A stretch of DNA of 63,109 bases, counting the filler, from Globobulimina sp. (lineage: Eukaryota): assembly GCA_003354225.1 (NCBI GenBank). It is 27 parts of 27 records of this genome, joined end to end, with 100 filler letters (N's around TTAATTAATTAA, not from the genome) between each part and the next. Parts side by side here need not be neighbours in the genome. Positions count along the whole stretch, not along the records: positions 60,870 to 63,109 come from PIVH01007962.1; 26 more parts are not named here. One strand, given 5' to 3'. Below are positions 1 through 63,109 of this stretch, one piece after another (positions within the stretch are counted from its first letter, which is position 1; the number at the start of each line of letters is the position of its first letter). The translations under genes and the position numbers were made by a program. The notes beneath the pieces were generated by a model. The model was given only the letters and a program-made list of their open reading frames with translations. It was not told where the DNA came from and ran no database searches.

Positions 1-186
1 GGAAAGCCCATAGAAGAACTCGAAAGAGAGCTTGGCATCAAGGGGTCCATAAAACTGGCTTCCAATGAAAATCCGCTGGGTCCATCACCGATGGCTGTTC
101 AGGCGATCATGCAAAAAGTGCAGGGGCTTCATCGTTACCCGGATGGAAGCGGTTATTATCTAAAAACGAGGCTGAGCGAGAAGTTC
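1..186 (+). CDS. hisC: Bacterial histidinol-phosphate aminotransferase N-terminal fragment (chimeric join)
   Basis: Frame 1 reads GKPIEELERELGIKGSIKLASNENPLGPSPMAVQAI...HRYPDGSGYYLKTRLSEKF, the classic HisC N-terminus; similarity ends abruptly near 187. Confidence 0.9.
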
Positions 187-189
187 GTC

Positions 190-803
190 TCCGCTGCCAG
201 CATCGGCCATTGCCACGCTGGAGGGGCGTTGCTTGAATGGAACGAAGATGAGAAAAGATTCTTTGCAAAACATCATCCAAACCCGGCATACCCATACCAG
301 CCATACGCTGTTTTTTTTTATCCACATCAAACATGCCACCTTTTAATGGATTCAATGGGTTTTTAAACAATTTGTTCTTTTTGGCGCCAAGTCCAAACAT
401 CGTCTTTCTTGCTTTCTCATTGATTTCATTCATATTTGGGATATTTGGAATATTCATACCCGGCATGTCTGGAATATTATTTTCTATATTTTCCATATTT
501 TCCATATTTTCCATTTCTTGTTCATTTTCATAATAATTATAATTAATATTATTATTATTATCGACTGAATCTGAGACTGAAAATACTTTATATATAATAA
601 GTAAACCGATAACAAATATAAATACACCAATTATAATATACATGGTTTGTTTGTTGTTATTTGCTTTAGTTTTTGGATCATAATTATCTGTATTTAACCT
701 GGTTGTTGTTCTGCGGCTTACACGTTGACAAAACAAAATATATATTATTTGATTGAATAGGTGAAAATCATAGATGTTTCCCATACCGCCTGGATGTGTG
801 CAT
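190..803 (-). CDS. Eukaryotic single-pass membrane protein, 3'-truncated at the chimera junction
   Basis: TM segment MYIIIGVFIFVIGLLIIY and N/E-rich repeats; probable intron about 786-717 after exon MHTSR. Confidence 0.5.
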
Positions 804-1050
804 TATTTATTTTGTTGCTGTAGTGCAGGTCGAATGCTTTTTTTATGTATTGCAGATTTTTTTGAGTAAAAGTTTTTCATCGCCAAAACTGCTTAAATAA
901 ATCTATTATCACTGTAAAGCGATGGTTGCAAATTCATACAAATCTTCTCAAATCTCAATGTTATTCGCAAATCGGCAAATGTTTGTTTTACAACACTAAA
1001 AGAAATAAATAATTATTATACATGCAATGTGTGAGATAACTCAATTTCTA

Positions 1051-1491
1051 TCAATTCCCAGCAAGATCAGGTGCTTCAAACCCTTTCCATCCAATCGATA
1101 ACCAAAGAGATAATATAATCATATTAACCACTGTTCCAAACACAACCGTAACCAAAACATAAGTTTGTGCTTTCAACCGCGCCGATTTATATGTTTGATA
1201 ATTCCCTTTTGAATGCAAATACATTGCATTATTCGCCTGTTTTATGGCATAAATTCCGCATGGTATCGCCCAAAAACATAAAATCATTGCGGTCCATGCA
1301 AACCATCGAGTGTCTTGGAAAAATACATATTTATCATCATCGTCAATATCGTCTGCAGCACATAATTCATATTTCGTACCATCGTCATTCTTGTTCCGTT
1401 TATTTAACGTCATGTTGGTTCGCATGGAAATTGAAGATAAGGATTTTTTTTGAAGCTCAAAAAGTCGATCAGTAGGATATAAATAATTCAT
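1051..1491 (-). CDS. CD225/dispanin (IFITM-like) membrane protein
   Basis: AMILCFWAIPCGIYAIKQANNA...GNYQTYKSARLKAQTYVLVTVVFG matches the CD225 pattern of two hydrophobic segments and a conserved loop. Confidence 0.75.
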   Translation of the reverse strand: MNYLYPTDRLFELQKKSLSSISMRTNMTLNKRNKNDDGTKYELCAADDIDDDDKYVFFQDTRWFAWTAMILCFWAIPCGIYAIKQANNAMYLHSKGNYQTYKSARLKAQTYVLVTVVFGTVVNMIILSLWLSIGWKGFEAPDLAGN

Positions 1492-2242
1492 ATCCTTTTA
1501 TCTGTATAATAATCATTTTAAATTATATAATACACGATTTTCAAAGGAGAGAAAAAAAAAAGGTGCCAGTTGACAACAAACAAACGAACGAACACAAAAA
1601 CGCGTTCCCCAAATATATGCATTGAGAAATGCAAAATAATAATTAAAAGAAAAAAAACAAATAGCTATACATACATCAATTATCATACATTAATGTTTAT
1701 AACATTTATATTAATTTTATAATATTTTGCTAGAAATATCGAGAAAAAAACAAAGAAACAGAAAAAAATAAATTGCCCAAACAAAAATCGAATGAAAAGT
1801 CACAGAAAAGGATTCACAAAAAACTATACATTGTAGCAATAATCATATTCAATTCAATAACAATAATAACAACAACAAAAACACAAAAATAAAGAAATAA
1901 GACACCAACTCACCGATTCTGTGAAGACAACAACAATAAAAAAATAATAATAAAATAAACAATGCGTTGTTTTACAAAAAAATGTCAGTTGTAAATTGTT
2001 ATCCTGACACTGAATACTTTTAATATTTAACTTTCAGAAAAAAGAAGAGCAGAAATGAGATATTTCAACATAAAAAATAAAAAACACAAAAAAAAAACTC
2101 AAATTACAAAATAAATAGGAAAAAAGAAGAATGCTTGGAATCATTTGTTACATCGACTGTTAATACGAGAGTGAGAAAAAAAAGAGGCTGAATAAAAATA
2201 TGTGACATAGAAAAACCAACAAAAAACCACAAAAAAAGCTAA

Positions 2243-2342
2243 NNNNNNNNNNNNNNNNNNNNNNNNNNNNNNNNNNNNNNNNNNNNTTAATTAATTAANN
2301 NNNNNNNNNNNNNNNNNNNNNNNNNNNNNNNNNNNNNNNNNN
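2243..2342. other. Artificial contig spacer N44-TTAATTAATTAA-N44 (first of 26; recurs about every 2.34 kb up to 60770-60869)
   Basis: Identical 100-bp linker with stops in all six frames; inter-spacer segments are 2242/2241/2240 bp. Confidence 0.99.
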
Positions 2343-2601
2343 AGGCTATATAAACAGGCAGTGTTTCAAAAACGAAATGTTTTGAATTCAAACTGTAATT
2401 TTAAAAACAATGTGTTTCAAACAGGTCCTATTCTAAAGTAGTTAAAAAAAGGTGTTGGTGCAGTATAACGATTCAGTATTATTTTAGTTATGTTTGCGTC
2501 CTTATTAAATCAAGAAGTGTTGTAGGTTTTTTATAATAAAAAAATCGTTTCATAATACTTTCCTTCGAAGTCTTAATTGTTAGTTCACGCTTATACGCAA
2601 T

Positions 2602-4584
2602 ATGATGGTCGACGACATTTTACAATTAGCGTACAACCAACAATTTTTAGAGCGTATTACCAATGCATCCGAAATTGGAGGTGATTTAGAATTATTGTCC
2701 AAATTGCCTGAATATAATAAATTAACAGAATTTGAAAATAACCTGAAGAATGAAAATAAAATCAATTTTTCTACCATATTTAACGAACCCGTGGGTCAAT
2801 ATTTATTTCAAACATTTTTATACACCGAGTATAGCGTCGACAAAGCCATCTTTATAAACGACGTGAAAACCTTTAAAACGTTAAACGACCCATCGGCGAG
2901 ACATAATGTCGCATTTAAAATCTATGACAGATTCTGTGGTCCCGAGCGAGACAATCATATTCAAGGCATTTCTGTATTTTCCAATTTCGACGAAAGCAAA
3001 CAAGACGGCAATATGCCATGGTATGCGATTAAAAAAAACGAAGAACTCACAAAAAGTAATCAATATGAAGTTGTCGAGACTATTTCTGATGAATTAACTA
3101 TCACAAAATCCAAATCAATCAATAATAATTATTTACTAACTTCGGGTACAAATCCACACTATTTTTCAGTTTCAAACACATTTAAAAACCGGAAAAATAA
3201 ACAGGCACAAATACCATTGGTATCTATGGCAAATCCATCAAAACATTAAAACACAAAATCGACAACAACTTAACCAACGATGTGAGCCTATTTGACGCGA
3301 TTTTGTCTGAGGTGTACAATGATTTACGTTTGGACGTCTTCCCTCGATTCGAGAAATCCATTTATTACAAAACGTATATTAAATATAAATCAATGGAAAG
3401 CAAATTCAAATGCAGCATCTCCAATTTCCAGACCCTGCGAACTTTAGGAAAAGGCGCCTTTGGTTTGGTTAATGCGGTGGAAAAAAGAGATTGTTGTAAA
3501 TTATATGCCATTAAACAAATTAATAAGAAACGCGTCTTTGCCACCAACAATTTGAAAACTGTGATGCAGGAAAGAAATTATTTATGTTTGATGAACAGTA
3601 ATTTTGTTACCTCATTAAAATATGCGTTTGCTGATCAAGACCAAATATATTTAGTTTTAGGTACATTTTTTTTCCCTTTCAAACTGATAAAAAAAAATTG
3701 TCAAACTCCACCGGCTGAAAATGGACGAATTTTGCACTTTGTATGCAAAAACACATTTTTTTTGTCAGTTTGAGCTGGAAATGCGACAATTTATTTGTGT
3801 GTCGATGTCGATGTATATATAGATATAATGCTTGGTGGTGACTTAAAATATCATTTAAATTTTCATACGAAATTCAATGAAGAACGCGCAATATTTCATG
3901 CGGCTCAAATCTTATTAGGTTTACAGCATATTCACAGCAAAGGCATTGTTTATAGAGATTTAAAATTAGAGAATGTGTTAATCGATAAACACGGTCATTG
4001 TCAAATTAGTGATTTGGGATTAGCCGTATTGCAAAAAGACGGCAATGGTGTTCGCGGATATGCTGGTATGTAAACTGACATTTTTAGCCAACAAAACGCA
4101 CCTTTTTCGGTCTTACAGTGGCCCAAAAAGTGTGTAGTTGCCATTTTGGTTTGACATTTTCAAAAAAAAAAACTTTTACTTAGGTACGCCAGGGTACACA
4201 GCGCCGGAAGTGATTTTAGGTTTTTATTATGGCTCAATCGCAGATTTTTTTAGTTTGGGCGTCTTAGTCTATCGATGTTTATGTGGAAGCAAACCATTTT
4301 TACGCAAGAAGCATAAGAAAACTAAGCGAGATAAAAAAAATAAATCCTCCGTGTTGGATCGAAATGTGATTGAAATGGAACCTGAATACAATCCGCATTA
4401 TTTCTCGTCGAAAAGCAGATCATTTTTAAAAGGTTTGATGGCGAAAAACCCGTCGAATCGCTTAGGATATTTTGGTATTAATGACATTAAACAACATCCG
4501 TTTTTTGACAATGTCGATTTTGGCCTATTAGAGGCCGGCTATCTGGCTCCACCGTTCAATGCACCAAATTTGAAGGAGATCTAT
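2602..4584 (+). CDS. GRK: G protein-coupled receptor kinase (RGS-homology domain plus AGC kinase), 3' partial; introns about 3146-3204, 3661-3822, 4066-4183
   Basis: RH domain FSTIFNEPVGQYLFQTFL; kinase motifs LGKGAFG, YRDLKLEN, SDLGLA and AG/TPGYTAPE are reconstituted across GT-AG introns. Confidence 0.9.
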
Positions 4585-4918
4585 NNNNNNNNNNNNNNNN
4601 NNNNNNNNNNNNNNNNNNNNNNNNNNNNTTAATTAATTAANNNNNNNNNNNNNNNNNNNNNNNNNNNNNNNNNNNNNNNNNNNNCCAGGTCTGGAAAATG
4701 AACCTTTATGATCAGAATTACCTTTTTGTTGTAAAACAATTAACACATGTGGCAGAGCAACCATATCATTCCATGCTACTTGTGTGCACAAGCGACATTT
4801 TATAGCAAGTTTACTAATCCAATTATATAGCCTGCAGCATTTGCAATTAGTTAACATAGAGACAAATGTGAAGCTTCAATTTACCAAATCCATCCCAAAT
4901 TTCTTGTTTCTTGATTCA

Positions 4919-5095
4919 TTTTCCTTCGCTTTGAACAACTTTCATTTTAACATCTACATCAATATTTCCGACGTTCCATCCTTTGTTATTCGCATACATT
5001 TTGATAGTAATGGCAGTGCAAGAAGCCAAAGCTGATAGTAAATATTGCGGAGGGTTTGGGTGATTGTCGCCACCACCAACAGATTCTGGTTCATC
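4919..5095 (-). CDS. Bacterial OsmC/YhfA-family fragment (chimeric insert)
   Basis: [40 protein letters not shown] is the OsmC-family signature; both ends are missing. Confidence 0.8.
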
Positions 5096-6926
5096 GACGA
5101 ATTGCGGGAGATCTATTACCGGCGGTACCAACTCCGGAACTGTGCGTTCGAGCTGTTTTTCAGCGATGACACTTCGTGGCTGTTTAATCTGTACGATGAG
5201 CAGAAACGGGACCGCATCTTCAATGCCATCATGACGCTGTCGCCGAGCAACTTGATTGAGAGCAAGGAGTTTTTCAAGAACCCCAAGAAGGCGATCAAGA
5301 GCTCACAAATCCATTATAAATGGTGCCGGCGCGAGATCACTAATTTCGAGTACTTGATGCGATTGAATGTGTTGGCCGGCCGCACCTTCAACGACTTGAC
5401 GCAGTATCCGGTGGTTCCGTGGGTCATCGCGGACTTTGAGTCGCCGACAATCGACACCAACGACCCTAAGATATACAGGGATTTGAGGTAAAATATGTGT
5501 ATATGATCGACTTTGCATATTTACCATACATACATTGCGTAAATACTGTAGCAAACCGATAGGCGCATTGAACGAAGCGCGACTGAACAAATTCAAAGAT
5601 CGCTATCAATCGCTATGTGAGGATCGCGACATCAACAAAGCCAACAACAGCAATTCGGAGCAAGTGGACCATTGCTTTATGTACGGCACTCATTACAGCA
5701 GCATCGGCATTGTCTTGTACTATTTGTTGCGAATGCAGCCGTTCACAGCGTACAACTTGAAATTCCAAGGCGGCAAATTCGATCACGCCGACCGACTGTT
5801 CCATAGCGTGAGGGATTCGTATCAGGGCTGTATGTTGAATATGGCCGACGTCAAAGAGCTGATTCCGGAGTTTTATTACTTGACTGACTTCCTATGGAAC
5901 AAACAGAGCTTGAATTTGGGCGTCAAACAGGAGAATGGCGACAAAGTGGATGACGTGAAATTGCCGCCGTGGGCCGATGGCAAACCGGAGCGGTTCGTGC
6001 AAATTATGCGGGAAGCTCTGGAGTCGGAGCATGTGTCCTCGCATTTGCATCTATGGATCGATCTGATATTTGGATGCAAGCAACGCGGCAAAGAGGCGGA
6101 ATTAGCGAACAATATCTTTCATCCGCACACGTATTCGGGCAATGTGGCCATTGACGAGATTGCGGACGATACGCAGCGGCGGGCCATATTGGCGCAGATC
6201 GACGAGTTTGGCCAGACTCCGATGCAATTATTCAGCAAAAAGCATCAGAAACGGCTCAAGAACACAGAGGTTTTGACCACGATCTTCCAGGCAAAGTCCG
6301 TGAAGTATTACAGTAAGCAGCATTTGACGGATTCGTCGGACGTTGGCATCATCTCAATGTCGTGGAATACGTGCGATAAACAGGTGATTGTCATTGGCAG
6401 CGATTGCTGTTTAGGTACGAGATATATTTGTGTGTTATGTATAAAATATGATATAAATTAATTGTGCAGATATTCATAAATGGGAACAAAACAAGTTATC
6501 CATCGAAAAGAAGTCCAAATCGTCGATTGCCTCTAAAATCGTCAAATTCGGCAAATCGAAGAAAAGCAACAAGATCTGCAGCAGCGGAGCTTCCTTTTCC
6601 TCGTCGATCCGACACAAAAATTTGTGTTTTGCCACCACTCGCGACGGGCAATATATATTTGGTTGCGGCTTCGAGGACAATTCCTTCGTTGTTTGGGACA
6701 CTTTGCATAACAAAATCTATCAAAACATCAAGAAGCACAGCGACATCGTCTCCTGTTTGGCTTTGGACGAAGACCTCGAAAAACAAAAAGCGATTTTGGT
6801 CACCGGCTCGTACGATAAGTCCGTGATGGTTTGGCGCATCAACCTCAACGCCAAACAAACGAAAGCGTCCAAGACCAAGAATAAGAAAAACAAATCGCAT
6901 TCGCGCAAGCATTCCTTGCCGCATTC
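5087..6926 (+). CDS. PH-BEACH-WD40 protein (neurobeachin/LRBA-like), partial; introns about 5488-5550 and 6415-6469
   Basis: [10 protein letters not shown] motif; [64 protein letters not shown]40 repeats downstream. Confidence 0.95.
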
Positions 6927-7026
6927 NNNNNNNNNNNNNNNNNNNNNNNNNNNNNNNNNNNNNNNNNNNNTTAATTAATTAANNNNNNNNNNNNNNNNNN
7001 NNNNNNNNNNNNNNNNNNNNNNNNNN

Positions 7027-8669
7027 TTCAATGAACCAAAAAATGTTAAATCAATACCAAGAACACTTGCTAAAAACTTAGTTAATCCAGATTTACCTGT
7101 TCCGTTAATCTTTTAGTAAAATATTAATATAATTTGATTAACCTTTGCTGGATTTTGAATGATATCTGCGAAATATTGTATAAAGTAATCAAATGCTTTT
7201 TCATCATCTTCACATATATTTTTAAGTATATGGTTTAATAAGAATTGTAAATCTTCCATTTTTTCTTCTGGAATATTTTCTTTTTCAAAGAAGTTTAATA
7301 TACGATCATAATTAAAACCTTTAAAAAGATTATAATGTCCTGTTTCTGTATTTTTAGCATCTACAGAATGAGGTAAGAATTGAATATTGTAATATGCGGT
7401 TTTCTTACTATCTCTTAAATAATCTTTAATGAAGTTTTTTTTATCATCTTTACCATTTTCATCTCTTTCCATGTAATATAAATCATTTTGATAACCTTCT
7501 ATCTTAATTGGTTTTAAATCTCTCTCGTAAACTTTATATTTACTATCCCAAATATAATCTAATCTATAAAATGAGTTAGTATCCCTAATGAATATAATAA
7601 AGTTTTCAAAGTATTGTCTTACAGTATAGTAATTACTTTTAGAATCTTTATCAATTGGGATATTATTTAAATATTCTACTTCAAAGTTACGTGTTGGTGC
7701 TTTTGGTTTATAAACAACCTTTTCAAAGTCTTTGCATTTATCAGAATGGCATTTAATTTTTAAAGTATTATTATATTTATTATGAATTAAGTAATTATTA
7801 TTGTTATTGTGTTCATGTCCACAATAATATTCTTCTAAGTCATAAAATGTGCAACCTTCATAATCACCTTCAGTTTTCACACTTTCTGATTTAGTATTAT
7901 AACCTTTAATAATTGCTGCGATTTCATCTGTTGTATCTAATGCTTTTTGAACAAAATCAGCTCCAACTTTTTCTCTTTTATTATCAACTTGATTAGTTAC
8001 TACTAATACAATTTCTTCACAATCAGCGATGTTTGTAACAAGATGTTTATGAAAATTAGTTTTATCTTTAAAATTAATAGGTGTTAATAATGAACCAAAA
8101 TCTTGTTGGTTTTTTTTAGTCATAGGACAACGAAATTTATTAAATCCATCTCTATAAATTGAAGTATCTAATCCAACTGATAAATTTGTAGCTTCAAATC
8201 TATACATTTGTTCAGCGATAAATTGTCTTAATAATGAAATTTTTACTTTTTTATTCCATAAAACAAAATGGAATGATATTTTCATACATTTTTCTTTTTT
8301 CTTACTATTTTCAAAAGCATGTTCAGTTGGTCTACAATCTTTACTAATAGCCCAGTTACAAGGGCAATCAAATGTATCTGATAAAAGTTCAAGTAACTTT
8401 TCTTGTATGATTACTTCTAATTCTGTTGAATAATCACTCATTCTTACATATTCTTCGTAATCAATATGTGGTTTTATCATAGTTAAGTTTGCGTTATATA
8501 ATTCAAAACAAGTTAATCCTCTTTTACCTCTTATTGAATAATTGTTTTTTAATTCGTCATAAAGTTTATCATAAGTCATTCTTTGCTCCTTTGATGTTTG
8601 TAATGTAAAACATACTGGAATTACAGTATTTAGATGATTAATTGCTTCTTTGGGAGTTTCGTTGGTCAT
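7027..8669 (-). CDS. Virus-type AEP primase / Zn-ribbon / SF3 (D5-like) helicase fusion with in-frame TAA at 7113-7115; 3' partial
   Basis: KISFH and LDTSIY...FR (AEP motifs), CGHEH...CHSDKC Zn ribbon, YNLFKGF...FDYFIQYFADIIQNP, then after the stop KINGTGKS (Walker A) in the same frame; intronless and very AT-rich. Confidence 0.8.
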
Positions 8670-8782
8670 TTTAAATAAAATATATAATATGTTTATATAT
8701 AAAATAAATTTTAAATTATTTTTTTAAATTGTTAAATAGATAACAAATTAAAAAAGTATAATATAAGATTCTGAAATACCGA

Positions 8783-9268
8783 TTAAAATATATTCATCAT
8801 GTTTTCATCAAGTATTACATCCAATTCATTTATGTTTTTACTTAATTTCACATTTAGTTTTTGGTATTTATTAAACTCTACTTTTGAGTTATTATTTATA
8901 TTTCTAATTATAATCTTATCGTCTGTTACTTCTTGTTTTAACATTGATAATAATTTATTATTGAATAATTGCTTTCTATATAAATGCTTTAATTCTGGAA
9001 TAAAAATACTAATTTTATTGGATTTTATATCAACAATATAACTTTCATATTCGTCATTTCTTAATTTGTTATTAATAATATTGATTTTCTCCAACTCTCT
9101 ATACATTTTCTTGTCTTTCTTTTGTTGAATATTAACTTTTTCAATATCAACTTTTAATTTCTTTAATATTTTACTATCTTTATTAGTTAATACTTCTTTT
9201 ACTTGTAAATGTATCATAATATCTACTATTCTACGAATTGGTGAAGTAAAATGTGAGTAATATTTTAA
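8783..9268 (-). CDS. RNase II/R (RNB domain) C-terminal part, giant-virus-like
   Basis: YYSHFTSPIRRIVDIMIH is the RNB motif IV, followed by an S1-like tail; intronless, Lys/Asn-rich. Confidence 0.85.
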   Translation of the reverse strand, partial: LKYYSHFTSPIRRIVDIMIHLQVKEVLTNKDSKILKKLKVDIEKVNIQQKKDKKMYRELEKINIINNKLRNDEYESYIVDIKSNKISIFIPELKHLYRKQLFNNKLLSMLKQEVTDDKIIIRNINNNSKVEFNKYQKLNVKLSKNINELDVILDENMMNIF

Positions 9269-9646
9269 NNNNNNNNNNNNNNNNNNNNNNNNNNNNNNNN
9301 NNNNNNNNNNNNTTAATTAATTAANNNNNNNNNNNNNNNNNNNNNNNNNNNNNNNNNNNNNNNNNNNNGAATATCGGCAATCTTAAGGATGCCAAGGACA
9401 GCAAGGAGAGGAATGATAAGGAGGATGATAATAATATGGAAGCATCGGAGTTAAAAAGAGCGGTTTCTTTGCCGATTGGAAATACAGAACAGCAGCAGGA
9501 TGATGAGGCGGCTGCGCCCGTTGCGTTTGAGCCGTTGAGTGTGAATGATAATTATGAAGGGTCCAATGTTTATGAATGACATACTTGACATTAATATGAT
9601 TTGAGGTTGCCAGAGTTTTGTGTTTGAAAAGTTTGACTTGCGTATA

Positions 9647-10339
9647 ATGGGCAATTGTTTGACTGCGGATGTAAACGACAATGAAAATGAGGACTTGAAT
9701 GTGTTATTTTGTGATAATTGCGATAGTACCATTGTCTGTGGTTACATTAAGGCCATTAACAAACAGTATGAGACGTTATTTTTAAACAAAGACATTGAGA
9801 CAATAATAGCAAAATACTATAATTTTTGGGAAATTGATTGGGATTCGAATGTCGATTATCCGCTAACCATTGATGAATATGGAATTGTTAGCGATGATGG
9901 AGTGGGCAGTACAAACTGCAAAAATGTCTATTCAAATTGTGCATTTTTCCGTGGAAAGCATGAGATAAATATCGAATTCATCACCGGAGGCTGGACATAT
10001 TTACGAGTGGGAATCGTAGAAAATGTGTTATATGACAAAAATTGCGTAGTGGGAGACCTGCGGAGAGACGAAAACAATATGTTTGGCGAATATTATGTTT
10101 ATTTGAATAATGGACATTTTGGCGCTGCATGTTGGGGATGCACATGTTTGTGTGGTGAGGGATATGGAGATGGCGATGTCATTAAAGTTTCGTTAGATTT
10201 TGAAGAATTAACTGTTACATTTCATAAAAACAAAGAAAAGCAATGGAAGTCGCTTCCGATCAAATCCGATATTCAATATACAGTGGTTGTATCTGTCAGA
10301 TCTCCCCACGCTAAGTTCAGATTTCACAATGAACCATAA
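9647..10339 (+). CDS. SPRY/B30.2-like domain protein with N-terminal MGNC lipidation motif
   Basis: GKHEINIEF...LRVGIV...YGDGDVIKVSLDFEELTVTFHKN. Confidence 0.7.
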   Translation: MGNCLTADVNDNENEDLNVLFCDNCDSTIVCGYIKAINKQYETLFLNKDIETIIAKYYNFWEIDWDSNVDYPLTIDEYGIVSDDGVGSTNCKNVYSNCAFFRGKHEINIEFITGGWTYLRVGIVENVLYDKNCVVGDLRRDENNMFGEYYVYLNNGHFGAACWGCTCLCGEGYGDGDVIKVSLDFEELTVTFHKNKEKQWKSLPIKSDIQYTVVVSVRSPHAKFRFHNEP

Positions 10340-10754
10340 ATAAAATATTACACATACTAAATAGCATAGAATTGAATAGCATACTGTTTGTAAAATATTA
10401 CCCATGATACTGTTTGTAAAATTGAATAGCATAGAAAATATATTTATAATTTTAATTTTAGACAAACAAATTGAACACGAGCACTGTTATTTTAATGTAC
10501 TTATTTTGAAATATAATTAATTTTACAATTTTGAACTAAAGAGGAAGTGATCATATTCCGTGTGTGCGAGGATAATGTATACAGTTTCAAACGTATTCCT
10601 GTTTCAAATTATTCACATTTGGATGAATATTCTACTTCTTCATAGTCAACGAATTGAATTGAACATCAATAATTAATTTTTAATTAAACAATGAAAGCAG
10701 AGCAAGGATAGCAAGCCAAGTCAAGTCAACATTAATAATTAATTCAAATTGCAG

Positions 10755-11396
10755 TTAAACAACAATCCGATATGTGACATATCTTCCAGCAGTCTCCGAT
10801 TGTCGCGTAATTTTAAAAACTTGACCTTTTTGTGCACCAAAATACCGAGCAACAGGGTCTAATTTTTGTATTCGTGGTAATTGTGCTTCAGAATTTAATT
10901 TATATTTTTCTAATAATAGTTTTTTATCTTTGTCTGATAATATTTGATGCTGTGGCACTAATTTGTGCTGCGTAATATTTATCATTAATTCGGATTGTTT
11001 AAATGTTTCAATTTGGCATCTTCCCGATACTTTTTCCAATGCCCTTCGTGCAAATGCTGTCACTTCAACTTTCATCACAATTATTCCTTTGCTGACTTCA
11101 TGTTCTTCCATTTTTTTGCATACTTCCTTGATGACCGGCACTCCCAATTTCTCCTCTTCTGGAAAAAATACAACTATATTATTCGATGTATCATCCTGAT
11201 AAAATGAGTAAATCTTAAACTCTGCGCGGGATGGTCTCTCATCATACTCCGCCCGGAACTTTTCAAAGGTTTTATTCAATTCTGCTTCTTCTATCACGTA
11301 ACCGCGATCTTTTAGCATTTGATTCACTGTTTTCCAGGCTTTGAAGAATTTCGATAATTCCTCTTCTGACATTTTTGTATTTCCTAAGTAAGCCAT
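10755..11396 (-). CDS. RPB5: DNA-directed RNA polymerases I/II/III subunit RPABC1
   Basis: TVNQMLKDRGY...INITQHKLVPQHQIL...LPRIQKLDPVARYFG...KITRQSETAGRYVTYRIV. Confidence 0.97.
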   Translation of the reverse strand: MAYLGNTKMSEEELSKFFKAWKTVNQMLKDRGYVIEEAELNKTFEKFRAEYDERPSRAEFKIYSFYQDDTSNNIVVFFPEEEKLGVPVIKEVCKKMEEHEVSKGIIVMKVEVTAFARRALEKVSGRCQIETFKQSELMINITQHKLVPQHQILSDKDKKLLLEKYKLNSEAQLPRIQKLDPVARYFGAQKGQVFKITRQSETAGRYVTYRIVV

Positions 11397-11461
11397 TATA
11401 CGTTAAATCACACCCAAAAAACTGTTCACTCTAAACTCAAAACTAAATCAAACGTGGCATT

Positions 11462-11610
11462 ATGTTTCAAATCAGGTCAAAACTATTTCGCAATAGCAAC
11501 AAACTGATAGATAATTGTCTCCAGCAATCAATATTGTGCAATAATTTTTCATCTCTTGCACAATCCAACACGATAACATTACCTCGTAACACTAACCAAG
11601 TCCAAGGATT
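11462..11610 (+). CDS. N-terminus of a probable mitochondrial protein (presequence), partial
   Basis: MFQIRSKLFRNSNK, R/S/L-rich; divergent from RPB5. Confidence 0.4.
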
Positions 11611-11710
11611 NNNNNNNNNNNNNNNNNNNNNNNNNNNNNNNNNNNNNNNNNNNNTTAATTAATTAANNNNNNNNNNNNNNNNNNNNNNNNNNNNNNNNNN
11701 NNNNNNNNNN

Positions 11711-13952
11711 GCTTGCCCTTGGGCGTCATTGGCGGGGTTCCAATCCGCATCGAACATTATCAGCCGATTGGCGCCGATCAGATTCAGACCACAGCCACCC
11801 GCGCGATTACTCAATAACAGCACCAGATATTTGCTGTTGGCGTCATTGAACTCGTCCACGATGGGCTGCCTTTTTTTGGTCGGAATGCTGCCGTCTAACC
11901 GCTTATAATCAATACAGCATTTCTGCAAAATCAGTGCCAAAATGTCTAAGGTTTCCGTGAAGACCGAGACGATTACGGTTTTATCGCCGGTGGATTGGTC
12001 GCGTAATTGGGAGAGCAATGAGAGAGTGAACGCCATTTTGGAGGAATGTTGCGCCGAAATGTATCGATCCAGAAAGTCCGATGGGTACAAATGGAACAAT
12101 CCTTTCAATTCGGTGCGGATTCTATTTCCATCGCGGTCGTATTCGCTCGAAGTGCTATGGATGACATTGGCCTTTTTTTTCTTTTTTTTCTTGCTTTTTT
12201 TGGACGCCGATGATATCAATCTCCATTTACTTTTATTGATTTTGATCTTTTCGATCTTGGCGCATTGCTCGTAAATCAGTGCGGGATGATTGCAGATTTT
12301 ACTTAGAAAGCAATTACATAACGGAATGGAATTGATATCGTTTCTGAATATAATATAAATACCTCAACACTGCGACGGCTAAGAAGCCAATGGCAGACAA
12401 TCCCGAACCACTCGACGCCGCATCCTTGGCTTGTTTGGCGATTTTAGACTTTAAAAAGGTTTGATACAACTCTTGTTGGAACGCGCTCAACTTACAAAAC
12501 ACGACATATTCCGACTTCTTTGGCAGATATTTCATCACAACTTTGCTAGTCCGCTGCAATAAGAATTTGTTAAGTATACTCCGCACCGAATTCAGTGCTT
12601 GCTCTCCTTTCTGGTTCACTTTCTTACTCGCACTGCTATCGAAGGAGCGTACAATGCGGCAGGCATCGCTCGAAAAGTCCTTCACCGAGGACCAGACGCC
12701 GGGGTTCACGAAGTTGACCAACGAGTACATCTCCTTCAGGTCGTTCTGGATCGGCGTGCCAGATAACAACATGCGTTTTTTCGACTTGATGCGCGACACA
12801 GCGACGGACAATTGCGATTTATAGTTTTTTAGTTTGTGGCCTTCGTCGCAGACAACGAAGCCAATCTCGTTTTTGATTTTGTTTTTCTTGCCGTTTTTGT
12901 AACAGATGGTTTCATGGTAACTCCGATACGATTCGTAGCTTATAATTAGTACTGGTTTAATGGCGCCGCAATTGGCCGAGCGAATGACAGAGAGCCAGTT
13001 TTTTATGACGTCTTTGGTTTTGCTTAAACAGGGGTACGGTTTCATGGTTTTGCCGGTCTTGCCTAACCATTTAGTGATCTCTAACTCCCAATTGGCCACC
13101 AATGAGGCGGGCGATATTACGATCCCGTTGGAGCAGGTTTGTTCGCCGGCAAATACGTCCTGTTCCATTAGTGTCCACATCACGGTGATGGCTTGCAAGG
13201 TCTTCCCCAGACCCATGCCATCCGCTATATATTATATTCCGCAGTTTCAGCAACTCAGCATGTCAGCTTGCAAGGTGACATTGTAAAAAATGACAAAAAA
13301 ACTTTTGACTCAAGTGGTTGGGATCATTTTCACCGCTGAGCTCCTCGCACATATATAACCAGAAAAACTTAACCTAAAATGCAACCTTCGCCATATTCAT
13401 TGTTGGGCGCATATTTCTTGTCCATCATGCATCGATATACAAATTCCACACCAACCACCTGATGGTGTCGCAGTTTGCAACCTAAGCGAGGATCCACCAC
13501 TATGGGTACTTTGATTTTGTGTTTGTTGCCTTTCTTTTTCTTTGATTTGGTGGCCAATGCATTCTTTACTTTGCTGCTGATCTTAAATTGTTGCACTTCT
13601 CCCTCTGAACCACTGTCCTCTTCTTCATCTTTCATGTCTTCATCTTTTACGTCGTCGTCACTCTCATCATCAGAATCGGATAACTCCTCCGGTCGCCACA
13701 ATACAATGGCACCGTCATCCTCCGGATCATGCTTTGGCAGCGTCGTTTTTTCTTTGCGAAAGCCCAAACAGCCCAAGGCTTTGCCATACGCACTGTACAA
13801 ATCAGCGACATATGCGCGTAGATTCCTTTTTGCTGCTTCGTGATCCACGATTTTGGGTGGCACAAATTTAAATTTTTTACCTTTGCCTTTACGTCCAAAA
13901 ATCATCTCTTTTTTTGGTTCATTGTTGTCGTTTTTTGCGTTGTTTTTTGTTG
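11711..13952 (-). CDS. RAD54: SNF2-family DNA translocase RAD54/RAD54B, partial; introns about 13374-13225 and 12362-12302
   Basis: LRHHQVVGV, GCILADGMGLGKTLQ, CDEGHKLKN, LSGTPIQNDL, ICNHPAL, GGCGLNLIGANRL, DADWNPAND. Confidence 0.92.
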
Positions 13953-14246
13953 NNNNNNNNNNNNNNNNNNNNNNNNNNNNNNNNNNNNNNNNNNNNTTAA
14001 TTAATTAANNNNNNNNNNNNNNNNNNNNNNNNNNNNNNNNNNNNNNNNNNNNTCAAATCTGACGGTGTGCATGTTGGGACAACTGCGAAACTACCTTTCA
14101 AAGTCTACAAGTTGGGACAACGCCTTTCCAATTTACAATTTGCAGTAATTTTGTACAGTATGCAATAATGTATATTAAAGATAAGACTAAATTATAATTA
14201 TAAAACTAAATTAAGATATACAATTTAGGAAAGTCAAAAACATATT

Positions 14247-16294
14247 CTACACATTTACAGCATTCAATACATTTTCTTCTTCATATAGTTTAAGTCCTGG
14301 TTCATTGCTTGGTTTAATTGTATGTTTTTGAACTGTCTGATAATTTACTTTTTTCATTTCAATGCCTTGCTGTGTAGTTTCTCGATCGGGCTTTGAAAAA
14401 TGTTTCCTTCTCAACATCACAAACATACCAATAACCGCCGCTAATGTCACTACAACAGTGCCGCCAACACACCCTACAATCCACATATTCTTACCATGTT
14501 CCTCTCCATCCCACGCATCCTCATCCGTCGCAATAATATTTCCATTCTCATCAATTCGACCAATAATCCGCCCTTCGTCACCAATCATAAATCTGTTTTG
14601 AGCTTTTGGAGGTCGCAACACTTGAACTTCAATCTCCTGCATCGCATTTAAAACATAACTAAATTTATGCATATAAAAAATAAAGACAACTTAACAATGG
14701 ACGCGGTTTGCTCGCCATCTTTCTCATAACTTACGATCACAATTTGATAATTAACTTTTTTCCTCGGAACCGCAGTTAACAGAACAGCGCTGTTTACAGT
14801 GTCCCCATTCCATTCATCATCAATATCTGACCGAGATACTCTCCATTCACTCATTGCACGTTGCCTTGACGCAGTATCATTTTGTGGAGATCCATCGTCA
14901 GAGAGACCAACTATCAAATCATTCATATTAATCTCCAGTACGCCCGGATTAATTAACGACCAATCAACATTATTATATTTGCTCCCAAATGCATGAACAA
15001 TCATTGTCATTCTCTGTCCGACATAACCAATCCATTTGTATCGATCCGCTTCAATTCTCAATGAATCTGCGCCATCTCCTTCTCCTTCGTCGGAGCCAAT
15101 AGATCGAATGGAACGCGATGCGTAATCATTGGGATCATATACACCTTCACCTTCCCAGGTATTTAACTGTATTTCCACTTGAATGAATATTGGAGAAATG
15201 CTATTTATCTCTGCTATTAATTCTGATGCGTGGATTGGTCGAATTATAACGCCTTCTGTTAACGGACTGACATGGAATTTACCCAAAATTGCTTCATTCA
15301 CAGTGGTCAATGTATCGCGTTTATGCACATCATCCGTAATACAAACATCATTTGCAACCAATTGCAATAATGCGATCGGTGATGGTGGAAAACAAAAACG
15401 TTGATTCCATGCAGGAGCAAACAAACTCGCATCTGTTTTGTTCGTTGATAGGTAATCTCTCATTGAACTGATCTCAATCCATGCTTGCTTCATAGTGAAT
15501 GGATGTGTTGTTAACGTTGTATTGTACATAAAATAAATGTTAACATAAATACTGCCAACAACAGTATCCTTATCATCTGTTAATTTTAGCTGCGAATAAT
15601 AAGACTCCTTCCCATCTACAACAAGTGCGGCTGAACCAATATGGTCAGAACTCGCACTCTCTATTTGCTGAACAGCATAAACATGAAATGCTAATTCTGC
15701 CACATTTCCATCAAAACAAAATGTTTCTGCCCAGCTGGGATTGTTATCGTTTTGGGTGGTACTGGTTTGCACCGATTGTTTATCATTATAATCTGGGATG
15801 ATTTTAACAAATGCGTCGTTTCCACTTTTTGGTAATGTACCACGTAAGACATGAACGCAGGTTTTCGAAATTGTTTGTGGTTGGATGGGAGTGGCCGTAT
15901 CAACGAAACTGTCCACTTTGATACATACTGTTTGTGGACATGCATTCGGTATTAATCGCAGGAATTGATCATATGCATCTTGTTCACCATCGTTTAATTT
16001 CCAATATTTCTCGTTTTCTAAAGATGCGAAGTAATCATCATCTACCATGTCATTAAATATTTGTAATTCAGATTCTTGAGTGTTCCAATATAGATAATAT
16101 CCATTTAATTTATTATACCACACTGGTTTGCCATTGTGTGAAATCCTTCTGTTCATCAATATGTATTCGCCATCTACACTTTGAAAGGGTGATCGATGCA
16201 ATTGGCCTAATACACATACCTTATTCAGTGTATGTCCGCCATTGAACATCATATCAAATATGACTGGCTGATTTGCTGTTGTGATTTCAAAAAT
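14247..16294 (-). CDS. Type I membrane protein with C2-like domain(s) in the presumed ectodomain, 5' partial; probable intron about 14690-14635
   Basis: DAFVKI...TQNDNNPSWAETFCF...SDHIGSA (C2 pattern); C-terminal TM WIVGCVGGTVVVTLAAVIGMFVML followed by RRK. Confidence 0.6.
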
Positions 16295-16712
16295 NNNNNN
16301 NNNNNNNNNNNNNNNNNNNNNNNNNNNNNNNNNNNNNNTTAATTAATTAANNNNNNNNNNNNNNNNNNNNNNNNNNNNNNNNNNNNNNNNNNNNGATAAG
16401 GCACAGGCGATTATTGTACCAGAGGTAAGATTGGAAGATGAGAGACGAAATGAATTATTGCCTAGGGATGATGCTGTGAATGTTACGGATATTATTGGAA
16501 GTGTAAATAGTGTAAATGTACAGTTAGAAAAGGTAGAATTACAAAGCAGTGATGATGTGACAGGTGTACGCACGGTTTGTGTTTGTGAACACTGTCATAG
16601 GGAAACGTTATCAGAAATTGGGCAAAGGGGTGATGATGGACATTGGTATTGTTTTGAATGTTGGTCGAGTTTTTAATGCGTCAATGTTCCTAAAGATTAA
16701 CACTGTATCTAC

Positions 16713-16950
16713 ATATAAGAATTAGTGCATTTAACTGAATTGAAAGCAAAGTCGATAATTCAGTTTATTTTATCCGTCTACAAGCTATATTTATTAGTCT
16801 AATCGAATAAATATTTAATTATATCAATCATATTTATGTTGAAAAGGATCATAAAGTTTTTAGAAACTTTGATATCGTTGCTGGGACGAATAAAATTGTA
16901 CTGAATTAGTGACTTTGCTTTCGATTCAGTTAAATGCACCAATTCTATAT
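16713..16950. mobile_element. MITE-like foldback element
   Basis: About 47-bp inverted repeats (AGAATTAGTGCATTTAACTGAATTGAAAGCAAAGTC...) with about 4 mismatches, extending imperfectly to about 70 bp; TA-rich flanks. Confidence 0.7.
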
Positions 16951-17140
16951 AGTATCGTTTATGTTATATAATATTCCTTGCATGTTTGAAACACTTTTCT
17001 TTTGAAATTGTATACGTTTCCTTGCACTGCATGTAAATCCCCATAGGTAGTATAAAGTAGTTCAACTGCCGAAGATTGGCAAATAATTATTCTAGAGCCT
17101 GAGTGCGAAAACATTAATGTGAAAACGGTGCAAGGATCAA

Positions 17141-18181
17141 TCAGTTTCCTTCCATCTTGTTTTTAGTACTTGGTTTTGGTGTATTTGATTTTGAGCGACT
17201 CTTTGGATTTGGTAACAAATCAAGTTGTGTGGCCAAGGGTTTTTCTTTAAAATATGGATGATTTAATGATTGAGTCGCTGTTAATCTTTTATTTGGATCA
17301 AATTTACATAAATTTAAAAATAAATCCTTTCCATTTTTTGATGAAGCTTTAAATAAATTATCAATCGGATATGATTGATTAGGTTCATATTTTCTAAATT
17401 TTGGCAGTATTTCATAATCTTTCCAAGTAACAGCATTATCATCGCCCGAAAGGTTACTAATCGAAGAGGTATATGAATAATTATTTGGAGTGCCTAAAAT
17501 CCGGAATATTCTGCCAATCTGTGCAATTTCTGAATTGTCACTACCACCAAATATTGGTATTCTTAACAGTAACTCGGCAAAAATGCATCCAACGGACCAT
17601 AGATCTAAGCCAATCGAATAGTAATTTGAACCAAACAATAATTCAGGCGATCTGTACCAAATAGTACATGCCTGATACGATAATAATCTGTTCCTACTGC
17701 CATACTCTCGCGACAATCCAAAATCTGATATTGCCAATGTATTATCCGATAATAGCAAACAATTTGATGGCTTGAGGTCGCGATGCAGTATAAATTTGTG
17801 ATGAATATATTCAACGCCGCGTAGTATCATAATCATATACTTTTTGATATCAGCAGGTCCTAATAAAATCTCTTTATTTTGTATTAATTGCTCTAAATCA
17901 GCGACTGCAAATGGCATTATAATGTACAAATTTTGTGATTTGCCAAATATGTCTAATATATTGATTATGTTTGGATGGTTCAATTCTCGCAACATATAAA
18001 TCTCTCGTATTGTATCCATACTTATTCCATTTGAATCGGACGCATTTCTCAATTTTTTAACTGCTACGTATTCTCCAGGCTCGTCTTTGCGTTCTGCTTT
18101 CAGGATTATACCTTGTCCACCTTCGCCAATTTTACCTAACACCCTGTATTTATCACTTCCCATTTCTAGTGATGCTGACAT
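17141..18181 (-). CDS. CDK7: Cyclin-dependent kinase, CDK7/CAK-like
   Basis: GEGGQG, NGISMDTIREI (alphaC), HRDLKPSN, DFGLSR, TIWYRSPELLFG; C-terminal HPYF...LPNP. Confidence 0.75.
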   Translation of the reverse strand: MSASLEMGSDKYRVLGKIGEGGQGIILKAERKDEPGEYVAVKKLRNASDSNGISMDTIREIYMLRELNHPNIINILDIFGKSQNLYIIMPFAVADLEQLIQNKEILLGPADIKKYMIMILRGVEYIHHKFILHRDLKPSNCLLLSDNTLAISDFGLSREYGSRNRLLSYQACTIWYRSPELLFGSNYYSIGLDLWSVGCIFAELLLRIPIFGGSDNSEIAQIGRIFRILGTPNNYSYTSSISNLSGDDNAVTWKDYEILPKFRKYEPNQSYPIDNLFKASSKNGKDLFLNLCKFDPNKRLTATQSLNHPYFKEKPLATQLDLLPNPKSRSKSNTPKPSTKNKMEGN

Positions 18182-18811
18182 TGTTCACGAAAACGACTGA
18201 AGTATTAAAAAACCCTTGCTTCACATCTCCCTCTCTCTCCCTTTACATCTGAAATGAATGTGTTACCATTTGCTAAAAAATTTGAACGACCAACGTTAGT
18301 ATTATTATTTGACAAAGAAAACACTGTCAATATACAAAGTTTCAAATATAATTGTAAACAATTCGGGATGCGTCATTATGTCGTTGGGATTCGTAAACAT
18401 CAATTTGGATGTGATTTAGTCGTACAATACGGTGAGTGGATTAAAAATAAAATCTGCGAAAGTTTACAAATCGAGGATAGTGATGATGATGATGACAAAA
18501 AAAAAGATGTTTATAAATTACCTTATTGGTTATTATGGATAAAAATGGAACATTCAATACATTTGATTTTCGAATTCCACTCTATTCCACTTTATTTGAA
18601 AACAATTCATTCCCTCAATACTTAAAGAATACAATANNNNNNNNNNNNNNNNNNNNNNNNNNNNNNNNNNNNNNNNNNNNTTAATTAATTAANNNNNNNN
18701 NNNNNNNNNNNNNNNNNNNNNNNNNNNNNNNNNNNNATAAAAGCAAACCAATGATTAATTGCAAAGGTGTCATGAGCTGACTCTGAGTAATATTATTTAA
18801 AAAAAAAACAT

Positions 18812-20978
18812 TTAATAATGGTAGTTTCTCAAACATGTCAAACTGTCCTCGTTATTTCCATGTGAATTCTTTGTGATCTCTAACAATAATTTCCAGTTTT
18901 CAAACTTCAATTTCTCGATTTTAGCATATCGCGCTATCCAACTTCGTCGTAACCAGTAACTCTTTCTATCTGTCATATTTTCACTATATTTATGCGATCC
19001 TTTTATTACAATTCTCTTCAATTTCTCAGACAAATCCATACATTGCAACATCAATGATAACGAGAATGGATACGAACATTTCCCTGTACGATCCGTAGAA
19101 TATATAACTATTTCACTAACATTTTTAAACAATTTTATAATATTCTCTCTCAAAACATTTTGCTTCAATTCCTCACTGTCAATAAACCGGATATCATCTC
19201 TAGTTATCGCGCTAACCACCAAATGATTTAATTCCTTAAAATATCGCTTAAAATAATCCATATTTATCACAAGCTTTGTTTTCTTGACACAAAATACCTT
19301 AAATGTATCAATAATATATGCATCAAACTCAAAATCATCCGTTTCAACCTGCTTCATTTCCAACTCATTTGCTGTCAATGCTTTTATTATTCTTTCATCA
19401 TAGCCGACTTTAATACTTTTACTGCATTCCATCTTAAACATATTACTCCCATTCAACATAGCATCGAAGTAAAATAAACTGTTAAAATGCTCATCGTAGC
19501 TTTTTAATGTCTTGACAACGGTGACACTCTCTATTCGAATTCGGAAATCCCCTCCAAAAAACAGCACTTCTTCTTCTTCTCTGTGATCAGAGATCCAGGC
19601 ACAATAAAATGAGCGCAAATAGTATGCCCCGTAGTAGTCGCCACTGACATTATTCAGTCTCATTATAATCCCATGAGAGGTGGCAAAATTCATTGTAGCT
19701 TCTTGTTGTATGGAAGTGGAGGTCGGGCCACATAGTCTAATGTTGAATTGAGGCACATTCATTACAAAGGACATGCCGCAGTAAAAGGGGCCTTTCATAC
19801 AGTTACCGCCGATGCCGCTTGCTGTGCTGCCATAAAACTGCACTGTTTCTCGCAATGTTTTTGATAAATGCCAATAATTTGCATTCCGTTTTTTAATCAG
19901 CGTCAATGGTTCAAAAGGGTATGTTGCACGAAACGTGGACGAGAAATCTGTGCTTAATGCTGAAAAATTGCAATATAAAAGCAACGCAATCAAATTATGT
20001 TTCTGGATTGCTTTGTTTTTAACAACATCATAATGTAAATGTTGCAGATACCATTTATTACCATCCAATGCTTTCATTTTCTTGCTTTTATTCGTTGTCA
20101 AATATTTGTCAGCTTTCAACGCGATAACTTGTTGGAATTCGTTTTTTGTGATTGGAATATTTGTGTGTTGACCGTGTGGACAGTTTAATACTTCTTCTTT
20201 AATGTTTTGATATTTTCCTTTTTCAAGGTATAATTCGTAAATGTGATAACCGCCGTAATCATTGATATTATCATAATCAATTTCCTCTTCGTATTGTTTC
20301 CCAGCGCTGTGTCTATACCACGGCCAATAATAAAATATAAGAGCCACATTGAACGATGCTAAACATACTTTAGATATCATATACAAAATAGATTTGTTTG
20401 TTATTTGTTACTGATTAAAACATAAAATAGCATACAAGTTTTCGTTTTATGTCTCTCTTTGATAAATTGTCTGATAACGTCAGAGCAGTGGTTGTTTTTT
20501 ATTTGATTTGCAATATTCGATGGACAGACATATCCATATAAAGCAGGCTTATCATACAAATCATATTCAATGCATTCAGAATCATATTCTTCATTTTCCA
20601 GAAAAGATTGCAAATCATGTCTTGCTTTTGTTGAAATGTCATTAGTTTGCACATATTCAAATAACTTGTCAACGAATAATTTTTCTATATATAGTTAAGA
20701 CAAAACCTGTGTGTGTGCAAAACATAAATATATATATAAATAAATAGTAAAACCATCAGCATTCTCTCCAACTGGCATAATCTGAGCAACATTAAATTTG
20801 TCTGAATTAAATTCTGTTTCGTCTTTGAATTTTTCTTTCTTGGCTGATATTATTTGCTGCATTGTACCTAATTTCTTGTCATTATCATTTATTGCATATG
20901 CTTTGACTCTCATTCCAATGTCATATAAATGTATCAAATAATAATGCAACGAATCGAATAATTCAATATAAAAATTTA
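18812..20978 (-). CDS. ARTC-type (R-S-E clan) ADP-ribosyltransferase-like protein; multi-exon, 5' partial
   Basis: LLLYCN...FYCGMS (first strand), GPTSTS (STS motif), SDHREEEEVLFFGG (ExE motif) in canonical order. Confidence 0.6.
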
Positions 20979-21119
20979 NNNNNNNNNNNNNNNNNNNNNN
21001 NNNNNNNNNNNNNNNNNNNNNNTTAATTAATTAANNNNNNNNNNNNNNNNNNNNNNNNNNNNNNNNNNNNNNNNNNNNCTAGAAGTGACTGTAAAAGTGA
21101 CATGCTTTCAAATGTTAAG

Positions 21120-21888
21120 CCTCCGAACTTAAATGGCAGTAGTCAATTGAAGGTACACAATCATGGTGTTTTGCTGCTCTTTGGCGCGATTAACTTTATT
21201 AGTATTGATTAATGTTAATTTCAAACAATTTATAAAAGATGGCAGAATATCAAAAAAGGACATTATTCGCGTGGTTGATGCAATAAATAATATCAAAGCG
21301 TTGTCATATACAAATGTCCGAAATAATATCAAAACAAAACCAAAACGTTTGATTATCGGCATATGCCACATATTTGTTTTACGGTTATACGGAGATCGAA
21401 AATTAATCTATGAAACTGGAATGAATGTGTTACCAAAAGATGTCTCTGCTGTGACAGTAATAACATTTGGAGCGCCAACTATTGTGTTCCACGAAGATGT
21501 GGTTTAAATTGATGATAAATTCAAGAAAAGAATGTTTAATTTCGCCAATTTTGGAGATCCCGTCAAAAAGCAAAAAGATACACAGAAAAGAAATATTTTC
21601 AGTATGTCGCAGATCATGGCTCATATGAAAGATAAATCATTGTATCGATTGGGAACAAATGCTCCCTTCGGAAATTATATTATTATCATCAAAGCTAAAA
21701 AACGTATTCGATTAAGTGCGGCTCAAAGAGCCAGAAAAAAGAGGAAACGAAGTAGAATTGGTAGATTTTTTAGAATTTATGGAAGTAAGAAATGGGAATA
21801 TGCCAAAGATGAAAGTATTTGGATTAAAATGGTGAAATATGACGAAATTGAGAGCGAACCGTATTTGCAAAATGTTTATATAAAATAA
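21120..21888 (+). pseudogene. Class 3 lipase-like pseudogene
   Basis: VITFGAP and FNFANFGDPV motifs lie in one frame split by TAA at 21505-21507; the GHSLGG elbow is missing at KRLII/GICH. Confidence 0.5.
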
Positions 21889-22282
21889 CAATGGGCGGAG
21901 CTTTTGGTGTTTTAAAAGGTGCCGTAACAAATCATTTTTTGCCATATACAATATAATTATATACAATAAACAGTTTTTACTCGGACATTTAAATGTATTC
22001 GTTCCAATGTACAGCTGTATATTGTATATTTTTATTTGTATATCGTATATTGTATGTATACTGTATATTATATGATATTTAGTATGTAGTATTTTTTGTG
22101 TTTGTTTCATTTGTTGTAAACCATTGCAATGCTCGATATATATCATTTATGTTACAATGGAAACGTGCATATATTAGATAGAGAACTGTTCGTTACTTCC
22201 ATTCTCATTGTAGTTTTCTCAAAAAGTTAGCTTGAACTGTGCAAGGAGATTTAACTAAAATCACAACACTTTTACAAAAAGC

Positions 22283-23319
22283 ATGGTCATTCTGTCCGTA
22301 TCTGTATGCAACAAGAAAGGGAGAAGTATGCCACTCTCCTACAACTTAAAAATAATAACAAAATACGCATCTATATACACATAACATACGTACGTACATA
22401 GTCCTTTTAGCCCGTCAATATGTCCCAATGTCACGTCTAAGAATCGAAGGACTGCTATCCGCGTTCCCCAAACTCATACGTATGCATCTTAACAATTAAT
22501 ATGATGTGTTTACGTGTAAAAATGCACAAATGATGTTTGCATAATACGCAGATGCCGATGACGAGTTACTCTCAAAACAACATACATTCATAGAGACCTC
22601 CGAAGTGCGCTATATTTACCAACCAATGGACACCTTATATTTATTATTAATCACCAACAAACAGTCGAATATCTTACAGGATTTAAGTACCTTGCGGATG
22701 ATCGCCAAATTGGTGCCAGAATATTGCGGCGGCCATGACGAAGAAACCGTGGCCTCCAACGCCTTCAACTTATTATACGCTTTGGACGAAGTGGTAACTC
22801 CAATGGGATACCGCGAGAGCATCAATTACAAACAAATCGAAGACTTTGTCAAAATGGAGAGTGCCGAGGAGCAGTTATCTGAAATGATCACCAAATCCAA
22901 GCACGAAAATGCACAGGAAATCATCAACCAAAAAGCCAAGGAATTTGACAAAAAACGCGCCGATCATCGCAAAAAATTTGGTTCGCCCGGCATGGCCTCG
23001 TTGGAAGCCATCAAAAATTGGCGGGGCTCCTCCTCCAACACACAATCGCATGACATGACCGCCGCCAACACCAACAACAACGCCATGGACTACGGCGACA
23101 ATGTTCGCAGCATATCGTCCAAAGACTATTTCCAACAAACTGGCAACGAGAATGCAGGCAATTTGGTGATGGAACAGGCCGACAACACAGTGACCAAAAG
23201 ATATGGTGCACGCGACAGCGATTCCGAGGAGGACAAGAACAGCAGGAAAAAGAAGAGGAAAAAGAACAAAATGGGCGGCATGGTGTTGGGCGGCGGCAAC
23301 AAGAAACAGGACCGACTAT
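22283..23319 (+). CDS. ARCN1: Coatomer subunit delta, 3' partial; introns 22326-22401 and 22480-22551
   Basis: MVILSVSVCNKKGRILLARQY...RIEGLLSAFPKL...QHTFIETSEVRYIYQPM...TNKQSNILQDL. Confidence 0.95.
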
Positions 23320-23419
23320 NNNNNNNNNNNNNNNNNNNNNNNNNNNNNNNNNNNNNNNNNNNNTTAATTAATTAANNNNNNNNNNNNNNNNNNNNNNNNN
23401 NNNNNNNNNNNNNNNNNNN

Positions 23420-24224
23420 AACTCATTAAATAACATTCTTGCATCCAAAGTAAATAAATCAAGGTCTATCAACATCAGATAATCAAACTCAATGTGGTAT
23501 GGTGTTTGCATATATTTCTCTTGTATCAATTTGATTTGCTTTAACATCATATTCCTATATACAGTGAACCGTTCAATTCTGTTCAAATTTATTGATTTAT
23601 TCTTGTTTGCAATTTACACAAATAATCCACAACGATGTTGTCATTAAATATTGTTATTTTTTGAACCAGTGAAGGATGGTGATTTTGGATTGAATCCATC
23701 AGCAATTTGTTGTTCTGTTCAGTATCTGATCTCCATCTCCATCGACTGTTCTTTTTCCGATGTTTATTGGATTTGTATCTTTTGCAAAATTCGATACTGC
23801 TGTTTAAACTCCATTTTTTTAATATGTTTGGTGTGTTGTCATTCGAGTTGGATTCGAAAATGATAAATACTGTGTTGTTCCAAATGCAATAAATCTCATT
23901 CAATGAATGCAATAAAGGTTGCAAGTGGTCTTCCACATTGTGTACCATGCCTGCGATAATTATGGATTTCTGCATAAAATGTGGTACATCATACAAATAT
24001 AAATGTTTATCATCTTGAAATTCAAACTGCGTTTGAATGATGTCAATGTTTCTGTGACTGAGATTAATTGGTTTATAATCTAAAATCGAATAAAATGTTT
24101 GCAATAATACAAAAAATAAACAAGTTACCAGCGTTGCACCAACAACAAATACGATTTGAAACGTGCGAAAACTGGATTTAGACTCGAATAGTGCCTGCAT
24201 GTCAACGGCAACTGAAATTAGCAC
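23420..24224 (-). CDS. Type II membrane GT-A glycosyltransferase (CAP59/GT2-like), frameshifted near 23610, 3' partial
   Basis: N-terminal TM; IIIAGMVHNVE, IIFESNSNDNT, RIERFTVYRN, YLMLIDLD (DxD). Confidence 0.65.
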
Positions 24225-24318
24225 TATTTAGCAGGTCAGGTTTAAATCGCCGTGCAGCTGTTCAGTTGTAATATGCACGCAACGAAAGTTTTTTACTTCT
24301 CAGTTTGAACTTGTCAGG

Positions 24319-24972
24319 ATGTCAGATTTTGAAATATTTATTTTTTGTATTGTGTTGATTATTTATTTTTTGTATTATATTTCCAAAAACGGAGAAGCAT
24401 TAACGGAAAGAAAACTAACATTTACAAAAACTCCGCAATCATACAAACAAATTGAAAATGAAGAATGGGTTATTTTTGATTCATCAGATAAATTGGTACA
24501 AGATATTTACACAGACCAACTGGAAGGTACTCAAGACACACATGAGCAGCAAATTAAATTGAAACAAATTTGGCAATCTGGGCAATGGTGTGGAAGGTTT
24601 GAACATTCGGATGGCGAAATAATAAACATACCACCATTTACGTTAACATTTTGTTTCGATACAGATACTTGTGTGGGTTATGGAGAAGAGGATGTCGGAG
24701 AATACTTAATTTCTGGATACTTCTCACCTTACAGCAACAGGTACGTAGCTATAGCTTGTATCTTTACATCAATAATTCGATTACAATATAGATTGGCATT
24801 CACGCAGCAATTCATGGACACTCCAGGAAGAGATGATGATGGAAAAACCAGTCCATCCGTTGATTTCCAATTGAAATGGAACAAAGATGACAAATGTTTT
24901 GTTGGTAATTTTTATATCGAAACAGATGAAATTAAATCAAGCGGAGTTGTTCTTCTAACAGCATTTGTATGA
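24319..24972 (+). CDS. Hypothetical membrane-anchored protein; probable in-frame intron 24741-24791
   Basis: N-terminal hydrophobic anchor, open frame, GT...AG segment. Confidence 0.5.
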   Translation: MSDFEIFIFCIVLIIYFLYYISKNGEALTERKLTFTKTPQSYKQIENEEWVIFDSSDKLVQDIYTDQLEGTQDTHEQQIKLKQIWQSGQWCGRFEHSDGEIINIPPFTLTFCFDTDTCVGYGEEDVGEYLISGYFSPYSNRYVAIACIFTSIIRLQYRLAFTQQFMDTPGRDDDGKTSPSVDFQLKWNKDDKCFVGNFYIETDEIKSSGVVLLTAFV

Positions 24973-25130
24973 TCTTGTAATAGCATTTTTACACATTTAA
25001 AATATCCTTGCTCTGTTTCTTGATCTGAAAAGTCAAAAGAGATTGCTTTATAACGACAGAATTTCAGTGTTCTTTGAGAAAAAATGTTGAATAAAAAAAT
25101 TCTAAACCAAAACACTAAGAAATAGTTGTC

Positions 25131-25350
25131 ATGTCACTTTCTACGCTTTTGTCAATTCTATTGATAGCAATACGCACCAATCTTTGTCAGCGCATTAATG
25201 AAGACATACACTGTATGTCAAATGAATCAGAATGTAACATAGAATGTTCTGAATACAGAAGTTGTGCATTGTCATCGATATTTTGTAATAATGCCACCAG
25301 ATGCAATGTTATTTGCAGCCAACAAGAATCTTGTGGTTTTGCTACTATTT
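25131..25350 (+). CDS. Secreted Cys-rich repeat protein, interrupted after about 25350
   Basis: Signal peptide plus C-x-I-x-C...SC...I-x-C repeats. Confidence 0.5.
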
Positions 25351-26089
25351 ACCATCACCCATATTTTTGCCCTTTGCAGATGCGACAAAAAAATACCACG
25401 ATATTTTTGTTTGCCAAATCTGCCATTTTTTTGATTAGACACGAGCTTTATGTGTGTATCTAACTAATTTTTCAGTTTCATCCAATTCCACTCATACATG
25501 TCAATAATATGCATCGATTTCTGTCGTCTTATTCAGATTCCGTTTCTTAAGAAATTTCCTTGTGTTTCTACGGAATCCGCCATAAAAAGGCCAACAGAAA
25601 CCAATGCATTTTTTGGTTAAAAGCTTGGGGGGCTTTTTTTTAATATCGATATTCCCGTTCNNNNNNNNNNNNNNNNNNNNNNNNNNNNNNNNNNNNNNNN
25701 NNNNTTAATTAATTAANNNNNNNNNNNNNNNNNNNNNNNNNNNNNNNNNNNNNNNNNNNNCTGCTAATGATTTTTTATCTTTTTTTTTGGTAATTTCTTG
25801 TTCGTGGGCTTTCGAAGACATTGTATTTGTGTCTGTGGCGATGTCGGCCTGGAGGTACCCTGCATCGATTATTAATGGTTCAGCATGTTCTGCCGACGCC
25901 ATTGTGGAGTTTTGAGATTTAAAGTGGCAGTTTTTTTTTTGTTAGAATTACGAGAAACACATTTAGTTTTTGATGAGTAGACAATTTGCATCAATTTATA
26001 AGATGACAAGACTGCTAATTCTAAGGTTCAATTATAATAACAACATGTACACTTTTTGTTCGTTTCTGCGTTAGAAACGTTTCAGCGGC

Positions 26090-26790
26090 TTATATGGTAG
26101 CTACATTTGGCGAAGACCATTCGAGTGATTTGTTCAAACTTTCCTCCATAATGTTGCTGTTTATGTTATTTTCATTGATGTTTTTAACCATTTTTGTTGC
26201 GTTATGACATGGACATTTTGGTAATATTAGAAAATGTATTGCTGAGCCAATGGTTAATATTGCAATCATGATTGTAATGTGGTAGATTAACAATGTTAAG
26301 TCTGTGGGGAATAATAATTTGCATTGCGATTCAGATGCATTGCATGCGACAGATATGGATGACACACAAAATGGAATGATATAAAATCGAATAATTTTAA
26401 AATGATCTTTCAAATATCCTTTTGGTCCAAATAGTGGTGAATGATAAGCTGCTGCATTGAGCGTGAAAAATACAAAAGATGCTAGTACCAATGCTAGATA
26501 AATTTGTTCATTTCAAATGTTTTAATTTGTATTTAAGATAAAGCACAGAGAGGAGATACTGTGTAAGATAAGATACCAGTTTCCCAACCATCACTTGGCA
26601 TATTTTTACCTCCAAACGCCAACATTATGAATAGATACCAAAATAAATAGGCATACAACATTAACGATGCGAATGTTGTTTGTCCATGAATCCAATTAAA
26701 TAAACATTTGTTGCATTTTTTTGTCTTCTTATGTTTCCCCAACATGTTATTGGCCGATGTCATTGAGAAACTAAGCTTGTCTCTGTGCAT
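26090..26790 (-). CDS. Hypothetical multi-pass membrane protein; intron about 26574-26495
   Basis: Two ORF pieces with TM segments joined by GT-AG; RFYIIPFCVSS motif. Confidence 0.55.
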
Positions 26791-28101
26791 TAACTTTTAA
26801 TACTAAATAAGATTAAAGATGACTAGCTTACTTCAAGATATCAAGTATTGTGGATCGAGGCGGGGGTTATCTATTAAAACTAGTCGTTAAGTTGAAAATG
26901 TTTGAGTGAAAAAGTAAATTCAACAAGAAAAACGAGAGGAGAGATCTTGCAAACTGCAAAAAAAAATACAGTTGCAAGCCACAAATACATTTCACATTAT
27001 TTATGCCATACATTCATTTCTTACTTTTTGAAATATACTTATTTGATTCCTAATGCATTTTGTATATGTCTCATTTGCTGATGATTGGCTGTTTCCAATT
27101 GAATCTGTTAAACATTCAGACGCCCTGTATATTAATAGTTAAAATTTAGATATACTCACATTCAAAATATACAAATAAATAAACTAGTCCGGCCACAAAA
27201 AAACTAGTCCAAATATACACATAAATATATTTACAAACGGTTCGTTTAGAAACTCAGCTACAATCGATTCTAAATATCGCTGTGAGTTAACATGAGTTCT
27301 TCTACAATCTTTTAAACAATTCCATATCTAATGATATTATTTAGCATTATTAAACACAATGAAGTGAAAATATAATTAACTGGTTTTGCTTTTGTATGTT
27401 TATCATAACATGCTCCCATACATTGATGCACCTGAAAAGATTTAACAATATAATTTATATCCTTGCACTCTACAAATGATTTAATTATATATTCCATATA
27501 CGTAGCATACCTGTTTATATGCATATGCAGCATATCTAAATTTTTTAAACATAAATTTATCCACAGCGGTATCCATTTCTATCTGCATTCCACCCTTTGT
27601 TTCTTTATCACATGAAAACGACATTATTGCGTTTTTTAGTTGTTAGTTGTTGACAGAATTAGCTGAACAGAATTTGAGAAACTTTTTGGCTTTGCTAACT
27701 GAAAAACGTCACATTTTTAATACTTCCAAAAATCCAGACACGTTTAGCTAAACGATAGATTTTTAAAATCCAGACACGTTAAAAACGAACATGTTAACAA
27801 TGATGGCACCAAATACAAAGTGAGGGCAGTGACCAGCTTTATTTATAAAATACGGGATGAAGTGTATTCTGTAAACCAACAAAACAAAATAAAAGATAAA
27901 CATTACACAAAAAATCTCAAAAACAAATAATAATATTGTACATAAGTAAGTAAGTCTGAAAAGTAGCATTTTAAAACCAGACAATACTATTTTTTCATGA
28001 GNNNNNNNNNNNNNNNNNNNNNNNNNNNNNNNNNNNNNNNNNNNNTTAATTAATTAANNNNNNNNNNNNNNNNNNNNNNNNNNNNNNNNNNNNNNNNNNN
28101 N

Positions 28102-28262
28102 TTGGCAAAAGGACAGCCGACGGTAATATCATTTTTTCCCGAATACCGGTGCATTAGGATTTTGAAGGCAGTCAACAACGTCATAAAAAGAGATGCCCCG
28201 GCTCTGCGTGCCAAATCCCGCATCTGAGTTGACAACTCGGCCGGAAGCTGGAACTCAGCCAT
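28102..28262 (-). CDS. Bacterial NRPS condensation-domain fragment (chimeric join)
   Basis: LARRAGASLFMTLLTAFKILMHRYSGKNDITVGCPFA is a typical NRPS C-domain segment; GC content is higher than the flank. Confidence 0.88.
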
Positions 28263-28289
28263 AACTCTTCCGGAAGCTGGAACTCAAGG

Positions 28290-28507
28290 CTGCCGGTAAT
28301 AAAGTTATTGCCATTGAAATTCCTCCAGTCAAGGTTTTGAGGAAGGTCGTCTACATTGAGTCTGTTCTCAGCGATTTGGGTTACGTCTCTGATAAATGAT
28401 GGTTTCTCGTCAGGAGGAATTGGTACATGCCCAAAAAATGGATGGTTGGACGTGACAGCTTGATACAAACTCGCAAATGTCAGAAACAAAAGTTGAGCTG
28501 CCATCAT
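28290..28507 (-). CDS. Papain-family (C1A) cathepsin Z/X-like N-terminus, truncated by the chimera
   Basis: Signal peptide, short propeptide, DDLPQNLDWRNFNGNNFIT. Confidence 0.75.
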
Positions 28508-28641
28508 TAACTTGATGTAAATTTCTGTATTAAAAAGTTTTTTTTGAGTTGGGTTATGTTTCAATGCTAGATTGAGTGAGAGAGAGATTGTCAATTTTAT
28601 TTTGGAGGATATCAAACATACATAACTTATAATTACACACG

Positions 28642-29605
28642 ATGCAAAATTTTAATTCTGCAACAAACGAATACTTTTTTAAAGTGGTTTTAATTGGGGC
28701 ACCAAGGTCATAGAAATATATTATTTGTGATGATAGAATAATAAACAAACACATATAACAATTTATAGTGTTGGGAAAACATCGATATTGGAACGTTTTG
28801 TGACTGATATATTTACAGAAGATTATAAAGCAACGATAGGCGCCGATTTCAGGACAAAGGATATTATTATAAATGGACAAACTGTGCTTTTGCAAATATG
28901 GGACACAGGTAATAATAAATCTAGTTTTGCCTAATATGGATCCATAAATGAAAATAAATATACATAGCTGGCCAGGAGAGATTCCGTGCATTGGCAGCCC
29001 CATTTTACCGCGGGGCCAATATTTGTGTTTTAGTGTTTGATGTGAATGACAAAATGACCTTTGATGCAGTTGAACAATGGAGGGACGAATTTTTACATCA
29101 CGCAGATGTCGAAGAACAACGTATGTCTTTTGTGCTTTGTGTGTATTAATTGGCAAATATGTGCTTTGTGTCTTGTATATGTGCTTTTATTCAGAATCAT
29201 TTCCCTTTTTATTATTGGGCAATAAATGTGATTTGGGAGGAAAAGTAAGCAAAGCCGATGTAAATAGGTGGCTACAACAGCGAGGATATAAAAATATGGT
29301 TTATTTAGAAACATCGGCATTAAATAACCAAAATATAACGGAATCATTCGACCAAGTCGCCAGATTATGTTTAGCCAATTGCGCCCACGATTTAGTGTAT
29401 GTTTACGTGTTATATTATACTGCGAATACCCGTCTATATATACGTGTATTACATAATTATTATTATTCATAGATATGTTCCTAATGAATCGCAAGCAGTG
29501 TTGGAAGAAGCAGAGGATAATGAATCTATTACATTGGAGGATGTGATGAGTAATACGGACGAAATGAATACCTCAGGAATGTGTGGTAATTGTCAAATCA
29601 TATAA
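28642..29605 (+). CDS. Rab7-like small GTPase with 4 introns
   Basis: GAPSVGKTS, YKATIGADF, QIWDTAGQERF, FYRGA, GNKCD, ETSA; C-terminus CGNCQII. Confidence 0.9.
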
Positions 29606-30442
29606 TTCTTATATTACATGCCATGCCATGCCATATTTTATTGGATTGTATATTAATGAATCAATGTAATGTGTAACTTCTTTCGTTCAATGACTATGTT
29701 CTTATATTATATTGCTATTACGATTGCCGTTTTTTGTTCGTTTTTTTTTGTTGTTTGTTCAACTGTGTCGCGTTTAAGTATCCTTGCACTCTTATAAACA
29801 GTCAAAGTGTCTCACGCCATGTCACATCTATCAGCCGTTGCTCAACTTGGTAGAAATTATGTGTATTGTGTAAGACGACCCGATAATAGATTTATATACG
29901 ATATTTATGGATTTAATGTGGCGAGTCCAAGCACAAAATATAAAATCAACTTTAAAAATACTCTCCATTTGCAATTATGTTAAGTTTAAATGCCTATATT
30001 ATAGATACAATTATTAATATTAATTATTGCTCACTCATTGATGTAAGATGAAGATAACAAAAAGATACGTAATATCACATTATTACGTTTGCAGTACAAC
30101 TGTGTTATCTTCGGAATTGATATTAAACTGTCAAAAAAGACATTCATTTGTATTTTCCGATTTAAATGTTCGCTCATTATCGCAAAACATTTATTCAAAG
30201 CAGAATTCAAATCGAATCAAGTACTCAGTTAATAAACACAATTATATCTATATGGAAAATATGTACATGTTCTAACAATAAACATTTAGGTTGCAATCTT
30301 GCTTTTTAATAACTCACGACTTTGTTGTAAGCTGTCTGATCANNNNNNNNNNNNNNNNNNNNNNNNNNNNNNNNNNNNNNNNNNNNTTAATTAATTAANN
30401 NNNNNNNNNNNNNNNNNNNNNNNNNNNNNNNNNNNNNNNNNN

Positions 30443-31327
30443 TTACTGTGTCTGGTCAACTTGCTGTGATCACTGGTGCAGGCGATGGAATTGGTAAAGC
30501 AATGGCAACTAAATTAGGTTTCAAAAGGTTGTAATTTAGCATTGGTAGACATCAGGAAAGAGAACGTTGATGATGTAGCCACCAATATACAAATATAAAA
30601 GTATATACGTACCAATGTTCGGAAAAACAAATCTTCATTCAATACAAAAACAATTCAATTATTATTTAACAATGTGATGGTACTCTGCTAAGACGTGAAT
30701 TTGATATAAATTTATGGAGTGTGGTATGTGGAACGCGTTTATTTTTGCCAATGTTATTAGCAAATTAAATGATGTGAAACTGCAATGTTATATAATTAAT
30801 ACAGGCTCCATAGCTTCCATTGGAAGTGGCTACAATTGGTATTCTGTGAGGTTTGTTGCACATTTGGTTGGATTTGACATTTTGTGATGTGTTTTTACAA
30901 TGACTACAGTAAACACGCTGTGATTGCGTTCTCTGAGACAGTGAGAGAGGAATTAAAAAGATTTCATCCCACACATAGCATATTGGTAAGTACATTAGTT
31001 CCCGCATTCGTTAATAAGCAAATTGGGACATAGCAAAGAATTGGATAAAATTGTTAAAGCATGGGAGAAAACAGAGAAGGACTAATGACAGAATTGACTG
31101 CTATTAAAGTTGTTTATGAAGCGTTAAGAAATAAAAAAGAAGTGATTCCAACGCATTTAGAGTGGCATGAAGCTGTTATTAAAGATAGAATGAGTGCGTT
31201 GTTGAATTGTGAAAAGGATAAAAAAAGTAATATGAGGAAAGCTGTACGAAAGGGAATAGCAAAGGCTAAACAATCAAAATTATATAACAATTTTATTCCT
31301 TGCACTTCAGTTGAAATTTATTTCTGA
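30443..31327 (+). pseudogene. Short-chain dehydrogenase/reductase pseudogene
   Basis: AVITGAGDGIGKA, GCNLALVD, INLWSVVCGTRLFLPML and KHAVIAFSETVREEL are spread over several frames with stops. Confidence 0.75.
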
Positions 31328-31471
31328 AACGTTTCTGACATTTAATTAATTATCAGAAACGCGTTGCTGCCTGGATTTAATTATCGATCTCAAAATAGTA
31401 TTTTATATAACAAAAGAAAAATGAACAATGTTGCACTTCTATATATTTATTCATTATGTATTATGTACTGT

Positions 31472-32683
31472 TTATTGTGGTGTTATCATATCTTTAACAA
31501 CATCATTATCACTGTCATAATCCTCCACGTTATCACTATCACTGTCATTATCATTATCTGGTTCTTTATAAACATCAAAACTATCAAATTTAATCTGATG
31601 TCCATTATGTTGTTTCTCTGTCTCACTTTCTTCAATACAATAACGTGTCACACCACTTTCCTCATTATCCATATCCATATCCATCAATTGTACGTAAGGT
31701 GTCCCATTATAATCTTGTACAGCTGTATCCTTTTTACATTCACGTCGAAATATCATCAAAAAACACACTAAAATCACTGCACATAATGATGCAATTGTAA
31801 TCGATACAAAAACAACTATTTCTTGGTGAGCCAACACTTTCGCCGATGCAGGGAATTTAGTTGGAGATATTGTTGGGTTAAATGTTGGTGGTTTTGACGG
31901 TGATGATGGACTATATGTTGGTGACTCCGATGGAGATACGGTTGGGGAATATGTTGGTGCTGTTGATGGAGAATACGTAGGTGATTTAGTTGGAAACACG
32001 GTTGGATTATTTGTTGGTGCTGCCAACGGAGAATAAGTAGGTGATTCCGATGGAGATATTGTTGGGTAATATGTTGGTGCTTTTGATGGAGAAAAAGTAG
32101 GTGATTCGGATGGAGATATTGTTGGATTATTTGTTGGTGCTGCCGACGGAGAAAAGGTAGGGGATTCCGATGGAGATATTGTTGGGTCATATGTTGGTGC
32201 TTTTGATGGCTTGTAAGTAGGTGATTTGGTTGGAGCTATTATTGGACTGTTTGTTGGTGATGCTGATGGAGAATAAGTAGGTGATTTCGAGGGGTTATCT
32301 GTAGGTGATTCAGAAGGGGAATTTGTTGGAGCTGGAGATGGTGATGTTGATGGATTATAAGTCGGGGATTTGGAGGGAGATTTTGTTGGGTTATGAGTTG
32401 GGGGTGGAGTTGGTGGAGGTGTTGGATGTGGGGTTGGAGAGCTATATAAATTTATATGCAGAATGTCCGAACACGTAATATATTGTACATAGCATACGAT
32501 GTTGGAGAGGCAGTGGTTGGTGAGGTAGTTGGCGTTTTGCTTGGATATCGTGTTGGTCCTAAAGTGGGATTACTGAAAATATTTCAAATATGTACGTGTG
32601 TTGTGTTACTTGTGTTAAGTGTAAGATATACATTATTCACACCGTGTTGGATTGGAACTGTATCGTGCTGGACATTCTGAACC
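31472..32683 (-). CDS. PT-repeat (PTxxP, mucin-like stalk) single-pass surface protein, 5' partial
   Basis: Tandem SPT/PT repeats with about 60-bp periodicity, [26 protein letters not shown], acidic tail. Confidence 0.75.
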
Positions 32684-33812
32684 NNNNNNNNNNNNNNNNN
32701 NNNNNNNNNNNNNNNNNNNNNNNNNNNTTAATTAATTAANNNNNNNNNNNNNNNNNNNNNNNNNNNNNNNNNNNNNNNNNNNNGCATCAATCTGTTCTTT
32801 CAGGGCGTTAATGCCTTTGGTGATATTTAGAGTATCATTCATGATTGTATCCCCTTACGTCCCATCATTGCACCGCTATACCAGCGAGCAATAAATAATG
32901 TAAAAGCATGCATCAATTTAGTAAATGGAAAAACAACCATCAAAAGCTCAACACTAAAAATATGCAGTCCCAAGGCCATAGGATAGGGATCTATCATTCT
33001 ATGAAAAGCAATATACGCTCGATGGGGTGGCCGCTGGTACGGTGACTGGTGCTGGCGATGAGAAAGGGAACGAAGCGGTGTTAAATATGTTGGCTGATGG
33101 ACATGAGACTGGTGCCAATCCACAGATTGATACGGACCAAACAGACGATGTTGTACAAAAATTTGAGGTAGATTTATTTAATTTATTTTGTGTTTGCAGA
33201 TTGCAAAGCTATTTCGAACTGATTTTGAGTTTTGAGCATAAAAAAGTTTGAAATTGTTACGCTATGAATACATAAAATAATTTGTGGGAAATGTGATATA
33301 TAGACCGCAGAATATACGGTGTAAATAAAGAGAATTGGATGGAGCAGATATGATAAGATTGCTTTTTTTGTTGTTGCATGCAATATTAGTGTTTGTTTTG
33401 TTTGGTTGTTTTAAAAAAACATTATTCTCAATATCATATTATTTGCTTTTGTGTTTGTATGTTTGTGTTTTGTTTTTTTGATTTGTGCTCTTGTTTCTAT
33501 TTTCAATGTAAATGTATGAGCGGAGTTGAACTATCACATGAGACACAACAGATAATTAATTATAAAAGCGTTCTTTGGGTTTTTCCACTCTTAACATCAG
33601 ACGAAAATATACATTTTCAGTATTGTCATTTTTGACAAATCTCTATAGAAACTTTCGAATTAAAGTTTCGATTCGAATTAAAGTCATTCATCAACAAAAT
33701 CATTTTTAAACATTTATGTGAACACATTTGGATCGTCAGGTCAATTCCGAATAAATAGCTCCGATCCTTAATTAAAAAGTAACCAATCAATTATTTCATG
33801 AATCTCAAATCC

Positions 33813-34260
33813 TTAATAATGATTTGCTTTCATTAAAACAGTTTTCGCATCATTTATCTTTGCAGCCATAAAGGCACTGCCACCTTGATCCGGATGATTT
33901 GCTTTCATCAATGACTTAAATCGAGTGCTGATAAATTCCTTTGGTGAGGTTTCCCTGCATCCCAATATCAATGCAGCCTCCTGAGCATCCATTGGTTCTT
34001 TGAAATCGCCACCGTATGGCACAAATCCAGTAAATGTCCTCGCTGACAGTCTTGTACATACTGACTCTGAATGTTGAAACTGATAATTGTATACATTTAA
34101 AAACAGTTAGAATTTTCCAGATATTTATGACAGGATAGATATAAATAATAAATAACTAACAGATGTAATCGGAGAAACATTAGTTTTGATGGCTCTGGAT
34201 GTTCCAGAAAATAATCTTTGTAATCCTCGCGTCGTTATTACGCCACAAGAAAATAGCTTT
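33813..34260 (-). CDS. PAM18: Mitochondrial import motor J-protein (TIM14/DNAJC19); 5' boundary uncertain
   Basis: YGGDFKEPMDAQEAALILG...LMKANHPDQGGSAFMAAKINDAK. Confidence 0.85.
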
Positions 34261-34329
34261 AGATTAATAGTTTCAGTGTTGGAAGATTTTGATGATTACA
34301 GTTAAAACAGCTTGGACAAGTTAAAACAT

Positions 34330-35024
34330 ATGCCTGCCTTCCAGTGGACTTCCATAATATGTTTAATCCAATTGGCAACCTCTCAATCCGTAGATCAGTT
34401 TACTATATCTACAACCGCAGCACATCCAGGTGACGATGCCACTAACTTAGAAGTGACTTTGTATTGGGGAAATAATTCATACACATGTTCGTTTCCAACA
34501 CAAGCTGAATATAACTGCAATGACCAAGCACCGTATGCATGGTCCCCAGTAGAAATATCTCAAGATAACGCATTGCCGTATTATCTCCAATTCAAATGGA
34601 TGACCGGTGATGATGTAGCAACTTCTTTTATTGAAATTGATGCCATTAATGTTACACTTGACAACGGTTTTTGGTACGCTATCGATCATTTTTGTATTCG
34701 TTAAGTTGTCTTGTTCACAAATACGGGATGCATCCAATTGCAATTTAATTGTATTTTTATTGTAAATACTAAATAGATTCAATGATGTCGTGTACATCGG
34801 GCCTTAGCAGCACAAAAATGTGGTCAATGGAGTTCAAAGGATGAATATAACACCTTCAAAATGGGCAGCACCACAAATTTTCAATTATTATATGTAGATT
34901 TTCGATCGAACATAACTGGAATTCCCAATTTTGCAAATATAATACACGAAGGATCCGTTAGACCGCCAAATTTGGTGCAATTAGGTCTTACCACTCAACA
35001 AACATACTCTGCGGACGCAGTGAG
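34330..35024 (+). CDS. Secreted hypothetical protein, 3' partial, with one probable intron
   Basis: Signal peptide MPAFQWTSIICLIQLATSQ; frame resumes after about 34776. Confidence 0.45.
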
Positions 35025-35124
35025 NNNNNNNNNNNNNNNNNNNNNNNNNNNNNNNNNNNNNNNNNNNNTTAATTAATTAANNNNNNNNNNNNNNNNNNNN
35101 NNNNNNNNNNNNNNNNNNNNNNNN

Positions 35125-37365
35125 ATCCGATCATTTTTATTATATATACCAAGCAATTATTTATTTGAATTATCATTAGGTCTTAATACAGGCCATGACA
35201 ATGAGGATGATGATGGGATGAAAAAAAAGAAAAAAAAATCAAAGAAAAACAGACATAAACATAACGACGAAAATGATGGATTATATCCAATTTGTAAGGT
35301 ATTGAAATGTATATGGTTGGGAGCGTTAAATATATCTCATTTAAGTAAAAGATTTAAAGCTGTGACAATTATATATTTTAAATTAATATTACAAATGTTA
35401 TTACGTGATAATAATGCAAAATGTGATGATAATGAATATATACATGATAAGGATAAGGATATGATTAATATAAATAAGTTATGTAAAGATATGATCATTA
35501 AAGAAAATGTGATTAATTTAATATGTAAAAGTTTGAAAGAGTTGGATTGTCCATCATTATTTTTTGAGTTATTGGGTGAACATTTCCTGCCAAAAATTGT
35601 GGAATATGATGACGAATTATTAAGGGATTATGCACATGATATGCCACACGATGAAATGGATAAAATTGTTGCAAAAATGGAAGTAATTCGACAGAGTGAG
35701 TATTATAATAATATTATTGTCGAGACAGTAAATTGTATATTTTCTTCAATACAAAGTGAATTTATTGAACCATTTGGCGATTTAATGACATTGGTGATGG
35801 ACGAAAATGTAACAGATGATGATGAACAACAAGAGATTGCTGATAAGACTGACGATTTTGTATCTGATTATAATACCGGATTAAATAAGTTATCATCATT
35901 TGTTCTTCATTTAAAACCATTTATTTGCATTGAAAATATATTATATCAAGCTAATGATGCGAAGGCGGATGAGGATGATGACAGTGATGATAATATTACA
36001 TATTGGAATAGGCGGACTTCTGTGAAATTGTGTTTATATGAATTAATGAATGAGATATGGAATTTTCAATCAAATATTGAATTAATTGTTGATATGACAG
36101 ACCCACAAATAATAATAGCACAAGATGAGAATAATAATGATAATGATAATAATAATAATAATATGATTGATAGTGATTCAGAAATTGAAGATGATGACGT
36201 TGAATATGATGATGATATAAAAATTGATTTTAATAAATTATTTGTTTCAAATCCGAATGCAATGAGTTATTCCGTATGTAATACATCCTTAAAAATAGTT
36301 AAAAATATGATTGAGATTTTAAGTATTGATTTTGGGCAAATGTCCTCAAATAAATTTAAGTTAGATTTATTTTTAAATAACGAAATTACTCAAACTATAC
36401 AATATATATTATCTACATTGCAAAGTAAAATACCAATGCAATATTCATCTGGAATCATGCAAATATTGCTTCAAATTATAAATTTAATATTAAATCAAGA
36501 TAAAAATCCAATGCAATATAAATATGACACAACAAAACATTGGAAATCATTTTTACAATCTGTTGCCATGGCCAATTATGACTGGTCACTCAAAAATATG
36601 TCATTGTTTATCGACAATATCTTCTTTGAAAATATTGAATCAAATAATAAAGAATATGGATTAGAATCATTTTTAATTGATTGGTTATCTCAATATTTAA
36701 ATAGTAACTTACCAAATGTATCCAATACTATTCCCGCTGAAGCATATACATCGTTAATTATATCATTACAAAAACTATTAAGTCAAGCTAACAATACCTA
36801 TTTATTACCGATTTTAAAATTAATTTGTAATTATTTAGATAAAGCCATAGAAATTGGCAACAATCCCGAAAATAAAGTATCATATCCAGGCATTACAAAA
36901 AATAAAACGCATTGCATTATCAGGAGTTTAAGCCGATTTTTAGAACAAAACTGGAGGAATAATACTGATGAAAATAAAATGGATGAAAATAAAGAATTAG
37001 AATATAATAAATTATCCGAATATCAGTTATTAATTGTCTCAAAATTATTTACTTTGTGCTTTGCTCGCAACGATAGAGACGATCCACAAAATATTGCTAC
37101 AATTTGCGAGTATATGTTTAAAAAAATTATAAGATATCATACTACTGATTTAGATGGTGAATTGTTAGAAGTTATCGCAAAATCTCTACGTTTACCTTTT
37201 TATTTTACAACAAATCCAATGAATACAAATAAGGATATACCAAAATATTATTATCCATCATTTATTAAACAAGAAATACCGATTATTATCAATAGATATA
37301 ATCCATCCCGATGGAGATGGTGTGTTCAATGTTTATTATTGTTACAATCAACAACATTTCAACAT
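35125..37365 (+). CDS. Large alpha-helical hypothetical protein, internal fragment
   Basis: Open frame of more than 700 aa with acidic D/N tracts; no recognised motif. Confidence 0.6.
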
Positions 37366-37465
37366 NNNNNNNNNNNNNNNNNNNNNNNNNNNNNNNNNNN
37401 NNNNNNNNNTTAATTAATTAANNNNNNNNNNNNNNNNNNNNNNNNNNNNNNNNNNNNNNNNNNNN

Positions 37466-37933
37466 GAAAAAAACTGTGCACTGTCAAATGCAGAAATATT
37501 AAGTTTTGCATTCAGGAATTCAATGTATTCTGGAAAATGGAAAGTTGCACAGCCAACGATTGAAGTAATGGTATTGGATGCAAATAAGCAAAATAAATAT
37601 AAGAAAGTCAATGATATGGTGGTGGATGCAATACAAATGGACCAACAGGATTATATATTAAAGACAACAGCAACTCGAAGTGTATTAACATTGACAAATT
37701 CAACAAACTGGACCTTTGATTTTAGTCAAGTATTGTTATTTGAAAATATTGAGATAAATAATATTGAATATAATATTAAGATGGCTGAAAGCAGTGCTAA
37801 TAAATTTGTACAACATTATGCATCGGTTGATGGTGGTAATAATAAAGTGGTCACAATTGTAACAGATAAAATTTGTGACGCAACTGTGTATATTAAGGTT
37901 GATCAAAGTTTATCTGGTCATTCAATGTGGTGA
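37466..37933 (+). CDS. C-terminal fragment, possibly of a pectate-lyase-3-type beta-helix protein
   Basis: WTFDFSQVLLFENI...ATVYIKVDQS resembles the C-terminal module of that protist family. Confidence 0.35.
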   Translation, partial: EKNCALSNAEILSFAFRNSMYSGKWKVAQPTIEVMVLDANKQNKYKKVNDMVVDAIQMDQQDYILKTTATRSVLTLTNSTNWTFDFSQVLLFENIEINNIEYNIKMAESSANKFVQHYASVDGGNNKVVTIVTDKICDATVYIKVDQSLSGHSMW

Positions 37934-38049
37934 ATCGTAAATGTCATATATAAAATTTGTCAATATCGACGTAGTGTTAGATCGAACCACAATGCTTTGC
38001 GTGATACGCGTTATTCGCCGCGTTTTGTGACTCTTTCAGGTCAGTAATC

Positions 38050-39706
38050 ATGTCAACGACATTGGCATTGAAAGGCAAAACAAAATACGAAACTGGTCAC
38101 ATCCAATTAACATCAACGAGCGAACTGAAGGTATATATAATATATCTATGTATATATGCATATACTAAATACAAAACACGCAATAAAACCATTGATCATA
38201 TCAAAAGACATCAGATTCCTATTCATCAATCACAGCCATTGACAACGTTAACATCAGCATATCACCAGAACATTTAAGAAAAGTATTTGACAAATTCGAT
38301 TACAGCCAAACTGGTACATTAGATTTATGTGAATTTTCTTCCGCATGCTACTGCATCATCGGTAAAAAAAAATTATGCGCCCTTGACATAAACCAAATAT
38401 TCAACACAATCGATACTGATACTAACAATGTAATAACATTTGATGAATTTTGTGAATTTATAGAACCATCAAAGAATATCACAAACAACAGTAACATCAC
38501 AAAGTATCCCTCACCAAAGCCACCAGCTTCTAAGTTCAACGATGACTACATTTCAAGTTTCTGGGCTCGCGATCTGGGCACATCACTAATTTCGGGCAAT
38601 AATGGAATGAATGCTTACGTAAAATGGAGGTTTACAGAACATGCTCGCAAACACATCAGTTATGGCTCCAAAATCATTGAAATAAACAGCAAAAACATGG
38701 ATGGATTGTTGTTTGATGAAATCATCGATTTTTTGAATATTGTCATTATTGCAACAGAAGGCTTCAAAGTAAAATTCAGACCGTCCAAAAAATTGCAACA
38801 GGATAGATATTTTCCAACAGATTTCCGAACTTTCAAAGATGATAACATCAAAGATTGCGAGTTATTAAAACCGCAGTTCGATAAGAAAAGAAAACGACGA
38901 CATTCGTTGAAGAAATTGCTAACATCGCATAAAAACATTCAAGTCGATGCATCCATGCTGTCTTCGGACGGCTGTTCCATTACAACCACCTCAATGCACT
39001 CTGAAATAGCACCGTCATCGCAGGGAAACAATCATTTAAATGGCCAGTATATGAAACCTAATATTAATATATACGAAGTGTTTGAAAATTGTAAAACGCC
39101 AAATTGCTGGTTTAAATTTCCAAAGATAGTGTTGACACTGTTTTGTATTCCTAAAATTAATTCGATTTCACAGTTTAAAAAATATGGATCGCATTGTCGA
39201 CATTGTCCAAAAAAGGCAAAACAATGTCGATTAATGTTACATAATATATTAGGTACGTTTTTTGTTCATATTTTAATAGATTGGGAATATACTTTTTATA
39301 TATTTACAGATAATGAGAAATACAGCAAGTTATCGTATGCAATCCAGATATTTATAATGTCAATGATATTAATTTCAACATTAAGTTACGTCATTGAAAC
39401 ATTGCCGATATTGAATAATAACCCAAAAGCAAAGGAAATATTTAATTGGATCGAATCAAGTGTGTCAATAATATTTACTTTGGAATATTTATTACGAATC
39501 ATAGCATCAAGGAATCTCTGTGTCTTTTTCTGGGACGGATTAAACTTAATTGATTTCGTAGCAATTATACCATTTTGGATTGAATTAGTCTCAGCAACTA
39601 AAAGCAGCAATGCTTTGCGGGTGATACGCGTTATTCGCTTAGCGCGAGTTTTCAGGCTAATGAAATCGCCGCGTTTTGCTGAATATATGGACATTTTGCA
39701 ACGGAC
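38050..39706 (+). CDS. Voltage-gated K+ channel with N-terminal EF-hand pair and PDZ-like domain, 3' partial; introns about 38131-38207 and 39253-39309
   Basis: DYSQTGTLDLCE and DTDTNNVITFDE; FWARDLGTSLISGNNGMNAYV...GSKIIEIN; S1-S4 including NLIDFVAIIPFW and LRVIRVIRLARVFRLMK. Confidence 0.85.
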
Positions 39707-39806
39707 NNNNNNNNNNNNNNNNNNNNNNNNNNNNNNNNNNNNNNNNNNNNTTAATTAATTAANNNNNNNNNNNNNNNNNNNNNNNNNNNNNNNNNNNNNN
39801 NNNNNN

Positions 39807-40089
39807 AAGTGATACCATTCAACACCAAATCATCACTGCGTTCAAATTGAGTCGGTTCCAATGATTCGAACTTATTTTGTATACAGTTAAATTGTTATAA
39901 AAATTGGTACGTCATTTGATTTATCCGTCGGGTAATACTTACCTTTCCTGTTTTTAATAAATTGAACAATGTAGATTTGCCGGCGTTATCTAACCCTAAA
40001 AATAGTATTGTTCCGCTGCTGTTGCCAAAATATTGTCCGATATTAAAATAGTCTAACATTTGACTGACATAATCCCACAAAAATGCCAT
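39807..40089 (-). CDS. SAR1: SAR1 GTPase N-terminus, 3' partial
   Basis: MAFLWDYVSQMLDYF...ILFLGLDNAGKSTLFNLLK, intron, then EPTQ. Confidence 0.85.
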
Positions 40090-40153
40090 TTTAGTTATAT
40101 GCTCGCTCGTTTTGTATGTTGCAGAAATGTGGGTCACTTGGGGGTTTTTGAGT

Positions 40154-41715
40154 ATGTTGTGGGTTGTACCATTTGCGTTTGTGCTAACTGTAGCAAATCT
40201 TGTTGATCTAAATCACAATTCATATTTGCGGTTATTATCGGAATTCGAGTACGCATTCATCTATTTTTATTCACCAGTTCAGATACATTCTTATTTAAAT
40301 ACATTCACTCGTTTATTTCTACATATATTTAACAAAAGTATGTTGTACATCATGTCAGTATCAACAACGAATTTAAAATGTTGGCACGTCACTTCCCGGA
40401 CGCATATCCTTCTGCGAATGTTGGATTTGGCAAAGTCCAATGCTTAATTGAATACATATTGTGCTCTGATCTCAATCTGGATGGATTTCCATTATTCATT
40501 TTATATTCATCGAAAGAACCATTGCTATATAGAAAAGCGCGCAGATTCCAATCTATGATGAAATTCATTGCGAGCAAAATCGACAATAATTTGAAAACAA
40601 TAACTCCAAATTCCGATATTATGGACACGGACTTTGTTAGCAAACATGTTCACGCATTGATTGGATACCATCTGTCACCAAAAAATGTGCTCATTTTACA
40701 GGACGTATTGCATCACCATTCATATGATGTAGAATTCGCAATATTCCATGATGGGCAACACAGAGAAGACGCAGACAGCGATCAAACATTGGTATTCTAT
40801 AAAAACGGAGAAGAATGGTTGTCAATGAAAGAAAATCATGACACAAACCCATTTAGCAGCAAATCTATAAATGCATTGATCGAATATGGATTGTTACCAA
40901 ACGTTGAAGAACTAACACCTGCGAATTATGTGAAATATATACATTCCGATGTGGCAATATTTTGGTTGTGGGTGGATATCGATCATAAATCAGTGAACAA
41001 GCCAATATTCTCCATTCTTAATGATCTGATGTCGTATCGGAGAGTGGCGAAACTTGAGCCATTTGGATGTGTTTATTCCGATTCATATAAATTTAAAACG
41101 CATTTGCATTCATTGGATTTGGTTGAAACCAATTCATTCCCGCAAGCTTTGTTTATTTATGATGGGAAAAAATATCATTATCCACATAACCATGACAATG
41201 ACTTCTCATTTGATAAATTATTGACGTTTCTAGAATCGATAATGGATACGGATTATAACGAAAAACGAAACAGAAATATAGTTTTTGGAACGCGTTCAAT
41301 ATCCTCAAAATATGGAAATCCAATGAGTGCGCCAATAGATTCTGCAAAAGATGCAGTGTATGCAATAAACACAGAGTATCACGATCATGTCGCATATAAT
41401 GCAAATATGGCAGTGGTTATACAATATTACGCTCGATGGAGTGAGCGATGCAAAGAGTTTGCCAGAGATTACAGGAAAATTGGCTCACATTTTTTTAACA
41501 CCACTGACGTAGTGATAGCCAAACTAAACATCGTGCATAACGATCCACCATTTTATATCTCGCAATTACCGAAAATTGTGCTATATTATAAAGGTGACGG
41601 GGACCAATATTTGTCGTATAATGGCATTATGCATTCGATATTAATAATTGAGTGGATCAACAAACACAAAGATAGTTTTCAACACAGTTCGAAAATAAAA
41701 CTTCACTTTGATTGA
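40154..41715 (+). CDS. PDI/thioredoxin-fold ER protein lacking canonical CxxC; intron about 40277-40338
   Basis: Signal peptide; Trx-like a domain FIYFYSP/YVVHH; a' domain VIQYYARWSERCKEF...VVIAKLNIVHND. Confidence 0.7.
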
Positions 41716-42869
41716 ATGAAACAAGTACACAAGATTTACTCTGTTTGATTTATATTTGAATTATTTTCATCCATACTTTGAAGCAACGCTTGTTGTAACT
41801 CCTCGTTAAATGCATCATCCTCATCATCCATGAAATGAATAGCATCGATATCCGAATCCGTGACAGATTGATCATGATCATTATCATTATTATCGTTGTT
41901 GTTATTTATTTGCTGATAATATGTGGCTCGATATTGCTCATACCAATGATAGTGATAATACATAGAAATATAATTCTTTAATTTTCGCAATAAATACATG
42001 AGTAACATTGGATATAAATCAATCCACATCGAGGCAGTCTGTGTTTGNNNNNNNNNNNNNNNNNNNNNNNNNNNNNNNNNNNNNNNNNNNNTTAATTAAT
42101 TAANNNNNNNNNNNNNNNNNNNNNNNNNNNNNNNNNNNNNNNNNNNNCCTTTTCTGTACATATTTATTAAAAAAGCGCCTTGAATGGCGATACCGGGCAT
42201 TGCTGAAAAGACTTCTGAGGTTTCTGGACATGCTTCAACTAATTGTTCGACGATTTGGATTTGTTTGTCTTTTTTTAATAATATACACACGGTACTTCTC
42301 AAAATATCTACTTCAGCTTCACTCAATGCATCCACTTCTGCACCGTTCATATTCATCATGATATATAATTGTTTGTATGTTCTGGTTTAATTATTAATGA
42401 GAAGGTAAGAAAATTAATAAAATAATTTGTTTTTCATGACGTCATATAATTTGCTATTATGATCATTCAAATAATTCATCTTTTATTAATGAGTGTTTCT
42501 GCTGAACTTATTTAAACATGTTTGTGTTGAACCAGTTGTGTGCACTTTGCGAAAGTCTCGGATATTTTGTCGATATTGTTGCCATTTGAAAAAGTTTTTG
42601 CTCCACTTCGGATTATTGCTTTAGAAAAAAAAATCATTTTATAATTGCCTTTTTATAAAACAAATTGGACACACTATCCTTGCGCAAGCTCTTTTAAATT
42701 TGTATAATGGTAAAATCAAACTTAATAAAATTTAAACATTCCATACATGCAAAAACAATAAAATTCCATACATGCAAAAAATTAAACATTTCATACATAA
42801 AAATTAATTAAACAATATTGAAAATCAAGACGTGTCCTTTTAAAACAATATTTCGATCACACATTCATT

Positions 42870-43408
42870 TCATGCATACACTTGAGAAGACACTGTTTTT
42901 TTACCCTTCTTTTTTTTCTTCTTTTTTGGTAGCAGATTCGGATGAATATTGCGACAGACCCCGGCCTTCGGGAATATTACAGCGGCACACAATTTATCCA
43001 AATCATCATCGTTTCTAATGCCTGCATGAAAAAAAAATGTTTTTTTATATTTTTTTTTGAAAGTATATAATAAACATTTGACAAACCCAACATTACATGA
43101 CGAGGTGTTATGGTCATGGTTTTATGGTCTTTAGCGGCGTTGCCTGCTAACTCCATAACTTCTGCAACTGTGTGTTATTGAAATGTATACATTTACTTTT
43201 AATTTGAATTAAGTATTTTATTCATGCCTAAATATTCCAGGACAGCTGCTAAAAATATAGGAGCTGTGTTTCTTACACCCGGTGCGAATTGGCCATCTTT
43301 CATATATCGCTTAATTCTACGGATAGGCATTACTAACGAAGCTCTTTTGTTCATTGATACTTTCGGTGTACTTTTCCTTCTTTGTTTGCCTCCTTTTTTA
43401 GCAGGCAT
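42870..43408 (-). CDS. H2A: Divergent histone H2A; introns 43227-43168 (GC-AG) and 43086-43022
   Basis: RASLVMPIRRIKRYMK...APIFLAAVLEYL/VAEVMELAGNAAKD...ITPRHVMLG/IRNDDDL...IHPNLLPKK...SSQVYA. Confidence 0.92.
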
Positions 43409-43869
43409 TTTATATGAAATTTATATATATGTTTCAATGGTTGATTGGTTTGAGTTGTGGGCTTATCTCAATCCGAGAACGACAGTATGAGTAAAGTTTG
43501 TAGAGGAAAGATTTTTTGATGAAACATAAAAAAACTCGAGCTAAAGCTGGATAAGAGCATGTGCATTTTCATTACGTGAGTGCAGTCATATTTAATTTGC
43601 AACAATGAGTAAAAAAACATCAGGCTCAAGGAAGAATAAAAATGCATCGGCGAATAAAATTAAACAAATACGAAACTGCACCCATATGGCAGTCACTCAT
43701 TTGGCAGAGAAATTAAAACCAATTACACCCCAACTTGAATTATTGCATGATATGTGTTTTCATTTTATGAGTTTAGTACTGGTTTCATGTCTCAACATCG
43801 CAAAATCGCAACAAAACAAACAAAATAACATATAGAAAATCGACAATTTGACATATTTGAATTATTAAC

Positions 43870-44388
43870 AGCCTCCGCCACCAACCCCGAACCCGCACCA
43901 ATTGGAGAGATTGGTGTATCATACATCGACCTGAAAAATGAAAAACCTCCCGAACACTATGAAATATTAAAGAAATCAGTGTCTGGCAAAGATGGCGATT
44001 TAGCAAAACACGGCAACAGGAAAACGTATCTATACTTTCGCCGATCCACTGAACAAAAACCCATCACCGCTCTCACCCTCATCTCGCCCGACAACGGCGA
44101 AGAAGTTTTGTACATATTTCAGCTTCAACTAAAACTCTGAAACCATAGAAACTCTGAAAACAACCCCCTCCTTACAGCCACCTTTGGGATTCGAAATCAT
44201 TTTACGTACTCCAGGCTCCCGCGACGCAAACTTGACTCATCGCGGCCGCCATTCCCTATTCGTCTGCGTCCACCGTGGCGACGGTCCGCCCATCACTCGT
44301 TTGGGTGTGGTCCACATCAAAAAGGAGAAAGTGCCCGTGGGCTGGCCCCACATTCAGCGCACTCCCAACGGCAAGAAGACAGAGTTGG
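43870..44388 (+). CDS. MABP (MVB12-associated beta-prism) domain protein, partial
   Basis: Three repeats: APIGEIGV..EKPPEHYEILKKSVSGKDGDL; KPITALTLI..PPLGFEIILRTPGSRDANL; PPITRLGVV..EKVPVGW. Confidence 0.75.
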
Positions 44389-44513
44389 NNNNNNNNNNNN
44401 NNNNNNNNNNNNNNNNNNNNNNNNNNNNNNNNTTAATTAATTAANNNNNNNNNNNNNNNNNNNNNNNNNNNNNNNNNNNNNNNNNNNNAACCAAGCAGTC
44501 CACACTAAATCAC

Positions 44514-45650
44514 TTATAAGTTGTCATGTGCACAAGAATTATTTGTCTCAATCGCAACACCAATATCTTTTGCATTGTTTTGTTCATCATTACTTTTATG
44601 ACCATGCTCAACCAGTATTGTGTCATTTATCTCATCCAACATATCCTCCATCTCATCATCTTCGAATTGATCAATTTTTTCTTGATATCCATCTTCTAAT
44701 TCATCCGCAAATTCCCACAGCGGTCCTTTCGAATCTTTCCATTTAACCAAATATTGCAATCTTGTATTCTCATCAAATGGAATCCCATCATCTCCGGGCA
44801 ACCAATCACTTCGTCGCCCAATTATTCCTTCCATAATACGTCTCGAATTACCACCATTATCACCATCATATTCATCCATATTGAAATCCTCATCATCCTC
44901 ATCCTCATCATCCTCATCATCCTCATTTATATCATTGAAATGCATCAAATTATTACCTCCATTTTGTTGCTCATTGCCAGTGTTTATCTCCTTCGTTTTA
45001 TCCAAATTATTTCGTTTCTCGTTCCTTTTTGCTCTCAATTTATCAGCAATAGTAGCTGGAGAATCTGCGGTTGATGGACTCCCGCCATATTTTACATCAT
45101 CGTCTTGTAAGAATCCGCCATATTTATCATTATCATTGCTAGGTTTCGCATTGTGTGCCGTTGGTATTATGGAGGCCTGATATCTGTCACCGACGCGAGA
45201 CGATCTTTGTATGATTTGTCTGTAATATTTCTCCGCTGCTTTGTCTTTTTTATGTTCGTGTTCATCGCTATGCGCAGTTACATTAATTGGTGGGTTTGAA
45301 TGGATAGTGGCGGTGGTCGACAGTCTATCCATTGTAGTCGAATTATTTGTAGATGCAATTGATGGCGCTGCGAAATAAGACGTGTGGTTAATATCTGTTG
45401 TCACATTCACATTATTATTGTGCGTTGCGTGCAAGGATGACAATTGATGTTGGTTTTGGTTTTGATTTTGTTTTAATTTGAATAAAAATTCCATATCTTC
45501 CTTAGTAATCTCTGAATCATCCTTTGCATCCAATTTCTGCCTCTTTGTATTGGGCAATAATGGTTCATTTGTTACGTTCATCTCAGTAAAAGATCGTTTA
45601 TTTTGATAGTTGTCATCAATACCATTAGTTTGCTCTGTTGCCATGATCAC
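44514..45650 (-). CDS. Nuclear protein with an ELM2-like motif and a chromodomain
   Basis: NLS TKRQK; SRVGDRYQASIIP (ELM2); MEGIIGRR...QYLVKWKDSKGPLWEFADEL (chromo). Confidence 0.65.
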   Translation of the reverse strand: MIMATEQTNGIDDNYQNKRSFTEMNVTNEPLLPNTKRQKLDAKDDSEITKEDMEFLFKLKQNQNQNQHQLSSLHATHNNNVNVTTDINHTSYFAAPSIASTNNSTTMDRLSTTATIHSNPPINVTAHSDEHEHKKDKAAEKYYRQIIQRSSRVGDRYQASIIPTAHNAKPSNDNDKYGGFLQDDDVKYGGSPSTADSPATIADKLRAKRNEKRNNLDKTKEINTGNEQQNGGNNLMHFNDINEDDEDDEDEDDEDFNMDEYDGDNGGNSRRIMEGIIGRRSDWLPGDDGIPFDENTRLQYLVKWKDSKGPLWEFADELEDGYQEKIDQFEDDEMEDMLDEINDTILVEHGHKSNDEQNNAKDIGVAIETNNSCAHDNL

Positions 45651-45941
45651 TTTTAATAAACTTTAAAGTTTTTATCCTTTTAACCACACATTTTACTCAC
45701 TTCAATCCTTCACTGCTATTCGTCTTCAATTTTCTTTGCTTTGTTTGAATCATTAACTCTTTTTTTTTTTACACATAATAAAAAAAAAAGTGGTTAATTA
45801 AGTAAATTATCAATTTTAAATCTACTCTGAATGACGTTGGACTCATTGGACTTACATTTAAATTGACTCTCGACATTTCTGACGCCAATTATAAAATATT
45901 TATCACTCATTTTATGGTTTTTATTCTTTGTTAAATTTGGA

Positions 45942-46729
45942 ATGGACCAAATCAAAAATAATGTGAATCATAATGGACAAACTGCATCATCCACCATTCA
46001 ATCTGCCATCGACGAACTAAACTCATTCCCATCCACCAACAACCGCATCCATAGCCATACGTCATCCAAATCGAAATCCAAATCCATCTCAACCAGCACC
46101 AAAGCCTCCAATGCCTCGAGCAACAGCAACAGCAACACCTCAACTAGTTCGACCTTATCCTCTATAGACTCGACGCTCAACGCATTGGACCAACAGTTCC
46201 CATTCTCGCACGATGCCAGACGGCAGCCGCACCCATCGAGTCTCACCTCCAATGCCAGCGCCTCCACACAGGCGAAAAACGACGCATTGGCGCGACAATT
46301 AGGCTCATTCAGCTCTGCCTCGCTCGCCAACCCTTTGTCGCCCGGTCTCAGCCATCCCTACAACCCCTTGACCCATTGGGGCGGCGTCGGGTTGCGTAAT
46401 CCCTACGTTCCCTATGGCGCTGCCCGGAGCGCCACGAAAGCCGCCGGCTCTGCCAAAGATAGCAGTAATCCACGCAAGAAGTCCTACGAAGACAAGATGG
46501 ATAAACAGCGCTTGGAACATATATTGTTCTCTGGCGATAATCTGACTGGAGCTCTCAATCAGGTATAAATGCTCAATCTGTATACCAATTCTCTCATTTC
46601 CAAGATACGCAAAATCGAAATAAACAAAAACAATGCATACAATCTGTCCATTCTTGTCCAGCATGTCTTGCTTAAACAGACCAAGCAGCGGATGCGGTAA
46701 ATTTGGCAAAAAAAGAACCAGAACAAAAG
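45942..46729 (+). CDS. Ser-rich low-complexity hypothetical protein, 3' partial
   Basis: 208-aa open frame ending at a GT donor; divergent from the chromo gene. Confidence 0.5.
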
Positions 46730-46829
46730 NNNNNNNNNNNNNNNNNNNNNNNNNNNNNNNNNNNNNNNNNNNNTTAATTAATTAANNNNNNNNNNNNNNN
46801 NNNNNNNNNNNNNNNNNNNNNNNNNNNNN

Positions 46830-48993
46830 CCGATATTTATAACTTTGTACAAGTCCTGTAACTCGTGTTCTAAATATGATCTCTGGTCGTCTCAACGGAT
46901 AATCTGGATCATATTTGGATCATAACAGTATATTTATGGATTCAATGGACTGGTTGATTTGGTACATTATCCATTTCTTTAATATATCATCTTATCAGGC
47001 AAGAATACTAAATAACAAGAATATGTAACCAAGCTGAAAACCTTGTTCAGTTTGTATTGACTATTGATTGAGCAGGAAAGCTCTTAGTATGTTGTTCCTG
47101 ATGTATTAAACTATTCCAATTATCCTTGCACTTCAATGACTTCATACCTATTTATTCAGAGCAAAAAAAGTTGCAGCAATTCAGAGCAAAAATTGGATTA
47201 AAACAAGAGAATTATAAACAACTTCCTTGCAACAAGTTTATAGTATAATTGTTTCTTTTTCTTTCTTTTTCTATTGTACAAATTGTGAGTTATCCCACCA
47301 CCTTTAATCCAAATCATTTTCCCAATTCCTTTCTCAATTTAATTCCAATTAATTTTCTCAATCCATTTATTTCTCCAAATTCATGTTCTCAATTTATTTC
47401 TAATTAATTCATTTATTTGACTAGGTTTGTCGGGGTCGCCTCAGGCTTTGAACCTGAATCTTCTGGATATATCTATCCAGTGCTCTACTTGAGCTAGGCG
47501 ATAGTTTTAAAATCATCCATAAATCGTATTTTATAAATAATAGATGCGTTGAATCTAAAATTGTTAGTCGCCGTGCTTTCGCCTTTATTGTCCATTGCGT
47601 TTTATTTCTAGCTATTACAAACATTAATGAAATGGAATTTGCTTAAAATTGGCAAACAGACTAATTAGCACATCAGGAACAACATACTAAGAGCTTTCCT
47701 GCTCAATCAATAAAAAATTGCGACAACTATCACAAAAATTGTCGACCAATTAAATAAAAATGAAAAATAAAGAATAAAACACGACAATGATAAATAAAAA
47801 TAAAACCTAATATCCACCACACTTCTACAGCATCGTTACGAACGGTTCGTACTTTTCGCCGGGTCTAAATTTTAATAATTCTTTTTTCTCCCAATCTCTT
47901 CACCAGCTTTCGAATGATTTTCTTGGTAATTTGAAATCTAATAAATTTGTATTCAATTCTTCTTTGTTTTCATCCAATAATTTCGAAATATCTTCTAAGT
48001 TTTCCATCTAACTAAGAAGTTTTCACTAAGAAAATTTTTCAAGAAAGTTTTCACTAAGAAGTTTTTCAAAAACCATAAGTTGGGCATTTTTAGTTTTGAT
48101 TTTGAGAAATAAATACAGTGAAGTAAGCTTAAAATGTCGTTTTTTCGTAGCGTTTAGTTTTCTATCTACTAAAATGTTTTCTCAAAAGGATCGAGTTATA
48201 TATGAGTTTGTAACAAAGACTTTTAATAAATAAATATATATATACCAGTCTTTACATTTATATATGAATGTCAAGAGATGCTACGGTTGCACCTGGTGCT
48301 GTTCTATGATCGATGTCTTCCGAGACGGAGGCGGTCCTTGTGTAATGCTATAATCAGCAACCTGTATGGTGTTCCTAGCGTTAATCATTTGGTTTCAAAC
48401 ATAAATATTACATAACATTCATACACCAAGTATACGGAGAAATATTATTGAAACCGCTGAATCAACTGTTTTTTGTTTTTAAATGTATTTTTTTTGGTTA
48501 TTATGCAACAAATTTGGAAATAACTAGTGTGAATTAATTTGGAAATAACATTTTTAGATATATTGTTAAGTTTGCCGATATTTATAACTTTGTACAAGTC
48601 CTGTAACTCGTGTTCTAAATATGATCTCTGGTCCTCTCAACGGATAATCTGGATCATATTTGGATCATAACAGTATATTTATGGATTCAATGGACTGGTT
48701 GATTTGGTACATTATCCATTTCTTTAATATATCATCTTATCAGGAACACCACTGTAGAAAAATGTTATGACAAGGCTAGAAAAAATTTATTACCTAAAAG
48801 ACTGTGTAGTGTGAATTAGTTGAAACTTGATTTATTAATTTCACTGAGCTTTCTGCTGTCTTAAAGAAGCTATTGTCAAAGTGTTTAATTGAAGACTGTA
48901 AAAACTACAAACAATCAAAACAACACACAACAAAAAGAAAACAAACACACGTAAAAAATTGCGACAACTATCACAAAAATTGTCGACCAATTA
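46830..48993. repeat. Split direct repeats: A (170 bp; 46830-46999 and 48575-48744) and B (42 bp; 47711-47752 and 48952-48993)
   Basis: A copies differ at one position that I can see; B copies are identical. Confidence 0.9.
47062..47712. mobile_element. 651-bp element bounded by perfect 43-bp inverted repeats (MITE-like or amplification inversion)
   Basis: 47062-47104 is the exact reverse complement of 47670-47712; both ends are TA. Confidence 0.65.
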
Positions 48994-49386
48994 TTACATT
49001 TTCAGTTTTTATAACAACAAGTTGTACGAAATTTCATATACAATTCTAAATATAACTTTTTTGTTTGAANNNNNNNNNNNNNNNNNNNNNNNNNNNNNNN
49101 NNNNNNNNNNNNNTTAATTAATTAANNNNNNNNNNNNNNNNNNNNNNNNNNNNNNNNNNNNNNNNNNNNCAGTTGATTATAAAGCCAATTTGTCTCTCAT
49201 TGACGTCGGGCGTATATAAGATAACACAGTGAGTGGTAGTTTATAAGATTTATTTGAAATAAATGATATTTTACAAAATTACAAACCAATATTAGATACA
49301 AAAAATACGAAGGTTGACTGGTTGAGAAACAAAAAAAGAGAGAGGAGAAACAAAAAGAGAGAGAAACAACAATAAAAATACTTAGA

Positions 49387-50253
49387 TTACACATAATCAA
49401 CAACAACATTTTCATCGGAAGCAAGTTCGACAGAAGCACCATTATATGAATTAAATCTATTCACATCGACAGAGGCACCAACTTTTGCACCTAAATATTG
49501 ATCATTATCAAGATCCTCATTGTCATCACCTATTATCCGTTTATTTTTTGATGATGCAAGCATATTGTTTTTAGGCTTCCAAGTATCACTTCGTTTTAAA
49601 TAAAAATCATAATTTATATTAATCTTAATATTATTTTCTGCGACGAGTCCATCCGAGAAATCAACATATGTAATACCGAAAAATCCATCTGATTCTCGAT
49701 TGGAAAACCAATATAATGAGATCTCCTCCAATATACTTTGCATTGACTCCTTATTCTCTGGTAATACCTCACCGACATGTTTCAACAGCAATGACTCTTC
49801 GCGTCGCGCTAAAAATAGCATGTGATTTGTTTTAAAATGAACTGCAATGCCTCGAAATTGTGAATATGAGGATATTATTTTATGTGTTGACTTCATGCAT
49901 CCACCTAATCGCGTTGAGATAAGTACAACTTCGCGGTCATTTCCATCAAATACTATATAAACACGACCCATTCGATATAGATTAAAAAAAAAAGGTCTCC
50001 CATTTGGTAATATGTTAAAAATAATAATAATTAATGCACCAATAATCACATTATATATAAGTTTTGTGGCGAATAATGCTTGACCGGAAGCAATAAATAT
50101 AAGGCCAATAAGTGTGAATATTATTTGGATCACTGCGTACATTCCACATCGACGAAATCCATATAATTCATAGGTTGTTTGTTTATTAGTTGGTTCAAAG
50201 GAACCTCCTAAACACATTATTAAGGTTTCAGATTTGAAAGTTGAAAACTCCAA
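49387..50253 (-). CDS. Hypothetical protein with two TM segments
   Basis: 288-aa ORF with a hydrophobic hairpin near the N-terminus. Confidence 0.55.
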   Translation of the reverse strand: MEFSTFKSETLIMCLGGSFEPTNKQTTYELYGFRRCGMYAVIQIIFTLIGLIFIASGQALFATKLIYNVIIGALIIIIFNILPNGRPFFFNLYRMGRVYIVFDGNDREVVLISTRLGGCMKSTHKIISSYSQFRGIAVHFKTNHMLFLARREESLLLKHVGEVLPENKESMQSILEEISLYWFSNRESDGFFGITYVDFSDGLVAENNIKININYDFYLKRSDTWKPKNNMLASSKNKRIIGDDNEDLDNDQYLGAKVGASVDVNRFNSYNGASVELASDENVVVDYV

Positions 50254-50382
50254 AGTTTCAAAGTAAAAAAAGATTTTGAAAATATGCGAATGAATGATAG
50301 TATGTACAGTAAAATATGGTTATTAACATGGAAATATGGTTATTAACATGTACAAGAATAACAAGATTTGTATATTTCCACT

Positions 50383-51409
50383 TTAATCCTCTTCTGTGAC
50401 CAATGAATAGCGGGGACATCGTTTTCTTTCACGTCGTACTTTTTTTTGTGTCAATCGATAACAACATGCAATACAATAAGCATCAGGACAGGAACATAAT
50501 ATTTTATACCAAAACGCAGTAAAATCAAAACTTAATCCAATACAAAACGAACATACTATGCCATTAATGGACCAATAGCCAGATTGCAGTGTGCTAAATA
50601 CATTGGCATAATGTTCATTGCCCAGCGCAACATTCATAAACAAACCAATTCCAAAATAAATTATAATTTGGGTTGATATCAAAGCAATGAATGATAATAA
50701 CGTAATTTTCGACATAATTGCAATGATTACTTTTTGTCTGTCATTCAAAGACGACAAAGTTGAGCTTACTTCGAGATCCACAGAGTTCTCTGAGTTCACA
50801 TTTGGATTATTTATATTCCCCAAATCAACGTGCATGAGATCCACATTTAATGTCCACAGTTTTGACACAAATGTCCAAATAATTAATGTTGACAAACTTA
50901 AGTTGATCGATAATTGTCGATAAAAAAACAAATGCAGATTTTGAGAGTGTTTCAAATGTTTTTCAAATGGGTTCTAAATATTAATCGTCCACTAAAATAA
51001 ACCCACTTTGAAAAACGTAATATCGTCTTATCCATCTCGCAAATTCTCAAGTAAATATTATGAAACATACAGAAATTTTAGATGTTAATGCAAAATACTT
51101 GGTATGTTTCATAATATTTAATGTTTCTGCGATGATGCTCTACAAAATCAGAATTTTTTAATTTTACCTTAAATCAATTACAGCAGAAATACTTGTTTCG
51201 CCATCTCCGATTAGGCCAAAATCACAGTATAATGCTGTATTATCGCAATATAAACATAAACCAAAATATAAATTTTTGGCAACATAAATTAATATGAATA
51301 ATGATATTAAAATATAAAATATTTTATATACAAGTAATGATGGATTATATTTTGTATTTTTAAATGAATGTTGTAATCTTTTAACAAATATGGTATAGAG
51401 CAGTATCTG
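50383..51409 (-). CDS. 7TM/GPCR-like receptor, C-terminal part; intron about 51168-50898
   Basis: TM5-TM7-like segments, KITLLSFIALISTQ, Cys-rich helix-8 region WYKILCSCPDAYCIACC. Confidence 0.6.
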
Positions 51410-51739
51410 NNNNNNNNNNNNNNNNNNNNNNNNNNNNNNNNNNNNNNNNNNNNTTAATTAATTAANNNNNNNNNNNNNNNNNNNNNNNNNNNNNNNNNNN
51501 NNNNNNNNNGTAGAATTGGATTCGTGTTGCAATAATAATTCAACTTCTGAACATCTCAACTTCTCAACGCTTAAACTTCCGAACCTCTCAACCTCTCAAA
51601 CCTCTGACTTAAATGCATTTCTTTCAATACATAACACAAAACATTCACTAATTAAAATTTAATATAAACAGATTGGGTGACAGCATATCATATAAAAATG
51701 CTCAAAAGAAAAGAAACAAAAGAAACAAAATAAAGCAAT

Positions 51740-52695
51740 GATTTACAATATCAGGGTACAATGTATTTTATATCCGGACGATAACAATCCTGACAATATA
51801 ATATTATTACAACGTAATGAATCCCTAAATTGATATTGAAATAAGTTATAATTGTTTCTTTTTTCTTGTTTCCATATTTGATTGATATGTAAATTTAAAT
51901 TATTTATTTTTTGATTTGTTTTTTCTGAATTTATCCTTGAACTCATTTGCTATAACTTGTATTTTCTCGATTTTTTCGATATTCAATTCATTGCTATTCC
52001 CAATTATTTGTTTGATACAATCACAATCGTATAATAGATGTACATTTATATCATTACGTATTTTATTACATAGTGGGCAATATTTAATGGTTATTTCTTC
52101 AGATATTTTTAAAAAATTCTCTTTGTTTATCCATTTTAGATCCGTCCAATTAAATATTATTTTTATGCTTTCTTGTATTGTTTTTGTTGTTGTTTCATTA
52201 TTATTATATATTTCATTTATAAGTCCGATCATTGATTTGTATGGTTTTATTTGTGTTTGTTTGATGAATTTGTTTTTATCCACAAATTTGAAAAATATTT
52301 TTCCTTTTTTATCCATAAAATGTTTAACTTCATCTTCGTAGTGTTCCTTATATCTTTTATCCAGTATTTTGTTCCATATTTTCTTACTTTTGGGCAGGTT
52401 TTGTATATTGATATATTTGCAATCAATCTTATAATATTTGATGGTTTTAATATAATCCTTGGTATCGTATTTCCATTGTTTTATATCCTTTGGGATTTCC
52501 CAATATTCCATACATTTAAATTTATTTCGTATTCTAAGCAATTGATATAATTCCTCATAATTCCTCATAATTCCTCTTTATTAATTCAGTAAATATCGAT
52601 TTATTCTCTATAAAAATGGAGTAATACATATTCAATTTTAATTTTTGTATAAACATAGATAGTTTGGGGATTCCCAAAATTATTCTTAGTGTAAT
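51740..52695 (-). mobile_element. 5'-truncated non-LTR retrotransposon (LINE) 3' end, degenerate
   Basis: ITLRIILGIPKL...KLKL (post-RT region) and CPLC...HLLYDC (zf-RVT-like); frameshifting 10-bp tandem duplication at 52551-52576. Confidence 0.65.
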
Positions 52696-52696
52696 A

Positions 52697-53749
52697 TCAT
52701 CGGCGCGATGGGTTTAATTCTTGAATAACATAACAAATATCAATAAATGAATGATAAATTGTTTCATAATCTTGCGTGGGAATTCGTGTTGGTGCCGCAG
52801 TCGGACTCAATGTTGGAGATTTGCTTGGTGATATAGTGGGAGCTGCAGATGGTACATTTGACGGAGCTGACGTAGGAGCACTGGTTGGGTGGCTTGAAGG
52901 TGAGTTACTCGGTGGAACGGTTGGAGCAAAAGTTGGAGCAAATGAAGGAGGGGCTGTTGGTGCTGCAGATGGTGCAAAAGTTGGATGCAACGATGGATTG
53001 ATAGTGGGTGAGATTGTAGGACTAAATGAAGGATAAAGAGAAGGGGCTAAGCTTGGTGATATTGTAGGAGAGGTTGTAGGTGATATTGTAGGAGAAGTTG
53101 TAGGTGCGGAAGTTGGTGAGATTGAAGGACTGAATGAGGGATTAATAGAAGGTGCTAGGTTGGGCTTATTGTAGGAGAGATTGAAGGTGATATTGTAGGA
53201 GCATGTTGGATTAAATGTAGGACTCGAAATGCATTGCCCTTAAAAATATAATAATTTGTTAATTTTTCATCGGAAAACACACGAATGTTAAGAAAAGCAA
53301 TGGAGTGGGAACTGACTTAGTATTTATGCATTTTTTTTAGACACAAATAGCAAACCACGCGTAACAAACCTTCACAAATGACTTTTTGTACATATTGCAT
53401 GTTAAGCCAATAACAACCTGAATTTGGGGGAATTAAAGTCGTCACTGATTGAGGGTTAGGATAATAATATGTCATTGAACAGGAATAATTACCGCACAAT
53501 ACGTTAACATACTCAGTTTGCACTAAACCTGAAAAATAGTCAATGCTCAGCGATTCGCTTGATTCGACACGAATATATCTTTCATTATTACATAAAATAT
53601 TATTTTGATCTTTCAGATAACCCCAATTGTTGTTTAATATTACATGATGTGAATATTGATACATTATTAATTGTGTTTGATTCGAAGATGTCGTTATTAC
53701 TAAATTATCACACGCATTTAAAGCAATACAACTAATAATCCCATCATTT
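52697..53749 (-). pseudogene. PT-repeat surface protein disrupted by frameshifts and the LINE insertion
   Basis: PTxAP/SPT repeats after a Cys-containing domain; frame breaks near 53165-53205; ends at the LINE junction. Confidence 0.55.
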
Positions 53750-53996
53750 NNNNNNNNNNNNNNNNNNNNNNNNNNNNNNNNNNNNNNNNNNNNTTAATTA
53801 ATTAANNNNNNNNNNNNNNNNNNNNNNNNNNNNNNNNNNNNNNNNNNNNGACAGTTGAAAAACAAAAACTTTTTAGAACAATAAATGTCAATATCGATAT
53901 TTATTAACAGCAGCTAACAATTACTTATATATGACATATAAATTGAAATTCAAACATAACAAATTGAAAAGCACCACAGACAAAAACAAAAGAAAA

Positions 53997-55164
53997 TCAT
54001 TCAGCCATTAAATAATTCGGACTAGTTTTAGCAATCTGAATCTCCTCTTCATTCATATCATCTTTTATGTCATTGAACAGCGGCGTAGTCATATACCTCT
54101 CCATCGTATCCGGCAACATCGCCAACACTCCACAATGATCGCTTGCATTTTCGCAGATTTGCAAGGCAGCGGCAACCGTGGCACCGCCCGATACGCCGGT
54201 AAATATCCCTTCGTATCTGGCCAAATCCAGAGCGACTCTCATCGCCTCCTCGCCCGATACCTGTACAATTTCATCGGCAATGCCCGCATCAACGCCATCC
54301 TGCGTTATTTTGGGGATGAAATTGGGTGTCCAGCCTTGAATTGGATGCGGCGTAAAAGAGGGGTGCCCCTTCGCGGGCGCATGCGTTTTGGCATCGCGTT
54401 CTTGTCCGACCCCGCTCGACACCAACGGTGCATTGCTAGGCTCCGCTAATATGATCTTAAGAGACGGTCTCGCTGTTTTTAGCACTTTGCCCGCACCAAA
54501 AAAGGTACCGCCAGTCCCATAGCCAGTGACCCAATAATCCAAATTCCGGCCGGTGAACGAGCTCAATATCTCCGGACCGGTCGTATTTGCGTGGTATTGC
54601 GGATTGGCTTCGTTTTCGAACTGCCGCGCCAAAAACCACCCGTTGGCCTCGGCCAATTCTTCCGCTTTCTTCACCATTCCAACTCCGCCATCTTTTGCCG
54701 GCGTTAAAATCACTTTGGCGCCCAACGCGCGCATTATTTTGCGGCGTTCGACGGAGAACGTCTCGGCCATCGTGGCAACGAACGGGTATCCTTTGCGGTG
54801 TTTATATGAATGTAGGATGTGGATCGGCTGTTTGTTGTATACCTTTTTGAGCACAAACCATTGCCAATGCGATGCCCGTGTTGCCAGAGGTCGCTTCGAT
54901 TACAGTTTGGTTCCGTTTTAACGTGCCACGTTTTTCCGCATCTTCGATGATTCCGATCGCTAAACGGTCTTTCACCGATGATAAGGGATTGAAAAACTCA
55001 CATTTCACATATAAATCTACGTTCTTGTTCGCTGTTAATTTGTTGATTTTCACTATTGGCGTGTTTCCAATTGTTTCGAGGATGTTGTTGTAAATTCTAT
55101 GTCTACGGACACTGTGCCTGAATAAGCTGGGTCTAAATAGGCTGTGTCTTAGTAGCTTGGCCAT
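53997..55164 (-). CDS. cysK: Cysteine synthase (O-acetylserine thiol-lyase) with mitochondrial presequence; intron 54842-54791
   Basis: TIGNTP, KCEFFNPLSSVKDR, EATSGNTG, QFENEANP, GYGTGGT, PHPIQG, PDTMERY. Confidence 0.95.
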
Positions 55165-55575
55165 GGTTTGACAGAGTGGTTTTTTTGAAAGTGTGTGAAA
55201 TTGCAGCTTGCTATGTTGGATAGCTATGTTGGCTTTTTTCAACAAGCAAAGGTTGGAAAAAAAAGCAAAGATTAAAAATAAAATTTAATTTTAAACAAAA
55301 ATAAAGGCGAAAGAAATGACTTCGAAATCACACAATAGATTATGATCAGGATAAAAACAATCAAATCAATGGTCCTGAATCTAATAAACCATCACTGTCT
55401 TCACCATCTAAATCAATGGTTATACATCCATCAAAATCGATGGTTATACATCCATTATAATTCATATTGTTTTTAGCGGAGAAGTTCTGATTTGAATATT
55501 CAACATCTGTGTTTTGTATATTTTATGTATTGTTTTTGTATTCAAAATATCATAATTTGCTCACATATATACATA

Positions 55576-56089
55576 TTACACACTGCTATTTGGATTCAAA
55601 TAAATCTCACCATTGATATCATTAATCAAAAGTGAGGCTTTTAAGACTGAGTTGTGATAATTGCTGGATTCCATAACATTGTTCTCTACATTTTTACGTG
55701 GCCTCCAATAGCAACCAACTATGACTATACACACAAACAACATGACACAAAATGGAATGACAAACAATACTGTGTCGTTATAATTGATTGATGCACTGTT
55801 TGTATGCGATGAATGCACTCCCAAATGGTTGTTCTCTTCAATATATCTCGGTACTGAGTTTGTCATCGTAGCATTTATTTTATGTATCGAATCAACCTCA
55901 TCTTCAACAGAGAGTGACATGGCATAAGCACTTGCAGCAAGCAATGAAGTTTTTGCAGAGGATAAATGCAGTCATTGTGCTGATTATAGTATTGATGGTG
56001 ATAATGATCATTGAGAAGTATTCATTTGTTAATCAAAGCTATGAAGAAAACACTGATGTCACCACAACGATGCATATGAACGAAGACAA
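55576..56089 (-). CDS. Hypothetical membrane protein fragment
   Basis: TM VLFVIPFCVMLFVCIVIVGCYW followed by RPRK. Confidence 0.4.
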
Positions 56090-56228
56090 NNNNNNNNNNN
56101 NNNNNNNNNNNNNNNNNNNNNNNNNNNNNNNNNTTAATTAATTAANNNNNNNNNNNNNNNNNNNNNNNNNNNNNNNNNNNNNNNNNNNNTACCCTGACCG
56201 CAGCATTCAACACCACCATAATGACCAT

Positions 56229-57845
56229 ATGTATCATGACAATCCGTACCCATATCAAACATCTCAACCATTAATAATGGATCACATGCCATTGCCATTC
56301 CAGTTACCACCACCTCACTGTATGCACCAGTCTCAGCCACATCACTCACATCCAATACCACCACAAATACAACAACGGCAACAAACAGTGCTCCCACCAC
56401 CAATTCCATTGGCTCCACCTTTCAAAAAAAGAAAATTGTCCAATGCTTCATATAATATAACAACACGCAACAAAGAAATCGAAATGCAACAAAAACTCAA
56501 TCAAACCGTCACTCAAAACAAAGATTTATCGCATAAAATTAAAAAATCGCAACAGGAGCTAAACCATTACGTATCGGACAACAAATATTTGCAAAATAAA
56601 AATAAAGAGTTACAGAGGAAAAATAAAAGTTTATTAAATCGGCAAAACCAAATACAACAACAACTGGCAAAAACTAAAAAGACGTTCTTGGAAACAAAAA
56701 AGCGTTTCTCTGAGGATATAAATGCGATGAAACAAGCAATGAAACAACAATCAAAAATTATAAATGGTAGAAATAACACAATATCGCAATTAAAAAAGGT
56801 TTTAGACACAAAAGACAATGAAATAACACAACATCGCAACGAAATAATAACTTTGAATAAAAAATATAAAAAAATAAAAAAAGTTTCAGCAACGCTATAT
56901 TTAGAATGTATAAATGGAGAGGAACCGCGTTGGGATTTGATCAAGATTCAAAATTGTGACAATGGCATCATTCGGGATAAAGAATTAGCAGTTTTGCGCG
57001 GGGAAATTGTCTCTTTATATCCTTCCGGATGTTTTAGTGTTTGTGGCATTGGGAAATGGCAAAACAATCAAACGGTGATACAGTCCGTCAAAGAGTTTGT
57101 TGAATTGAATGGTGAATATAATCAGAGCTCAAGTATGATATTCAAAGACCAGAAATTAAATATAAAAATAGTAACTATTGGCCGTGCGATTGAAAAGTTC
57201 AAAATCAAATGTAATCATCGGATATCTGCCTTGAATGGGCAGTATGGCGTAAAAGCGCTGATGGATATACCCAGACATACGATATGCGGACAGTATTTGG
57301 GCGGGGAAATATCGCAGATATCGTACGGCAAAGTGTTTGAAGGAACTGCGGTGGAGCACGACCACAATGTTTATGCGTTGGATCAGGAGATTGATGCTGT
57401 AGAATTGAGGCGGATTAATGGTAAAAAGCAAGGTAAATATAAATATGATGATATTGGTAAAGCGAGCTCGGATACAATGTTCGTGGTGGATCCATTTATA
57501 ATTAATAATGGAGCTTCGAATGAATTGTTGATGCCATTTGTGAATGATTGCAGAGCAGACATAAATAATATGGAACCTACGCAGTGTGATAATAAGTATT
57601 ATAATGTCGAGTTTGTTGGCGTTAAAATAAATGGATGGACTCAAACCTATTTGATCACAAAAAGAGAAATTAAAAAGCGAGAAGAGTTGATGACATATTA
57701 TGGGGAAATATATGGCTTAGACATAAAAAAACAGATACAAAATGAAGCAGCAAAACAAACAAAAAAGATACGGATTGATAAGGAGGTTTTACAAGAATTA
57801 AAAAATGAATTTTCTGGCACTTTTCGATTGTGTAAATTTAGTTAA
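56229..57845 (+). CDS. Coiled-coil plus divergent SET-domain protein
   Basis: GQYGVKALMDIP...GQYLGG; MPFVNDCR; NVEF; IKKREELMTYYGEIY. Confidence 0.8.
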   Translation: MYHDNPYPYQTSQPLIMDHMPLPFQLPPPHCMHQSQPHHSHPIPPQIQQRQQTVLPPPIPLAPPFKKRKLSNASYNITTRNKEIEMQQKLNQTVTQNKDLSHKIKKSQQELNHYVSDNKYLQNKNKELQRKNKSLLNRQNQIQQQLAKTKKTFLETKKRFSEDINAMKQAMKQQSKIINGRNNTISQLKKVLDTKDNEITQHRNEIITLNKKYKKIKKVSATLYLECINGEEPRWDLIKIQNCDNGIIRDKELAVLRGEIVSLYPSGCFSVCGIGKWQNNQTVIQSVKEFVELNGEYNQSSSMIFKDQKLNIKIVTIGRAIEKFKIKCNHRISALNGQYGVKALMDIPRHTICGQYLGGEISQISYGKVFEGTAVEHDHNVYALDQEIDAVELRRINGKKQGKYKYDDIGKASSDTMFVVDPFIINNGASNELLMPFVNDCRADINNMEPTQCDNKYYNVEFVGVKINGWTQTYLITKREIKKREELMTYYGEIYGLDIKKQIQNEAAKQTKKIRIDKEVLQELKNEFSGTFRLCKFS

Positions 57846-57963
57846 CGTTGATTTTGTTAAACGGGCAGACCGTACAGTTTGTATTAAATAATTTAATGAA
57901 GTTTTTAGTTGTTGGTCACATCTAGATATCTAGAAACGATTTAATTATAACATCCTCAGAAAC

Positions 57964-58429
57964 ATGAACCTGTTAGGAACTAATCCATTCAGTAAAGGTA
58001 TAATAAGAAGACCAACTATGAGTCCAGCAGATGGGCGTCAACCACCGGAAGCAAAACAGTCGGAATCAAAGCAATCGGAATTGGAGGCAACTCCATTAGG
58101 TACCCAGTCAAATAACATTCCTATAAATTCACAAGCTGGAGGACTGAGAAGTTTATTCGGATTGGATTACTTATTAGGTTCGTCATCACCTAACGTTACA
58201 CCCGAAAATATTTACGCAACTGCTAACATCTCAGCATTTGCTGCATTGCTATCATTGGTATGTAAACGCACTAAACTGTACGCTTCCTATTACTATGAAA
58301 TCACCGCATCACACACTTGTTACACAACACAAAAGGTTGCGTTGGTGGTTGGAATAATCACTTTAATGTTAACTCACGAACGGAGTATATTATCCACACT
58401 GAAAACAAGTTATGAATCTATGAAGGAAC
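57964..58429 (+). CDS. Hypothetical protein N-terminus, partial
   Basis: Open frame with a hydrophobic segment. Confidence 0.4.
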
Positions 58430-58529
58430 NNNNNNNNNNNNNNNNNNNNNNNNNNNNNNNNNNNNNNNNNNNNTTAATTAATTAANNNNNNNNNNNNNNN
58501 NNNNNNNNNNNNNNNNNNNNNNNNNNNNN

Positions 58530-60769
58530 ACAAAGAAGCAGCGAACCTCTATAAATACATCAAAAGCTATGCAAAATAACTACAAAAATACTAATTATAA
58601 TATAATGACTGATAAATCTGCCACAAACTCATTGATTGTTTACTTATCAGATAAGATAGATATTAGTTGTTCCATTGCAATGTTACAATTTATGTATGTT
58701 TATTTATATTATTTTAACGCCGATATTACCATTGATATGCATGGCAAATTAGTAAATGGATTATTTATTCAATTAAGTCAACACGAAAAGGAAAACGATC
58801 ATTCATTTATTATGTGGATATTCGCAGTATTATCATTGCTAACTAACAGCGAGAATAATAACAACGAATTATGGTCAAATAATATTAAATTATTCTTAAC
58901 AGAAACTATTATCTCATCGCCACCAAATGTATTGTCCATATTATTCAATATATTGACCCAATTAATCATCCACAAACGTATTAATTACGCACAAATCGCG
59001 CATATTTTACATACATTAATGACCTCTGATATTATTCACAAAAAAGCATTCAACACTGCATTGATTACCAATTCTTTTTGTAAGCTAATCAACCAAATAT
59101 TTCATCAATTGCATACACATAAAAACGCGCACAATGAGCCGGAGAATGATAATAATTTAAATTGTGACGAATTACCGTCCTCATTATCATCCAGTGCATC
59201 ATCGCCAAGTCCATTGGCAAAGGTATTTTCGCGATTGAATTTAATACGGCTATCATCAGAAGTATCTGTCGAAAATAACGCAAATATCAATCACAACAAT
59301 AACACTCACAATAATAATAATAATGATATAAACAATTATATTTATCTGCTGTTACAATGGCTATTGACAGCAAAAGATTTACAAACAGATCGAGCTGACT
59401 TATTTGTATTTGCTTATATTGAGAATAATATTCATTTAACGCAATGGATTGTGAATTGCATCACAAACATGTTATATTATGATTTTGCTGCAAATATTGA
59501 TGACTCAGACTGTCAACCTACGCTTGAGCATTATCGATATGATCAGTCACTATTCAAATATGCCGAGAAACAATTACAAAATATAGGCATTGTGCAGCTC
59601 ATTTATTTGGACGAAGATGCGGAAAACGACGCAAATGACGAGGAAATAATGTCATTTATGTGCTATGATAATATCGATAAATCCCCATTTCATACGCAAC
59701 ATTTAGTCGATTTAAGCACTGATCAATGGAAACGAATTCAATTTGCTCCCTTTATTAAACCAAAAAAGAACGAAAATCCCAAGCAAATAAGCACTGAAAA
59801 GCAACAAAGCATGGTACAAAATATAACATTGATAGTGGATATATTAGATACTGCCATCTGTAAATTGTTAGCAATGATCAACAAAATCAATGATAAGACA
59901 ATATGCATATTCTTACTCACACACTATCTAAATATGATATGCTTACTTACAAACAAATGGCAGTTACATTCATATATAAAGAAACATTATAAAAACAAAC
60001 AAAACAAAGCAGAGTATCATAAATATTGCAAAGTCATTAAATCCGTGCTTTGTATGTACAGTTTATTGCAGTCATTGTTCGAGGCCTTAATTACGATCTG
60101 TGTCAACCATGAAACATTAGTTTGCAATGATAAGCATGCTCTGGACATTAATGATTCCATTCTGTATTGCATTGAATTGTTGCATCGCTTTATAAGCTCT
60201 ATGCCGTCCAATGATAAATTTGATGCTAACAACAATAAAAATTATCAACATATCCTGCAAAAACGGATACAAAAATTCGCCAAATTCCTGTCCGGTTTTT
60301 ACTGGAAATATAGCAGTTCGATGATCAATGATATTATCGACTTACTGCAGCCGTCGTATTTTACCAACACAAACACCAAAAAACACTGGGAATCCTTTGG
60401 CGAAGGCGATGTGTCGGCATTTATTACCAATAAAACAGCTGATAATATGTCGCAAATTACATTAAGTAATCAGAATAATAAAAGTATTCGACATATTATG
60501 AGCGGAATACCGTCGCGATTAATTATTGGGGATATTATTCGCTTTTGTTCCATTCATAAATATTTTGTACTGCACGATACCTCCAAATGTTATGATACTG
60601 CAAAACGTTTAAATCCATACATTCATCGCATACCGCCTTTGTTGGTGAGATTATATATGCAAATTTTTTATATTTTACAATTCCCCAAACCCTTTCTCAT
60701 AAATACATTTATTAACAAAATAAGTGGCATTTTATTTGAATATAAGACTTATCCATATTTGCAATCGGA
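58530..60769 (+). CDS. Large alpha-helical hypothetical protein, internal fragment
   Basis: Open frame of about 740 aa spanning the contig; no recognised motif. Confidence 0.6.
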
Positions 60770-60869
60770 NNNNNNNNNNNNNNNNNNNNNNNNNNNNNNN
60801 NNNNNNNNNNNNNTTAATTAATTAANNNNNNNNNNNNNNNNNNNNNNNNNNNNNNNNNNNNNNNNNNNN

Positions 60870-61271
60870 CGCTTGTTCTTGTATGAGTTTCTTAAAGTTC
60901 TTTAGCGTGGTTCCACTCTTCAATCCTCTTTGAGGTCGGGCGTACACGTATCCAGAAAACGGATCGAGACACACCAACACTTTGGGCAATTTGGAATGTC
61001 TGAACACAGCCGTATCGCAGGCCAGGTCCAAATAGGGCGCCGTCAAAACGTATTTGCTGAATTTGTTCGCCTTTCCTCTCGGTTTTCGTGGTCGTCGATG
61101 TATCAAGTAATTGGCTTGTTCTTCCAGGAATGTCTTGACTTCCTTCTTGGTCAAATCGGGGGACGATTTCTTGGCGGTAACGTATAGGGTGTCCAAACCG
61201 GAAAAGGAGGCGGGGCTTCGGAGCGAGTAATAGATTTTTTCTAACAAGGCGCGTTTATCGGCTGACAGCAT
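60870..61271 (-). CDS. Maverick/Polinton (adintovirus-type) retroviral-like integrase, N-terminal part
   Basis: LEKIYY...PASFSGLDTLY...LTKKEVKTFLEEQANYLIHR...LACDT...LVCLDPFSGYVYARP is the Polinton integrase N-terminus with the first catalytic Asp. Confidence 0.9.
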
Positions 61272-61324
61272 ATCGACGGACCGACCGTTTAGACGGTTAT
61301 TGTCGTATGTAACTTGTTGTCAAC

Positions 61325-61773
61325 ATGTCGGCTTCGAAGGTTAAGCGATATTTGGGCTTGATCACGGGTATGGTCTTGTTGAATAAGAAACAGAAACGGT
61401 CCCTCATCGAAAACGCCAATTGCGGATTTCTCAAAGCCCTATTGAGGTAATACAATGACGGTCTAGGCCAAATTTCTCGAAACGACTATGTTTTAGTCTG
61501 GCCGCTTCGGTTCAGGACGGATTTTTGTCCGTCAACGATCTGAAAGTCAAGAAACGTCTTATGAGACACAGAAAAAAGATCAACCGATTGAGGGACGGTC
61601 CCAAAGACAAACTATCGGAAGACCTATGCAACAACATCGGTTTCCTGGATGCCTTGGCCGAATCGGTGGCCTATTTGAACTCTGACGAAGAAGACAGACT
61701 GCCCAAATATTTTTCTAAGCAAAAACAAAAGAGAAAGCAAAGTAATTTATTATCAGCAAAATCGGTTTCCTAA
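61325..61773 (+). CDS. Polinton/adintovirus conserved small protein ('GasderminX'/PW-like), spliced (intron 61447-61496)
   Basis: Spliced product KQKRSLIENANCGFLKALLSLAASVQDGFL...KKRLMRHRKKINRL...NNIGFLDALA matches the family pattern; it sits next to the integrase. Confidence 0.65.
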
Positions 61774-61783
61774 CATCGATCGA

Positions 61784-62073
61784 TCAATCATCGGCTTCTC
61801 CATGTCGGTGAATAAGGGCCACTTCTATGGAATGCTTAGGTTTTTGATTGGCTCTCGGCGGGGACGTTCCATGTTGAGGGTACTTTTGAATATGGAGCTT
61901 GTTGTGTTCCATGGCGCGTTCGGAAGCCACCACGTCCAATTGAACCTCTTCGTCTCGTTCCCCAAACTTTACGCAAACCTAAATTAATTTAATTAATTAC
62001 AAAAAAATTTAATTATCTATCCCACTTTGACGTTGGATCCGTCGAATCGCCAGTCGTCGTTCCAGGCTGCCAT
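61784..62073 (-). CDS. Small spliced ORF (80 aa; intron 62025-61979), unknown function
   Basis: MAAWNDDWRFDGSNVK/VCVKFGERDEE...; removing a 47-nt AT-rich GT-AG intron restores the frame exactly. Confidence 0.55.
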
Positions 62074-62224
62074 TTTTCTAACAATGACAAAAATTTCCCC
62101 AGGCTCCGCCTCCAGACGGAACGTCTAGACGGTCACGTGACCTATTTCGAAATTGGGAGTTTTTTATATAACTTTTTTATCGATTGCATACAAATTGTTG
62201 AATACATTAATTGGTTGAATCACG

Positions 62225-62476
62225 TTAATCGACTATTTTTAAATTGACAATTTCTATGGTTTCCGTAAGAACGTTTTCTTCGCTCAAATCCTTGATTCTT
62301 TTCACGATCAATCGGTTTCCTTCCATAGGGTCATAAAATGGGCTGGAAATTGTCACGGTAACCTCTTCTGTTGTGGCCACGACTTGCATCTAACATAGGG
62401 CACAAAATTATTAATTTATCACTTTCGACATTTCTTTACCTACCATATACTCTTTCTTTTCTACACGAGCGGACAT
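62225..62476 (-). CDS. Small, probably spliced ORF (second exon 62389-62225)
   Basis: MQVVATTEEVTVTISSPFYDPMEGNRLIVKRIKDLSEE... is preceded by a TTAG acceptor; the donor is ambiguous. Confidence 0.4.
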
Positions 62477-62673
62477 GACCAATATCTTTTTTAGAAATGA
62501 TCAAGGATAAGCCGCAGAAGCGCGATGTTAACTGGCAAACCGAAGACACCCTATCTCTCTGGCAAACCGAAGACAACCTATCGGCTACGGCGAAGAATGA
62601 CGATTAATTCGTTACCCTATTTTGACATAATATTATTTTGTAGAATAAACAGATAGACCAATATGTGTTATGC

Positions 62674-62757
62674 GCAGGGGTGGCCGAGTGGTTAAGGCGA
62701 TGGAGTTAAGATCCATTTCTCAATCGAGAGTCGTGGGTTCGATTCCCGCTCCCTGTA
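62674..62757 (+). tRNA. tRNA-Leu(TAA)
   Basis: Acceptor GCAGGGG/TCCCTGT, TGGCCGAGTGG D-arm, ATGGA-GTTAAGA-TCCAT anticodon arm, long variable arm, GGTTCGATTCC, downstream T-run. Confidence 0.9.
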
Positions 62758-62785
62758 AAGATTTTTACTGTGCCAAAAGTCGGAA

Positions 62786-62869
62786 GCATGGATGGCCGAG
62801 CGGTTAAGGTGATGATTTCAAGCGTCATTGTTCCATCGAACATCGTGGGTTCGAATCCCACTCCATGCA
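62786..62869 (+). tRNA. tRNA-Leu(CAA)
   Basis: Acceptor GCATGGA/TCCATGC, ATGAT-TTCAAGC-GTCAT anticodon arm, long variable arm, GGTTCGAATCC, T7 terminator. Confidence 0.92.
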
Positions 62870-62970
62870 ATTTTTTTGGCAAGACAAATCGCTCGGTCTA
62901 CAGGAGTTTAGATTCGCGCTTCCCATAAATTTTCAGTACAAAGACCGAGATTGCTACTTTCGATATCCGT

Positions 62971-63044
62971 AGTTCTGTAGCACTACCGGTAGTGCATCGG
63001 ACCTAGTGCGTTCGAGGAAGTGAGTTCGATTCTCACCGGAACTA
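62971..63044 (+). tRNA. Atypical tRNA, anticodon AGT (nominally Thr), with an extended anticodon arm
   Basis: AGTTCTG/CGGAACT acceptor, GCAC/GTGC D-stem, TCGGAC-CTAGTGC-GTTCGA, GTGAG-TTCGATT-CTCAC, TTTT terminator. Confidence 0.75.
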
Positions 63045-63109
63045 TTTTGCTTTTAATATTCTCGCTTATTTCCGGCTTTTCGGCCGTCCGTCGCCTTCGG
63101 CTACTCCCG

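Follow-up and report, generated by a model that had tools for sequence, protein, structure and literature searches.

The DNA analysed here (63,109 bases, hereafter the window) consists of 27 unlinked contigs of 2240–2242 bp each, joined by 26 identical artificial spacers. The element and the tRNA genes lie on the last contig (60870–63109, 2,240 bp); because one of the spacers directly precedes it, the sequence to the left of 60870 is unlinked to this contig. A tblastn search found no Maverick matches in the other 26 contigs. Four protein genes are present, with the integrase reading leftward, a small protein rightward, and genes A and B leftward. All four are open with intact splice sites, and the integrase is cut by the contig end. 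The protein-gene evidence for the element spans only 1.6 kb, all of it to the left of three tRNA genes, and the right end of the contig falls 64 bp past the third tRNA. The coordinates of all features are collected in Table 1.

Table 1. Features of the last contig of the window and of the spacer that precedes it.
Feature	Position	Strand	Details
Artificial joining spacer	60770–60869		N44 + 12-base six-frame stop block + N44; the contig truly begins to its right
Maverick/Polinton-type integrase, N-terminal 134 codons	60870–61271	-	ATG 61271–61269; cut by contig end
Divergent intergenic region, integrase/small protein	61272–61324	.	53 bp; TAGACGGT at 61290–61297
Clade-specific small protein, ~132 aa	61325–61773	+	exon 1 61325–61446, exon 2 61497–61773
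Gene A, ~80 aa	61784–62073	-	exon 1 62073–62026, intron 62025–61979 (47 nt), exon 2 61978–61784
Second TAGACGGT and overlapping palindrome	62126–62142	.	TAGACGGT 62126–62133; 12-bp GGTCACGTGACC 62131–62142; upstream of gene A
Gene B, ~65 aa	62225–62476	-	exon 1 62476–62444, intron 62443–62390 (54 nt), exon 2 62389–62225
Tandem repeat, two 24-nt units	62532–62582	.	period 27, 96% alike; 56–106 bp upstream of gene B ATG
tRNA-Leu(UAA)	62674–62757	+	ARAGORN, Rfam 53.4 bits; T5 62762–62766
tRNA-Leu(CAA)	62786–62869	+	ARAGORN, Rfam 54.6 bits; no intron; T7 62871–62877
Atypical Thr-like tRNA, anticodon AGU	62971–63044 (62970–63045 in ARAGORN)	+	ARAGORN, Rfam 47.6 bits; T4 63045–63048

Of the conserved acidic residues in the rve core, the integrase fragment contains the first (CD[TS]A block), and the later TD.G block is absent; only one of the three catalytic positions of the enzyme falls on the contig. 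The fragment is 72, 60 and 57% identical to three relatives of 318–381 aa (P0001–P0003), and its direct tblastn matches include the integrase ORFs of loci L002, L005, L006, L007 and L011 (E 4e-8 to 6e-14). The full-length relatives match integrases in six of 10 Maverick loci (E 1e-14 to 1e-30). Pfam matches of P0002 and P0003 to rve (E 1e-3 and 2e-4) and Chromo (E 0.037 and 0.019) were all below the Pfam cut-offs, and in the ESM Atlas the neighbours of P0003 are rve+Chromo clusters that bear the labels Preplasmiviricota and 'F54H12.3 family'. The matches to Maverick-locus integrases and the rve/Chromo neighbours in the Atlas bear out an earlier note on this DNA, which had called the gene a Polinton-type integrase. 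Searches with the integrase alignment A1 returned 594 pattern matches in the metagenome collection, 369 in the viral and 267 in the genome collection, none of which was confirmed.

A protein-primed PolB was detected in one relative locus only (L009:3-4229; PF03175, E 2.9e-9). Six relative loci share a conserved ORF of ~480 aa, with all 15 of the 15 pairs homologous. A Foldseek search with a model of this ORF gave 82 matches at E ≤ 0.001, to capsid proteins of adomaviruses, adintoviruses, virophages and giant viruses; the model is poor (pLDDT 49.6, TM-scores 0.28–0.43) and a capsid fold is unreliable on the model alone, and the ORF is treated here as a low-confidence candidate for a double-jelly-roll capsid protein. 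Pfam searches of seven ORF translations of the contig gave no families at E ≤ 1. The contig also lacks a long inverted repeat (the longest has 29-nt arms with 72% complementarity) and holds at most one element end. Features in common with Maverick/Polinton elements (polintoviruses, adintoviruses) are a stand-alone rve integrase, with a chromo-like tail in the full-length relatives; integrase homology to loci with protein-primed PolB and a capsid-like ORF; a compact array of small ORFs; and splicing of the genes, as would fit an element integrated in the nucleus. Among the hallmark genes of this group, the contig holds the integrase fragment alone. The contig is best explained as a fragment of a Maverick/Polinton-type element that has integrated and belongs to a divergent, poorly sampled clade.

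What had been listed as tightly packed tiny ORFs proved to be real genes. Their GT..AG introns measure 47–54 nt, and L001, one related metagenome contig of about 50% identity, has these genes in identical order. The small-protein intron (61447–61496, GT..AG, 50 nt) preserves the reading frame. This protein had been described as a conserved Polinton small protein. The gene is genuine and spliced, but P0004 (E 1.2e-19), P0125 and L001:45-278 are the only homologs found, and none is present in the 10 other Maverick loci. Gene A is 55% identical over 55 aa to the minus strand of L001:364-576 (E 6e-23), and gene B is 29% identical over 48 aa to the minus strand of L001:1038-1346 (E 1e-8), with its intron at the same position. 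L001 thus keeps the order, strands and intron positions of the small protein, gene A and gene B, at identities of 54, 55 and 29%. Pfam searches of six L001 ORFs gave chance-level matches only.

A repeat search of the contig found two matches that share an offset of 836/837 bp, the two TAGACGGT sites included, and gene A of L001 likewise has CACGTGACC upstream. The motif RAGACRR occurs in L001 at chance level. The tandem repeat at 62532–62582 is likely a promoter or subterminal repeat. The pattern GGCAA..GACAA..ATCG is found upstream of gene B and again just past the second tRNA (two matches, 0.03 expected); it was drawn post hoc and is only a hint.

In the whole 63,109-base window, ARAGORN predicts exactly three tRNA genes, all on the plus strand of the last contig, and all three score above the gathering score of 29 for the Rfam tRNA model RF00005. 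The two programs agree on three tandem same-strand genes (Leu-TAA, Leu-CAA and an atypical AGT), each followed by a T-run, as the earlier note had read them; the T5, T7 and T4 runs start within 5, 2 and 1 nt of the respective tRNA ends. The tRNA-Leu(UAA) is a cytosolic-type eukaryote tRNA whose variable arm is long and whose discriminator is A. By eye, the first two tRNAs match the A-box and B-box consensus, and the third matches it less well. The third tRNA has an A1-U72 acceptor end and either a 9-nt anticodon loop or a 6-bp stem. At 62968/62969 contigs from run X1 leave its unit for 5′ sequence that is unlike; one 528-nt X1 piece is alike over 62965–63096, beyond the tRNA end. The third tRNA behaves like a dispersed repeat; the T4 run directly after it argues for a plain gene over a tRNA-derived SINE.

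The position of these genes is interpreted with the help of L001. Past gene B, L001 encodes TM, a small two-helix membrane protein that lies 193 bp from the gene B ATG. TM, recognisable by the peptide motif LWTALLSS...GY[IL]LPNP, has 133 homologs, and every one of the closest clusters in the Atlas is viral (score 0.96); viral contigs searched with the small-protein and TM alignments yielded no relative. In six of the 10 other Maverick loci TM is directly downstream of the integrase, and in seven of the 10 a conserved ORF follows TM (21 of 21 pairs homologous). Across the ten loci TM lies between the integrase and the capsid module, and is therefore internal. In our contig the first tRNA starts 197 bp from the gene B ATG, and beyond gene B neither DNA nor translated comparison aligns anything in the window with L001. 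A permissive Rfam scan detected no tRNA remnant in L001.

The place of the tRNAs corresponds in L001 to an intergenic stretch inside the element, the one that separates gene B from TM, and the likeliest reading is that the tRNAs are internal too; that all three are captured cargo of the element is about an even bet. We infer the gene B-to-TM position from a single relative of about 50% identity. Possible, if on the unlikely side, is that this copy stops, at its own end or by truncation, immediately to the right of gene B and that the tRNAs are ordinary neighbouring host nuclear genes, in which case the contig is an ordinary truncated transposon fragment. Consistent with such a host flank, the 11 related loci, which together span 77,044 bases, are free of tRNA genes, the tRNAs look like standard eukaryote cytosolic tRNAs with their own terminators, and each has further copies with unlike flanks in run X1, as expected for multicopy host tRNA genes. 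Leu-UAA and Leu-CAA decode the leucine codons that dominate in every long window ORF sampled, and these tRNA genes should therefore be among the most numerous of the host. Additionally, the 27-bp tandem repeat could be subterminal.

Against a host flank, the element in L001 extends beyond gene B to TM, every gene that can be seen is intact, and truncation would have to fall inside the 197 bp while sparing gene B and its upstream region. The presumed promoter repeats of gene B lie within these 197 bp and thus leave less than 90 bp for any terminus. By our estimate, a chance breakpoint in a 200-bp interval beside a tRNA cluster would be much rarer than tRNA carriage. A GC break is also missing at the junction: GC is 0.37–0.45 on both sides, in agreement with the earlier observation of no compositional break between element genes and tRNAs, and the sole dip (0.29, at 62145–62294) lies within the gene block. 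For the tRNA-encoding polintovirus that the earlier note proposed, the Maverick integrase stands and synteny with L001 favours carriage over a host flank, whereas the codon purpose given for it (see below) is not supported.

Two further explanations were considered. A short-read assembler could have fused a Maverick fragment with an unrelated tRNA locus, or crossed identical tRNA repeats. The contig is only 2,240 bp long in an assembly of thousands of such pieces, the window contigs show two very different codon compositions, and the tRNAs are repeats that X1 pieces exit into unlike sequence. The available data are three sequencing runs of one sample from a single study. In run X1, near-identical and more diverged Logan contigs cover 60870–61068 and 61322–62499, with no pieces over 61095–61319 or 62520–62594 and next to none over 62595–62669, which leaves the gene B/tRNA junction without independent cover and carries no weight for or against a chimera; the summed X1 depths over the tRNAs mix in other organisms and are unusable as copy number. 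A repeat misjoin could shuffle the order of the tRNAs, yet the element must abut at least the first of them, and 62477–62673 has no repeat that recurs elsewhere in the window. We consider such a chimera improbable. The other explanation is that the integrase directs insertion beside host tRNA genes, as some retrotransposons do. Other integrase-bearing elements target tRNA genes, and the chromo-like C-terminus of the integrase relatives could act as a tether to chromatin. Targeting of this kind implies that gene B is terminal, which is contradicted by L001, and the 11 related loci show no tRNA in the available sequence. A survey of polinton-like viruses (PLVs) likewise found cryptophyte PLV insertions to have no tRNA closer than 1 kb (PMC12220804). 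Pol III-targeted integration is highly improbable.

If the tRNAs are cargo, the element would have captured them from the nuclear tRNA genes of its host, and they would be sited between gene B and TM. With internal Pol III promoters and T-run terminators, they would be transcribed by host RNA polymerase III wherever the element integrates and thus independently of the Pol II genes of the element. Their role for the element is the weakest step of this scheme; most likely they are neutral passengers or add modestly to the supply of Leu decoders, the latter because TTG is the commonest Leu codon of the element. The earlier suggestion that the tRNAs supplement TTA/TTG decoding was not upheld: in the element genes (386 codons in total), TTA accounts for four of 46 Leu codons and ACT for none of 16 Thr codons, and the TTG share (21/46) equals that in the GC-richer contigs of the window (35/76). 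Compensation for a codon mismatch is accordingly unlikely, with no evident need for it in element codon use, as far as only 386 codons can tell. That an intact pPolB/rve Maverick lineage carries an internal tandem Pol III cassette (Leu-UAA, Leu-CAA and a non-canonical Thr-like tRNA) kept for a non-codon purpose is rather improbable. Candidate purposes of such a cassette are replenishment of long-arm (type II) Leu tRNAs cut by Schlafen-type nucleases in antiviral responses, and protection of the integrated copy against silencing, with the Pol III genes as a barrier in chromatin.

The PLV survey counts 558 tRNAs in 8,300 PLV and virophage genomes, a tRNA-Leu among them, and discusses codon compensation and tRNA depletion (PMC12220804). 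To regard this virus realm as having no known tRNAs is therefore outdated, and carriage at the few-percent level is documented there for PLVs and virophages. A figure legend marks predicted tRNA genes on maps of mid-size linear dsDNA (MELD) viruses (PMC8502044). In the literature searched, supplementary tables aside, no report of tRNA cargo in Mavericks/Polintons was found. As these sources present them, tRNA-carrying PLVs, virophages and MELD viruses share with our contig the combination of a small eukaryotic DNA virus-like element with tRNA genes. The PLVs and virophages are mostly from protists, the MELD viruses have other replicases, and the tRNAs are usually single, whereas here three tandem Pol III units lie beside an integrase of the pPolB Maverick lineage, in a placement that is probably internal.

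The tRNA clusters of giant viruses and phages are also tandem same-strand genes in a mobile or viral genome. In contrast to these, each gene here has its own Pol III terminator and a host-nuclear look, and the element shows no codon mismatch to the likely host contigs. The compared Maverick loci have no tRNA genes, against three on this contig. If the three are internal, tRNA carriage would extend from protist PLVs and virophages to the Maverick lineage proper, with an unusual set of two leucine isoacceptors and an odd Thr-like tRNA, and the element would be a small and manageable model for the question of why Pol III genes are carried by nuclear DNA elements. Under either placement of the tRNAs, TM, a two-helix membrane protein that is highly conserved and had no annotation before, adjoins the integrase in Mavericks, and a divergent Maverick clade has a rearranged integrase neighbourhood: its integrase points the other way and is separated from TM by three small genes specific to the clade, whereas in the ten other Maverick loci the integrase is followed directly by TM on one strand.

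The 63,109 bases of the window are no chromosome segment but 27 pieces of 2,240-2,242 bp in order of length. Between them lie 26 identical spacers of 100 bp, each with a 12-base six-frame stop block flanked by 44 N on either side, and any finding across a spacer is an artefact. The last piece coincides exactly with 60870-63109. The sequence left of 60870 is physically unlinked to it, and all evidence for an element is confined to this one 2,240-bp contig, the only one of the 27 pieces with a Maverick-related match. The Maverick and tRNA features that the earlier note placed here are real, but it overlooked that the contig stands alone.

Only one family-defining gene of Mavericks/Polintons, the integrase, is present on the contig. 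A Pfam search of the integrase fragment returned no family; the fragment is 72, 60 and 57% identical to three longer proteins (446 candidates), two of which have weak rve and Chromo matches under the Pfam cut-offs. One of the three, P0003, is found in the ESM Atlas among rve+Chromo clusters labelled Preplasmiviricota (scores 0.98) and also in a cluster named 'F54H12.3 transposon-derived protein family' (scores 0.98). Ten other Maverick loci (L002-L011) were gathered by a scan with TM, a small two-helix membrane protein named here. Their common gene order is PolB, two ORFs, a pre-integrase ORF, integrase, TM, and ORFs of 280, 150 and 480 aa. The PolB upstream in L009 is protein-primed (PF03175, E 2.9e-9), and nine other ORFs searched alongside it matched no family. 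The 480-aa ORF gave a poor model (pLDDT 49.6), yet its Foldseek matches are nearly all double-jelly-roll capsid proteins (adomaviruses, adintoviruses, virophages, giant viruses). P0003 and a second longer relative, P0001, match the integrase ORF in six of the ten loci (E 1e-14 to 1e-30), and the window's own fragment matches five (E 4e-8 to 6e-14). Because these matches are to integrases of loci with PolB and a capsid-like ORF, the integrase of the contig belongs to the Maverick/Polinton family, as had been proposed. The ten loci are contigs in bacterial genome bins, several from marine-invertebrate symbionts, with Maverick arrays of PolB, integrase, TM and a capsid-like ORF; most likely, this DNA comes from eukaryote hosts and was mis-binned.

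Features of the last contig and of the related metagenome contig L001
Feature	Position	Strand	Remarks
Integrase, first 134 residues	60870-61271	-	cut by contig end
Small protein, ~132 aa	61325-61773	+	GT..AG intron, frame kept
Gene A, ~80 aa	61784-62073	-	GT..AG intron, frame kept
Gene B, ~65 aa	62225-62476	-	GT..AG intron, frame kept
tRNA-Leu(UAA)	62674-62757	+	ARAGORN; Rfam 53.4 bits; T5 downstream
tRNA-Leu(CAA)	62786-62869	+	ARAGORN; Rfam 54.6 bits; T7 downstream
tRNA-Thr(AGU)	62970-63045	+	ARAGORN; Rfam 47.6 bits; T4 downstream
TM, 84-aa two-helix membrane protein	L001:1540-1791	+	next gene after B

The integrase is separated from the tRNAs by three small spliced genes with canonical introns of 47-54 nt. 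The small protein has one relative (P0004) in 1.84 billion representatives, two (P0004 and P0125) in a profile search, and one on a metagenome contig, L001. This contig is syntenic with the window: the small protein (+) is followed by gene A (-; 55% identity, E 6e-23) and gene B (-; 29% identity, E 1e-8), with matching intron positions. No homolog of the three was detected in L002-L011 (best E 0.065). What the earlier note called a 'conserved Polinton small protein' is conserved in this clade but not beyond it. The tightly packed tiny ORFs noted before are real genes; they form a clade-specific module belonging to the element. A CACGTGACC motif lies upstream of gene A in both elements; in the window it is the core of a perfect 12-bp palindrome, GGTCACGTGACC, at 62131-62142, and in L001 it is kept at 803-812. 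The palindrome and its core are a candidate promoter element common to this Maverick clade. The integrase and gene A of the window also have TAGACGGT and a 12-mer in common in their 5' regions, both matches with the same offset of 836/837 bp.

TM, which lies 193 bp from the ATG of gene B in L001, has 133 homologs (41-90% identity), and the Atlas clusters nearest to it are without exception viral (score 0.96). The family (~80 aa) has a near-invariant motif, LWTALLSS..GY[IL]LPNP, but is unannotated and matches no Pfam family. TM directly follows the integrase, on the same strand, in 6/10 loci and directly precedes a conserved ORF in 7/10 (21/21 pairs of that ORF are homologous). TM is therefore internal to Mavericks, and beyond gene B the element in L001 runs on; TM appears to be a core Maverick gene.

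Across the window ARAGORN identified three tRNA genes, which share the + strand of the last contig. The tandem tRNA genes with T-runs described earlier were borne out, the genes also by their Rfam scores (model threshold 29 bits), as was the atypical third gene, which has an A1-U72 end and either an anticodon loop of 9 nt or a stem of 6 bp. GC has no step at the gene/tRNA junction, in agreement with the reported lack of a compositional break.

The first tRNA begins 197 bp from the ATG of gene B, and the intervening stretch contains a 27-bp tandem repeat that resembles the promoter of gene B. If the window element follows the gene plan of L001, the three tRNAs were inserted in the B-TM intergenic region and are carried as cargo. 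The favoured reading, to which we give an even chance, is a Maverick fragment with three tRNA genes as internal cargo. A non-cargo breakpoint would be much rarer than tRNA carriage by an estimate made without computation, because it must hit a 200-bp interval, spare gene B and land on a tRNA cluster. tRNA carriage is documented in related viruses: PMC12220804 reports 558 tRNAs among 8,300 PLV/virophage genomes, with a discussion of codon compensation and of the depletion of host tRNAs, and according to a figure legend of PMC8502044 the maps of MELD viruses, which have other replicases, include predicted tRNA genes. The literature searched contained no account of tRNA cargo in pPolB/rve Mavericks.

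Several observations stand against cargo. The tRNA-encoding polintovirus of the earlier note retains its Maverick integrase, and L001 favours an internal placement, but element genes are seen on the left side only and the contig stops 64 bp past the third tRNA. The suggested check of Maverick loci found no tRNA in 11 related loci (77,044 bases); permissive scanning of L001 likewise picked up no tRNA remnant, and past gene B it does not align with the window. In X1, a sequencing run from one public sample holding part of the contig, each tRNA is also present with unlike flanks. The third tRNA unit (62965-63096) has at least three other copies there, with unlike 5' flanks and two shared differences from the window copy (G>A at 63016 and 63038); it behaves as a dispersed repeat with likeness extending to 63096, and may be tRNA-derived rather than a working Thr tRNA. 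Possibly, though with less weight than cargo, the tRNAs lie in host flank beside the element. An assembly chimera is improbable; the X1 contigs do not cover the gene/tRNA junction and are uninformative for or against linkage. Insertion of the element targeted to tRNAs is more improbable still, and the insertion sites of cryptophyte PLVs described in PMC12220804 have no tRNA within 1 kb. The observation is real, yet rests on a tiny isolated contig.

Long ORFs of the window form two codon-composition groups, with GC3 of 0.13-0.36 (TTA-rich) and ~0.6 (TTG-rich); the contigs compared were 7027-9268 and 35125-37365 versus 4685-6926, 11711-13952 and 53850-56089. The assembly therefore probably mixes organisms; the two groups point to two or more eukaryotes, or else to genome compartments that differ strongly. 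With a GC3 of 0.53, the Maverick contig is like the TTG-rich class. Over the 386 codons of all element genes on the contig, Leu is encoded by TTA 4, TTG 21, CTT 3, CTC 6, CTA 5 and CTG 7, and Thr by ACT 0, ACC 6, ACA 4 and ACG 6. TTG has the same share in the GC-richer window contigs (35/76 Leu codons), whereas AT-rich contigs use mostly TTA; a shortage of TTA, TTG or ACT decoders is therefore not visible in the element. Codon compensation, including the proposed supplement to TTA/TTG decoding, is accordingly unsupported. This leaves the tRNAs as a neutral passenger acquired by capture, a Leu dosage boost, a chromatin barrier based on Pol III, or a means to counter defences that cut tRNAs. On such defences, the abstract of PMC11615386 presents SLFN11 as an antiviral endoribonuclease that is codon-dependent, and the terms 'type II tRNAs' and 'tRNA-Leu-TAA' are used in that paper.

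The other pieces of the window are eukaryotic, with BEACH, C2, ion-channel/EF-hand and thioredoxin-fold proteins. Contig 46830-49069 has no ORF of at least 100 aa; a direct repeat of 170 bp (local positions 1-170 and 1746-1915, 99.4% alike) and exact repeats of 42-43 bp give it a likeness to repeat-element ends. Contig 30443-32683 has internal tandem repeats, offset by ~129 bp and 80% alike over 319 bp, as well as additional shifted copies, in a stretch with a 365-aa ORF.
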